From positions 1,981,129 to 2,045,128 of the forward strand of contig BCIN01000001.1 in NCBI GenBank assembly GCA_039545335.1: DNA of 64,000 nt. Reading direction: 5' to 3'. The position numbers and the translations under genes are program-made. Numbering within the stretch: position 1 is the first letter of the stretch; every line of letters starts with the position of its first letter. Source of the DNA: Kondoa subrosea (lineage: Eukaryota). Of this stretch, positions 1 to 64,000 are shown piece by piece. The notes below the pieces were generated by a model, which ran no database searches, was not told the origin of the DNA, and worked only from the letters and a program-made list of their open reading frames with translations.

Positions 1-5
1 GACCT

Positions 6-2593
6 ATGGCAAAGCACAAACGAAGTGTTTCCATCCCTTCCACTGTCCAGTCAGACAATATCACTATCGTACCTCTAAGATCAAGAAACCGGTCAAGGAT
101 AGAATCAAATGATGGGCAATCGATCAATCTTGGTACTCCGCCTCGGATGCCTCGACCTTCTCCTTCCGAAGCTTCGATGGATCGCCGTATTATGGACGCT
201 ACATCCCTCGTATCAAATAGTCATGACAAATCATTAGAAGTATATCCGCAAAAAGCAGTCGCAAAAGCAACTTCTTCCACTGTGTCATTTGTCAGCGATT
301 CAGCGGAAGATTCGGATGAGAGGGCTTCGCTTACATCCTCGAAACGCGTGAGGAAGAAGAAACTCAAGCGTCGAAGTAGAGTGGTGTCGATGACGACCGA
401 TTCAAACGCCCTCACAACTTCACCAATAAGCTTGAGTGGGTCGATGGTGCAAATACCCAATAGCCCTGTCAATAGCCCTGTCGAGAGCGTGCCGCCCTTA
501 TCACCTACCTTTTCTTTGAACTCCAGAACGTCAACGCAACAGAATACATCGCCAACGCCTAGAAGAAGACCTCTTTCTTTCAGCATGATGCTTCCGACTC
601 GTTCACCTTCCCTGTCTTCTTCGCGACCATCAATAGCTCAAACACAATCTGACCTGGTCGCTTCTCGCCCGTCAACAGGCTGGAAGAAATTTCACCGACC
701 TTCATCTTCAATTGGTTCTATTCCAACATCAATGTCATCTTCGACCCCTTCTTTACCTCTCGAACCAGCGCAAACTACTACTTCCGGACTGTTCGCTCGC
801 GCTAGAGCTTTCTCTCGAGCTCGCTCTCCTCCTCCACCTGTTCCACCTGTTCCTTCAGTACATGCACATCATCAACAACCTCTTTCATCTATGCCAAAAT
901 CATCTTCTGTAGCATCCACCCTTTCAGTACAGTCATCAGCATCTACTATCAGACCCACTAATCAGCGACAGCATTCAGCATCTTCTCAAACCAAAAGTTC
1001 ACCTTTCTCACACACGTTTGATTCCCCTCTTTCCAGTCATGTCTCAGATTTCGATACCATCAACGAAGCTCACGAACCTACGACACCTATCAAAGGTAAA
1101 GCTCTATCACGAACAACTTCAGCCAAGCACGATTTACCTCCTCTCAATCTTCCACCTATTCAACTTGTCACAAGAGCAGGAAGTAGTGAACAATTATCTG
1201 TTAGGACTCCTTCTCGACTAGCTCCGAATGGTCAAGCGCTAGATCCTACTCCTTCTTACTTCCCTTCACCTTCCAACAGCCTCAAACGACCCCTTACTAC
1301 AACAGCGACCTCTCGACCTAATTCTTACTTCACAATCGGTACTTCTTCGGGTGGGAACATCTCGCCTGGTAAAGATATTGCGCCTATAGAAGCTGGAAGA
1401 GGTTCACCAGTCATGAGAAGAGTTAGTTTGAGCGATCTAAGGATCCCAAGCAGGATTACGAATGCTCAAGCGAGGATTGGTCAAGATTTGAAAAGGGTTA
1501 AAGAGTTCAAAGCTGGTGTTGAAGGTGAGCATGGTATCGCTGCTATGCTGCGATATGTAGCTGAAGTGTCGCCATGGTGTTCATAGAGCTCAAAGAACTT
1601 CGCAAAACTTATCAATCTCTCATGTCTGGAGCTACTGCCACTGTATTCAATGCAACACCAGATATGGTCAAAGAAGGTACATCGCCTTCTCCTCAATCCC
1701 ATCCTCCTCCTCCAGCAGCAACTTCAGTCAAATTAGAAAGTGCAGTCAAGCGAATCGAAACTCAATATGCAGTGCATTGGGAATGTTGCGATGTCCTGAT
1801 CGATCTAGCTGATGGAACCGAGGATGAAACTCCTGCTGCTGTAGCTGCAAGAAGAGAACGCTGCGTTTCAATGATGCCCATCGGTGGTGGTGCAAGTCCA
1901 GCTCGAAATACATCAGCAACAAGTCAACAGGCTACTGCTGAGTTAGAAGCCTCTTTGACCGAAGAACCACTACTTTCACCTCAATTTCGGCAAATGGAAT
2001 TGTTGCAAGGCATGTTGGGTCAAACAATGTCCAGGGCAAGCGAAAGTGATCTCAAACCTATTTCGAGACCGTCTCCACCAAAAGTCGTCATTCAGCCTGC
2101 TCCGACATTACCTCAAGAAGTTCAGAGCAAGCTTCAGAAACCGCAATCGAAAGGGCAAAGGACAAGTATCTTCAGCATACGGAATTTTTTGGTCAATTTG
2201 AAAAGGGAATCGATCAAACCTTCTACCTTACAACCCAACTCGTTTCAGCTGGAGAAAGAAAGAAGAGCAGTCAGCGATCCATTACGAAGTAGCGTCAATG
2301 CATCACCAGCAATTTCAAGCGCTTCCGATTCAGACGACGAGGAAGAAGAAGAAGATTGGGATCGAAGTTCCGATTCAGATGATACCAGTCGAACACCTCA
2401 TAAACTCAATCTCAGTAGATCAAGAACTATGAGCGTTAAGACTGCTCAATCTAATGCGAATGCTCCTTCTTTTCCTTTGGATAGCAAGCTTTCGTTGACA
2501 ACAGAAGCGATGCCTAGTCTGTTAGCTTATTTGACGGAAGTGAAAGAAAGGTGTTCTTCTTGTTTGACGGAGCTGAGAGGAATCACGGTTTAA
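6..2593 (+). CDS. Ser/Pro-rich low-complexity hypothetical protein with a C-terminal helical region (2 exons; may start upstream of the window)
   Basis: ORFs 6..1586 and 1574..2593 join in frame across a GTGAGC..CATAG intron at 1525-1586 (...KEFKAGVE|ELKELRKTY...). Confidence 0.75.
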
Positions 2594-2825
2594 AGGCTTG
2601 GTGTATATGGACAGTATGAAGGTTGTAATCGTCGTTTTTTGTAATATGCATAAATCACTTTAGGTCAGATATAGTAAGGAAGGCAAATGCAGGTCATAAT
2701 AGCAAGATAATAAAGTACTTTTATTGCCCCCTTCGCTCGTTACTTCGTTATTGCGTGTATGGTATTACTCATGATTGTACTTCACATTGTCCGTTCTGCC
2801 TCGCCTGATCTTTCGCCCGTTGTCA

Positions 2826-3230
2826 TCAGATTGCCCCTGCTCCCATGTGTGAGTATTATCACAGGCCAGAAGCTACCGAGACTCACCTCGCCGCTTTCTC
2901 GAACCACATCTGCAGCAGATCAAGCTAGAGGATCATCAGCATTCCGCTAATAGTATAACTCATATAGTCTTACTCTCCAATAGCTCTGAAGATAGTAACC
3001 ACTGGAGAAAGATTTCTAGCTCGTTGATTGTCAAAAGAAAGGGATGTATTCCGACTTACAAACAGAAGTAATTCCTCCCACAATCGTCTTGAGCAAGTTG
3101 GCAATAGCTTGAAAGAAAGCGTTGATGGCATTTCCAATTGCAGCGAAGATTGAAGCGACAGCACTGTTCAACCAAGGGGAATAAGCAATCTCGACAATTA
3201 AATCAGATTCAATAGGCAGACTAACCCCAT
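2826..3230 (-). CDS. 61-aa amphipathic microprotein with predicted N-myristoylation and a Cys/polybasic tail (5 exons)
   Basis: Exons 3230-3226, 3163-3060, 3001-2974, 2924-2887 and 2836-2826, all with GT..AG introns, splice to MGAVASIFAAIGNAINAFFQAIANLLKTIVGGITSVLVTIFRAIGDLICCRCGSRKRRGAI*. Confidence 0.8.
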
Positions 3231-3775
3231 GACAAGATTTCGTTTGAGTTGTTCCGAACTAAAAAGATAGAAAAGTTTAGATATCCGCTCGTTGCTAGCA
3301 GAGAAAGAGAAGCCAGAGCGAAAGGAACGTGAACAAAGGGTTTCATCTTCCGACAAGATGACGTCAAAGAATAGGAGGTTTGTGCAGTACGGACAGGCGG
3401 CACGTCTACAAGAGTCCAGCGAGAGCACCAGACATGTATTGGACAGCACGCAGGCTGAGACATTTTGTAAAGGCGAAGTGAAGAGTAGCGCGAAAAGACG
3501 AGAAGTGAAGGAGAAATGCGAAAAGCGTCGATAGAAGGCTCAGATATCTCGCTGGTCAGTCTACTAACAATGCGTAGGACGTTAAAGACCAACCTGGAAA
3601 TTTTCTTACTAAGCAAGTTTTCGGCGACATGTGAAAATATGCCTTGCCTCGGATCAGCCATACTTTGCTTGCTACCTACGCTTGAGGTCTCGTTATCAGA
3701 CTGCTACATATCTGTGTCTTGAGGAAAAGGCATCAACTCGAAAGAGCATCAAATTCCTAGATTGACAATTTGGAC

Positions 3776-4826
3776 ATGCCAGAGTACAAGGACTGCGTCT
3801 ATTACGTCTCGGGAGGAGCATCTGGTCAGTCTCTTGTCTTTACAACTTCTATAAGCATTGATGTTTTGCAGGCCTTGGTCTCGCGACCGTTCATTCTCTC
3901 CTCAAGAAAGGTGCACTCGTTGCGTTGCTGGACATCAATGAAGAAGCTGGCAAATCTGTAGAGAAGGAATTCGGATCTGATAAAGTCTGCTTCTCGAAAT
4001 GTGATGTTAGAAGCGAGGAGTCCTGTCAAGCTGCTATTCAACGGACAGAGAAAGCGTTCCCTAATGCTAAGACTAGAGGGTGCATTAACTGCGGAGGCGT
4101 AGGCTATTCAGAACCTAGTGAATTCTTCCTGTTTAGTATACCTCCCTCTCAAAGCTGACTCTAATGAAGCTGTTCGAAAGGATGGAACGCCTTTTGTGTT
4201 GGATCACTTCAAGACTGTAGTCGACATCAATCTCATCGGCTCTTTCAATCTATCGCGACTAGTAGCCTCGCGTATCGTCTTGCAGAGCCCTAAATTACAA
4301 AAACCTGCGGGTCTGGCCGAATTGGTCAAGATGGACCCTTTCCCTACTGCTATTCCAGGCGCAGTGAATGAAGACCGCGGGATTGTGAGTCACTGTTTTT
4401 TTTTCGACTCGAATATACGCTTAATGTGCTTTCGTAGATCGTATTCACTTCTTCAGCTGGTTAGTCTCCTGCCAATTGCCTTCCGTTCGTAATAACCTTG
4501 TCTTGAAAGCTTCAACCGATGGTCAAGATGGTCAGGCTGCCTACAGTGCCTCGAAAGCTGGTCTAAACGGAATGGTACTACCAATGGCAAGAGATCTAGC
4601 CAAATTCGGTATTCGAGTGATGAGCATCGCACCTTCAGCTTTCGATACAGCTATGGGAAGCGCTATACCTATCAGAGCAAGGGCAAACTTGCTCATGAGC
4701 ACAGTCTTCCCGCCTAGAAGTGGTCATGCGTCGGAATTCGCTCATCTGGTGATGGCAATTATTGAAAATCCGATGCTTAATGCTTCTGTTATTCGCTGTG
4801 ACGGAGGCAGTAGGATGCCTAAGTAA
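3776..4826 (+). CDS. Short-chain dehydrogenase/reductase, 3-hydroxyacyl-CoA dehydrogenase type II (HSD17B10-like)
   Basis: VSGGASGLG Rossmann motif, INCGG, DINLIGSFN, catalytic GQAAYSASKAG (YxxxK), RVMSIAP and C-terminal IRCDGGSRM; several introns. Confidence 0.9.
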
Positions 4827-5120
4827 GAAGCCTGTCAAATAAACACAATCCTTTCATGCTGATTCGCTTCATTCAGACTTTAATCCACATATCCGAAACG
4901 CACGCTGGCCAGTGCTTAGCCGTGAACACAACTTGTATCAGCATGTCAAGAGACGCTGACCATGCCTGAACATCCCTGATCTGGACTAGAGAGTTGAAGT
5001 CTTAAAACCGTAATACTTTGCCGGACGAAATTCAAGGGGAAGTATGTAATACTAAGATGCATTGAATGATGGTATATACTGTACAAGTCCTTCATAATCT
5101 CGCCGAGCATAATCGATGAC

Positions 5121-5636
5121 CTATTGCTGTTTCTTCGTCTCGCGAGGTGATGATTGAGCAGGAAGCCACTCGACAGGATTGGATCTGAAGGATTGCCAAG
5201 GCGGTACGACAGCCTTATAGCAATCTTTAACGTGAATTCGACACCTCATTTCGAAGACTCACTAATGCGGTAATTAGACAACCCACTGCAAATACTCCTA
5301 GAGTGACCAACAGGCTTTGGGTAGCATATCCAGCGACGAAGGAGAGGATCTACATCAACCAAAGATTAGTATAATGAGAGGTGCTTTGAACAATCACACG
5401 CACGCCAGTCACAGTCAGAAGACCATGATTGACGTGCTCTGCTCGCTTTTGTCCTGTGTCCTCAGTGTCAGCTAGTATCAAGGCTTATCAGTCAGCTGCT
5501 TCACCAGCAAAGTCCTATTTATGCGAATTTAGTCAAAACGCATTGATCCTCCTGCGACGTCTCTCACAATCTTTCCTTCCGTCTGCTGTTTGATGTATGT
5601 GACTGCCTTGTTGATCAACTCGTCTATGTTGTCCAT
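5121..5636 (-). CDS. SPC1: Signal peptidase complex subunit 1 (SPC12 family)
   Basis: Spliced product MDNIDELINKAVTYIKQQTEGKI..GQKRAEHVNHGLLTVTG..ILSFVAGYATQSLLVTLGVFAVGCLITALV..VVPPWQSFRSNPVEWL: two TM helices plus the family PPW..NPVxWL motif. Confidence 0.85.
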
Positions 5637-6345
5637 TGCTGGTGCCTTGAAAGCAAACACTGGCCTAACCGCAACTTGATTGAGACTTCATGCGACGTTG
5701 CCTTCGAGACTCAGATTCTCAATGTGGTAGCATGTCTTCCTTCCGCGAGGAGCGGATACATGCTAGCAGTGCTGCGCTTGCTAGCGGAACGGCGGCTTCA
5801 AGCTTCATTCCCGTACTCCATGTATGTCCTTTCACACCATCGCACATCCACTGGAGTCGGAGCGGAACCTTTCACCTCGTGTCTGATCTCGGTTATGACC
5901 TTATCTCGTGGCTGGCGCGTGAGTTTCTGTCTGAACCTGAGCTGATCTTGCTGACTAAGCGTCCGTTTGACTTGGGGAATCGCGTCGCGGCAAGGGATCG
6001 ACGTTTTTGAGTTCGCTGTGATGTGCACGGTTGGTTCCGACCAGTACTAACAGCCTTTGGCGCCCTGAACCCCCGCCGTTTATTACCTGTGAAACTGTAT
6101 GTCGCAAACTTCACATCGTTCCATGCCAATAACAACCGCCCTTTCCCTTTTGCTTTCGACCATATTATTCTCTTCTGCCAACTGGTCAACTTGAAATCTA
6201 TTCCTTCTCTTCTCATTGGGCATTCAGGTATGTTTCTTCCACCATTCCGACCGTGCCATACTGAATTTTTCTCAGGCGGGTTTCATTGCATCTTAACACT
6301 GGGTTCTTCTCTGCACATTCACAATTCACTCTCTTTCTTCAAATC

Positions 6346-7134
6346 ATGAATACCATCCATCCCAAGCATGCAGAAGATCTCCGCGCTCTAGCACTGTCGC
6401 CTTTCGCTCTGGCCGAAAACCAAAACCTCAATCTACCTATCCAGACTATGGCTATCTCGATTGGACAGGATGAAGAGGAATACGAATGGTCTTACTCACC
6501 TTTATCCTCACCTCAAGTCACTCCAACTCCGGTCAAGTTCAATGATGATCTGAGCTCTTTCCCCTTTCCTTGCACTCCTCCTTCAAAGTATTCACCTGAC
6601 TCGACGGATTCTGAGCACGACTCTTTTTTTTCCAGCACTTCTTCGTCTTCTTCCCAATCCTCTATCCTGTCGGAAGACTCAGCCAAAATGGAACTTCAGA
6701 CTTCTTCCTCTACTCTTCCACCACCTCTCATGCGCACTTCTTCTTGCCGATATGCGCCTTTCGCTTCCGGTCCAGCAGCCGTGATGATGTCAGACACAAG
6801 ATTAGGGGGAACGGGTATGGTCAGGTCATATAGCAATCCAGTTCACTCTCTTCAAGAAGCTCGATCTTTAGCCATGGCGTATGCTGAAGAGGCAGTCGAA
6901 TTGAAGCGCAATCAATCTTCGCCCCATTTACATGTTCCAGCTCGTACTACAGATCAACTTCCTCGTACTCTGTCTTCTGGTTCAATCACAGCTTCTGCTC
7001 TTCGCAATCAATCCACTTCTCTTTTCCGTCAAGCTCCTCAACCTTTCACACCTCTTGAACCTGTTTCACCTCCTCGCAATGGTCGACCAGCTCTGGGCCG
7101 CTTCTGCAGCATGCCATTGGTTATGGTCGATTGA
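6346..7134 (+). CDS. Ser-rich disordered hypothetical protein
   Basis: Single open frame from ATG 6346 (MNTIHPK) behind a CT-rich leader; several RxxS motifs; no recognisable domain. Confidence 0.6.
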   Translation: MNTIHPKHAEDLRALALSPFALAENQNLNLPIQTMAISIGQDEEEYEWSYSPLSSPQVTPTPVKFNDDLSSFPFPCTPPSKYSPDSTDSEHDSFFSSTSSSSSQSSILSEDSAKMELQTSSSTLPPPLMRTSSCRYAPFASGPAAVMMSDTRLGGTGMVRSYSNPVHSLQEARSLAMAYAEEAVELKRNQSSPHLHVPARTTDQLPRTLSSGSITASALRNQSTSLFRQAPQPFTPLEPVSPPRNGRPALGRFCSMPLVMVD

Positions 7135-7435
7135 AAGGACAGGTCAAGCGGGAAAAACAAGCATTTTTCAGAGATCATTCATTCATCTCACCATATCAAG
7201 ACCAAGGACATCACAAGGGGGAGATCGCGCATTCACATCAGGGAAACATGCTTTACATTCATCTCACTCATGGCTTTTTTCCGGTATTCCAAGACTCTCA
7301 CTCAACTCACTGTGCATATTAATAATTATCTTAAAATTGGTTCATAAGGGGTTGTCAAGTGTATTCCATAGTGTGTTTATCGCAATGCAAAGTTTATGTA
7401 TATGAGTACTTTTGGAAGCCATTCCCGCTTTCTTC

Positions 7436-8900
7436 TTATCGCCTTTCTTCATCTTCCTCGTCTTCCTCATCAAAAAGACTTCTTGCTTCTTCAGCGTCCC
7501 TTGGCAATCCAACGAATCCATCAGCTCTTCTCGTTCCTCTAACACGCGCCAACAGGCTCTTTACGCCTTCCACCAAAGTCACAGCGGAGATGATCGCCAT
7601 ATCCTGTTCGGGACGCGTTCAAAAAGGCAGAGTCAAAAAAAGTGTAATTTAAGCTTATGAGAACAAACAAAGACCACACCATGCCTTACCTTTAAAAAGA
7701 CCAGACCGTTTTTCACGACGTCCTCGATCCTAATTAACGAAGGAAGTAATTCTAGCGCCGAGGAGCGGTCTTCGCGTAATTTGCGGTGTAGTACCCCTTT
7801 TGTGTTAAGGTAGATTCCGAGTTCGAGGCGCTCTCGTTAAGTGTGGAGCTATATAAGCTTACCTAGGACAAAATAAGAGACTAGTACGAGTCCGGCTCTT
7901 CGAAGTAGGATAGATCAGGACTTCGTCATTTGAGCTGAAGTCCGAGCCAGACTTACATGCTGACAAGAATAGTGACGAAGGAACCAAAGAAGCTCCTACT
8001 CGATTTCGTACCGCATGCAGCTGTAGTAGGCCATTCGACTTGAAAACCTGTTTAGTTGGATTTCTGCATGGAAGAGTAGAATGCTAACAATAGTAAGAGC
8101 AATCGTTGATGCTGCCAATGAAACTAGGCTTCCCAAGTCCAGATTCCATAGAGCAGGGAAACTATATTGTCTAACTGCTACACAACTAAACATTGGATGT
8201 AAAGAGTAGAGACATACATTAATAATAGAAGACCTTTGATTTCTTCCGCCAGGACAGTCTGAGCCTCCAGTATAGAGAAGGCTGACACCATGATCTTGTA
8301 CTCGTAGTGTAGTATTATATGCTCTGCACAAAAATCATTGAGCTCGACCTAGTGAATGTAGTGGACAAACTGACCCAAGACTTTGCCCTCCTCTGTTCTG
8401 ATTCGGTGGTCCTTCAAGATAAACTTTTCCAGACGACGTGTAAGGAATACATTCGCAAGGAAGAAAGCAGATAAACTCACTTCCTATCGTTTCTGGCGAA
8501 GGCACATTCCATGTCTCTCCCAATATTTGATGACAGACATTCAGCCTTCAGCCATAGTAATAAGTATATAGTAGAAGAAGATCGCAACACGTGAGAGCTC
8601 ACCTGAACTCTGAGCCAGATTCTGGATCTTTGACCTTCCACTCATTGTCTGATCCAAGCATGAGCCGCCAGACGACGAAGAAAGAGAAGTAAAGACTGAC
8701 CTACACTTGTTCTTATCAAGGGAGATAGATCATAATGCGTTTCAATAGAGTCGGTCACTCGACATGATGATGCGTCATTGTGCACTTCCTTTCGCACTCA
8801 TCAGAAAGAGATAGGAATGAGCAGGAAAGAGAGATACAGCTAGAATAGAGGAGCAAAGAGACAGGTAACCCAAAGCAGTTGCAGCCAGCCGAGACTTCAT
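7436..8900 (-). CDS. Mannose-6-phosphate receptor homology (MRH) domain type I membrane protein, Mrl1-like
   Basis: Spliced model: signal peptide MKSRLAATALGYLSLCSSILA, then CRVTDSIETHYDLSPL, LNVCHQILGETW, LLYTGGSDCP, RSSIIN and AAC, a TM segment, and an acidic tail ending LFDEEDEEDEERR*. Confidence 0.8.
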
Positions 8901-9004
8901 GCGGAAATTCGAAACCAAATTTATAATGGTCGTCGTTTTGAACCGTCAAGAAGAGGAGTCGCATCAAGGTTGGAGCAGTTCTGTGAACCTCGTCTATGTA
9001 ACCG

Positions 9005-9612
9005 ATGGCGCAAAAGGCATCAACAGGCAATAAGCCAGCTTCCGCTCGTTGGGCTTTGATACGAGATTTGCATGCATCTGCAGGGTCTACCTTGAGCAAA
9101 GTTCGACTAGTTGGGCGGTCAGCCTCCTTTTCTTGATCTACTTCTCTACTTTATATTCATTCCCTTTCCCCTTTTTTTGCTTTTGTATGAATTGCAGTGT
9201 TCTGGCAATCGATGAACCTACTTCCTCTATCTTACTCGAACATGATGGTTATTCTGTTCTGGTTGATTTAGCATTATGTCTCGCTCGAAGAGAAGAAGGA
9301 GCTATTCAATACATGCCGAGGTTGAAAACATTGCTTTCAGTTATGGGTCACATTGAAGAGAATGTCAAAGAGGTCAGTCCTTCTGCTTTTGCCTCGTCAA
9401 CATACTTATATAGATGTTATGATACAAAGACAGGAGAAGGCCTGAAGCTTCCTTTACCGATACTTAACCTAGCCTACCCTTCTCCGCAATTGATTACCAA
9501 TATCTATATCTCTGCTATACTGATGGAAGATAAGACCGGATTGGATATGAAGCTTTGGAAAGAGGCGGTGGACAGTAGGAAAGCCTATATCGCAGAACAT
9601 GGACTGGGTTGA
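9005..9612 (+). CDS. TEN1: Telomere-capping CST complex subunit Ten1-like OB-fold protein
   Basis: Small spliced protein with KVRLVGR|VLAIDEPTSSILLEHDGYSVLVDL, LSVMGHIE and ISAILMEDKTGLDMKLWKEAVDSR, matching the Ten1 pattern (KVRxxGxV..VxGYxE..LDxxLYxxAxxxR). Confidence 0.65.
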
Positions 9613-10132
9613 TCAGGAGAAGTTGCGTTGAGCGATTCGCTCAAGTCCTTCGAGACACCCGGGGGGATGGTTATCTTTTTACATGCAAAAGGTAAGCTGG
9701 CTTTTGTATCTGTACTTCTTGGCGAGGCTGATAGCCTCTTAATAGCACAGCCGTCTTTAAAGTTGCGATGACGCTGTTGAACAAAAGCTCTCGAATAATA
9801 CAGTAGGAGGTCACCGGACCGCTTTTGATTAGAGAAGCGTGATCCGTACATAGTAATAACATAGCCTTGTACGTTTCGAGCGTATTGCGTGAAGCCGACT
9901 TCCCGGGTCATCACCTCGTTGACCTCTCTCTAAAGGCTCTTGAGTTTCCCCTAAGAACTTCCACTTCAAGACCAGATAGGTAAGCTGCGAAGGAGCTACA
10001 CATGTCTATCAGCGTTGAAGGCTGACTTGAAGCTCTCTATCTCCTCCTTCCCAACCTTTCTCACTTTGTGCATTTCTCGATCTTTCCATGTCAACTTTAT
10101 TCCGTCGCGGTCTTTCTTCTACTGCAGCCAAA

Positions 10133-11487
10133 ATGACAAACGGTTAGTCTACGTCAAGGTCTATAGTCACTCAGAACAGCGCAGCTGAGCTCCGACACGT
10201 CATTTCTTTCATTCAATAGTATTGTAGGTTTTTTTCATATTGTCCCCCTTTTGAGCTCTATGCTGATCTGCACGCTTGTCGTCAGCTTCGATATTTCCTC
10301 CAATGGCAAGCCAATGGGCCGAATCACCTTCAAGCTTTACGATGGTCAGTGCTCCTTGCATCGCTTGGTCGATTTTTCATTGGCTGCCTAATCTGATCTT
10401 CGGTGTTCAGACGTCGTCCCAAAGACCACTCGTAACTTCAAGGAACTCTGCACCGGCCAGAACGGTTTCGGTTACGAAGTGAGTCTGTGCTTCATTTGCT
10501 TTGGAAGCGGTACTGATGTATACTTTGATAGGGCTCTGCTTTCCGTACGCATTCCGTATTCTTATGTTTAAATGTCATAATCTAACGAAAGCATTGTAGA
10601 CCGTGTCATTCCCGTAAGTCGAATGCGGTGTCAACAGTGTATGAAGTGCTGACAGATTCCACTTGACAGGAATTCATGTATGTCCTCGCAGGATCGCTGT
10701 GTATCTCAGCTCAAACCGTGTCGGACATACAGGCTTCAAGGTGGTGATTTCACCAGAGGTAACGGAACTGGTGGAAAGTCCATCTACGGCGAAAGTGCGT
10801 TTCTCTTCTCTCAAAACCTAAATCAATTCTCTGATCGTGATTACAGAATTCGCTGATGAGAACTTCCAGCGTGCGTCGATTGATTCGCCGGATTGCTAAA
10901 TCTTACGTAATTCCCATTGACGCACAGTCAAGCACACCAAGCCTGGATTGCTCTCCATGGCCAACGCCGGTCCTAACACCAACGGATGTACGTTTAGTAG
11001 CTCTGTTGAGAAGTGCCACGCGCTAAAAGAATTTTTGCTTGCTACAGCTCAATTCTTCGTGAGCAAAGTTTTCGCTTATGCATGGCATTTCCCCTAAACA
11101 TTTACGGCTCTTTAGATCACTACCGTGAAGACTTCATGGCTCGATGGTATGTAACAAGCATACCCGTCCCAAACCTTAGCTGATATATACTTGTCTAGGC
11201 AAACATGTCGTTTTCGGTGAAGTCACGTATGTTATGTTTTTTCTTCTTGCTCAGCACAGCTGAAAAGATTTCCACGCAGCGAGGGCATGGACATCGTCAA
11301 AAGTAAGCATGATTTCCTTCCCTTTTCGGTCAGAACTAAATATATTGCTTGTTCAGACATCGAGAAGCTCGGTACTTCCTCTGGAAAGACACGTGAGACT
11401 GTCAAGGTGCGTTTGAGCTAGATCGTTACAAGGTTGTCGCCGATGGACTGCATTTACGCACAGATCGAGAAGAGCGGAACCCTCTAA
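10133..11487 (+). CDS. CPR1: Cyclophilin A peptidyl-prolyl isomerase (16 exons)
   Basis: Splices to [113 protein letters not shown]. Confidence 0.97.
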
Positions 11488-12054
11488 ATGTAGAATCGAT
11501 CGGATTTTCAACAATATATAGGGCAAACAAAGCATGTTCTTTTCGTCAATGAAATAGCATATGAACAGTCGACATCATTTGCTCCTATTTGTTCTCTGTG
11601 CTTTACTCTGCCTTCATTTCTTGTCCTGTTCTCTAGCGGATTGATCTCTTTTACCTTAACCTTCCTACTGCTAGAGTGACAACATCTTTTGTTTCTGAAG
11701 GAAGCATTCTGCCGAAGACTGAAGCTATTTGCGTCAAAATTCTTCTCTGCCATTTCCACTCTCTTTCGCTTCAGATTTCCGCTCCACAGGACGACATAGA
11801 TCTCCGCGAATGTGTTATGTTGCCGCTAGTAGTCAATGTATAGCAATAAAGTGAGAGGCAAGCCAGTGAATTGCTACCATAGACATCAAAGGAAGAGGGA
11901 GCAATTCTGATTCTTATGCAAAAACAACATCGAATACTACAAAGAGAGAAACGCTAATTGAATTACAGCCAATTCACTACTCTTGCCGGGGGGAGATACT
12001 TCATTCACTTAACAACATCACTTGCCCACAGCCGTTCCTTGCCTTATCGATCAA

Positions 12055-13525
12055 TCAGTGAGACGCCAGAGCTGAAGCTCCGTCCGAGACACCACTTTCT
12101 GCTGCGTCCACATCCGCATCGTTGTCAGGGGAAGTAGAAGAAGTCGAAGTAGATCCACCATTAGCAGCGTACTCAATCATAGCTTCTTTATAGGTAGCTG
12201 TAGCCTGCTGAGCTTGTTCCAAGAACGGCTGTCAATACAAAAAGCATACAATCAGATTTGAAACTGATGGAGGATAGTTTCAGTACTGACCTTCTTTTGC
12301 TCCTCTGTCATAGCTCTCCATTCATCTCCAGCTTTCTGAGCAGCGGCAGAGAATTCCTGGATACCCGAAATGTTGTGCTTGGTGGAAGGTACACCACTGA
12401 GTCGAGATTTCTCTTCCATCTTCTCTTCAGCTAATAGTTTGGCTTCATCCAACCAGTTGGCATCTTGTCTTTGAGTATCAAGGTAGATGAAGAAAGCGGA
12501 CATAGGCCTCTTGGGTTTCTTAGGATCACTGTACATGAAGGAAGTCTTCCATCAATATTGAGATTGATTGGAAGATCCTGGCACGTACATGAGGTTCTTC
12601 TTCGAAGAAGCACCTGATTTTCTTCTCAGTGATCTACGAAGGTTCTCTGATTTGACTTGCTCGGGCGTTAGAAGACTGATGGCTTCCGCCAAATCGACTT
12701 TATATTGCTTTTTGACCTCTTCCAAGCGAACAGCCAAATCCTGTGCATCCAATCATTATTCTCAGCTACATGGTTAGCTGGGACAATAATGTAGACGCAC
12801 ATCTTTCTCCGATTGGGATAGTTTCTTATAATCTTCTGCAGCTTGGTGAGCTGATTTAGCAACACTGAACTTCTCTCCTTCAGGAACGCTAGCTTTCAAT
12901 TCCTGTGCCAAGCAACCAATACCTCATCAGTCTGAAACTGAAAGAGCATATGGATCGCACGCACGGGTAATCGCTCGGTATAGTATAGCACCCAAGTTGA
13001 AGAGATGCGTTTAGGTAATTTAACACTTGGTGGTAGTTTGGGTTTGGTAGCTGTGCATACAACTATCTGTACGTGTTCTCAACACTGTAGAGCACACAAC
13101 TCACCTGTAGCTTTCTTGACAACCGGTTTCTTTGCAGGAGTAGCTTTCTTTGCTGGCTGCTTCTTTGCTTTAGGTGCCGCTTTAGCTTTAGTAGTAGTTG
13201 AAGCTTTCTTGGAGGTAGTCGCAGCCTTCTTCTTTGGTGCAGCTTTAGCCTTTGTAGTAGAAGCTTTGGCTTTAGTAGTAGAAGATGTAGCCTTTTTCGG
13301 CTTCTTGACTACAATCTCATCAGCATCCTTATCTTCTTCTATAATCTGCTTCTTGGCAGGTGACCATGTCTTTGCAGTGTATGACAGAGACCGGGATAGT
13401 AGAGGTGTGTAGGATGATGATGAGGGGAAGGCTGGCTTGAGCGCGATGGATTTGGAAATACAAGCGCGAGTAGCGACTGAGCGCAATGCTGAGGCTAACG
13501 TATTAGGTACACGGCGATAGAGCAT
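12055..13525 (-). CDS. Mitochondrial HMG-box DNA-packaging protein (Abf2/TFAM-like) with a Lys/Ala-rich H1-like linker
   Basis: Arg/Ser-rich presequence MLYRRVPNTLASALRS, K/A-rich region, and two HMG-box-like units (PKVKLPKRIFST..; PKKPKRPMSAFFIYL..AGDEWRAMTEEQKK|PF). Confidence 0.8.
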
Positions 13526-13738
13526 AGTGAGAGGGCGGCTGTTTCAGGTAGACAAAAGAGAGAGTCCAACGGGCAGCTCTGGGAAACAAAGCGCGATTTA
13601 GCATCTGTGAAATATTGTCATGTGAAAGATCTATCACAGATTTCCCTAACCTGAGTTGTTTTCTTTCCTTTCTCAGGCCGAAGAACTCAAGGATGCCTCT
13701 TTGATACCCTGAGTGACCTGATACAATCATAGCTGACA

Positions 13739-15692
13739 ATGGAGGAACCGCGAAGGGTGGTCAAGTCTCCAATCACTTCAGTCCATTCCTTCAGCAAACC
13801 CACGAATGCTGCTACCAGAGCTTCACCTAGCAATGTTCTGAAGGCCAGAGTAGATCTATCCTCTTTACCTTCACCTCCTGGCCTTAATCAATCACAGCAA
13901 CGAAGTCAACAGCAGCGGCCAATTGTAGTGACAGCCAAAGTATCGTCCAACAATGTATCTACACCTACTTCAAGCCCATTTACTAGACCTGCTTCAGCTG
14001 GTGGAAGACCTATTACTTCTCGACTGAGTACTCCACCTATAGCTGGCAGCAATACTTCAGGCGGAGCGAAGAGAGCAAGGACGAAATCCATGATCGATCC
14101 CACTACACCGGACAACTCACCTTCTCTCACTGCAACTTACGGAGGAAATAGATCTACACCTCGTGGTATAGCAAATGCAAGTGTTGTTGGTACAGATCGA
14201 CAAGGTTCTCGGACACCTACTTCACCTGTCATGCGAAGAACTCAATCCACTCAACCTGCTGTTCAAATAATCAATCGACCTAGGATGAGGAAGATCTCAG
14301 CTTCATACACCAATGCGGAGCTTTTACCTCCAGTAACGATTTCGCCTTCTTATCTTAACGGATCAACTACTTATACTTCCACTTCAACATCAAGTGATTC
14401 TTCTTCCTCTTCTTCCGCAAAATCTAAATTAGCTCAATCAACCAATTCCATCTTCCCTTCTTCTACCACAATTACTACCACGTCTAATATCAACCAATTA
14501 ACTAAATCAACATCCTCCTCCAATATTTCTCCTTTGATCAGAAGGAAACCAGCTTCAGTTCATCCTAAAGAAGTAGTAGAAGAACCTCTTTGGTTATCTC
14601 AACCACCACCTTCTCCTGGTACAAATAGTGGGAGGAAAACCTCAGTAAGACCTAAAAGTAGTGCTGGTCATGCAAGAAGTCAAAGCGCTGATTCTGCTTC
14701 TTCAATGGGTATCAAATCCGGTTTGAGCGCAGTAGCTTCTAGTGGTGGTGGTGATGAGAGTGAGAAAGGTCAAAGTCAAGGTGTGACGGAAGAGTGGTTT
14801 GTTGCCAGAAGAGAAGAAGAAAGAGCGAGGGAAAGAGAAAGGGAAGCAAGAGAACATCGAAAGGTGCACATATGACCCCCTCTTTCTTCTTTGTGTTTTG
14901 CTAATTGTTATTGTGATTTTTGGGATTAGATATTGGATTTGGAAATCACAAACGCTTCCTTAGTAGCTCTGAACGCGACTTTGGAGAAATCCAAATCGAA
15001 ACAAGCTAATGAAATTAGAGAGCTACGTCGACGTATTCGAGATCAATCTTTACATTTACCTTTTCCTCCTCTACCTTCATCTCCAACACGATCAACCGAA
15101 GACGAAGAAGATGACGAAGATGATGAGGAGATTAGTTGGGAAAGAATGCTGCAAGAAGATCCAAGGTTCAAAGAGGTAGCAAGAGTGATGGAATCTTTAG
15201 TGAGAAGAGGTGAACAAGCGATTTCAGCACCAATGCATTTTGGAACTCGAGTATTAGGTGAAGGAGCTCATGTAAATGTCGGTGGGTTGAGGAAGCGGGA
15301 AGAGAGCAGTGACTCGCTGGTTGATGAGAGTCTGATGGATTCGAGGGATACATCCATCGACGAAGAGGAAGAGGAAGAAGAGGATAGCAATAGTCCGCCT
15401 AGGATCTTGCCTAGGTATAGTGAATTATCAACGGTATCCGAGCCAGAGGTAAGTACAGATTTAATCATTTCAATCCATTGTATGCTAAGTCAACATTGGA
15501 TAGGGACATCTGGCTGGCTTCAAAGTGGAAGACTGGAAGAAAGCTCAACCTCTTCATCATATTCCAGCTTCTCCCCGTATGCATTCTTTTGCCGAAGCCA
15601 ACTCTGCACCTCTAACACCCACTTCTTCAGCCTTTTCTACCATTAGTCAATTCTGGGGGTCAAGTCCGAAGTTGCCGTTCTCCAAGCAATGA
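13739..15692 (+). CDS. Ser/Pro-rich hypothetical protein with a coiled coil (RKxxDLEITNASL motif)
   Basis: ORFs 13739..14875 and 14933..15646 join through an intron (HRK|ILDLEITNASLVALNATLE); the last exon ends ...KLPFSKQ* at 15692. Confidence 0.75.
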
Positions 15693-15914
15693 TTTCGTCG
15701 TTCAAGTGTGTATAAAGTATGTAAAACGCCCCCCTTTTGTGTTTGTGATTTGTATAGTACCATGTAATTACGCATAGATACGGTCATTTTGATTATTATT
15801 TTGCAAGCTTCGGGTATTTGCATGTCAGCAGACGATCTCTCTACGTTCAAGGTATGTGTCCGTTCATGTAGTTCATAACAGAAACTAAGCTTCTTCTGCA
15901 GTGTATTCCCCTCG

Positions 15915-16142
15915 CTTACATGACTTCTTTTGCTGCTTCCTATCACCTCTTCTTCCGCGCGGAGTAGTGCTCAAATGTCTCCAGCATTGGGCCTGATCTT
16001 CAGTTCTTACCATTTGTCTTGTGCTTTGATTATATATGCTTGATCTCCTGGTTGAAATTGGGCTGCATCGGACCGGAAGAGACGCAGTTGTTGCCAGGTC
16101 CAATAGCTCACGACTTGAAATACAAGCTCGCGCTCTCGGGCA
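15915..16142 (-). pseudogene. Distal fragment of the decayed gene interrupted by the RPS13 inverted-repeat block
   Basis: Open frame ARERELVFQVVSYWTWQQLRLFRSDAAQFQPGDQAYIIKAQDK up to a GTAAG donor at 16010. It is in frame with the 20280-side fragment when 16143-20279 is removed. Confidence 0.5.
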
Positions 16143-16615
16143 TCTGCAAATTTGCATATATCGAGAATCTAGTTTCTTAGCCTATTTATCTTCCTTCTTA
16201 ATTCAACATGATATATCACAAAAGGCACGTCGCTGACTATGTAAGCTTCCTGACAGTCTCCTCGCCCAGCTTCAACCAACAACAGAGCAGCAATAAGTAA
16301 GTTTCACTTTATCTCTTTCTATCTCTTCTGTGAAGCCCTGAACTGATTTTTAACAGATCATGGGACGTCTACACAACCCAGGAAAGGGCATATGTCAGTT
16401 TAGGCTGCTTTGCGCCTTGTGCCTTCATCGTTGACTTTGAAGATCTCTTGGCAAATCAGCCGGATCTGCTCTACCTTACAGACGAGCACCCGCTAAATGG
16501 GTCAAGGCTACTCCTGAAGAAGTCGCTGATCAAATCTTCAAGCTCGCCAAGAAGGGTATGACTCTCTCGCAAATCGGCATTGTCCTTCGTGATTCGCACG
16601 GAATCGCTCAAGTCA
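16143..16615 (+). repeat. Left arm of a 473-bp inverted repeat (RPS13 promoter + 5' UTR intron + codons 1-63)
   Basis: Reverse complement of 19807-20279 with no indels and 7 substitutions by my count; paired coordinates all sum to 36422. Confidence 0.97.
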
Positions 16616-16663
16616 GTTTTTATGTCACGTCAATAGGCACTGAAATCTTGAATGCAGGTCTAA
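16360..16663 (+). pseudogene. RPS13: Truncated duplicate of 40S ribosomal protein S13 (uS15), residues 1-63, carrying P47L
   Basis: [63 protein letters not shown]; homology ends at 16615. The conserved TPSQIG reads TLSQIG here. Confidence 0.9.
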
Positions 16664-16696
16664 TGTTATAATCAGGTACAATCACTGCTTGACAGA

Positions 16697-18064
16697 CTAA
16701 TGCTTCAGTGCTTTTGTGCCATATTTGTTGACAATAGTGCCAGGTGTTTGTGTCGTCTGCTCGGGTGACAGCAAGCTATTGAGCTGGGTAAGAGTCTTGC
16801 GGGCATGGTCTGTTAGATGCTGTTTAATGTGGGCGTGTGATTGGATTTGAGGGATAGCTTCATCGTAGTGAATACAGCGATCGCTTTTGCAATCAGTAAG
16901 ATGTTCGGCAAGCTCGTACTCCCACAAAAAGGCATAGACGAATGTGAGCAGAAGAGTGGTCAGATGTGGCGGGAATGGGACAGTATATAGTTTTGCTTTC
17001 GTCTCCTTCAAGAGGTGAATATCGTGATTGAAATGGATCTTTGAGCAGTGAAAAACACATAGATTGAGCGTGGTCATTCCACTCTCCACCGGAAAAGAAT
17101 TTGAATAAAGCGTTGTATTCAGACTTGTAAGAGCTGGCTCTATCCTGGTAAGACCTTTCGAAAGCACGAGAGATGTTGCGAAAGTGCGGCGCAAGCGTAG
17201 GATGGCATACCGGAATCTTGGTATGATTGGCAATAGGATACAATTGATGCTGTTTCGGTGTTGCTTTAGCCAGCGGACTTGTCATGTCTATGATCATGTT
17301 GAGTAGTTGAGAGCTGAGATCAAAGTAACTTACAACCATCAAACTTGCGTTGCTCATTGTTATCGTGCTTGCTTCTCAGATATGCCTGCTGATCAATCTG
17401 CAGGGATGCTGAAAGACTTCTACAGGTGGTATACCAATCATTCAGAGCTTCCTCGTATGAGGCACCAGCTCGACAAGCGTAATCTCGATGTGTGAATGGC
17501 AGATGAAAACGCATTTCCGCTTGATAGGCTTCCATGTTTCAACGAAATCGCTGGTTCCAAAAGCATTCTGTACACATCTTTCCGTTCGTGAAAGCGACGT
17601 CCTTCGAGCCGGCGATTTTGACAATGAGGAACCTATCGGAGGACGTCTTGTAGGCGCGTATAAAGGGAGTCAAGTAGCCAGCATGTTCGAGTGTAGTGTG
17701 GCCGTCTTTATCAACATCTTTGCGATAAATGTAACTCATAACAGTGTCGATGACACAGCGCGAGAGCTGATCGAGGGAAACGTGCTGCTTGTTTTCTTGC
17801 TTTGATAGCTCCTGCGCACTCCAGAAATTCTCTGGGATAGCCTCGAATTGTATCCCTCGTCGACAGACTGGAAGAAGATGGGCTTGTGTCTTGGGTGCAT
17901 CTCAGGAGCAGTAATATTCGCAGAGCGTAAGACATCGTCATAAGCCAAAGGGGAAGGATGACTTCGCTCTAATTGAGAGGCAGTGTCAGTTACGAGCGCT
18001 GAGCACAACTACGCGCAAATGTAAAGGACTTACTGCTAGAATTCAGACAGATTTCTTGAGTCAT
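16697..18064 (-). pseudogene. Decayed ORF of unknown function with a Cys/His zinc-finger-like segment
   Basis: ATG 18064 and canonical introns (donor near 18033 / acceptor 17969; 17333-17288). Protein-like segments are split by an apparent frameshift near 17850, an in-frame TGA at 17539-17541 and a second shift near 16960 (CPIP..FLWEYELAEHLTDC). Confidence 0.6.
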
Positions 18065-18309
18065 AGTTGTAGCGGTCGTTTTCGATCAAGAGAGAAGAGA
18101 GTCAAAATAGAAGACGCAAAGCAAAGGCGGTGAAAAGACACTCGCCACGAAAAAGCAACGACAGAGTAGAGGAAGTGACGACAGAAAGCGAGACAGGACT
18201 GCATCACGTGTTTGCTCGCTTGAAGGCAGAGACAACCACAGGTGAAATAGCATCTGAGAGCTGAGCAGAAGGAAACTTCATTCAAACGCAATTGATGCGA
18301 TCTGTAGCC

Positions 18310-19035
18310 TCATATTGGGCTATTCAGCTTCTCCCATTCGCTTCGAAGTATCTATGGCATAATATATGGTGAGAAACCCTTTACCATGAGCAATTGCGTA
18401 CTTACGCCCATGATCACTTCGTCGTATAGTTTTCCTTCGTAGTACCAGCACTGCCTGATCCTTCCTTCTTCCACTATAAATCGCCTTGATCAGCAATGGT
18501 ATATCAGGGCAATCAAGCCAGCTGACCGAAACCTATTCGCCGATAACACTTCTCTGCGCCCATGTTGACAGCAAGATAGTCCAGTGATACGCGGTTCAGG
18601 TTACTGTCATCAAGTCTCAGCAGATAACATGCCTGCGGAAAGGAATACCCACAAGTCTAAGAAAGCTCGCTCAAGCAACCATTTGATAGCTTCCGTGCCC
18701 AATCCTTTGCCAACGCAATCGCTGAGAAACACGATTCCCATAGTAGCATCTCTATGTCTCAACCCTCGAGCTAAATTGGATGCTGTGTGCGAGTTGAGAC
18801 TGATCAAACCGATGTCTCTATTGGTCTCCCTTTCGACTAAAATAGCAGAAAAGAGAAGAGTACTGAGTTGTTCCAGTCGTGCTGTGGCTTGTTTCCTACT
18901 GCAGAGCTGGGTAGACGGTCGTGCACTTGCCAAGGAAGCGAGAGGATCAGCATCCAGTGCCAATATATGATCGATATCTTTGTCTGTGTCTGGATTGACT
19001 GCCCGACAATAGAGTCTCGGCATTTGAGGAAGCAT
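18310..19035 (-). CDS. GNAT family N-acetyltransferase (RimJ/RimL-like, Acetyltransf_3)
   Basis: IGLISL, GIVFLSDCVGKGLGTEAIKWLLERAF (acetyl-CoA motif A), LNRVSLDYLAVNMGAEKCYRRIGFVEEGRIRQ and DEVIMG|ILRSEW; three GT-AG introns; frame intact. Confidence 0.9.
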
Positions 19036-19371
19036 CGTGATTCGTATAGAATGAGAAGGGCCGCAGGACAGGTTTATCGGAAACAACGAAGCTCAGGAAT
19101 TTGAAATGAGACAATGAGACAACTCAAAGGGCCCTTGTTCAAGAACAATTGGAGGCACAGGCTTGATTGCGACGTGAAGCCTAGTCAGCTTCGCTGGGTG
19201 GTGATAACGTGGTTGAGGTGGGACAGCTGTGGCACATTTATAATCAGATGCACGCCGGCCCGTGAGCGAATGAAGCGACTAGTAGTCAATGGTGCACTAG
19301 ATTGAAGGCATGGAACGAAGCGTGAATATGCAATGATCTCTACTCTGCGCTTCACTAAACCCCGAAGCAAA

Positions 19372-20062
19372 TTACGAAACCAAAGTGCTGGCCATTTGAG
19401 CGTCGTACTTGAAGGTAGGTGCCTGCATCCATTGATCAGCAGGTAGTCCATGCGTGTGCTACGATACAAACGTACGACTTGAGCCTTAGTTTTGTAGTAT
19501 CGAACAAGTCGGTGAATTCTTGATTCAACGAGAATGAGTCTGTAGGCAGACGCACTAGACATGAGTACCACTACAGTACACATAATCGGCTACTCCTACC
19601 TGAACTTGGAGTCCATGTCTTTTCTGTTGCGTTCGAGATGCTTTCGGATAGAGACAGCCTTCTTGATCAAGCAGTACAAATCTTCAGGAATAGTTGGTGC
19701 AAGACCTGTCAATGTGCACTTATCTGAGTGTGAGATGACACTACAACTCGTGCGCACTGACCGTTTGATTTCAAGATACGTAGAATTTTGTTACCAGTGA
19801 CAGACTTGACTTGAGCGATTCCGTGCGAATCACGAAGGACAATGCCGATTTGCGAAGGAGTCATACCCTTCTTGGCGAGCTTGAAGATTTGATCAGCAAC
19901 TTCTTCAGGAGTAGCCTTGACCCATTTAGCGGGTGCGCGTCTGTAAGGGAGAGCAGATCCGGCTGATTTGCCAAAAGATCTTCAAAGTCAACGATGAAGG
20001 CACAAGGCGCAAAGCAGCCTAAACTGACATATGCCCTTTCCTGGGTTGTGTAGACGTCCCAT
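19372..20062 (-). CDS. RPS13: 40S ribosomal protein S13 (uS15), full length
   Basis: Spliced [119 protein letters not shown]. Confidence 0.98.
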
Positions 20063-20279
20063 GATCTGTTAAAAATCAGTTCAGGGCTTCACAGAAGAGA
20101 TAGAAAGAGATAAAGTGAAACTTACTTATTGCTGCTCTGTTGTTGGTTGAAGCTGGGCGAGGAGACTGTCAGGAAGCTTACATAGTCAGCGACGTGCCTT
20201 TTGTGATATATCATGTTGAATTAAGAAGGAAGATAAATAGGCTAGGAAACTAGATTCTCGATATATGCAAATTTGCAGA
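19807..20279 (-). repeat. Right arm of the 473-bp inverted repeat (part of the functional RPS13)
   Basis: Reverse complement of 16143-16615; the outer end contains the perfect palindrome TGCAAATTTGCA. Confidence 0.97.
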
Positions 20280-21006
20280 ATGCTCCAGGCTGAGCTTGCA
20301 TTAGGCAGTGAGGGATTGACCCTGGCGATGATCACTCTGGCCGGTCGACTGGAGCCAGATGCATGTCCAGAAATCAAGCACATAAAACCGAAAGATGCAT
20401 CCCAGTCCATTCGAGAGAAGACGACTTGTTATAGTGCAGAGGGTATAATCCATCGTATAGCAATGAAATATAGGCTTGGACACTTACGAGAGCTTGAAGC
20501 TGAAAGTCGGTCGTCGAGGGAAGAGACTGCATTAAAGATTTTTGACAAGACACCTTTCACATCAGCTGTGAATCCTGAGGCTCCGGAAAAGACAGTAGAC
20601 TAGCTGAGGCATATAATAACACTACAAATTGGCTTCCATGAGCTCCCTGAAGCTATTGATCATTCCGGTTGAGCCGAGTTTTGGCTGAGAACCTTTTTTT
20701 GCGAAGGGAGCAGTTTCTCTCGTTGTGAACACCAAGAAAGGTAAGGCTCTATTCTTGTTGGCAGTCGCAATCTCTGTATACCACGCTGTGATATCCTGCA
20801 TGAGTAAGAATCGTCTGCCTGCATACTTCCAGCTTGCAAAATCTCGACAATTGCAATTGGCCGTCAACTATAGGAGCTGCTCTCTGTAACAGCATCTGCA
20901 TCTCAACATATGCTGAGCACAAGGAAGACCTGCAGCATCATTCCATTAACGTGCAAGCGCCTGCTAGCTTGTCATGAAAGTTCGACCAATGGCAAAACTT
21001 TATAAC
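20280..21006 (-). pseudogene. Proximal fragment of a decayed gene, possibly a DUF3435/Crypton-type tyrosine recombinase remnant
   Basis: Protein-like frames with stops: ITAWYTEIATANKNR..GMINSFRELMEANL* and VLSKIFNAVSSLDDRLSASSSRKCPSLYFIAIRWIIPSAL*QVVFSRMDWDASFGFMCLISGHASGSSRP. The family call is pattern resemblance only. Confidence 0.4.
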
Positions 21007-21244
21007 AATGCAACGCAAATCTCGTTGTATTTGCATCTTACTAGCAGCAAATGATTGTGGCCGCTCAACGGATGAAGATTTCGAGCACCTGCCCAATCAT
21101 CCAAATCGCCAAAATTGCATTCACCTTTGCAAGATTATCGCGCTTTGCGGTTTTCCCCCTGTCTTTCTTTCTTCGTGCACTCGCCTATTCTCAAAGTCAT
21201 CCCTTTACTAGAATGTGAAGCTCATTGTGTTGTATTATAGCGCC

Positions 21245-22337
21245 ATGAAGCTAAACGTCGCCAACCCGTCTAGTGAGTTATCTTGCACTTGATCTTCTGA
21301 TGTATGCTCATATCTTCCCTACAGCCGGACAACAGAAATCCTTCGATTTCGATGATGAACGCAAGACGTAAGTCGAGTTTTTGCGTCTTGCTTTACTTTA
21401 CTTATTTCAATTTTATAGCCGTGTCTTCTACGAGTGAGCCTCTCTGCTTTATAACGCAAGAGCATCATCCCTGAATACCAGTGTGACTTGCGCAGAAAAC
21501 GCATGTCGCAAGAAGTCGCTGTAGACTCTCTGGGTGATGAATGGAAGGGATACGTTCTCCGCATTATGGGCGGTAACGATAAGCAAGGTTTCCCAAGTCA
21601 GTGTATCCTTAGACGACGCAGGAATATTGCTCACGTCTATTCAATACCGACAGTGAAACAAGGTGTCCTTCTACCTTACCGTGTTCGCCTTCTTCTTTCC
21701 GAAGGTCACTCCTGCTTCCGGGAACGCCGTGATGGTCAACGCAAGCGCAAGTCCGTTCGTGGATGCATCGTCGCTGCCGATATCGCCGCTCTTTCCCTCG
21801 TTGTAGTCAAGCAAGGAGATGCCGATATCCCAGGTCTGACCGATCAAGTCTTGCCCAAACGTCTTGGTCCCAAGAGAGCTACCAAAATCAGACGCTTCTT
21901 CAACTTGTCAAAGGACGATGATGTTAGAAAATTCGTCATTCGCAGAGAGGTTGTCAGCAAGAAGGAAGGCGCTAAGCCTTACACCAAAGCGTACGCGAAA
22001 TCCACGAGTATGACTACTGTAGTGTCTAATTGTGATGATTTGTCGTACAGTCCCAAGATCCAGAGATTGGTTACTCCTCAGCGCCTCCAACGCCGCCGTC
22101 ACTTGCGTGAGTTGCACAGGATAGCAATCTCTGCTCAATGCTGATTCTTGTCCTTCTTGACTCACAGGCTCTCTCCAAAAGCGCAAGACCGAATCTCAAA
22201 AAGAGCAAATTGCCGAATACAAGGTTATCCTCAACAAGCGTGTGGAAGAGAAGAAGGCCAAGGTCACTGCTGCCAAGACTGCTGCCAAAGAAAGACGATC
22301 CAAAGCTGCTCCCGCTGCCACTGCTACCAGCTCATAA
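21245..22337 (+). CDS. RPS6: 40S ribosomal protein S6 (eS6), 7 exons
   Basis: MKLNVANP.., [65 protein letters not shown]. Confidence 0.98.
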
Positions 22338-22767
22338 TTTTTCCCTTTGAAGTTCACAGAACGGGCGGAAAAGCATTTTTTGGGCGTTTGATCTTTAGCA
22401 TCTGGTTTAGCTTGCATTTGTACTCGTCAGGGCTCTTGCAATAGATCTGCTACTAGGCATCGCACGCATTCTGCCCGTGACTTGACCATATGAACTTATG
22501 AAATTGCAAAAATCGACTCCGCTTGACTCATTTGATTTGATTGTTTCCGCACGCTCAACGACCACATATCCACTAGACTCTACATATACTTGCTTCTAGA
22601 TATCGCGATTCCCTCCGGTAGATCGGCTGGGTGCGAGCAAGGTTCAAGCTTTGTTAATCTCTCCCCTGGTAATCTCAAATTGTAATTTCTCAGACAAAGC
22701 TCTGTTGAGCTATTCTGACTTCAGACTGATCAGCAGAGTACCCTTAAAGTACCTATTACTTCCTGCA

Positions 22768-23420
22768 ATGGCTTCCAGCATGCTATGCCTCCGTCTTTGC
22801 CTTCTGTCCAAACCTCTGTCAAGACAATTATCTTCAACTCGACCTCTTTTCGTAGACACTGAACAAATGATCAAAGTCACAGGCGATGCGGTCAAGAAAT
22901 CTCTAGCTCGGAAAACTACTACCTCAATTGACGATCTCCTCAATTCCTCCTCTTTAACACCTTACAATCGTCGACCTGTTGAAAGAGTCAAAACATTAGA
23001 CGAACGTTGGTCCGAAACTACTAGAAATCAAACACTTTCTTTTGGATACAACAATACTGGAATTGTTGTTGGTGGTAGACCAACACCTTATTCTTCAAGA
23101 ACAGTTAAAGTGAAACCTAATGCCACTTCTACTTCAATGGGAAGAAATCCTACTGCTAGTGTGAATGATTTGACAACGGCTTGGAAAAAGTTGCATGTTA
23201 TTATGGGTGAAAGCAATGTTAGGAAAGAATTGAGGAGGAATGTACGATATGAGAAACCTACGTTATTGAGACAACGGTTGAACAGTGAGAGGCATAGAAG
23301 GAGATTCAAGGTTGAAGTGGGGAAACAGATTAGTGAACTAATGAGGCTGAAGAAGAAGGGTTTGGTAAGTCTGCTTTGCTGCTTTCGGCGGTCGAGGTCT
23401 TATGATTTGCTTGATAGTAA
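22768..23420 (+). CDS. MRP21: Mitochondrial ribosomal protein bS21m
   Basis: Presequence followed by AWKKLHVIMGESNVRKELRRNVRYEKPTLLRQRLNSERHRRRFK. A GTAAGT intron after KKKGL leaves only the TAA in the last coding exon. Confidence 0.88.
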
Positions 23421-23581
23421 TGCATCGAGATGGTCTAACAGAGACAAGCGCAGAGCACGGTAATACATGTATATTGCATAAGAAAGCATGAGAAGTCGTT
23501 TACAATGGATGATTGAATCAGAGCTAGCACAAATACAAAAGCCAGGCCGTATGACAAGTAATACAAAGAGTAGCATTCTAC

Positions 23582-26500
23582 TCAAGCCTCTTCATCCGAA
23601 GAAAGCATAACGAATTCGTCGTCTGAACCTTCATCAGCCAAACTTGTGAATTCGCTATTGTTGTCATCTTCGAAAGGGTTGCCAGAGCGCTCTGATCCTG
23701 GTGAAGTGACTGCAGAGCGATGTTCCAATGGTGAACCCACTGAGGTACTAGCAGTGGGTAGAACGATAGAGGAAGAAGCCATAGATGAGGGGTTTGAAGT
23801 GACATCCGCGACAATGATTCTAATAGGCAAGAACGTAAGCAATGATGGAAAGAATGACGTGATCGACTTACTCAATCCAGAAGACTTCACCGAACAATTC
23901 ATTGTTGGCCATAAGTTGGAAATATTTGGCGAACTTGCCATTGACTGGTGCTGCTTTCGCAGGAGCTTGCAATTCGACGGCGACACTTGTGACTTGACTT
24001 GGATCGATGGCGCCAACAGTAATAGGCGGAGTTCTACCACCACGAACGGGAACAAGAGTAGTATCTTTGGGCCAAGCTTCTGAACCGGTATTCGCGATAT
24101 CAAACGTCTTCACAAAGACAGCTGAAGGTGCGACAGTGATCGTGTTTTCATCTGCAATGAATTTGACCAGAGCAGAGGCCAACTTGGCCTTAGCAGGAAG
24201 AGTTGGGGTGACGTTCTCGTCCCGACGAATGGCTTCAAGCTGATTAATGTGTTCCGCTTTAGTGCTTGGAAGAATGACGGAAGAAACAAGAGGTTCAGGC
24301 AAAGGTACTTCCATCTCAGTGACGAATGTCAAAGCTCTTTCAGCGGCTTCTTGAGGTGTTTCATGCTTGTCCAACAGATCTTTGAAGTATGCTTTGAGTT
24401 CTGGTCCAGTCTTGGGTGATTGATGTGGACTTGAATCTCTAGACTGATGACCAGCTTCTTTGTGAACAGGTCGAACAGGTCGAGGAACTTCAACGTTGAT
24501 GCTGTAAGGGCCAAGATCAGACTATTGCGCAGGCAAAAGCTGATCAGATGCTCACGAGACCCAGAGACTATCGCCGAAAGACTTGTTATTCTCATCTTGC
24601 AGAGTGCATAAACCGACAAAGTTGCCTTCAACACCTGGTGCTTTTAGAGCAGGAAGCTCAAGATCGACGGTTTCGCCAGGCTGAGCTTGAGGAACAGTGA
24701 CAACTTGCTGCTGACGAGAGAAGTGCCAGTTAGCGGAGAAGACCAGGCGAGAACCAAGAGGCCAGGCTTCTGTTCCAGTATTGCGCATGCGGTAAACTTT
24801 GGTGAATTCCTGTACGCCCAGATTTACAGATTGAGGCCTAATTCGGTCACTGAGCAATCAGCGTACCTCATTTGGTTCCATACGAGTACCATCCGGAATC
24901 GTAACGTCTTCAACAAAGGTAGCTTTCAATCCCCTAACAGGCTTAGGCTTCTCCAGAACAGTAACCTTTTGCAACTTCTTGTCGGCACCAACCTCGATTT
25001 GTAAGGTACAAGGATATTCTTCAACATCGGCATCGACAAGCAATTCATTGGCATGGTAAGATCTCTGCAAGAATGCCAAATCGCCCTCTTGAACTCGTTC
25101 GCGAATCTTGAGCATATTGTGTGAGATGGGATGAACAGCCACAGGAAGAGCTTCGCAAGCGGCACAGAGATCGAAATCAGGGCAATCTTGATGAGCTGTG
25201 ATGGAAGACAGGGAAATATCAGCAAGATTCTGATATGCTACCGTCCCACTCACTGCACTTGTATCTAACTCCAGCGATAGTCTTGTCGCAACCATCGCAG
25301 GTGACACCAACATGAACAGGTTTGGTAGATGGGAGCGCAATAGCCACAGCTCTTTCCAAAGGAATGAAAGTATGGTTAGGGTGAAGCATACCGATAGCGC
25401 GATGACAATTGGAGCAGGCATCCCAGTCAGGGCATTGAAGACATTTGTAACGAACGCCAATAATGGTTGAATTGCAAAGGTCGCAAGTAGCGTTGTGAGT
25501 GACTTGAGGAGCAGGCGTGGAGACTTCAGCCTTCTTGTTCTTGCAGTCGCACTGTAAGACACGAAACAGAAAACATCAGCCTGGGTAGATGGCAATTTTG
25601 TCGTGACTACTTACCTCCGTCTGATCCGATTTAGCCTTTTTCAAGCACCTAAAACCCAGAATCACTATCAGTAAATTCTGTATATCAAAGAAGGACAAAC
25701 CAGTCGCACCATTTAGCCTGTCCAGCTTCCTCGGTACCAAGACCAGCACCAAAAGTATCTTCGACCAATTCCGTCATTCGTGCCAAGAACGCATTAACTT
25801 GTTCACTCTTCTTCTTCTTCTCTGCATTTGGCGGTAGTGTTTCTGTTTTGACAGGAACGACTTCTTTCTGTCTATGTTCACCACAAACACCAGAGGAGAC
25901 GATATTCTTGTTGTTATTGCTCGCGGAACCAACTTGAACAAGTTTCTGAACATTGATATCGCTTGCAAAGGGATTCGCTTTGTTTGTCGAGAAGAATTCA
26001 GGGTGGCATACCGAACCAATGTAGGCTGGTTGATAAGACTCTGCGCGTTGCGAAGACTGTGAATTAGCAGCGGCAGCAGCAGCAGCAGTCCATCGACCAG
26101 TAAGCTTGCTGCAAGTCTGAAGATTCTTGTTGGTTTGGATGGGTTCTTGAAGGCCGCGCTGGGGAGAGTTCAAGGCTCTCGAGTCATTCTGGTTGCCGGT
26201 TTGAACAGGAATGTAATGGTTGCCTTGACTGCCAACTCTTTGTGTTTCTCTGTGCCATGCCAAATCTGCGAAAGAGAGACTGGGCTTGTTGCATTTGATG
26301 CGTGGATCGTTGTTTGGAACAGTAGCCCAATTGACCTCGGAGCTCTGAGGTCTTGATAGACTAGCAGCAGCAGGAGCTGAAGAAGGTGCAGCGAAACTGA
26401 CAGGTCTTTGAGCCATACTAGCGAATGGAGAAGGTTTCGAATTATCTGTCGATTTGGTAGCTTTTGCAACCTGTGCCAGATCAGATCGAATTGGCGTAGT

Positions 26501-27597
26501 TTGACCAAAAGTAGATCTTGGTTGCGAAGGTTGGGCGTAGAAATCACTTATGGTATGATTTTTCGGAGGAAGCTCCTTCTGCGAGCTGGAGGACAACTTG
26601 GTAGTGCCAGCGCAAAGATCCGAAAAGTGGTTTCGAGGTGGACTTGGAGCGGATTTGATAGTAGCTTGATCACGTATCTGTTTCAATTGACTCATCTCTT
26701 GACGGATAATATCTTGACACTTCTTAGCGCTCAGGATTGTGTTACGAGCGGTCTCGATGACAGCGTTCATGTCTTTGGCGAGATCGTTCCTTGCATCGTT
26801 TCCAGGAGGAAGCTCAGAACGCTTCATGTTATTAGTGCCCGAAGCTGCGTTGCGTGCTTTGTTGAACTTTTCCTCAGTTGCCCTTATCGCTGCTATTGTG
26901 TCTGCCAAATTAGCAGCAGCCTTTGGTGGCGATTGGGAAGTTGCAACTGGAGGTGTATCCATTAGATTAACCAGAGCAGGTGCAACAGGTGTAGTAGAGG
27001 CAGGAGAAGAGATCGTGACAATCTCCAGCTTGACCATCTTCCGATTCTTCTTATCAGGTTGGGCTACGATTCGAAATTTAGTAACGTATAGGAGATGCAA
27101 GTATCACAGAACTGCTCACCTCGTTTGAGGATCTCTTGAACCGGCTGAGAAAGAAAGGTCTGTCAATGGTTTCCACGTCAGTTTGCTTGCGACAACTTCT
27201 CGAATGATATCGAACGCACCGCGTAATCCCTCAAAACGACCGGCTTCGGGTTATACATTTGCACAGTCTCATCTTGATCGTGTAAGAGCAAATAGAAAGA
27301 TTCAGGTTTGAGCGAAAAGAGCGTCTGAGTCCGTTCTTGCAATCCTGCCCCTGTCATCGTCGGACCTTTGTTTAGCTTCACATTGCCTGAGCAACAATAG
27401 AACATACAGAGAGCAGGGGAGGCCAGCGATCCTTCATAGCCAAAGCGTCTGTTGCAAGCGAAAGATTAGCATCTAGACCGAATGCTGTGCGGGGAGGCTG
27501 CAAAGATAGATGGAAGGCTCTCCCCGCTAGACTGCTGTACTCACTTTGAATCCTGGCCGTGAATGAGCTTGAAGACAAACGATTGAACAGTAGCCAT
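23582..27597 (-). CDS. NBR1: NBR1-like selective autophagy receptor (PB1-like N-terminus, ZZ fingers, two FW/NBR1 domains, C-terminal AIM/LIR)
   Basis: MATVQSFVFKL.. N-terminus; ZZ fingers HNATCDLC..RYKCLQCPDWDAC and HVGVTCDGC..RYKC..CPDFDLC; FW domains ATFVEDVTIPDG..FTKVYRMRNTGTEAWP and FVKTFDIANTGSEAWP; tail DDEFVML. Confidence 0.85.
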
Positions 27598-27732
27598 GGC
27601 TGGACAAGTCGAACCGTTCAAGAGCAAGCTTCGTCAGACAATATTGCTTACACGAGGTTTACTGGTAACGGCCTTCCCAGCCGGTCTCTTGCCTGGCTCC
27701 TCTCGCCCGAAACTCAGCTCCTGTGCTTGCAG

Positions 27733-30700
27733 ATGGACGACATCCACGTTGTAGACGCTCGCAAGAAGCACGTTACAAATGTTCGGCGTTCTTTAAGTCA
27801 AGACATCCTTCAAAAGACTCCCTTCTCAGTCTGGCTGGTCTTAGCCGTAGTCTTTGCGATCTCTGTACTCTATCTTCGCGTTGTTTTAGCCAAGAAAGCA
27901 GCCTCCGCCAAAGCGGTCTTGAACCAACGAAGAAAAGCTGGGATTCCAGATTCAGACAAGAGACCTTGGAGAGTTGCGTTTGTAGATGCGGAAAAGGCTA
28001 GGTTAAAGAGAGAAAAAGAAAAGAATGATTTGTTGTTGATGCAAAAACGACCTTTGGTGCGATCTGCTACCAGTAATGCCTCATTGGCTGTACCTGCTTC
28101 TCCTTACGGTTCACCGCGAATTGGAGCTAAAAGTCCCCTGTCTTATCAATCGCAGCACAGGGGTCAGTCTAAGCTTTTAATCGCAATGGAGTGCACCTCT
28201 TATGCGATTGTGATGTCGCTGACAGCTTCAGCGTCTTCTCACTCCTTACCACAATCCAGAAGTGCTTCAACTTTCATTGAACGTAATGCATCACCTCGAC
28301 CAGAAACTTATCGACGACCATCCTTCACACCATCGCAATCTCAACTTCATCGTAAGTTCTGTTCACATTCTTACTCTCTGTCATACATTATACTTGATTC
28401 TTGACTTTAAAGTAGAAGAATCACGTCAAGCTTCTCCTGCTCCTTCTCAATCTGGAAAACCTAAGCTTATTCGTTCTCATTCCGAGATATCTTCTTTCGA
28501 ACCAGATCGAAAACGTCAAAGGCAAATAGAAGATGCTTCAACCGATGTAGAAGAAGAAGAGGAGCCTGAAGAACCACAACAAAAAAGAGGGGAGAAGAGA
28601 AAACAAGTAGCTCCTGATACACCTGAGAATGATTATTCGAGTAGTAGTAGAGGAACTAAAGGAAAGAAGAGATCTAAACCTAATCCTGGAGGAAGTGGAA
28701 GGAAAATACCCGGTGCTATTGATGAAAACCAAGATGAGGAAAGTAGTGGGAAAGAGGACGAAGAGATGGATGTGGATTCCAAAGAGAAAGAAGAAAGTGG
28801 AGGGAAGAAAAGATCCAGAGATGAAGATGATGATGAAGATGAAGCATCTGTAGCACCCTCTAGAAGTCCGCCAAAGAAGAAACGAAATAAGAAAGAGAAG
28901 ATCGCTGCTGCTCCGAGTGCTAAAAGTGAAAAGAGCTCCAGAGGACGTCAAAGAGAATCCAAGTGGACTAATCTGGTGGGAGAGAAATTCAGACTGGACG
29001 AAGAGGGTAGAGAAATCAAGCTTGTTGAAGTAAAGGAATGGAGATTGAAGTATCAGATGGTCAGTTTGAGATACTTTCCTCAGCGTAGTATTGATGGTTC
29101 TAATTTCTGCATCTGACAGCCTGCAGACTCTAGACATCCCGACAAAGACCTCAAAGAATTAGTTGTTGTCGAGAGATGGGTCGATGAAGACGAATTCAAT
29201 AGTCTGAAGAAAGCTTCAATGCTAGGTTGGCAGCCTGCACCTGACTCTACTTCAATGGACGAATCAAAAGATGAGGACATCAGCATGTCGATTAGCGAGA
29301 TCGAGGTTAGTCAAGTCGTGGTAAATTGAGTCCTGAAGCTCAAGTGCGCCTCGTCGATAGTCTGCAAATTCTTCTCGCGACTTCACAAAAGGCGAGAAAT
29401 CTCTCTTCTATGCTCGCGGAACTGGAACACCTCTTCGCTCTACCACGCCTCAAGGCAAATTACCGACAGCTTCAGCAGCTACATCCGCATCGCCAAAATT
29501 AGTGAAGTCAGTCATTTATCTTAAGTTCTGCGATCCACACTGATATAGTATGTAGCGGTCGCTTCCGTTTACCTTCTAGTACTCAGGCACCAAGAAGAAG
29601 TCTCGGGCTTTTGCGTGATGCTAGTGGATCAGCACCTCGGCTGAAGAAACGATCTAACACTCCGTCAGATCTGAATGCCTCTCAGAGCTTTGACAGTCCT
29701 TCTGTATCGCTCATCGGATCGAAAGAGCCATCTCCTCTTCCTTCGGCTAGCGCTAGTCCAGTTCCTTCTTTCAGCTTTACTCCCAGTCCTGCGCTAGAGA
29801 AGTCGGAAAAGCCAGTCGAAACAAAACCTGCTTTCTCCTTTGGTCCTACTGCCCCGATAGCAAATGATCAAAAGAAGGAAGAGACCGTCAAACCGAGTTT
29901 CTCGTTTGGCCCTCCAGCAAAGGCATCTGTAGCCGCCGGAGCGCCCTCCTTTTCTTTCGGTACCCAGCCAGCTGTAACGTCGACTGAAGTGAAGACCTCC
30001 GCAGCTGGTAAGTTTGTCGATCGGCGTTATTTTCAACCACTAATTATCATTCTAGCTCCATCACCTTCTTTTTCTTTCGGGCCCGCCCCTGTTAGTAGTA
30101 TACCTGAAGCAAAGAAGGCTGATCCTGGTAAGTACATTCGGTGTATCTGTAAATCTGTGAAGGCTAATCACGCTTTAGTTCCTACTTCTGCATCGCCATT
30201 CTCATTTGGCGCAACTCAAGTTTCTGCTTCTTCTACGCCGCCTGCTACTCAGACTACATTCAACTTTGGTGCACCTGTGCCATCATCAAGTGCACCTAAA
30301 CCAGCATTCAGTTTCGGATCGCCTGCTAAGGTTGAAGAATCCAAGCCGCCTACGAATACATTTTCTTTCGGTACAACATCATCTACTATACCCTCTAGCG
30401 TGAATTCACAAGCATCTAAACCGATCGAAGCGTCCAAGTCTGCCTTCAGCTTTGGCTCGACTCAAGCTACACCAGCATCTCAGCCTCAAGCTACCTTTTC
30501 TTTTGGCGCATCATCTAATCCTACAGCTAATCCGAGTTCCAGTGCAGTCAATCAACCTGCATTCAACTTTGGCACATCGAATACTCAACCTCAGCAAACG
30601 ACACCTGCGTTCTCTTTCGGCGCCTCGTCTAACCCTGCAGCTAATCCGAGTCCCAGTACAGTCAATCAGCCTGCATTCAACTTTGGCACATCAAATACCC

Positions 30701-30957
30701 AACCTCAGCAAACGACGCCTGCGTTTTCTTTTGGTCAGCCTGCTCCTACTCAGACTGGGTTTTCTTTTGGCTCATCCACACCGAATTCAAGCTTTGCTCA
30801 GTCGCCAGTTGCATCGCCAGCTCAGCAACAGCCTGGCTTCAACTTTGGCGCTCCATCCAGTGCTCAACCCGCGTTCAATCCTGGTTCGACAACACCAGGT
30901 GCAACGAACCCAAGTCCTGTTCGGCCTGCTAGGCGGATGCCTGTCAGAAGGAGGTAG
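27733..30957 (+). CDS. Membrane-anchored FxFG-repeat nucleoporin (POM121/Nup153-like architecture), about 8 exons
   Basis: N-terminal TM helix (FSVWLVLAVVFAISVLYLRVVL), basic NLS-like clusters, 16 FSFG/FNFG motifs and a basic tail RPARRMPVRRR*. I checked the splice junctions between the ORFs and they stay in frame. Confidence 0.8.
30496..30735 (+). repeat. Internal 114-bp (38-aa) tandem duplication within the FG region
   Basis: FSFGASSNP(T/A)ANPS(S/P)S(A/T)VNQPAFNFGTSNTQPQQTTPA occurs twice, starting at 30496 and 30610. Confidence 0.9.
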
Positions 30958-31276
30958 ACGGGCTGTATACTTGTACTTCATTTGCAACAAAGGAAATACA
31001 TGTACATTTGAATCAATTCGAAAACCTTTCTGAATTCTCTTCCTCAAACTGCCACAGAGGCTGACTTGCTTGCATTGATTTCGCTTCCCCTCGCGGCCAT
31101 GTGTCTGCGTCACTGCTCAAATTTGAACTTTATGTGCCGCCAAAGGCAGTCCAGACAGGATCTATTTCAGATGCCCGTATCCTGAATTAGATGCATTGCT
31201 TACTCTTTTCCTTCTACGCTCAAGATCCAGACGAGCGTCGTTGTTCTGATCTCCTTATCACACCACACAACTTATC

Positions 31277-33437
31277 ATGGAGCATCTGATCGAATTATGC
31301 CATCCTGGTCAAGAAACTCTGACTGACGCTTTGGCCAAAGCTCCGCACTCTCAACCTGCAAAGGTCGCAGAAGAGCTATTCGATGGGCCTAGCAGGCTTA
31401 GCGGCAAAGTCAACCAGCTGTCAATCTCATCTGAACATCAGGCCAAAGATCCAACCTACCCCAGCAAGGAAGAGCTGGACGCTGCTGCTCAGTGTGGTGA
31501 TTTCCCAAACAGACCATCAGATCTCTTTCTAGCCATGTATTTCTCAGTCTTGCGTACTCTTCAACGTCATCCTCTTTCCGGAATGGTTTCACCCTCGCTT
31601 CTTGCCTCATCAGGATGTATTCCTCTTTCGATTATCTCAATCATTCCTGACATAATGAAGCACTATGCTGAGGTAATCATTGGTGCTGAGCATGAAGTTA
31701 TGCTCGCAACCAATTTCTGGGTGGGAAGCAAGAGTAGCAAGATCATCACAGATGCTATGAGAACATTGTCGGCCAAAGCGGAAAAGCGAGGAAAGAAAGT
31801 TGTCTTCAAGCTCATTTACGACAGAGGAAACATCAAGCAGGTAATTGAGAACCATATAGTGGTCAAGGAGGATGTGGTGAGTTTTCCTGCATTACTGTAC
31901 TATGTATCTTATGACAGCAAGATAGTTTACGGGTGAAGAAGTGCAGATACCTAGTCGCGCAGAATTACCAGGTCTAGAACTCGAAGTGGTCAATTACCAT
32001 CGACCTGTAGTAGGCACTTTTCATTCCAAGGTACGGTGCACTTGAAGCTATGTATTTCTAAAACTAATACTTTGATCTAGTACATGGTAGTAGATCGGAA
32101 GATTGCCTTGTTGAATTCCAATAATATCCAAGATCGCTGCAACAGTAAGCATGATTGTCTTACGGGTTACTGGAATTGCTCATTGTGCTTCAGTGGAAAT
32201 GATGGCTCACATGGAGGGTCCAATTGTTCAATCATTTTATGATATGGCGCTACTGAGCTGGGGAATCGCATTGAATCCGCCTCTCCCTCTTCTATCGATG
32301 CCTAAACCTGCATCGTATGAGTACAAATTTGGCCTCGGTCACCGGTACATTGCAAGTAAGAACATTGAAGGTCTAGACCAAGTCAATCCAGCTTCTGCTC
32401 GAGCACAACCAGAGCATCATTCGGGCAAGCCTGTGCAAACCTCGGCGCAAAGGATTGCTGCTATAACAGAACACCTGAGTAAGCAATCTTTGAACAGTAT
32501 CTATATCCATTTCTGAATACGGATTGAACAGACGCAGACCTTCAACCGGACACCAAAGGCACTCTTCCCGAGCACATTGAGATCGAACCTTTTCGACCGC
32601 ATATTATACACGCAGCTCACGAACCGTTCCCAATGGCTTTGGTCAACAGAGAGCCGCATGGTAGACCTGGTCATGGCGATACGGTGAACCCACAAGATGC
32701 AAGTTTCCTTGCAGGATTCCGTTATGCAAAATCTGTACGTGATTGGGAGCCTGCCTTTTCTGCGACATTGTCTGAAACAGCTTGAGCAGAATGTTTTCAT
32801 CCAAACTCCTACTTTTAATGCACCTCCAGTTGTTGAAGCTTGTCTTGACGCAGTCCGAAGAGGCATTGTCTGCGTCCTGTATTTGGACTTAGGCTTCAAT
32901 GATGATGGCGAGCTCTTACCTTATCAAGGTGGTACAAATGAAGACGTATCAGAGAAAATGTACAAGGAGCTAGAGAATGATCCAAATAAGCGTAATTTGC
33001 GTATCTATTGGTATACGGGCAAAGACATGGAGCGTCCTATTAATGCTCGAGAACAGAAGAGAAATTGTCATGTCAAGTTAATGATCGTTGATGATCATGT
33101 AGCAATTCAGGGAAATGGCAACCAAGACGCTCAAAGTAAGTTAGCTTTCTCACTCCAACAAAGAGACGTCCTAAATCTATGCTTGTTTGCAGGCTGGTTC
33201 CATTCTCAGGAGATCAATGTCATGATTGATAGTGAACAAATCTGCAAAGAATGGAAAGCTGGCATTCGTGCTAACCAGAACACGCATCTCTACGGAGAAC
33301 TGGCTTTTGATGGAAAATGGTTAGATCACGAGGGTCATCCTCTTCCTGGTGCCACGGGCGCTAACACAGGCCCTTTCAAGAGTCTGAAAGGCATCAAGGG
33401 AGCAATCAAACGAGTGCAAGGCAAAGGTGGATTCTAG
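31277..33437 (+). CDS. Phospholipase D superfamily protein (two HKD motifs)
   Basis: FHSK|YMVVD..LLNSNN and CHVKLMIVDD..IQGNGNQD..SQEIN; multi-exon. Confidence 0.88.
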
Positions 33438-33557
33438 GCTTCATGAATATATCGGACATTTTCATTTTGTAATATCCTATGCTACATTCCCGTGTACACA
33501 TATCAATCTCTGCTCTTCTGAGAGTTTATACAGACGAACAATTTGCCGATTCTCGTC

Positions 33558-34438
33558 TTACAATTTGGCTATCTCTTTCACACCCTCTTTCTTGAGCAAA
33601 TCCTCAATCTCCAATTCACTCGTGCACAAAATACAGGTATCTGCCAAAGCGCCAACCCGATGCTTCTGATTCACTGCCTGATAATCTTGACTGGCCAACA
33701 TATCGGCGAAATGGAGCAAAGATGGGTAGTGGGCGAGCGCGAATTCATGCCAGATGCCTTGAGTCTTCTCATCCACATCAATCAATTGTCCAACGAGTTT
33801 CGCATTTCCACCTCTTTTAGATCCAATAGTTTTAGCGAAAGCTTGACCATATTGCTGATAAGAAGCTTTCGAGTCTGGATTGAACGAAAGAAGGTTGAAC
33901 ATCGAACATGCGCCTTTGAACGGAAGTGAGGATTCGGAGCTACCGATCCATGAACGGAGTTCAGGTGAGAAGGATAGATCTTGTGAAGATTGTTTGAGTA
34001 TAGGGGAATCTAAGGCTCCAGTGAGAGCAGGTACAGAAGATGGCTCGGGATGAAGAAGGGAGGGATTTATCTTGGTCAGGAAGTCCTTGGTCAGGCGAGA
34101 AGGAATGCCAGCGCGACTGGTCCCTGTGAACAAGTCAGCTTCAGATGAGAAGTTGCTGGTCTAGACTTACAATGCTCCTTGACGATGAAAGAAGAGGAAT
34201 GTCCGGTCAAGATTGCTCTAACAAGCTCTTGCGATTCCTGAGTATCCTCAATCACCATGTACAAATCCCATCGAGTGTTCAGCAGCTGCGAAACCTGGAT
34301 CTTCTCCGGCTTGATGATCCATCGAATAGGTTTAGATAGAACCAAAGGTTTAGCTTTGCTGCCCTTGATGTATTGTAGCAGAGAGACAAGCTGAGAAGGA
34401 GAAGCCAAAGAGAAGAGATGAACAGATGCAATAGGCAT
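33558..34438 (-). CDS. Hypothetical protein with a DUF1330-like (dimeric alpha-beta barrel) C-terminal domain
   Basis: Two exons; MFNLLSF..YQQYGQAF..GGNAKLVG..WHEFALAHYPSLLHFADMLASQDYQAVN..HR..AL. Confidence 0.7.
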
Positions 34439-34727
34439 TGCTATGACGCAGTCCGAAAGCTTAGCGGATGAGATCAAAGATATGGAGCGGTCTGCTTATA
34501 GATTGGAGAGGTCAGCAGAGCAGAAGCGAGCTGTGCTGTGATGATTGGTAATGAAGGCTCTGAACAAGAGGCACGTGAAATGATATGAAGATCAAGACGA
34601 GGATATTTTTATGGTCGCAATCAGCAAGCGGCGCGATAACGATTGCTGACATGAAATTGAGCATGTTGTCTTGGTCGATTGGCATATTTGTACATTTTTA
34701 TCGACATCCTTATTTCATCAGAAGTAC

Positions 34728-36694
34728 TCAAAAGAACTTCTCTCCCTTCAACATGGAAACGAAGATTTGATAAGCTGCAGCTGGTCGGTACTGCTTTCGC
34801 ACATCAGCAAGCGAGCGAAACAATGTCAGATATTCGACTGACAGCTGGGACTTCGTGACCTGCTCCTAGAACTCTGATAAATGTTAGATTGCCTTCGCTT
34901 TTGCCTGAACCAATCTTCGTCCCATTGCCATTTGCATCTGTTTCCGTATTCAGTGCAATTGCGACCTCCGGTGTGTCAGAACTTACAATAAAGATCTTTG
35001 TATGGCTTTTGACCGAAGGCGCTAGCTCCAGACCATCCAGGATCGAGCAAACAGGCTTCTGATCCGTACCAATTGCAGCTGCAGTACCGTTGTCAGCACT
35101 TTCAAAGCTTCAGCTGAGATAAGACATACTTGAAGTCCAATTCACCGGCCCAGATCAGAGTTCGCTGGACAGAATATGAACAATTTGTTCTGCTATCTGG
35201 CCTGAATAACCACTCACGATCGTTCCGTTGTTCAAGATCTCTTGCAATTGGGGTAAAGTAGTTCTTGAGTCATCTCCAGTAGCATAGAATCCGGCATAAG
35301 GAGCATCTCCGCATTCGGTATAGTTGGTCTTTGCACCAATCTTGTTTTGAATCTCTGGCAAGTTCAAGAAGTTGACATAGCGCTCGGAGGGGAAGTCCAC
35401 ATCGGCGGCATCGAGAATATCGTATGAATCGCGATCTTGAATACCAGCCACAAATTGAGTTTCGCTGCAGAAGTTATCAGCAGTTTGGCAGACGGAGTCT
35501 GTTGCGTTTCTGTAAGAGATTGAGAGTGTGCTCAAAAACGGCGAAAGGTCAGGCTCACTCGTAGCATGCAATAGTTTGCTCGACACATCCTGTATACTTA
35601 ATTAGCTTGTTTTGCAGCTGAAAGGCAGACCAAAGCATACCTCCAGGTCGGTAAAGATCATACTGCATCTGATCGTAAATTGTCTTGTTAATGACTTGAT
35701 AAGCATCGTTATTGTAGGAGAAGTTTGAATATTGCTTGTTTTGAATGAGAGGGTCATACCATCCATTGTTGATAGCCAAGACTGAAAGCTTTAAAGGTAT
35801 GGCATCCAATTGACCAGCGGCAATGTAGTCATTTTGCATATTGAAGTAAGTGGCAAATTGCGGTCCATCTACAAGACAGTGTCAATCCGTGCTATGGCTT
35901 GAGCATTCGGTAAAGAAACGAACAATGACCACCTGTGCACTTGCGTCAGTTATGCGACAATTACTGATATAGATCACTTACCATAACTCTCAGTGAACAA
36001 AGCTAATTCTCTAGACTTGTACTTGCTGAAGACTTTGTTGGCAAACATGATTTGGAACAATCTCCAGATCGGAGGTGCTGCAGTGAAGGTCGATGATACG
36101 GTATCATTGCCATAGGAGAACCCAGTTGACACGGGTTGATCCACGTAAATAATGTTGCTTTATGTGATCTTCGTCAGCAGATTGCGATCGCATAGGTCAT
36201 TAAACTGTACCTGTAGTTATTCCAAGAGTATGGATTGATGCTGGTAGAGGTGTTATCCTTATTAACCATACAAGGGCCATGTTCCTAACAGGTGTCGAAA
36301 GCTTGAGTGCGAATCTTTGTGAAGAGATCTAGGATGCCTACCTGGAACAATCCTACCATGCTGCTGCATCCAGGACCACCGTTAAACCATATAGTGAAAG
36401 GTGCATTCTCTGCATCGTTCCTAGCTTCAAAGAACCAGTAGAAGAAGTGTTGGTCGTACTCTGGCTTTACGTCAAACTTGTCAGAACCGGGAAATCGGAC
36501 TGCTCACCTTCATTGACGTATCCAGAGTAAGTCTGAACGCCTGGAGTAGTCTCACAGACACCCGAATTGGACACCATAGAAACAGAGGTGTTACCCGCTA
36601 CATTTGCAGCTGTGAGGTGTTGGATTTGAGGAAGGGCAGGAGCAGCAAGAGCAAGAGTTGCCGAGCAGGCTAGAGCAGCGATTTGTCGGAGCAT
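34728..36694 (-). CDS. Secreted serine carboxypeptidase (peptidase S10)
   Basis: Signal peptide, [39 protein letters not shown], catalytic ESYG|GH|YGP, and GAGHEVPA|Y. Confidence 0.93.
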
Positions 36695-37149
36695 CGTAAA
36701 GAGCCCTCAAAGTTGTGTTGTGTTGTGCTGCGTTATGGGACGAGGAACTCAGACCAACGCTGACGCTCGTATGAGACAGGTTGTTCAGAGAAGAAGAGGG
36801 AGGGAGCAAAGAGGGAAAAGGTGGAGAGCCCCAGAGAGACAGGCCTAAATGCATGATAAGCCGTATCATAGTTATTCTTAGCCCTGTAGCACGCGTTGCA
36901 CTTCCGAATGAAGCGCAGTAGCAGTATGCAAAGTACTGAACGAGCTGCTCCCAGCAGGTTTGTTGGGCGACAACATTACAGAGCAAGAAACTGCATATCT
37001 GAGATAGGTGCAAGCGGGCAATCCATCGTCGTTAGCGAAAACAGAGTGACGATGCAGAAGATTGGCTCTGCATGATTCAAGGACAGCAGTGATAGCATGG
37101 TATTCGCTGTTGAGATTGAAAAGACACTGAGCTTGTCAAACTGCGACCA

Positions 37150-37808
37150 ATGTCGACACTTCCTCCCGTTCATGAGCTCGGTACAGACCCAGCGCTGCTC
37201 TCAAAAGCTCTCTCTATCCTCTTAGAATGTCCGCTAGAGATCCTGGACTATCTTGTGCCTCCAATCTTTCAGCAAGGTCCACCTACTTCAAGTTATAGGT
37301 TTGTGTCAATTTTATGGCTGGTTCTGGCTAGATCTCATCGAAATGATAGAGTCGTACTGGATGAAGCTCTCACACACGTCAGAAGCTGGCCTATGAGCAG
37401 AAAGACTGCATTCATTGCTGGGCATCCTCGGATAGGCGAACGTAAAACAACAGGGATGAGCGATTTGAGTCAGAAAGAGCAACAGGCAGGTGAAAAGGTC
37501 GATGAAGCTACTATGGACAGATTACAAGTACGCGTTCGATCATGTCAAGTAAAAGTATCAAACTGACGAGATCCTTGCAGAAACTCAATACTGAGTACGA
37601 GAAGATCTATCCTGGTTTGAGATATATTACGTTTGTTAACGGTCGACCGAAAGAAGCGATAGCGGACGAAATGGAAGAAAAACTTAAGGGAGATCAAACG
37701 CCTTTAGATCGGTCAAGTCCAGTATACGAGAAAGAGGTCGCCAGAGCAGTAGAAGCGGTCTTTCAGATAGCACATTCGCGGTTGTCCAAGCTAGAGCAAT
37801 CAACATAA
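37150..37808 (+). CDS. OHCU decarboxylase (urate degradation)
   Basis: FIAGHPRIGE, SQKEQ, LNTEYEKIYPGLRYITFVNGR, QIAHSRL. Confidence 0.88.
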
Positions 37809-37833
37809 TATGACAATTTCGCTTTTGACATTC

Positions 37834-39863
37834 TTATCTGCCCGAGTATCGGACTCTTTTGCTGTACAAGGCCGTCGACCATCCGCAAATACCAGCAGCA
37901 AACATCTGTCCAGATTGCGATCAGGCGAGGTATAGCTGTGGATAAGCAACTTACTGTCGCGCCAACGAAGATGATCAGATCTCGGAACCCGAACGCGCTA
38001 ATGATAATGATGAGGTCACCCGTTCTGTGGATTCGAAGAGACAGTGTGTGCCTACCCAAAGTCGCTCTTTGTCGTTGTCGGCTTGTACAAAGCAGAAGTG
38101 ATGATTGGTCCAATAATCGAAGTGATTCCCTGTTACAACATCAGGTATCAAATATTCCGAATGGATTCAATGTGATCTACCTTGATTGACCCGAAAAGCG
38201 AGAAAAGAAAGCTGTTCTATGCTCCGCATTAATTGCTTGCATCCAATCATGCAATATGTGGTACTTACTTCACCTTGATTTGGGCCGCACGCTTGTCGAC
38301 AGGCTGCAGGCCAAGTACTAGAGAATCCTCCTGCTAGAGCACCAAATACCAGTGCAAAGACGAGCACCTAAATGATCAAGCATTCGTTAAGTGGTAGAGA
38401 GCAGACTGCGATGCGTACTGTTACGAGCTGTTTCGCTGCCAGACCGAAGAGCGTCAAAGCGACTAATGAAGCCAAGAGGCAGGAAATAGCATTTATGACC
38501 GAATCTAAGTGATCCAACTGAAATCTCAGCAAAAGAAAGTATGCGAAGACAAAGGGTAAACGCACAAGATCGTTTGTCAGATAGCCAACCCACTCCGAAT
38601 TGCGCTCCCACACAAGAAGCATTGAACAGACTCAATGCGATGTTGCCGTCCAATCGAGTTAAGCCGAGAGATACAGCATAAGTCGGAATATAAAGCGATA
38701 TAGGGATGAAGGATAAGTTTTGTAAGATGATAGTAGCGCTCTGTTATACGCAGTACTCAGCTACATCAACTATGTTTGATAGAGACATACGAAGAGCCAG
38801 AATACAGGGCTTTTACCAAAAGAGAAACTGACTGGCATGAAAGGAGGCCGATTGCCTATTAAAGATGAGGGAGACAGACGAGAAAGAACGCCAATGCTCG
38901 CCTCGTATTGATCTTGGAGGTATCCTAGCTTTGCAGAATACGAGAGCAACACCAACCACTACAATCAGTATAGTAGCCCAAACTCGTAGTGTCCATGCCA
39001 AGCCAATCTTGTCGAGTAGTGTCGAGATAAGCAATGGACAGATAGCTCCTCCTGTATAGGTGTCAGCCAAAAGCTAAACTGCAAAAGCACACAGACCTAT
39101 CCCAGTTCCGCCTGAAGCTCAAAAATCAGACCTTGGCAGCAACACGTTCATTTGAGCTGACCAAAGACCACACCGCCTATCAAGCCTCGTTTTTTGTCTG
39201 TCCACTCGTTCAACCATAGAAGAATTGGCGCGTAAATTATCCCGCCTGCTAGACCAGGAATGACTCCTTGAAGAATGATCAAGTGCCAGACTTGATTTGC
39301 GAATGACGAGATGACAAAAGACAGTGCGAGAATCGCCAAGGCAGCGATCATAGATGATTTGGCATACTCTGGGTAGCGCTTGAAGAGCGGAATCCAGATC
39401 ATTGAGCCCAAATACTGTAGTGCAAGTGAGACAGTGCCTATAACCTAATATAAGTCAAGAGCCATGACATGTAAGAATAGGAAAGATACCTATGCTTGAA
39501 ATTGAGGAAGTTGAAGCGGCATCAAAAGGCGCTGTCTGGGATCATGTCAGAAGAAGGATCTTACGTTAAGACTCCCGCGGCTCACCGACAAATAGTATTC
39601 CTGATAAGTCCCAAACGTAAACGCATAACCCTATCACATTTGTCATGATCGTCCCTCGAGTAGTGGCGGTCATGACCGACCCATATAGCTGCTTCGATTG
39701 CACAAGCTGATATTGCAAATTCCCAAACGCCGCGGCCTGTATCTACGGGCGGCAGATTCGAGGCGAGTTGTTCATCCTGCAAAGGTTTGCTCGACAATGA
39801 AGTAACTGGGGACAGTTCACGAGAAGGCGCCACAGAGCTGAGATCTGCCAATTCGACAGACAT
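37834..39863 (-). CDS. MFS monocarboxylate-transporter-like permease (MCH family)
   Basis: LPPVDTGRGVWEF, SSFANQVWHLIILQGVIPGLAGGIIYAP..WTDKKRGLIGG, GLAWTLR, GWLSD; many TM segments. Confidence 0.88.
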
Positions 39864-39943
39864 CGCTCTTGAGATGCTTGCTATGGAAGAACAGGCGTGA
39901 AAGCCAAGAAAATTGCTTCAGACAAAACAACAGACGGACAACC

Positions 39944-42281
39944 ATGTCGGTCCGCTCTGGATATGGTTTAGCACCAGTCTTGGAGCGAGATGGATCATTT
40001 CAGGGTGCAACCGTAAGGTCAAACGCGTCGGAACGAAGGCAAGGCAGCGGACTCAGTCTGGGCACAGAATCAAGGAAGTCGCGCAAATCTGTCATAAGAG
40101 GAGCAGCAAGTGAGGCAAACAGTTTGGCATCAACTGTCCTATCCACGAGTCGCGGAACAAGGAGAAGCAGCAAGAAATCAAAGAGTACTTCGCTGTTGAA
40201 AGAGGTCATTCGCTGGATGGAGCGCTCTGGACAGCAAGCCTACATTGTCCCCTGTCTTCTACTCTTCATCTATCTTATCAAGCTTTCAGTCGGGCTAGGG
40301 TCTTTCAGTGGCCAAGGGAAACCTCCACTGTATGGCGATATGGAAGCACAGCGGAATTGGCTGTCTGTGACGCTGCACCGGCCTGTTCAAGATTGGTATT
40401 ACTACCGACTCTCGCATTGGGGCTTAGACTATCCTCCTGTGACTGCCTATCATTCTTTAGCAATGGCATGGATCATGAGCCATTTATCTTCATCCAACGG
40501 ACAAGCTGTTGCTGCATTACGAGAGTCAGGCAAAGTTGCAGAAGAAGAGATTGTGAAGGTGTGGATGAGGTATTCGGTTATTATGAGTGAATTATTGCTT
40601 TGGGTACCTGCTATAATTTTGGGTTGGGTCGGTTTTGTGCTTGATGGGAAAGGGCAGGGAGTGAAAAGGAGTGAGAGAACGAAGGTCTGTCGCGTCTATC
40701 ACTCGACTAGACTCTGCTCATCGCTGGGACAGGCTGCAGCCATCTATACCATTCTGTTACAGCCAGCGAACATACTCATTGACAATGGTCACTTTCAGTG
40801 CGTAACTTCAAGCAGGAAGGGAAGGTTTTGCTCATCGCATCCTCTAGAGCAGATACAACACAGTAATGCTCGCTTTCACGCTTTTAGCTTTGGTGTGCTT
40901 CCACCTCAATAGAGACTGCCTAGGGGCAATCTGCTTTGTCTGCTCGTTATGCTTCAAGCAAATGTCTCTATACTATGCTCCAGCTATGTAAGTGGCATCT
41001 TAGTACCTTGACCTGCGCTAAGACCGGTGTGTTTAGATTCGCCTATTTACTTGGCAAATGTATAGCATTGGGCTCAGACGAGGGGTAGCTCTCCTCATCG
41101 AACATCAAAGAAAGTAGAGCTGATCAATCTCTGCAGCCTCAAGCTTTTCTTCAGCCTCGGGCTGACAACGATCGGCGGTTTCCTACTAATCTTCTCGCCC
41201 TTCCTTTCACCGTCAGGAGTTCTTCTGCAGTCTCTTCACCGCATCTTTCCTTTCGCCCGTGGTCTCTTTGAAGACAAAGTGGCTAATTTCTGGTGCGCTT
41301 TGAATGTCATGATCAAGCTGCGCAATATCGCTTCTCTTCCCACACTCACAAAGCTTGCTCTGGTCGCTACTCTGCTAGCTATCACACCTACTATTGCGAT
41401 CGTAATGTACGCCAGCTGTTCTACTCGGTCAACTTTCAGCACGATCAAAGCACCATCAACTTTGGTTCTATTGCCTTATGCACTTCTTTCTTCCTCTTTG
41501 GCCTTCTTTCTCTTCTCCTTCCAAGTACACGAGAAGAGTATTCTGCTGCCTCTGCTGCCGGCAACTCTCTTGATGGCAGCTGAAGAGATCGGAAGTGCCG
41601 GGCAGAATGTAGAGTGGTGCACCCTATTCATCAATGTGGCTATGTATAGGTGCGTTATACCTTCTTTATTCAGCGATTCTGGGTCAGCTAAACTCATGAA
41701 CAGTATGTGGCCATTGTTAAAGAAGGACGGTTTAGGTCTACAATACCTGATCGTTACTTTGCTCTGGAATTACACTCTTGGCATAAAACCTCTTGATTTT
41801 GAGCATTCCTTCATCAAGCTGTTCAGTCTGGTGCGCAATTTCACTTCGCTCCCTCATGTGCAGACTTTACATGCCTGAAATGCTATAGCTTATCTATACA
41901 CTCATTGGTTTCCTACATCTGTTCGAAGCCATCTCAACACCTCCAGCTCATCTTCCAGATCTCTTCCCAGTCTTGAACCTCATTCTCTGCGCAGGCGTGT
42001 TCGGCTTGATCTGGTTATGGTCTGTCAAACGCTTGTTGGAAGAAAGTTGGAACCTCACTGGGTCCTTTTCTTCTTCTTCTTGTTCATCTATTTTTCGGCC
42101 AGCAATACAACAATCGGATTCATTCGATCGGGATTCATCTTCAAGAGCGCCCGTTACTAGACAACATTTGTCGGTTGAAGATCGGCCGAGCGCAAGAAGC
42201 AGGACACCAAGAAGTGTTGGGTCTGCGACTAGTGCACAATCGCATAGTAGACGCAAGAAACGGGACATGGACATGTTATGA
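39944..42281 (+). CDS. ALG6: Dolichyl-P-Glc alpha-1,3-glucosyltransferase
   Basis: PPLYGDMEAQRNW, WGLDYPPVTAYHS, LIDNGHFQ|YN, FKQMSLYYAP, RIFPFARGLFEDKVANFWC, SFQVHEKSILLP. Confidence 0.95.
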
Positions 42282-42339
42282 TGTCGTTATGCATTAGGAA
42301 AATACAAGGGCAAATAATAATAATAATACAAGTTTTAAA

Positions 42340-43437
42340 CATACTTCATTGCTGAGAAGGTGCAAGAGTTGCATCATGCAATAGCTTCACAGCTACATTT
42401 GATTCCTTTCTTCTCGATGAAGCGACTGAAGAAGTCCTGTGATAGCATCAAATTTGAAATCAGACCCTCTCAGCTGCTGAAGGGGAGATCAGAAAGAGGC
42501 TTACGGGCACATCTCTTGCAATCATGGTCTTCAGGGCGTTCTCTGTGAGTAACGTCGGGATGGATCCGCGAGGATTTGACATTGCTAGCAAGAAAAGCAA
42601 TAAGCATAGCGGACAAAGCTCGCCTGTCCAATTTCAGCAACTTACTCATCATTCTCCATTCTTGTACTTTGTTGCCTTTCAATTCGGTCTCGCGCACTTG
42701 TTCCACTGCGCAATACTGTACAAACAGAAGGATCTCAGGCACAAGAACATAACATGATTTGCCTTGCTATTACGTACCAAACCTCGCACGTAGCCTTTCT
42801 GAATTTCGTACGACACAGGCATAGAGACTATCGTGAAGAGCCTACTTCCAGCTATGCTGTTATCTTCTCGGAAAAGCACCAGTACACAAAAATCTCGATT
42901 CGTCTGTCTGCGGTACTCAGCATGTGTCGTTGACGAAAAAGAAAAGGGAGACCTACAGTAGGGAAAGGAAGTTTGTATGAGTTGAGCCATACTTCCGCAA
43001 CGTCCTTTTCTATCACTTTCAGACAATCGGTTTTGGTCAAGCCTTCCAAGTATTCTTTCTCGTTTGGTGTATGATTTAGGTAAAGGTATTCACGAAAGAC
43101 ATCATACGAAGGTTCTGCATGATAGCTGAGGCGAAGATCTGCTCCATAATAGCCATTTCAGAACACAGGTACCCCCAGGAATAAGAATAGACTGAGCCGT
43201 ACGGAAACCATGACCACTTGAAGCGACAGGCTCCTTCTTACTCATACATCTGACAGTACCATTATACAATCTCTTGCTCACTGGTGTCCAAAGCTCTGAA
43301 GCTGGATCATCGCTGCCCTTAAGGAGTTCTTCTGCTTCCAGAAATACACTGGCCATGAAAGATTGATACTCAGGCGTTCCAGCTGCAGGTATAGCATCCA
43401 GGCTGAGTTCGTTAGTAGTCCTTATTTGAGCAGTCAT
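42340..43437 (-). CDS. START-like DUF3074 family protein (3' end approximate)
   Basis: HTPNEKEYL, YKLPFPT|TNRDFCVLV, FTIVSMPV..YVRG, AVEQVRE..EWRM and IARDVP follow the DUF3074 pattern. Confidence 0.7.
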
Positions 43438-43548
43438 TTTCGCTCGAGGTGAAAGTTCAAAACAAGGGAAGAGCGCGTCATAAGAAAACGAGGGTGTCTA
43501 TTTGTACAATGCATGACTATGTAAAAACGATATTCTTGTGATATTACT

Positions 43549-45029
43549 TTATACAGCGCATCCTCCTTGTCGTTCATGATTGAATCCGAGATCTCCATCA
43601 CCAGTCACATCAGGTAATCGAGGTAAATGTTCTGGCGATTCTTCCAACTCTTCAGGAACTGTTTCTTTCTCATCTACCAGTGAACGGAAAGGTCGAGAAG
43701 AGCCCCGTCGAATAGCAGAAGGTGGCCGACCGACAGAGGGGGGATAAGTGTTTTCTTTTAGTTGTCCCATTTCCGTCCCTTGACTGTGACCTGTAGGGGA
43801 AGTCGATTCTTCTGCCGAAGAGGTAGTAAGAGAAAGACGACCACTCAATCTTCGAAGCAATCCAGCAAATCGAGATGGACTGGGTGGTGACATTCCGTCT
43901 TGTTCTGAACTGCCTGTCGCAGAGAACAGGGAAGCGATGGAATCTCTTCTAGCTGGTTTAGCTCCACGTAGTACTAGAGTAGATTTGCGCATCTGTTGTG
44001 ACAAAATATCAGATATGACCTTTTCATGGGATCTCATACTGATTGCAACATACCTCTGAACTACGATAAGAAGGAGGTAAACCACCTAATTTCTGAATTC
44101 TTTCCACTTCCAGATCTTCAGCATCACCAGTTCCAACCATTTCTCGACCTCTTCTGCCAGCCGAAACTCCAGCTTCAGCAGCTCTTCTTCTAGCAGTCTG
44201 TCTAGCTGCTTGTCGAAGTGATTGATCATAAGAAGGTAAAGGACTGGCTTTGGCTGCTGAAAGAGGTATAGGGGAACCGAAGAAGAAGCGAGCGAGAGGT
44301 GATCTGTGGGAATTTGCTGATTCGGGTATAATGTCTGCGGAATCTGATAGTGGCTGCTGTTTTCGTGCGATGATGCAGCGTGTTAGACTGATTGTTGAAC
44401 GGCAAAGAAGATATGTTTCCAGGAGAAGTGCTGCGATAAAGAGTGTGTGGATAAAAGCTGAGGACAACGGATCAGAAGATACTATTAATCAACAGATGAA
44501 GACTAACCTGGACTATCAGTCATTGGACTGGATCCGCCATCACTGGCAATCACCGGCGTTGAAGAAGATCCTCCTAAGGGATGAACCATTTCGCTGCCTC
44601 CAGCACTCGGTGAAGATTCAGCATTAGTTTGAGCCTTATGAACGTTCTTGAGCGCTTCTACGTAGCCGGCAATAGTGAGAGCTGCGAGAAAACATGTCTC
44701 AGAAATACGACAATACATATCAATGATTCGAAGACAGAAAACTCACAAAGCAAAGTCAATACCAACAGTAGCTTGAAGATACTGAATGTCAAAGTAGGCC
44801 GTTTGAGGTTAGCGACGTCAGAGATAGCTTCCATGCGTTGAAGTGAAGAAGCTCGTCCGAAAAGTGGGGGTCGTCGGAACCAGCTTGAAGCTGAGGGTCT
44901 GGCTTCAGGCGCACCGGAAGCAGGATTATCGTTGACATTGATTGCAACCCAATCTTCAGAACTGGTAGAAGGTCTAGGTGAAGTCAAGCTAGAAGCTTGC
45001 TGATTGGGAAGCGGCAGCGCGTTCTTCAT
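43549..45029 (-). CDS. Hypothetical multi-pass membrane protein with PSY/PPSY motifs
   Basis: Hydrophobic helices (IFKLLLVLTLL|FLAALTIAGY; AFIHTLFIAALLLETYLL), LPSYDQ, GTGDAED and LPPSY; multi-exon. Confidence 0.65.
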
Positions 45030-45314
45030 GATTCCGCCTTAGCAGATGATGAGCATATATGAGAGCGACGGGAATAGGGAAGTAATAGATGCTGCGAGAG
45101 CGTGATAGGTGTTCGAGAAGGTCAGAAGTCTTCCAATTGGAACAAAGGAAGTTTCCAAAGCAAGAGCAGACGCCAGCGTCTGATGCAATGCTGAGGGGTA
45201 ATGTAGGGTATAGAGCTTGATGCAGTGCAGTCTTGAGGCTGCTGAAGGATATCTTAGTGCGGTTTCGGTGTTTGTTGACAAGTTGAAGTGAGTGCAATTT
45301 GTCTCGTGTCAACC

Positions 45315-45442
45315 ATGTAGGCTGCAATTACGGCAGGCCTCATGATCCCTCATCATATGTCAACAGTACTGACCTCATCTACAGGGAACGCACAAACTTC
45401 AATGCAAGAGCGCTCAAGTCAGATTTTCTATCATGCTTGGAC
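45315..45442 (+). pseudogene. Degenerate 5' fragment copy of NXT1 (exon 1 - intron 1 - exon 2)
   Basis: ATGTAGGCTGCA..AGTACTGAC..TCTACAG|GGAACGCACAAACTTCAATGCAAGAGCG parallels the NXT1 gene ATGCAGGCCGCA..AGTACTAAG..TCTACAG|GGAACGTACAAATCTCAATGCAAGAGCG. Confidence 0.8.
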
Positions 45443-46121
45443 GCTTCATTGGCCTTGGTGCACACGCCGAGCGAATCGTTCACTCGCTCGTAATGTACAC
45501 GACGCGCTATATAACTCCCTGAGCTGTGTTATCGAGTCAATAAACACAACCCCGGATTACTTCGACATTGCAGGATACTGCAAGGCTTCTTCCAGATGTA
45601 TCCAGCTTAGACTCAGTATATGCGATGATTGCACCTGTCGCCGTCGTTTCAAAGCATCTCAAACACAAGTTCTAGCGCGGGATTGTGTCAGAACGCCATC
45701 CAGTGTGCGCGCATCATGCTGCAGTGCGGCGAGCACAAGCAGGGAACTTTGGGTCGAGAAGCCTTATTTCGACAGCCTCGCTACAAATCCTTGCGAATTA
45801 AGTACCGCGAGGGAAGCACAGTCTGACTCTGACCAACTCGCTATCTCTGCACGGCAATCTTCTCCATGACTAGGGATTCTAATCTACTGCCTGCTTGATC
45901 TATATAACCTTGGAGGTAATAAAGTTTCCGCTGATCAATTTCCCAGTTTTCTATGAATAGATTTGAAAACTTCATCCTCCCGGTGATGGGCAAATAATCC
46001 CCTGCTATATCGCGCTAGCAGAAGGCGATGCAATAATCCCGCTTCTGCCGCACTGCACGCTTCCGTCGTCCCCTTCCCTTCCCTCTTTATTACTTACCTT
46101 CTTTAGGGTTCAGTACTAGTC

Positions 46122-48139
46122 ATGGCTTCTCCCATCAAGGATATCGCAGATGGCACTCGCGGAGCTGCAGATGTTTTCTCTGAGAAGGCAGGCGGTGAGA
46201 AGGGTGAACTCGAGTTCGGCACTGAAAATGGTCCCCGCTATGTCATGAGTCTCACATCACATGAGAAAGAGTTGGAGAAGAAACTCAAGAGGAAAATTGA
46301 TCTAAGATGGACTATCTTGACGCTCATCTATATCCTGAATTGTATGTTGTATCCAATCTCTGGTCACGTTGAGTACCAGCTTATATCGCATGGGTTTTCA
46401 GACATTGACCGGAATGCTATGCCAGCAGCCAGATTGAAAGGCTTCCAGAAGGACACAAAACTGACTGGAGAACAGTACGAAACGGCTATCTCTATTTTCT
46501 TTGTTGGGTACGTATTGCATCGAAGCCAGCAAAACCTATCTGTATTGATGCGTCTCTTAGATATATTATCATGCAGATACCGGCCAACTTCCTGCTCAAT
46601 TATATCAAGAGACCTTCCTTGTTCATCGCTGGAGCAACCTTCTTCTGGGGGTAAGCAGATTGCGCTATTGTAAGCTCACGGAAAAGACGCTAATATAATT
46701 TCATTGTCAGAATCGTGTCTGCTTGTGGTGGACTTGTCACTGGATACTCTAGCGTGTTCGCTGTTCGCTTTCTTCTGGGTGAGTGAAATATCATTCGTCA
46801 TCCGCACTTCGCTCACAGGTCTTGCGATTCAGGTTTTGTCGAGGTCAGTCTGGCGCAATAGCAAATCTTGGCTTGTAACTGATGATCATAAAGGCGCCCT
46901 TCTTCCCAGGCGCTCTGTTTTGTCTCTCAAGATGGTATACGAAATCTGAGCTGGCAAAGCGTCAAGTTTTGATCTATGTCGCCGCCTCCATCTCAAGTGC
47001 ATTGAGCGGTCTACTTGCTGCTGGTATTTTATCTGGTATGGAAGGGGTTCTCGGGCATCGAGGCTGGAGGTAAGTACTCAAACTGCCAGTACTGAGTGCG
47101 TTCGCTCAATTTGACATTTATTAGATGGCTCTTTTGGCTTGAAGGCTCTACGACCTGCTTGGTAGCTATTGCTGCTGCATTCATCCTGCCAGACTGGCCC
47201 TCTACATCGAAATTCTTGACCGAAGAGGAACGAGCCCTTGCGATCAAAAGACTTGCGATCGAAGCAGGATCAAGTGATGAAGAGCAAGTTGGCTTCGTTG
47301 AAGCATGCAAGAAATGCTTCTCGGATTACCGAGTCTGGCTGTTCTGCATGGCTATGTACTGCCACAACACTTCTTTCTCTTTCACTTCATACTTCCCAAC
47401 AATTGTCAAGACTCTCGGCTATGGACCAACACAAACGCTGCTCCTCACTTCTCCGCCCTGGTTCTTCTCTGCTATTCTGATCCTCGTTTTCGCTTGGCTC
47501 TCTGACAAAACTGGCAAGCGGTACATCTGGATTATAATCAGTTTGGTCGCGACATTCCCAGGCTTCATCATCCTCCTTGCTACTAAGACTCTTGGTGCTC
47601 GGTACTTTGCCATGTTCCTTATGTTAGCTTCTCATGCGTGAGTCTGCATACGAGGTCCATTCGAGTAATCACTTGACCACAAATCTCAGCGGCTACATCT
47701 TGATGTTCTCCTGGCTTTCATCCACGGTCCCGCGACCATCGGCGAAGAGGGCAGTTGCATACGCTCTGGTAAACTCTGTTGGTCAATTAGGTCAAGTGAC
47801 AGGAGTGAGCGAACCGGCAGTATATATGCAGCCCGCTCTTGCTGATGTATTCCGGATTTAGGGTTATCTTTTCCCGGAAGAATGGGGACCCGGTTACAAG
47901 CAGTCCTGGGCTATCCTCTTGTCCATGAGTGCTGCAGCATGCTTATTCTACACGCTCATCTTCCTCGATCTCAAACGCGCAAATGCCAAGATGGACAGAA
48001 GGGAGGTCTCTGCCCCTACATTGGACAATCAGTATGTGTTTTCACGACGGTGCAAAGATTTGTAAGCTGACAGAAACTTTCTGCCAGAACCAACAACGAA
48101 TACGAGGAGAACAGATTGGCCTGGCGGTTCGCTCTGTAG
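46122..48139 (+). CDS. MFS transporter, anion:cation symporter / allantoate permease family (Dal5/Tna1-like)
   Basis: LKRKIDLR, DRNAMPAARL, APFFPGALFCLSRWYTKSELAKR, GWR|WLFWLEG, LPDWP..FLTEEER, WLSDKTGKR. Confidence 0.92.
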
Positions 48140-48304
48140 TAAGCAATTGGTTATTATCTGTCAAGGTCTATGTTGCTTTGTATTCGAGCTTGTTCCATCT
48201 CTGCATTGACATGTACATGAAATTCGTGGGCGCAAGGCGATCATGGCTTCGTGGAGTTGATTATACATTATATCGCCTTACAAGCGTTACCTAATGTACA
48301 TCTG

Positions 48305-50759
48305 TCACGAGCGAGAAGCGTTCCATGCATCATTCAATGCCGAAAATACAGCGTTGGCGATCATCCGCTGCTCGACGGTGGTCTTGTTCACATCGAGCTA
48401 TGCACGTATCAGCATTGACTTCACAGCAACACGGGATAGACTGACTTTGTCCGGATGCAGCTTGCCGATAGCTCGCATATACCGTACTTTCAGTTGACCT
48501 TCGCTGATCAGCTCATGCATGCCAACCTTCTTCCACTCCAATTCAGGCCAAAGAACAGTTTCCAAACTAGCTACCAGCGCTCTGATGTTGTTCTCTTTCC
48601 CACCTTTCCAAGACGAAACTCTTTCATCCACTGAATCTTTGAGCGAATCTTTAGTAGCTTCATCCTTTTCAGCAGCTTTTGCTTTCTCCTTTAACTCTTT
48701 TACAGCTTCACCAGATTGTACTACTACCACAGCAACAGGTTTCTTGATCGGTTTAGAAATAGGTTTAATTTGAGGTTTAGGAGCTAAAGCTTTCTTGCAT
48801 CTTGCTAATCCAGCACTGACTACAGCAGAACCACCAGCAGGTCTGACTAAAGCTTCACCAACACCGAGCAGAGTTTCATAATCTTTAATTGCTTCGTTAT
48901 ATTTCTCAGCAGCTTCATAACCTTGAGCTCGGCGAACTAAAGCTTTCCCAAGTTGTTCTTTCAAATTAACACCTTCTTCTACTTCTAACAAAGTGATATC
49001 TAGTGGTTGACCAGCCAAAATAAGATCAATAATAGTTGTAGCATCTTCGATAGCACCACGTTCGTTACCAGTTTTCAATCTTGCATTCGATCGGTTATTC
49101 AGTGCTGGGATAGTAGTCAGGTGGTTTGGAGGTAAAGAAGAAAGTGAACAAGTGTAGGATAGTTCAGCTTCAGCATAACGACCAAGCTTGAAATGCTCGT
49201 TGCCTTGAGTTCGAAGTTGAGTGGCTTTAGTCAAAGCAGAAGGAGAGCAAGGAGTATCATGCCGTTTCAGCTTAGCTTTGGGTTGCGATATTGTTGGAGT
49301 AGGTCTAGGAGAAGGTACAGGTGAAGCATTGGCAGATCTTTGAGGCACAGCTCTTCTAGCAGAAGATTGATAGACTTTCTTTTCTAGCAATTTCGCTTGT
49401 GCAGGAGGTTGCGGTCGGTCAACCTTCTTCGCTTGTGGAACAGGTCGAGGTGGTAATACTTGATCCTCTTCCTCTTCATCGCTTACATCCCTGAAACCTT
49501 CAACTTGTCCAGAACCTCTAGCCATCTCCTGTCTAATTCTCTGACCAGATGGTTTCCTTGCATCCTCATCTTCAACAGCAGGAATAGTGTCAGTCATCCA
49601 TTTCGGTCTTCCATCCATGGTAGCAGTTGAATTCCTTCCGCTCGCTGTAGAAGCAATTCTTTGTTCCTCGATAGCTTTAGCAACTACTTTTTTGCCCGTC
49701 TTCCAATATGAATTTGCTTGTTTGAACAAAGAGGTACCTAATACTGAAGCTTGAGCTAAAAGATCCGCTTCTTTTGGTTCTCCTCCATTAGATTGTGAAG
49801 GTGAAGGTTTCCGTTGTGGTTTCGATGGAAGAACTTCCTCGTCCTCTTCATTTTTCCGGGACCGCGAATGAGAGGAAGAAGAAGAAGAAGTCAAAAGGGA
49901 ATCAGCAGCAGCTTCGACATTCCATCGACCGGTATAAGTGGTCAATAGAGCTTGCTTGGAAGAAGGAATCGAGAAGCCCAATTCAACGAGTTGACCTAAG
50001 ATATGAGGAGGAGGTGAGTTAGGTCTTGAGCTATTTCGAGCTAAAGGTTTATTCCGGGAAGAAGAAGAAGATTGGGTTGAAGAGAGGGTATTGAGTAGAT
50101 CTTGTGCTTCTCGTTTTATCCGTTCTGAATCTTGATCTGATAATAAAGAGGCTTCTTCTTCTTCATCTAGCTTAATACCAGATGTATGAGATTGAGATTT
50201 AGGTGGTACAGCGTCAAAAGCCAATACAAAGTCATCTGCATTTGAAAAAGCAGGGACAGGAGCTGGACTCTTCTGTCTTTGCGTATTCGAGATGATGGAA
50301 GGACTCGGGATAGCGGAAGTAGAGGCCTTAGAAGTATTGCTGGATAAGAGGTCAAAGTCCCAAGGATCTGAGGAAGTCAATTGCACAGGACTGGAATTCC
50401 TCGTCGTGGGTAAAGGTGAGAGCCTTCCTCTGCATTCGTGAATGAGATCATACGCGTGTATTGAATAATAAGAAGATGACCTGCCCTGTGTTTATGCGAG
50501 CTGACATTGGCAGATCTTTGGATTGAGCAGGCTTAGAATCACCAAATAATGAGCTGAAAGCATCATTGCTGTTGCTAGAAACATTGCTAGGGGCAGGTTT
50601 AGCAACCGTTTGAGGTGCTAAGATTGGAGTTGTGTAGCTTGATGAAGCACCGCTTGCACTTGAAGCAGCCAGATAATCAAAGGCGCTTTTTCCCTTGTTT
50701 CCATACTGTTGCTGCCCTGTATTGCTGGACGAGAAGTCGAGACTGAGCAGGTCGTCCAT
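48305..50759 (-). CDS. SWA2: Auxilin-like clathrin-uncoating factor (UBA, TPR, J domain)
   Basis: DLL motifs, UBA (QLVELGFS), TPR (RTQGNEHFKLGRYAEA..NNRS) and J domain (WKGGKENNIRALVASL..LHPDK). Confidence 0.9.
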
Positions 50760-50827
50760 GTCCAAGTGAAACAAGATTCAAGAATTGACGCTTGACCTCC
50801 CACAGTCACTCCAGTACTTGTCCCGAT

Positions 50828-51565
50828 ATGTCTATAGCTGTGCTAAGAAGGACTGGATCGATACGGCCTGCTTATTCATGGCAACAGCAAAGGCAAACAA
50901 GAGCTTTCTTCTCGTTTCCATCGAACACACCAAATGGAGTGACGAAGAAAGGCTCCTTGAATGTCTATTCAGAGCGCAAAGTACTTCCGTATGCTGTCCC
51001 CATCAAATGCAGTTGATGGTATTCAAAGCTGAATGCGATGGAATTAGATAGCTATACGCCTCAAGAACTTTACAAGATCGTAGCTGATATCGATGCTTAT
51101 TCTTCTTTTATTCCTTATCTCTCTTCATCTAAAGTCATCTCTCCTTCTTCTTCTTCTTCGAATGATACGTGGCTAGAAGGCGGATCAAAAGGAGAATCGC
51201 ATGATTTGAAAGCGAAGTTGACGGTCGCGTTTGGTGCGATCGAGCAGAGTTATGTCAGTGATGTGAAATGTCGCAAATGGGATACAGTATCAGTCAGTCA
51301 AGACGCTGTCCTTCATGAGTCTATTCTCATACGGGTGCACCAAAACTGGCAGGCTACTTCTCAAGCTCCGGACCTCTTCAAACATCTTTCAACTACATGG
51401 AAACTCTCACCCAAATCTCCAACATCAACAGAAGTAGCTTTTGATCTGAGCTATGAGTTCGCTAACCCATTATTGGAAATGGCTTCCTCTGGCGTTTTCG
51501 CAAAAGTCAGTTCTAAAGTAATGCAGCGCTTCGAGGACCGGTGTAGAGATGTATACAAGCGATAA
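50828..51565 (+). CDS. COQ10: Coenzyme Q-binding START-domain protein
   Basis: Presequence, YSERKVLP|YTPQELYKIVADIDAYSSFIPY, LTVAFG..SYVSDV, LFKHLSTTW, FEDRC. Confidence 0.92.
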
Positions 51566-51620
51566 TAGAAACCATACTAGATTCCGTTTCACTTGACTAT
51601 GCGCTTGACCTTATTACACC

Positions 51621-52004
51621 ATGTCTAAAGAAACGAAACCTACAGATCAGATAGCTGCGACTCAAGAGTCTATAGAGACATTGTCTGCGCTCTTGGAGTC
51701 AATTAAAGCAGGCAGCAGCTCAACGGAAGAGGATTTCGATGTGAAGAGTTTACCATCATTGTTAGCCAAGCTGGAACAAGCGGATAAAGCTGCAGATGGA
51801 CTTGAAGGTAGACTGGATAATCTGTTAGCTGAATTGGATGAGCTGTTGGAGGGCTTAGAAGGACAGCAGACGAGTAATGAGTCGAATATCAAAGTCAGTG
51901 CTGAAGTCATTCGGGTTGACACAGGGCTCATCTAGCTCTACCAGGCAAAGGAAACAGAGGAGAATGCCAGTGCGACGAACAAGCCGAAAGACGAGACCAG
52001 CTAG
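51621..52004 (+). CDS. Small acidic helical/coiled-coil hypothetical protein
   Basis: LLAKLEQADKAADGLEGRLDNLLAELDELL; a probable GTCAGT intron at 51894 leads to ..KPKDETS*. Confidence 0.65.
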
Positions 52005-53319
52005 CCAATAGGCTTCAATGCAATCTGCCTCAACTTCACTCCAGCTTCTGTAAATACCCTTGCTGAACTAGCATCCATAGCATAACTCTTGCTGTATACC
52101 ACTTCTGCGATTCCACACTGAACAATCTTGACCGTACATCTTAAACAAGGGCATCTATTTCATCCTGCTTCTCAGGCGATCTCTCGGCAACGCAAACAAG
52201 ACAAACTTACGTGTTGCAAAACAAGGTGGCTCCTTCACTTCTTCCACGCCCGGCTTCAAGCAGCGCATTTTCCTTTACATCCTGAATCAGTTGGTGATAT
52301 TCATGTTCAACGAGCATGGACATACCTCAGCATGCAAGCACAAGCATTCTTCCATTCCTTCTCCACTTCTCACTACTCCTTTCGCACCAGTAGAATTACA
52401 TCGACTGCAACCTCCTTGAGCGCAATTGGTCATTCCTCTTGGTGTACCATTATAACCGGTTGAAATGACTGATTTGAAAGGAGATATCAAAACTGCTCCA
52501 ACTCTTCTTTTCATACAGTTCGATCTATTAATCAACAACATCACTCAGAAAAGCTGGAATGGCAGCAGGAAATGGAAAAACAAACCGTAATGAAGCAAGT
52601 TCTGCAAGAGTCATGAAATAGTTTTCCCAATCTGGTCGAACTCTTTTCTCGTCACTTAATTTCAACTCCTTGATGTGGATTTTCAACTCTTCAATACTAT
52701 TGAACAAAGCTGGTCGGATAATCAGATTGGCTAGAGGTAAGAGATCTTTTAAAGCTGTTCTTTCGGTGATTGTAGAAGAAGAGGAAGAAGCAGAGCGAGA
52801 CATTGGTGGTGAAGGAGCTGGATGTGGTAGCGGTAATGGATGGGAAGGGAGTTGTAAAGTGTTGGAAGAGAAGTAAGGTGTTTGTTGAGGTTTTGGTTGG
52901 CCGAAATGAAGGAGATCATCTTCCTGCATGAACGCTTCGAGATTGGGAACAGGTTGGGAAGTCTTCTTAGCTCTACTTTATCGGTCAGCAGATGAACGAA
53001 GAGAAAGTGTTTGGGAAGAGACGGACTGTTCGCATGCTCTTGCGTATCTCCAGCCTAATGGTGCTTCAACATTGACGAGCAGAGTGAAGGGTCGTTTCCT
53101 GAATGCATCTATCTCTTTTCGCGTTACTAGATCCGTGCAAACGAAATGCGTTCTCCAATTCAATGTAGCATAATCCAAGAAGTCAGCTGAAGTAGCGAAA
53201 GTAGTAGTACTGTTGCTGCTGGAGTTGATATGACAGCGTGTGTAACCTTCTTCATCTACCAAGCAGTCTGCTATAGTGCTTTTGGCGCTACAACGCGGAC
53301 CGAGAAGAATCACTAGCAT
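52001..53319 (-). CDS. DCD1: dCMP deaminase with an N-terminal P-loop-like domain
   Basis: RPDWENYFMTLAELASL|RSNCMKRRVGAV, STGYNGTP, CLCLHAE|ENAL, CPCLRC. Confidence 0.95.
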
Positions 53320-53388
53320 GGCTACTTGTGATCAATAGTAAATTTTGGACTTCACATAAACAGCCAAAGTCTGATACGTTACGAGGCC

Positions 53389-55104
53389 ATGGTCAGCTTA
53401 GGCGCAGCTATTCAGTGACATACCGCTCAGAGGGACACGCGTAAATAGGCCAGAAGTACTCATAACCCAAGATTACAGCGCTTGACAGATGGATTATGCT
53501 TGAAATTGCGAAGAAGGTGGGACTGCACTCTGAAAACAAGTCTAGGCCCGTTTTTCATGTGAGTAACCACAGACAAATACTTGGATCAAGAGCTGTTGCA
53601 AGAGAAACTATTTCGCTCCTCATTGCTGCAGTCGATATTTGGACAGAAGAGTCTTGTTGGTCAGACTTTGAGTCACTACTGGACAGTGTGGAATCTCTAG
53701 GGAGACTCTTGGAAGATTCTGGGCCCAAAGGTTAGCATATGACTCGTTTGCGTGAATGTTCAAACTCATTACATTGGCAGAGCTGGTCATTGGTAACATC
53801 GTCAGAAGAGTGCTCAAGTTCTTGAAAGAGGAATACAACACAGCTTTACAAGCAACCCTGCAACCTACAGATTCAGGACCTTCTTCATTAGCTCAAACTC
53901 CGGGCCCAATTGGCTACCAAACTGAAGCTCCCGATTTCTTTGCTCATGCTTCTTCTGCTTTGAGGCGGCAACAATCTTCTTCCATACCACAATCGCCTAT
54001 ATCTCGAAACAGTTCAACTTCTTCACCACCACCTACCTTTTCTTCGTTGCAACAACATCATACACCTACCATCTTTGATCTGCTAGGTCATAAAGGTCCA
54101 GTCAATCACATACAGCAAGATGAATTCCATTTAGCAGCATCCATGTCTTCTATGTCAGCCTTCAATACTCCTTCTATGTCTCCAGCTCTTTCAAGGGTCT
54201 CTTCTTCCGCTTATCTGAAGGGATTGACTAAATTATCGAATGCCGGCGAAATCAATGCCGAGGAAGAATTCAGCAGAAGAGCGTATAGACTGAAAAGATT
54301 GTTCACGGAAGCGATAAAAGAATTGCTGGATGAAGTGGAAAGCGTTCACACTGATATCGCTCAGCAAGCCTCGGAGCATGTCAATTCTTCGTTCGTAGTC
54401 CTTTTCGTCGTGCTTTTGAAGAGCTAACACGAAGTGGTGGAATGGACAGCGACTTGATCCTTACCATCGGTTATTCAAGAACAGTCGAATCCTTTCTCAA
54501 GGCGGCAGCGCTAAAAAGGAAAATCACAGTATTCGTAGCTGAAACAGCTCCTTCGTTCGTACTCCTTTTCGTCGATATGAACTTGTATTTGAGAACAGGA
54601 TCGTCGAACAGATATCGCGGGCGTACTCTAGCTTTATCTCTTTCTTCAGCAGGCATAGAAACTATCCTCATTCCTGATTCCTCAGTATTCGCGCTTATGT
54701 CAAGAATCACCAAAGTCGTTCTCGGAGCTCATGCAATCCTCGCTGACGGATCCCTGCTTTCCATCTCTGGCGCACTTCCAGTATGTAGAGCCGCCAAAGC
54801 TCATCTAGTACCCGTCATGGTCTGCAGTGGGATGTACAAAGTTTGCCCTATCTTCTTAGGCGAAGAAGCTGGATTGTTGGATGAAGGAAGTCCAAATGAA
54901 GTTTGGCAAGATTGTGAGAATGAAGTAGAAGTCAGGAACCCGTACTATGATCGAGTACCGGGAGATCTGATCAGTTTGCTCATCACCAATAAGTGTGTTG
55001 CGATTTCAATTCATTTGTTGAAGAACGAAGCTAATGTTCTATGTAGCGGAGGATATCCGGCTAGTATGGCATATAGATTGCTAATAGATCTGTATGGTGC
55101 GTAG
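53389..55104 (+). CDS. GCD7: Translation initiation factor eIF2B beta subunit
   Basis: LKLRR|RQILGSRAVARET, ELVIGNIVRRVL, ILTIGYSRTVESFLKAA, IPDSSVFALMSRITKVVLGAHAILADG, NPYYDRVP..LLITN. The first coding exon is just ATG. Confidence 0.93.
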
Positions 55105-55288
55105 AATGGCAATGAAATCCGATGCAAAGCATGTATGGACGGGGCTGCGTAATTACTTCGGCGCCTCTCGTATGTGAAAACTTACTGCCGTGCCTCTTTG
55201 CATTCCTTTGCTTTTCTTTTGCAATCCTATTTGTTCTTCTCTTTACCAATCCCCGTTTCCAAATCTTGAACGCTTAAAGTCGCACACA

Positions 55289-55750
55289 ATGCTTTCCTTC
55301 TTTCTTTTTCTTTTCCTGTCCTGTATCCTTTCTTCAAGACCTTACGTCCAAGCACTTTCTATAACGGCTACCCTCAACGCAGAACCAGCTTGCATTTGGG
55401 AAACTCCTATCCCAGACAACTGTAATGGAACGGCTACTTTTGGCTTTGAGGCAATCAATACGGTCATGTGAGGAGAGAAAGATGTCGGCCATTGAAGTGC
55501 AGGATAAGATCTAGTACAAGACAATCCGCTAATGAGGAAGAAAGTATATACTTGCGGTTATTCACTGCCAGGAGGGTCTAGGTTCGTATGAGGATTCGTT
55601 TAGGCAGAGGAAAGAAGGCGACTCGGCATTCGAATGCGAACGAGGCGAAGCCGGGGCTGGTTGGGCAGAAAGGCTGCATTACAACGGAATTATATAGATG
55701 CCCGATATACACAAAATGCTATGCTCGATGGTCATGCAGACCACAGGTAT
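55289..55750 (+). CDS. Possible small secreted Cys-rich protein (exon structure unresolved)
   Basis: Signal-like MLSFFLFLFLSCILSSRPYVQA, then Cys-containing segments ACIWETPIPDNC, YTCGY and KGCITTELYRCPIYTKCYARWSC; I could not join the frames cleanly. Confidence 0.35.
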
Positions 55751-55859
55751 ATGTCACGCCATCGTGCCTCATCGATAAATCTTTGGATTTGAATCCTTTT
55801 GACCCATGAACACATTCAGCGAGGTTTTTCAAGCTTAGACAACGTATAGACTCACTCTT

Positions 55860-56501
55860 CTATCCTACAAAGCGAAAAGTATCGCTGACTATTTGCATCT
55901 GGTTCGCATCACCCGGGGTCGGACTGAGTACAAAAACTTGGTTGAAGACTCTTGGTAAAGCTTGATATTCCGCTGCGGGCATGTTTGTCACCCTATTTCT
56001 GGATTTCCTGTCAGGGGGATAAGGGAATCGAGGAGCCGGTTTAGCTGGGTCGGATGAATGCAATTGCTGGCCCGAAATAGTGAGAAGCATAGAGGGAAGG
56101 GAGTCGTTGATAGAAGTGCCTGATCATTCGAATGAGCTTATGAATTACGAAGAACACGGGAAGGAATGAACCAGGTATAGGATGAGCATCCATTGACTGT
56201 ATTTCTGTTCGAGAAGGAGGCAGATTGGAAAGGAAAGAAGTCAGATCAGGCTGAGCCAGAAAAGGGTTCCCATTCCAGCTGATCCTAGCATCTGGTGCAT
56301 ACAGAGCTGTGGCCAAATCAGTGAAGGTACTGAGAGAGTGAACAGGCTTACGTGGTATGACTTGCATTCTATTCTCTAAACTGTCCAAAGCATCATAGTA
56401 AATCTTGGTGAACGCTCTTGCATTGAGATTTGTACGTTCCCTGTAGACAGTCTTAGTACTTTTGTGGCATTTTGAAGGCCGGCTCACACTGCGGCCTGCA
56501 T
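55860..56501 (-). CDS. NXT1: NTF2-related export protein
   Basis: MQAAV|ERTNLNARAFTKIYYDALD, LYAPDARISWNGN, LPPSRTEIQSMDAHPIPG, PRVFNQVFVL..IVSDTFRFVG*. Confidence 0.88.
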
Positions 56502-56766
56502 GTTTGTCTCCAAAAGATAAATAGCAAGGTTGCTCTTGAACAATTGAGAGTGAAGGTCACAGTGAATCGCGGAAGATACCTCGTACTGGATACCTGACTG
56601 AAAGAGATACCGACTACATTCCATACCAAGCCAGAAAGGGAAGGACCTGAGACAGTAATCGGGAGTTTGGCTTGAAATTGGCGCTCACTCTTTATTTCTG
56701 CTACAACCCTGATCTCTTGATTCACTCTCTTATCACTCACATACTTTACGATAACCAGCAACAGCA

Positions 56767-58272
56767 ATGACGATCCCCTCTTTGCCTTATGATATTTGGT
56801 TTACAATCATCGGAGAAGCTTACGAGAAGCCTTCCGAGTATCCCGAGCGTATCGCTCTGTTGCGCATTGTGTCTGTTTTGAGTAAGGATTTGAATGGAGT
56901 CGGGTCAGTGTCATTTCAGCCTCAAACGGATAGTGTTGATAGTTGTGGGTATAGTACTAAGCTTCTCTATACATCCGTCCGGTTGGCATCAGTGCCGCAA
57001 TTCAAGCTCTTTACCCGTACTGTGCAAGAGCGAAGAGATCTGGCCGAAACCTGTAGTGAATTATTCATCTATCCCCCTAGAAATCAGACGCCTCACCAAC
57101 TCATCCTGTATCAACCGACCTCCTCCGGTGGCTTCTCTTCGTGCACAATCAATCATACCAATCGCGTCGGGCCGGAAGTTTCTCAAGCCGACTTCTCATC
57201 TCTCTTTGCCAATTTGACTCGCTTGGGAATTCTTCGAATTGCCGGGCAATCTTTCTCCAAAATCCATGCAGCTGTTTGTGGCTCTCCTTTTACTCAAGCA
57301 CTCAATACTCTTCTATTGAGCGACATCTCAATTCCGCACAGTATTCCCCCAGTTCTGCCTTTTGTTGAACTATCACGCGTCTTTCCGAATCTGACCTTCG
57401 TTCAAATCCAAGAGTCAGCTGTAAATCTGCCTAGGGAGAATGTGGAAGTGACTGGAGATATCTTTGGAACAGTCTCACAGGCCATGACTGCACCGAGTCT
57501 GGTACAATGCAGATCCCACCTGAAAACTTTGGACTTGCTGCGTCGCTTCAATTGGGATGAAGATGTTGCCAAATTAGAATTGAGTCACCTGCCTAGATCT
57601 CTAATCGATCTGCGCATTCGTATTCCTTTTGTGTTCTGCGAATGGTTGGTGGTGCACTTGGAACAAACTTGGCCTAATATAAAACGTCTAGAACTGATTC
57701 TTTCCGATAACTCCACACCATCGAGCGAATCAGCTTTGCTCAAGATTCTCGGTCGTTGTCGAGTTCTAGAATATCTGGCTATTTTGACGAAGATCTTACC
57801 GAAGGATTTCTGGACTTCTGTTCCGCCCACGGTCTCCTTCTTTCACCTAGCAGATACAGCCATCAATTCTTGGTCTATGTTGCCCGACCCGCTCTCGAAT
57901 TCAGAGCCTTTTCATCTGAAGCGGATAATTCAATTTCTAGAGTCTCCGGAAAACCTCTCTCACCTCAAGATGTTCGTTTACTCTCCCAATTTAGTAAACT
58001 ACAAAAAGGAGGTTCAGCAAGCGCTTGACGTGGGCAACATCGATGATTGGGAGATTGTTCGAGAGGCTTTGCACGGCGCCATTGATGATTTGGGGTTATT
58101 GAGGGACTGCTGCAGACAAAGGAGTCTCAAGCTCAAGAGTACTGTACGCAAGCAGTTGCAAAGCTACGTTGATGAGATCGAAGAAGCGGTGGAGATATTA
58201 CAGCAAGATCTATCTGAGGAGGACTACTATGACAGCGAAGTGAGCGGTGATTGGATCTTTGAAGAACTCTAG
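56767..58272 (+). CDS. F-box-like / leucine-rich repeat hypothetical protein
   Basis: N-terminal LPYDIWFTII..LLRIVSVLSKDL..LLYTSVRL F-box-like pattern followed by LxxLxL repeats. Confidence 0.65.
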   Translation: MTIPSLPYDIWFTIIGEAYEKPSEYPERIALLRIVSVLSKDLNGVGSVSFQPQTDSVDSCGYSTKLLYTSVRLASVPQFKLFTRTVQERRDLAETCSELFIYPPRNQTPHQLILYQPTSSGGFSSCTINHTNRVGPEVSQADFSSLFANLTRLGILRIAGQSFSKIHAAVCGSPFTQALNTLLLSDISIPHSIPPVLPFVELSRVFPNLTFVQIQESAVNLPRENVEVTGDIFGTVSQAMTAPSLVQCRSHLKTLDLLRRFNWDEDVAKLELSHLPRSLIDLRIRIPFVFCEWLVVHLEQTWPNIKRLELILSDNSTPSSESALLKILGRCRVLEYLAILTKILPKDFWTSVPPTVSFFHLADTAINSWSMLPDPLSNSEPFHLKRIIQFLESPENLSHLKMFVYSPNLVNYKKEVQQALDVGNIDDWEIVREALHGAIDDLGLLRDCCRQRSLKLKSTVRKQLQSYVDEIEEAVEILQQDLSEEDYYDSEVSGDWIFEEL

Positions 58273-58606
58273 CACACCTCATTGCCTAACGCTGCTGGCA
58301 TCCCGACTAATGGGCATCGGTGAACTGTCCGAAGCATTAACATGCAGATTTGTGTACAACTTTGAACGTATAGCGCAATTGAATAGCGTCTCAGTTTGTG
58401 CACAAAGGATAGGGACAGAGAAGAGTTCAGTCACAATAGAAGTCGCTGGGACAATGTCTCGCTCGGTTCGCCATCAATATCAAATACACTATACTCACTT
58501 TGTACATCGCCAACATACCCTCGACCTGTACATGTACATCCCTGCGTGGGACAGATTCTGTTGGGTGACAAGTCGGATGATGTGTAACCCATTCCCGAAA
58601 TTTTCT

Positions 58607-59639
58607 TTAACAAGTATAAGCCCTATCTCGCCGTGGCTGTTGCTGACGAAGCGAGCTGATGTACGAAGGCGGCATAGTAGAAGGTGCAGAAGAAGTAAAT
58701 GATTTTGCTGAAATTGACCAACGAGGATCACAAAGCCTTCCCTTTGATTTTGTTTTCCGATCCCGCAATACGAGAAAGACTGCTAGTAGGAGAGCTGAAA
58801 AGACTAGAGCGCAGCTTGAACATGCTGCTGGAAGTTGGCTTGCAGAAATTTGTGGAGAAAAAGCTGAATCCGCCGTATTTGGTTCAAGCTGTTGAGAAGC
58901 CGTCGTTGGATTTGCGAGAGGTGAGACATGCGAGGAGGTAGATGAAGATAGTGAAGACGGTATAGCAGTGGTCGGCAAGGGCGCGGAAAAGCTATTCTGA
59001 TTTTGGGATTGTGCTGTCGGTCGAGTAGGCACCGGTGCAAGAGAGGGTGCTGAGGCAGAGCTAGAAGCAGGAGCACTCTTGACATTGATACGGAAGCTGC
59101 CCAAAGGTGAAGCCATCTTTGCATCAAAGTAGCATGCTAGAGACATGTCAGCTCATTCTATTCTACGCAACATTCAGCAGAATAGCTTACTATTGAAGTC
59201 ATTCACAATAACAGTCTTTTTCGCCCCAGTACAATCCTTTTGGTCATAAACATCAACCGTCATCTAACAAGTCCGAATTCAGAAGACTGATTCCAGTCAA
59301 GTATTGCAAGAGCTTACGTCTTGAGCCAGATTGGCCATTTTAGGAGTAGTTAATTGGACATTCAGCCCTGACCATTGAGGACCATCGACAACGTAACAGT
59401 TTCCAGCTACAACATCTTGAGTTGTCCCAAAAGTAGTCTGGGCGCAAGAGCTAAACTTCTTATCAATCATTGATGCGACTCTAACAGTCAATGAAAGCTT
59501 ACGGATCATTGGAGAACTGTATTGAGAAATGCGCGCCCATTGAATCCCCGTAAACAATGACCGGTGCTGCCAAAACAGAACGAAAGTAGGCCAAAAGCAA
59601 GCAAACAATGACAGGTTCCAGCCGAGTAGCGGTCAGCAT
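58607..59639 (-). CDS. Type I membrane protein: signal peptide, small Cys domain, Ser/Thr/Pro stalk, TM, cytosolic PPSY (surface-sensor-like)
   Basis: MLTATRLEPVIVCLLLAYFRSVLA; FSNDP|SC..GNCY..YDQKDCTG..CYF; S/T/P-rich stalk; ALVFSALLLAVFLVL-RDRK; PPSY. Confidence 0.7.
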
Positions 59640-60182
59640 CGCTTTATAGGATGATAGTCGAGCCCAAGACTGTGACGAGCAAGAGCAAAGAGAGATAGTC
59701 CCAGTGGGAGTTCAAGAACGGATTAGAAACATGCAGTATTAGAGCCGTTGTCCGTGACAGAAGAAAGCTTCGTTTGCTTCTTGAGCTTCTAGAGTCTGAA
59801 GAGCTGAGCTGAGATGGAGATGAGGTTACACTCGAGGTTCAGCCAGCCGTGAAATGCTGCTGGAAGGAGGGGAATCAGGCCAGACAAGAAGAACAAATCC
59901 AATTCAATTGAAGTCTACAATGCAAGACATTTCACTTGAGGTATTCCAAGCAACGTAAGAGGGTATCACGCATGTACATGCCTGCGATGCATTGTGTTAC
60001 GGCTTGGACGTTTATGTGCTAGATTTGTGAGGAAAGTCGGAGGACTCGGTGCCAGCGCTGCGAAAGTGAAACAGTAGTTCTGGTACGTAGCATTCGGCGT
60101 CTCGAAGACTGCTATTCGCCCGCATTGGTGCAGGACAAAGAGCGAATGTCACATACTGGCTTGACCTTGTTCAGCCAATACA

Positions 60183-62165
60183 ATGACTCGCAATGTGCCG
60201 CTAGGTATGCTCCAGAGCTACAACTGAGGGCCGCTGGCTAACTTTGCCCATGAACAGTTATTGACAATGGAAGTGAGTCGAGATAGGTCGGACATCGCGC
60301 TCCAGCCGCTGATGCTGTCCTTCTGCGTAGCTGGTTATACTAAGATGGGGTGCGTGATACTGATATGCACGCTACAGCCTAGACTAAAGAGCATTGGCTA
60401 CTCAAGATTCGCTGGAAACAGTGATCGTAAGTTCAAGCGCCTTTCGAGGTGACACATGTTTGAAGCTCTGTTGGCCAGCCTCGTTCGTGTTTCCAACAGC
60501 AATAGCAACAAAAGGAGCAGGTGGTGGATCTTCTTCAGCTCGTCCAGCAGTACCTAGCAAGCCTGGATCGCTTTCCTCATCTTCAAGCAATCTAGCTTCG
60601 AAACGAGGTATAGAGGATCTAGATTTCTACATTGGGTATGAAGCTTTGGAGCACTCGAAAACTTATGCCGTAGATTACCCCATCAAACATGGTGTGATCG
60701 AGAATTGGGATCATATGGAACGGTTTTGGGAACAATCTATCTTCAAGTACTTACGAGCGGAACCTGAGGATCATCATTTCTTACTCGTCAGTTGCGGTTG
60801 CTTGCTCAAAGTCTTTGGTCTGACTTTTGCTGGCTCCTCGGCGTCTGACAGACTGAACCACCGCTCAATCCACCTGAAAACAGAGAGAACACGGCAGAAA
60901 TCTTCTTTGAATCCTTCAACATTCAAGGTCTTTACATTGCTGTTCAAGCTGTTCTCGCTTTAGCTGCTTCTTGGACTTCTGGCAAAGCGGGTGATAGGAC
61001 ATTGACTGGAACTGTTATTGATTCAGGAGACGGTGTTACGCATGTCATTCCAGTGGTACGTGACTTCTTCCAACTGCTCAAAGGAGCTATTCAGTAAGAT
61101 CCATGTACAGGCTGAAGGATACGTTATTGGATCAAGCATCAAGCACATTCCAATAGCTGGTCGAGATTTAACTTTGTTCACTCAACAACTTCTGAGGGAT
61201 CGAGGTGAATCAGCAAACATTCCACCGGAAGATAACTTGCGAGTCGCAGAGAAGATCAAGGAAGATTACGCTTATGTTTGTGGTGATATGGTCAAAGAGT
61301 TTGGAAAGTATGATGCGGAACCTAGCAAGTGGTTCAAGAAGTACGATGGTCTGCATAGCGTTACAGGAAGGGTCAGTCCAATGATCGGCATTTCAGAGTC
61401 TCTCTGATAAAACGATTTCGTGGTCTGACAGAAATACTCAGTCGATGTTGGCTACGAACGATTCTTGGCGCCTGAAGTCTTCTTCAACCCTGAAATCTAT
61501 TCTTCAGATTTCTTGACTCCTTTACCTGAAGTAGTGGACAACGTTATCCAGACTTCTCCAATCGATGTAAGAAGAGGTTTATATAATGTCAGTCCAGATT
61601 TCGAGGACCAGAATTGTTTCTGATACCTGAATTTCTCGATGGCAGAATATTGTCCTGTCTGGTGGTTCTACCATGTTTGAATTCTTTGGCAAACGATTAC
61701 AACGTGATCTCAAACAAATTGTCGATACCCGAATCACAGCCAGTGAAATGACTTCTGGTAATTTGATGAAGGTGCGCCAGGATATCTATCATCGGTCTCG
61801 GGCCGATTATGATGTCTCCTGGATTCACAGTCTCGAGGTGTTGATGTCAATGTTATCTCACACAAAAGGCAGAGGTATGCGGTTTGGTTCGGTGGAAGTT
61901 TGTTGGCTTCGACACCAGAATTCTCAAGCTATTGTCATTCGAAGGTCAGCTGATCCAACTTTCGGAATATATGCATTGCTGATTTCTTTCATTGCAGGCG
62001 GATTATCAGTAAGGATATTGTGAATTGAGCTTGTTGTAAGCTGAAATCTCTTTTCTTCTTACAGAGAATATGGTCCTTCACTCGTACGACGTTTCGCCGT
62101 GTAGGTCACACTCTTTCTTTGGCTTGCAGCGTACTAATGTAAAGCATAGATTCGGCCAAGCATAA
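60183..62165 (+). CDS. ARP3: Actin-related protein 3 (Arp2/3 complex)
   Basis: [90 protein letters not shown]. Confidence 0.97.
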
Positions 62166-62459
62166 GAGGCGGGAAGTGGCAATGGGGAAGGTGCTTCGGC
62201 AGGCATCGAAACAAGGGAAAAGATCTGTATATACTGGACAATACCAAATGGGAACTGCTTCTGTCCAGACCCGTGCTGCGTCGGTGTTCGGCAGATGTTC
62301 GATTAATTGCTTTGATAATCTCACGGGTTGATGACTGATCTTGATCCACGACGTGCATCGAAAGCTGCTGACTATACCTTGCGCTGCTGATTATACCTGA
62401 GATCTCTATATCCTTCTCAGCTGCTGCTCGTGCAATAGGAAAGGCCAAAACAAAACAGC

Positions 62460-64000
62460 ATGACTGAGCAATCTGATCTTCAAGTTAACAAGCCAGAGGG
62501 TGAACGCAATGCATATTCGATATCGTTGTGCTGAATGTATCCATAACGATGCAGACCTAAGATGGTATCGCAAGGCATCTCCTCTCTTCCTGATTCCTGG
62601 GATGTTCTGTATCGCATTGGTTCTCGGTGCTGCTTTCGCCCCACGCCTGGAGGCAAGCTTCGGTTCAGTAGTATGCATACTGGATCTGATAACTTATACT
62701 TGCAGATCTACACTCTTCTCGTCTGTCGAGCGCTGCCACGAACGAAAGAAATGATTCCTATGTCAAGTCAACCAAGCTCCTGGGCACCAACTTGGTTGAT
62801 CTCTGATGGCTTTGATGCTGAAAGTTGTCGACATGATCCCAGAGTTCAGCAGAGGGTTGCGTTTCTTTCGACATCAATGACTTTGACGATGGGTGTCCTA
62901 TCTGCTTTGACCAGTACGGCTTCACCTACAGGGTGCGATCCGACGCTGAAAGTGTGTATTAGCTGGTTACTATGGAGGTCTCTCAGATCGAAGAGGAAGA
63001 ACACCTATCATCGCTCTCGCTCTCTTTGGTATGGCCATCAGCGATACTGTCTTCTTGCTTACGACCAACTATGTCGATATCCTTACTTATCGCTTCTTAC
63101 TGGTTGGGCCGATTGTAGATGGTTGCTTCGGTGGTATCGCTACAGCTCAAGCCGCTATGAATGGATACATCAGTGATTCGTCGCCAGCTGGATCAAGAGC
63201 CCACACATTTAGCATCATTACTGGAGTATTGTTTGCCGGCATTGGTCTAGGTGAGTATGTTGAATGTGCATTGACATTGAGTAACGATTATTGTACAGGA
63301 CCTACGCTCGGTGGGCTCTTGATCAAGTATACCAACAACGTTCTCGCTCCTGTCTACGTCTCTTTGGCGGTCGGACTCAGCTTATGTCTAGGTGTCATCT
63401 TCTTCCTTCCAGAAAGTTTGAGCAAGGAGAGACAAGCAGAATCGCAAGAAAAATATATACTGGAACAAGAACAACTCAAAGAGCAAGCACAAGCAGTCAG
63501 AAGCGCCTCTCCTAAATCATATCTGATCAAATATCGGATCAAGAAGAGTTTTGCTTTCTTACGACCTTTGGCAATGTTCTTACCTCGTAAAGCGGAAGAT
63601 GCTCATCCTGAAGGCGTACATATCGTCAAGCATGAGGAAGGAAGTCAGAAGAGGGAGTGGAGTTTGACGCTCTTGGCTGGTTCTTATGCTATTTATTCCT
63701 CCATGATGGCCATCTATTCCACAAAGATGCTTTATTCGCAATATAAGTTCGGTTTTGGTCCGGTGGAGGTACGTCTCGCACCCTACAATCCCGTTCGATC
63801 TGATTGCTTTGGTGGGTCACGTACAGATGGGTTATGTATTGACATTGGCCGGAGGATCGCGCGTGGTCTTCATGGTCCTTATTCTTCCATTGGTCATTCG
63901 CCTTTGTCGTCGCAATCCGCCTCAAGTGGACAACAAGTCTTCGGATCAAGCAGCTGAAGAAGAAGCAGTTGGTGCTGGCATAGGAGATCAAGAGACATTG
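62460..64000 (+). CDS. MFS transporter (SLC46/tetracycline-efflux-like), runs past the window end
   Basis: WYRKASPLFL, CRHDPRVQQRVA..TLTMGVLSALT, LSDRRGR, LLVGPIVDGCFGG..GYISDSSP..R, FFLPESL. Confidence 0.85.

Follow-up and report, generated by a model that had tools for sequence, protein, structure and literature searches.

In the 64-kb stretch of Kondoa subrosea DNA analysed here (the window), an inverted, partial copy of the ribosomal-protein gene RPS13 (uS15) lies 3 kb from its intact parent. The copy is a real duplicate. We think it probable that it is an old relic, the core of which was recently rewritten from the working gene by gene conversion, and that the resulting inverted repeat is passive and not programmed. 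The features on which this reading rests are collected in Table 1.

Table 1. Features of the RPS13 inverted repeat and its surroundings, in window coordinates.
Feature	Position	Strand	Basis
Diverged outer extension of the left copy (old RPS13 upstream region)	16024..16142	+	local alignment with 20394-20281
Left arm, RPS13 core upstream region to codon 63, L47	16143..16615	+	repeat search, base comparison, gene reading
Foreign tail following the left arm, 18 codons plus TAA	16616..16671	+	gene reading
Broken orphan reading frame	16700..18008	-	frame changes; in-frame TGA at 17539-17541
GNAT acetyltransferase gene, 4 exons and 3 short introns, apparently intact	18310..19035	-	PF13302, E 2.5e-07; three-frame exon reading
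Intact RPS13 (uS15) coding region, 5 exons, 151 aa	19372..20062	-	gene reading; PF08069
Right arm, 5′ part of RPS13 in native context, P47	19807..20279	-	repeat search, base comparison, gene reading
RPS13 upstream region homologous to 16024-16142, 77% identity	20281..20394	-	local alignment
RPS6 (eS6), head-to-head with RPS13, ancestral upstream neighbour	21246..22144	+	ATG reading; PDB eS6 matches to E 1.5e-67
Arm differences (left/right)	16177 T/C; 16447 C/T; 16473 A/C; 16485 A/C; 16524 C/T; 16565-16566 TC/CT

A repeat search returned a single pair of arms of 473 nt each, separated by a spacer of 3191 nt. Compared base by base, the arms differ by 7 substitutions and no indel (98.5% identity), exactly as a preliminary description of this DNA had stated. 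The pair is the sole inverted repeat of at least 60 nt in the 64-kb window, which excludes a chance origin. Gene reading agreed with the same description on what the arms contain, namely the 5′UTR intron and codons 1-63, together with exon 1, intron 1 and the core upstream region of RPS13, and on the 3′ half of the gene being joined to the right arm only. The description had further placed the RPS13 promoter in each arm; this holds for the core upstream region, but high identity extends just 217 nt upstream of the ATG, so that at most a core promoter lies inside. An Rfam scan of positions 13000-23500, with E values up to 0.1, gave no match, and the arms thus hold no known RNA such as a snoRNA.

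Four codons are altered. Three of these changes are synonymous (L16, R20, V33); at the fourth, codon 47, the left arm has CTC (Leu) where the right arm has CCT (Pro), and the earlier claim that this is the only amino-acid difference is thereby borne out. Six of the seven differences fall within 120 nt, a clustering equalled in 2314 of 100000 random placements, or in 6558 of 100000 when the adjacent pair is treated as one event, and one uniform conversion tract leaves it unexplained. Repeat-induced point mutation (RIP) prefers the CpA context. Although 5 of the 7 differences are C/T, none is in that context, and RIP-like mutation was rejected. The CTA and CGA codons are both present in RPS13 itself, making codon use uninformative for polarising the synonymous differences.

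The right copy is the resident gene. Its exons on the minus strand, join(20062..20029, 19962..19762, 19705..19600, 19539..19476, 19422..19372), are separated by GT..AG introns of 66, 56, 60 and 53 nt, and a further intron of 60 nt lies in the 5′UTR at 20125..20066. The gene is complete at 151 aa, and the right arm ends one base into codon 64. Searching metagenome contigs with RPS13 exon 2 yielded 80 loci, all distant: the closest matches reach 85% identity across part of the query and 78% across almost its whole length. At 15 of the 80, where RPS13 is 53-85% identical to the query, the RPS13 match is preceded at a distance of 584-840 nt by an RPS6 motif on the other strand, the same divergent arrangement as in the window, and Pfam confirmed Ribosomal_S6e at two of these loci (L010 and L018). 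This pairing at distant loci identifies the right arm as resident and the left arm as derived. One of the 80 loci (L043) carries a second inverted copy of exon 2; it proved to be an unrelated palindromic contig of 1035 nt.

The left copy is truncated. Its exon 1 occupies 16360-16393 and its exon 2 matches positions 13-60 of the 60 of the Ribosomal_S13_N profile, after which the frame leaves codon 63 for 18 foreign codons and stops at a TAA (16669-16671), for a total of 81 aa. S13_N is the only domain in this frame, and because the S15 domain is absent the left copy is unable to make uS15. The inner breakpoint of the duplication lies at 16615|16616, and inward of the arms the best alignment scores 11 against 10.1 ± 1.9 for shuffled sequence, a score reached by 353 of 1000 shuffles. 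At position 47, where the left arm encodes leucine, proline was found in 81 of 81 RPS13 matches from the 80 loci. We take the left copy to be a non-functional relic that conversion has probably kept young.

Between the arms lie the 3′ part of RPS13, a GNAT gene and a broken reading frame. The preliminary description had listed an RPS13 3′ half, an intact GNAT gene and a pseudogene. The 3′ half is there and the GNAT gene reads as intact; the term pseudogene is plausible but unproven for a frame marked by frame changes and an internal TGA and with no recognisable relative. Six pieces of it matched no Pfam family, its best scores in the ESM Atlas were 0.82, below the usable level, and word-index searches for longer proteins found none. 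The lone full-HMMER match, in P0002, is to a motif of about 30 residues that is repeated in this protein of 2061 aa. No second copy of the frame occurs in the 64-kb window, and a transposon is for that reason not suggested. A search of metagenome contigs with the GNAT gene gave 596 pattern matches, of which none was confirmed as a relative.

The age of the duplication can be read from the sequence just outside the arms. Beyond the outer edge of each arm the two copies remain alignable over a further stretch, with 84 matches and 25 mismatches in 109 ungapped columns and 15 gap columns (about 11 indels). This alignment scores 31, against 9.6 ± 1.6 for shuffles, and the score was reached by 0 of 1000 shuffles and 0 of 922 random chunks of the window. 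Identity changes abruptly at 16142|16143, from a core of 473 nt without an indel to an outer part with all of the gaps, and the Jukes-Cantor distance is 0.015 in the core and 0.27 in the adjacent outer 119 nt, a ratio of about 18. The arms are thus far more alike than adjacent homologous sequence from the same duplication, as expected under concerted evolution. Outer homology at 77% with many indels means that the duplication is old and that homogenisation of the 473-nt core came later. As judged from the two copies, this would most simply be accounted for by gene conversion from one arm to the other. The earlier fallback reading, a one-off rearrangement with a decaying left arm, comes close to this, except that the event was not a simple recent one.

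We propose the following history. About 592 bp, starting 332 nt ahead of the ATG and reaching codon 63 with both introns included, would have been copied in inverted orientation to the far side of the GNAT gene and the orphan frame, 3.2 kb past the breakpoint. An mRNA origin of the left copy is ruled out by the copied promoter and introns. The copy may have arisen in one step, by templated inverted insertion (template switch or break repair), or by a staggered-break inversion that one homologous flip later reversed; we slightly favour the former, which needs one event and not two. The outer 119 nt would then have drifted to its present state while the inner 473 nt was later overwritten by arm-to-arm conversion, after which the arms would have gained their 7 substitutions, among them those behind P47L, at a proline that is otherwise invariant. 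The arms may since have served as a passive substrate for rare homologous inversions, each of which would preserve RPS13 and change only the sequence upstream of the crossover. Two observations sit less easily with a relic. The left copy has survived for long in a genome whose assembly totals about 19 Mb, and its core upstream region, both introns and whole S13_N domain are still intact, which could mean use.

Parts of this history have parallels elsewhere. Gene conversion from arm to arm occurs in the palindromes of sex chromosomes and in plastid inverted repeats. As in those systems, arm identity at RPS13 exceeds the age of the duplication and the homogenised domain has a sharp edge; unlike them, the RPS13 case is far smaller, homogenisation covers less than was originally duplicated, and one of its arms is a truncated gene piece without evident function. 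The left copy likewise resembles ordinary partial duplicates and relic pseudogenes in being truncated, in lacking the C-terminal domain and in carrying a damaging substitution, and differs from them in being inverted, close to its parent, provided with promoter and introns, and secondarily homogenised. The inverted duplicates that accompany Drosophila inversions, as the sections of Ranz et al. (2007, PMC1885836) used here describe them, range from 46 bp to 1.9 kb (median 321 bp), are often degenerate, come from one breakpoint only in 12 of 18 inversions and share a mean identity of about 88%. The RPS13 duplication, originally of about 592 bp with a 473-bp core, falls within the range of tens of bp to about 2 kb given there for staggered breaks; it also places ancestrally unique genic sequence, inverted, at both ends of a segment, with one copy degenerate. 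Its segment is only 3.2 kb long, however, and its core has been re-homogenised to 98.5%, unlike the duplicates in those sections. A single staggered break would moreover leave the fragment next to RPS6 and put the intact gene at the other flank (flank A), and the opposite is seen, which is why this route needs a second, homologous flip. Among the matches listed, a literature search combining RPS13, inverted repeat and inversion gave organelle-genome papers only.

The preliminary description had raised a possible invertible switch. In a fuller form of this reading, homologous recombination between the arms would turn 16616-19806 around at a frequency that matters, and selection would keep the repeat. 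We regard such a recurrent or programmed cassette as quite improbable, and programmed switching is not supported by what the window appears to contain. The geometry itself is as that description had it: crossing over between the arms would turn the interior round, and one full-length RPS13 would remain in either state. The body of RPS13 would then alternate between the context shared with RPS6 and that of flank A. The arms also exchanged sequence at least once, and recurrent flip-flop would leave gene conversion too; the structure is old yet retained; and a staggered-break origin would require one homologous flip for the present state, so that the present orientation may itself stem from a flip. 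What the flip was supposed to exchange fares less well. L47 lies 50 nt from the inner end of its arm, and a crossover swaps the outer parts of the arms while the inner parts travel with the interior, so L47 stays on the side of the orphan frame. By arm coordinates, only an exchange within the last 49 of 473 nt would bring it into the RPS13 body, and outside these the same protein comes from both states. The arms are short, and 7 differences, one of them damaging, have been left unhomogenised. Mismatches suppress recombination between inverted repeats. The proposed likeness to flip/flop mating-type systems is partial. In the portions of Krassowski et al. (2019, PMC6692504) consulted on Ogataea, Komagataella and Ascoidea, an inverted repeat flanks a segment and recombination within the repeat inverts it, and the repeat may take in a portion of a gene, such as the SLA2 3′ end or the MATa1 5′ end; RPS13 shares this arrangement, with arms that bound a segment. 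Those systems differ from the RPS13 locus, which has one gene body and no alternative cassette: the interior ends with the single RPS13 3′ half on one side and the 3′ end of the broken orphan frame on the other, and not with two alternative gene sets. The Ascoidea repeat also measures 2 kb, compared with 0.47 kb here (PMC6692504, same portions). No silencing neighbourhood is visible within the 64 kb either, which at the level of sequence, from which chromatin state is unreadable, holds no long repeat besides the arms, no telomere-like array and no AT-rich site, and has an even GC content of 0.43-0.49 in each 2-kb bin. The related idea of a long-lived toggle, maintained by gene conversion and flipping the RPS13 body and GNAT gene between the RPS6-RPS13 divergent promoter region and flank A, seems to us just as improbable.

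Against the old, converted relic that we prefer stand three further readings. That the copy is a recent one-off duplication of about 0.5-0.6 kb, never converted, with the outer 119 nt reflecting chance similarity or a repair scar, would be the simplest history and was the fallback of the earlier work; the core differs by just 1.5% and the inner edge is a clean breakpoint. We nevertheless hold it to be unlikely, given that the outer similarity is collinear, adjoins the arms and stands so far above shuffled sequence, and that a scar would have to pack about 25 substitutions together with about 11 indels into 119 nt beside 473 nt without an indel. To our knowledge repair synthesis does not produce scars of such density; its known density is far lower. 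A working left arm, whether as the source of an 81-aa protein that joins the complete uS15 N-terminal domain to a short tail, as the start of a chimeric or antisense transcript into the interior, or as a decoy in RPS13 regulation, strikes us as about equally doubtful. Its core upstream region, 5′UTR intron, exon 1 and intron 1 are near-identical to those of the working gene, the break falls 3 residues past the end of the S13_N domain, the junction creates at 16612-16617 a GTCAGT that equals the donor hexamer of RPS13 introns 1 and 2, and the copy has persisted long. P47L nevertheless hits the invariant proline and the upstream 119 nt has drifted with indels. Queried against protein collections, the 69-aa frame of exon 2 plus tail gave 11 matches, the top one 82% identical over 74% of the query; all were ordinary S13 pieces and none covered the tail. 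Least credible, and in our view very unlikely, is an assembly artefact, by haplotype merging or a mis-joined repeat. Short-read contigs came from two DNA runs (X1 and X2) of one sample, which is probably the source of the window's assembly, and none of them spans an arm; inverted repeats made by assemblers are moreover on record in the portions of PMC6692504 used here. Both runs nonetheless show the arms at about twice the depth of the flanks (239 against 135-140 in X2, 102 against 54-55 in X1). The contigs of flank A, the interior and flank B each enter the arms by 30 nt at near-equal depth in X1 (55.2, 54 and 54.6), all four junctions are at single-copy depth, and the two arm alleles were recovered as separate 99-nt pieces with depths of 68.6 and 47.4. 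Nor can an assembler produce the diverged outer homology.

Were both orientations present in one culture, the locus would place a ribosomal-protein gene, outside a mating-type locus, under an inversion toggle, which would be noteworthy, and a clonal population would hold two expression states of an essential ribosomal protein. As an old and probably converted relic, it is a small-scale case of two known processes, inverted partial duplication and later conversion between arms, acting on an essential gene. It also carries an internal clock, in that the divergence of core and outer sequence is about 18-fold apart. A repeat that looks young, at 98.5% identity, can thus mark an old duplication, which calls for caution in dating duplications by identity alone or in calling rearrangements recent.

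The inverted RPS13 repeat is a real structure, and is probably an old, partial, inverted duplicate of the gene in which gene conversion later homogenised the core. A repeat search of the 64-kb window returned one inverted pair of 60 nt or more, two 473-nt arms with a spacer of 3191 nt, and one direct repeat, a tandem pair; no other long repeat was found there. Compared base by base, the arms differ by seven substitutions and no indels; by coordinates the left arm holds codons 1-63 and only the right arm runs into the complete RPS13, all in agreement with the preliminary description. One difference lies 5' of the gene, another in intron 1, and three are synonymous (L16, R20, V33); two adjacent base changes produce the lone amino acid difference, Pro47 on the right and Leu47 on the left, as already described. 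Since all 81 tblastn hits, which come from 80 distant metagenome loci, have Pro at position 47, Leu47 is the derived state.

Features of the RPS13 region and its neighbours (window positions)
Feature	Position	Strand	Remarks
Left arm	16143-16615	+	
Right arm	19807-20279	-	
Outer similar segments	16024-16142 and 20394-20281		abut the arms
Intact RPS13	continues from right arm	-	five coding exons, 151 aa
RPS13 3' part	interior	-	
GNAT gene	interior	-	PF13302
Broken reading frame	16700-18008	-	frame changes, one in-frame TGA
Residue motif	16896-17375	-	C-x-P-x-L-x-P-H ... R-I-Y
RPS6	ATG at 21246	+	right of right arm, head-to-head with RPS13
Ribosomal_S21-domain gene	22600-23463		
Tandem duplication	30491-30718		114-nt unit, 88% identity, within long open frame 29506-30957
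Octamer	16150-16157, 20265-20272, 21029-21036		sense, ~205-215 nt upstream of ATG
12-nt palindrome	16145-16156, 20266-20277		perfect
8-mer	16645-16652, 19770-19777		
GTCAGT	16612-16617		phase 0 after codon 62

The 80 loci, whose RPS13 shares 53-85% identity with the query, were searched with a degenerate pattern for a conserved RPS6 peptide. The pattern matched in 15 of them (falling among L009-L041 of the numbered loci), always on the strand opposite RPS13 and 584-840 nt upstream of the hit to exon 2; the other 65, many of them short, gave no exact match. In the window, about 1600 nt separate exon 2 from the RPS6 motif. Pfam, applied to L010 and L018, placed Ribosomal_S6e beside Ribosomal_S13_N in both; the two loci differ in what they hold downstream of RPS13, where neither carries a GNAT gene. 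The divergent pair in such distant loci indicates that the head-to-head arrangement is ancient and that the window keeps it, and because it is kept at the right arm, that arm holds the resident copy and the left arm a derived one. The octamer ATTTGCAT precedes both RPS13 copies and RPS6 (seven matches in the window against 3.3 expected) and is possibly a ribosomal-protein promoter element. A Ribosomal_S21-domain gene, by our guess of mitochondrial type, lies just 3' of RPS6, giving three ribosome-related genes within 4 kb. Among the metagenome contigs, L043 (1035 nt) consists of an 871-nt palindrome (104-969, 79% identity) in which two inverted copies of RPS13 exon 2 begin about 100 nt from each other; this contig may result from a foldback artefact, or may carry diverged head-to-head paralogues of an unrelated organism.

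Similarity between the copies continues past the arms on the promoter side, where the outer 119 nt match at 84 of 109 ungapped columns (77%), with 15 gap columns. The local alignment score of 31 was reached neither in 1000 shuffles (9.6 ± 1.6) nor in 922 chunks drawn at random from the window (best 16). No similarity was found further outward than these 119 nt, and no significant homology inward of the arms (score 11 vs 10.1 ± 1.9 in shuffles). The copied segment therefore measures about 592 bp; its inner edge, between 16615 and 16616, is by the alignment a clean breakpoint. That the duplication exceeds the arms in size and age is a result that is new here. The JC distance is 0.27 in the outer 119 nt and 0.015 in the core, an 18-fold step across one base position. 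Selection is ruled out as the cause of this step, since introns are preserved as well as exons, and the simplest reading is that the inner 473 nt were overwritten by arm-to-arm gene conversion long after the duplication. A 120-nt stretch holds six of the seven differences, as in 2314 of 100000 random placements (6558 of 100000 with the adjacent pair counted once), a weak hint of more than one conversion tract. The simpler option considered earlier, a one-off rearrangement with a decaying left arm, holds for the decayed, derived copy (Leu47, drifted upstream sequence) but not for the core, which was probably homogenised later.

The 12-nt palindrome has just two occurrences in the window, each lying 2 nt within an outer arm edge, at the very point where the arms' 98.5% identity falls to 77%; it may serve as a binding site or mark a conversion boundary. 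The 8-mer ATCTTGAA recurs 30-37 nt past the inner breakpoint on both sides, in a region without significant overall homology.

The RPS13 introns measure 66, 56, 60 and 53 nt, all GT..AG, with a further 60-nt intron in the 5'UTR. The arm boundary falls one base into codon 64, and the left-arm frame of 81 aa consists of codons 1-63 and 18 unrelated codons before a stop. The S13_N domain is complete in this frame (profile positions 13-60 of 60 lie in exon 2 alone), and the left copy might on that account have a functional role, which we consider unlikely: the S15 domain is absent, Leu stands at the invariant Pro, the upstream part has drifted, and none of the 11 hits of a protein search with the exon-2-plus-tail frame (best, 82% identity over 74% of the query) includes the tail. 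On our reading the left copy is a relic. Its junction creates the hexamer GTCAGT. In RPS13 the donor sites of introns 1 and 2 have this hexamer as well, and onward splicing of a left-arm transcript from the junction is in principle possible.

The interior has the gene content described before. We read the GNAT gene, from three reading frames, as intact with three short introns. The neighbouring frame is indeed broken, but its label as a pseudogene is no more than plausible. It is an orphan, with no Pfam family, no relative by word-index protein search and no second copy in the 64-kb window, and shows no sign of being a mobile element. A full HMMER scan with it returned solely a short repeated motif in one protein (P0002); the motif, of about 30 residues, recurs at least six times in P0002, a 2061-aa protein of unknown function.

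Whether the inverted repeat is an assembly error was weighed with two DNA sequencing runs (X1, X2) of a single sample, aligned as short-read contigs to 14500-22000. The assembly was probably made from this sample, which is therefore not independent support; no contig of either run crosses an arm, and the contigs show copies and junctions, not interior orientation or mixtures. Contigs of flank A (outside the left arm), the interior and flank B (outside the right arm, RPS6 side) each enter the arms by exactly 30 nt, at depths of 55.2, 54 and 54.6 in X1 and 139.8, 134.9 and 140.5 in X2. The arm piece common to both copies is about twice as deep (101.8 and 239.1). For the three middle differences, X1 shows the two allele sets as separate 99-nt pieces (depths 68.6 and 47.4). 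Two arm copies and all four junctions are thus present in the reads, which argues against an assembly error.

The preliminary description raised a possible inversion switch that would rebuild RPS13 and could exchange P47 and L47 as well as the flanking promoter context. From the coordinates, a crossover at arm position x inverts the interior with the inner arm parts and leaves the outer parts with their flanks. A full-length RPS13 would indeed result, and flank A with its drifted 119 nt would replace the RPS6-side region, the change being limited to sequence upstream of x. The exchange, however, does not follow: P47 stays with the gene body and L47 with the orphan-ORF side, except when the crossover falls within the last 49 of the 473 nt. 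Unlike a flip/flop switch, the window has one gene body and no alternative cassette, and two of the four defining features of such switches are absent from it or not seen there. GC content is even (0.43-0.49 per 2 kb). We consider a switch very improbable, and regard the repeat as a passive substrate for rare homologous inversions.

The left copy holds upstream sequence and both introns, and was thus made from DNA, not mRNA. A study of Drosophila inversion breakpoints (PMC1885836) describes staggered breaks giving inverted duplicates of 46 bp to 1.9 kb in 17 of 29 inversions. After a single inversion of this kind, RPS6 would have the fragment as its neighbour and flank A the intact gene, whereas the window has the reverse. 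This leaves two routes. In the first, a template switch or break repair would have copied an inverted piece in one step into place between flank A and the orphan ORF; in the second, one homologous flip would have come after a staggered-break inversion. The sequence fits both, and we lean slightly towards the one-step route.

The processes involved, inverted partial duplication and later arm-to-arm gene conversion, are known ones, of which this locus is a new example. The presence of both orientations in one culture, if true, would raise its importance sharply.

Follow-up and report, generated by a model that had tools for sequence, protein, structure and literature searches.

A basidiomycete protein family joining a transmembrane helix to FG repeats: a candidate POM121-like nucleoporin of the pore membrane

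Gene model and locus

The window (the whole analysed stretch of Kondoa subrosea DNA, 64 000 nt) contains, on the + strand, a gene running from ATG 27733 to TAG 30957; after removal of seven introns it has an open frame of 944 aa. The open frame with canonical short introns is made up of the following coding exons:

27733-28162, +, exon 1
28226-28351, +, exon 2
28416-29059, +, exon 3
29120-29305, +, exon 4
29361-29506, +, exon 5
29556-30007, +, exon 6
30056-30127, +, exon 7
30179-30957, +, exon 8

Intron lengths are 48-64 nt, and seven out of seven introns fit GTNAGT...YAG. In a grid of intron options, introns 4 and 5 were required for every open model; intron 2 (64 nt) shifts the frame and intron 3 contains a stop, while introns 1, 6 and 7 preserve the frame and can be spliced or retained. 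An earlier sequence-only reading had spliced pieces of the open-reading-frame track into one protein of ∼940 aa; the single product stands, but it is assembled from eight exons, not three. Searches of the source genome (18.9 Mb, 27 contigs) showed the gene to be single copy.

Head-to-head with this gene, an opposite-strand gene appears to begin ∼135 bp from ATG 27733 (from window position 27597 leftwards, −). Farther left, also on the − strand, Pfam finds exons with ZZ zinc-finger and N_BRCA1_IG domains, those of an NBR1-like autophagy receptor. The downstream neighbour at 31277-33437 (+) is a phospholipase D-like gene (PLDc_2, E 2.9e-09); at 33561-34160 (−) there is a 200-aa frame with a weak match to DUF1330, under the cut-off (E 0.0087).

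Features of the protein

Along the chain we distinguish the following features:

27829..27891, +, transmembrane (TM) helix, aa about 33-53, after a short N-terminus (from hydropathy)
27919..28029, +, conserved juxtamembrane motif RRxxGIPDSDxRPxxVA with a helix, aa 63-99 (from the agaric profile)
28508..28897, +, disordered acidic/basic region with NLS-like clusters, aa 217-346 (from sequence, and from low pLDDT in a relative)
28955..29239, +, Trp-rich folded domain, aa 366-440, interrupted by intron 3 (29060-29119); family signature MPxDSxHPD...ExW...LAWQ
29394..29589, +, linear motifs YxxGxGTPLR and LxNGRxRLPS, aa 474-522, across intron 5 (from the Microbotryomycete profile)
29833..30849, +, FG domain with 16 FxFG, aa 604-909 (counted in the sequence)
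30919..30957, +, basic C-terminal tail VRPARRMPVRRR and stop; tails are alike in 6 Microbotryomycete relatives

Every feature named in the sequence-only reading was recovered: a single N-terminal TM helix, a compact Trp-containing segment (aa 366-440), the NLS-like clusters KRKQ, KKRSK, KKRSR and PPKKKRNKK (all at aa 247-345), exactly 16 FxFG repeats and the basic tail. The best 19-residue hydropathy value is 2.65, at aa 35, and the next best elsewhere is at most 0.67, which leaves one TM segment. Net charge is +1 before this segment and +6 after it; from such a charge bias the N-terminus is predicted to be luminal, with the remainder of the protein towards the pore and nucleoplasm. The juxtamembrane motif begins at aa 70, as does the median agaric motif. 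A linker of >160 residues separates the end of the TM helix (aa 53) from the region of NLS-like clusters (aa 217-346), where we counted seven K[KR]x[KR] motifs; the 71 agaric relatives have at least 3 each, with a median of 5. The two linear motifs at aa 474-522 are candidate scaffold-binding or phospho-regulated motifs.

The FxFG repeats comprise 12 FSFG and 4 FNFG; in 2000 shuffles of aa 601-944 the mean number of FxFG was 0.2 and the maximum 3. A 114-nt tandem duplication, 88% identical, at 30491-30718 within the FG domain indicates recent repeat expansion. The tail contains RPARRMPVRRR. No Pfam family matched any piece of the gene region.

Relatives and their variation

Used alone as queries, neither exon 1 nor exon 3 recovered relatives. 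The Trp segment, searched with phmmer against 1.84 billion proteins, gave 29 matches, three of which were discarded, as the Trp domain was absent. Full-length named matches, all hypothetical proteins, came from Pseudohyphozyma, Sporobolomyces, Microbotryum, Meredithblackwellia, Phenoliferia, two Microbotryomycetes isolates, Naganishia and, as a cluster member, Panaeolus. With the Panaeolus domain as query we obtained 79 additional proteins among 94 candidates. A species name is present on 73 of the 79, and all 73 belong, we assume, to mushroom-forming fungi. Only one of these proteins, from Lyophyllum, is more than hypothetical or uncharacterised by its NCBI name, which is ‘putative nuclear pore complex protein’; Coprinopsis cinerea CC1G_08166 is a named member of the family. 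The UniRef names FHA and RanBD1, carried by two relatives, had no support from Pfam.

Taxonomy of four example species places members in Tremellomycetes, Microbotryomycetes and Agaricomycetes, so the family covers two basidiomycete subphyla. There were no named matches from Ascomycota, Ustilaginomycotina, rusts or Tremellales in these single-sequence searches, which cannot show absence. In a tree of the domain (28 rows, 84 columns) the window protein pairs with the Naganishia protein with support 96/92, which hints weakly at a tremellomycete host. Judged by sequence, this is an unannotated basidiomycete family.

In the set of 80 agaric-type proteins we called a TM segment at hydropathy ≥1.6 and an FG region at ≥5 FG after the Trp domain. 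By these thresholds a TM segment is present in 65 proteins, the juxtamembrane motif in 72 and the FG region in 74 (with ≥10 FG in 73); TM and FG occur in one chain in 60 of the 80, and together with the motif in 59. The 20 models missing TM or FG at these thresholds include many that look truncated. A positive-inside charge bias placing the N-terminus in the lumen was seen in 63 of 64 agaric relatives, as well as in the window protein. Three models from Roridomyces and Mycena (P0068, P0069 and P0082; 1897-2077 aa) have, close to the C-terminus, another segment of strong hydrophobicity; they are probably annotation fusions with a neighbouring gene.

The Microbotryomycete N-terminal segment is rich in W and Y and of weaker hydropathy (1.32-1.73 in six of seven proteins, two of the seven reaching 1.6); in one member, P0016, the hydrophobic segment is absent. 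Profile comparison did not detect the juxtamembrane motif in Microbotryomycete members. The Naganishia protein P0010, as annotated, has the TM segment and the domain and lacks the FG tail. The agaric C-terminal helix, located after the motifs, was not detected by its profile in the window protein.

The basic tail, earlier likened to that of Nup153 and Nup1, is present here and in 6 Microbotryomycete relatives but is not a family-wide feature: of the 80 agaric-type proteins only 5 have it, and of these 5 three are oversized and two have no FG repeats. We presume the tails of the window protein and of the Microbotryomycetes to resemble those of Nup1 and Nup153. The POM121-like architecture proposed for this protein fared better. 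Sequence comparison supports its conservation in two subphyla of Basidiomycota: the TM comes first, then a disordered linker, the NLSs, a region of scaffold type and finally FG.

Evidence for a single gene

The profile of agaric N-termini, built from proteins selected solely through the Trp domain, matches exon 1 over aa 29-99 (41 bits), and the profile of the juxtamembrane motif scores 40.0 bits against exon 1 (at most 8.6 for 1000 shuffles of this exon). Farther along the gene, the two-motif Microbotryomycete profile scores 38.0 bits at aa 474-522, across intron 5 (at most 8.4 for 1000 shuffles); split, it gives 20.6 bits for exon 5 alone and 15.3 bits for the start of exon 6 alone. As profiles of relatives recover both exon 1 and the exon 5/6 junction, the TM and FG halves are parts of one gene.

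A set of 66 metagenome loci agrees with the joint arrangement. The motif lies upstream of the Trp domain, at a distance of at most 2.5 kb, in 40 of the 40 loci containing both; the M|P position of intron 3 is shared by 52 of the 66; in 17 of the 66 the second half of the Trp domain and ≥8 FG (12-19) are read in a single stop-free frame. Locus L044 has the motif and the first half of the Trp domain in a single stop-free frame, and in the window gene the TM helix and the motif are both in exon 1. Finally, the contigs of three relatives of 1255-1325 aa, with TM, domain and FG, exceed the coding length by only 148-221 nt, and the intron at the intron 3 position is absent; these contigs are presumably spliced transcripts.

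Other pore proteins in the genome

A query of the source genome with the FG exon led to two further loci. One (L005:1093-2028, −; G000:C1) encodes an FG nucleoporin that by resemblance is Nup57/Nup54-like. The other (L007:2595-6099, +; G000:C2) encodes a protein of 1126 aa with 11 FxFG, an N-terminal NPYxRP motif and a tail ending in RRIRRLPTRRG; it has an amphipathic helix at aa 39-53 (hydrophobic moment 0.59) and no TM segment (maximum hydropathy 0.95), and Pfam gave no match for it. We take this 1126-aa protein to be a basket nucleoporin of the Nup1/Nup153 type. The label leans also on published descriptions (PMC8700311). The gene is likely the genome’s separate Nup1/Nup153-type gene, and the TM-FG protein would thus be an additional one, as POM121 is beside Nup153 in vertebrates. 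Significant BLASTP matches between the window protein and the 1126-aa protein were confined to the FG regions.

Ndc1 and Pom152 are both encoded in the source genome; Pom34 (PF08058) and TMEM209-type families were not detected there, in searches without positive controls.

Predicted structure

An AlphaFold2 model of a Mycena member (682 aa, 59 sequences) has a long TM helix at 27-66, with core pLDDT 92-97; beyond it the chain is disordered except for another helix, a small domain and, late in the sequence, one more helix. With a more diverse alignment (63 sequences) the Trp domain of the relative P0006 was modelled at pLDDT 93-98 as a short hairpin, a long two-stranded beta ribbon and a helix. 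The structure prediction suggested earlier for the Trp segment was therefore confident in this relative, but it matched no solved structure: in the comparison with PDB chains none was above background, which is not proof of a new fold.

Proposed role and alternative readings

We consider it likely that this gene encodes a basidiomycete single-pass FG nucleoporin of the pore membrane, working much as POM121 does in vertebrates, with its localisation and partners being what we infer from architecture. Its origin was probably independent of POM121. Such a protein would be inserted into the ER membrane with its short N-terminus in the lumen; importin alpha/beta, bound to the NLS clusters, would then move the protein along the membrane of the pore as far as the inner nuclear membrane, on the TM-linker-NLS route. 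This route has been demonstrated with Pom121 and Heh2, and a linker of 53 residues is too short for it (PMC4569319, PMC4695851). The Trp domain and the adjacent motifs may dock on scaffold nucleoporins (Nup170/Nup155 or the Y-complex), a docking that would tie these nucleoporins to the membrane during pore assembly, and the FxFG tail would enter the FG meshwork of the nuclear side and bind karyopherins. In Pom121 the segment aa 215-557, between TM and FG, is described as binding the Nup155 and Nup160 propellers (PMC3003318); it occupies the same relative place as the Trp domain and motifs of the basidiomycete family. Less in keeping with this reading are the weak or missing hydrophobic segment of Microbotryomycetes, the Naganishia model that lacks FG, the 20 agaric-type models short of TM or FG, the uneven distribution of the juxtamembrane motif and of the agaric C-terminal helix, the failure to match POM121 or any other Pfam family, and the folded domain, given that the corresponding part of POM121 is described as unstructured (PMC13242641).

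One could speculate further, though we regard this as rather doubtful, that Basidiomycota, having no Pom34 and an open mitosis, evolved a POM121 of their own. At the inner nuclear membrane it would initiate the assembly of pores, by way of a small domain of undescribed fold sitting on the propellers of Nup170 or the Y-complex.

The protein could instead be a second basket nucleoporin, a Nup1/Nup153 duplicate whose amphipathic helix gave way to a TM helix, and which acts mainly in import termination and mRNA export and not in anchoring. Tails of the RRIRRLP type in Microbotryomycetes closely match that of the 1126-aa Nup1-type protein, FSFG/FTFG repeats with S/T/P/A spacers are found in both this and the window protein, and Nup1, Nup60 and Nup153 are described as attaching to the inner membrane via an N-terminal helix (PMC8700311). 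We nevertheless judge this reading improbable: the BLASTP matches are restricted to FG, none of the five family profiles matches the Nup1-type protein, and agaric members do without the basic tail, with a Nup1-type gene still in the genome. An origin by Nup1/Nup153 duplication can, for that matter, coexist with a POM121-like role at the pore membrane.

Less probable still is a Heh2-type protein of the inner nuclear membrane (TM, linker and strong NLSs), whose FG repeats would aid its own passage or draw karyopherins off the pores and whose Trp domain would bind a chromatin or membrane partner. Sixteen evenly spaced FxFG, and ≥10 FG in 73 of 80 agaric-type proteins, speak against it, regularly spaced FxFG and many FG repeats being typical of nucleoporins; LEM and MSC domains were not found by Pfam in the window pieces or in 10 relatives. 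In its favour, the Trp domain has no convincing match to a nucleoporin fold, and Heh1 and Heh2 also have the TM-linker-NLS layout (PMC4569319, PMC4695851).

That our model fuses two adjacent genes, one encoding a small protein of the membrane and the other an FG nucleoporin that is soluble, is hardly credible: the model of the window locus was built from sequence alone and the annotated proteins of 15 of 80 relatives have no TM segment reaching the threshold, but the profile matches to exon 1 and across intron 5, the motif preceding the domain in 40 of 40 loci, the three transcript-like relatives, and the successive joins of TM to motif (exon 1), motif to domain (L044) and domain to FG (17 loci) all contradict it.

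Implications

With a POM121-like nucleoporin at the pore membrane as the preferred reading, the family has a membrane anchor at one end and, at the opposite end, the repeats of the pore filter. Fungi had been believed to be without this design. It is a candidate for the slot left open in mushrooms and basidiomycete yeasts by a vertebrate-only POM121 and a missing Pom34. If the more doubtful reading above is true, and Basidiomycota evolved a POM121 of their own, they would be the third lineage with the TM-FG design, besides vertebrates and ciliates, and the first among genetically tractable fungi. A fungal analogue whose docking domain is folded and conserved would open a role in anchoring and assembly to genetic and structural tests; it would also allow a test of whether, as proposed, membrane nucleoporins are linked to open versus closed mitosis. 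In addition, some 80 proteins currently called hypothetical receive an annotation.

The family is real and conserved, and apparently undescribed: we met no title or abstract describing a basidiomycete TM-FG nucleoporin in a literature search that covered subscription journals, including Ustilago nucleoporin work, thinly, so that a mention in a table is possible.

Comparison with known systems

The fungal pore membrane proteins given in a 2025 review are Ndc1, Pom152 and Pom34 (PMC13242641). Pom34 is, like the window protein, a pore membrane protein with a pore-facing disordered part, and it is described as resembling POM121 in architecture without being its homologue (PMC13242641); however, it is double-pass and has no FG domain, while the window protein has a single TM segment. 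Pfam found neither NPCC (PF08058) nor PF09786 in the window protein or in 10 relatives.

Nup1, Nup60 and Nup153 share with the window protein the FxFG repeats and N-terminal membrane attachment (PMC8700311), but attach by an amphipathic helix in place of a TM segment; the best hydrophobic moment is 0.44 in the window protein versus 0.59 in the 1126-aa Nup1-type protein.

The sequence-only reading had taken TM and FG in one chain as a metazoan hallmark. This has to be abandoned, as Tetrahymena TtPom121 (TTHERM_00312730) is described with an N-terminal TM, NLS activity and C-terminal FG, at the nuclear face of pores (PMC5450191), and the reported occurrence of POM121 is limited to vertebrates (PMC2951903). 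In the same source Pom34 occurs only in ascomycetes and is absent from basidiomycetes, whose mitosis is described as open (PMC2951903). By their described layout TtPom121 and TtPom82 are likewise TM-FG chains outside animals, TtPom82 with the order of TM and FG reversed relative to the window protein (PMC5450191, PMC5824931); whether TtPom121 and vertebrate POM121 share an origin is called unclear (PMC5824931). Thus the design was known, from Tetrahymena, and the basidiomycete family is not POM121 by sequence.

The profile search proposed earlier detected no homology to POM121: the Pfam family POM121 (PF15229) gave no match in four window pieces (E ≤1) or 10 relatives (E ≤0.5), and a search of the source genome, run without a positive control, was blank. 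The position of POM121 in the pore is described as still unverified, and its pore-facing part as unstructured (PMC13242641). The likeness to POM121 is one of plan: a single N-terminal TM, the order TM-linker-NLS, a central region, C-terminal FG and a Nup153-type partner gene (PMC4569319, PMC3003318, PMC13242641). What sets the basidiomycete family apart is its occurrence in fungi, its folded Trp domain and its conserved juxtamembrane motif.
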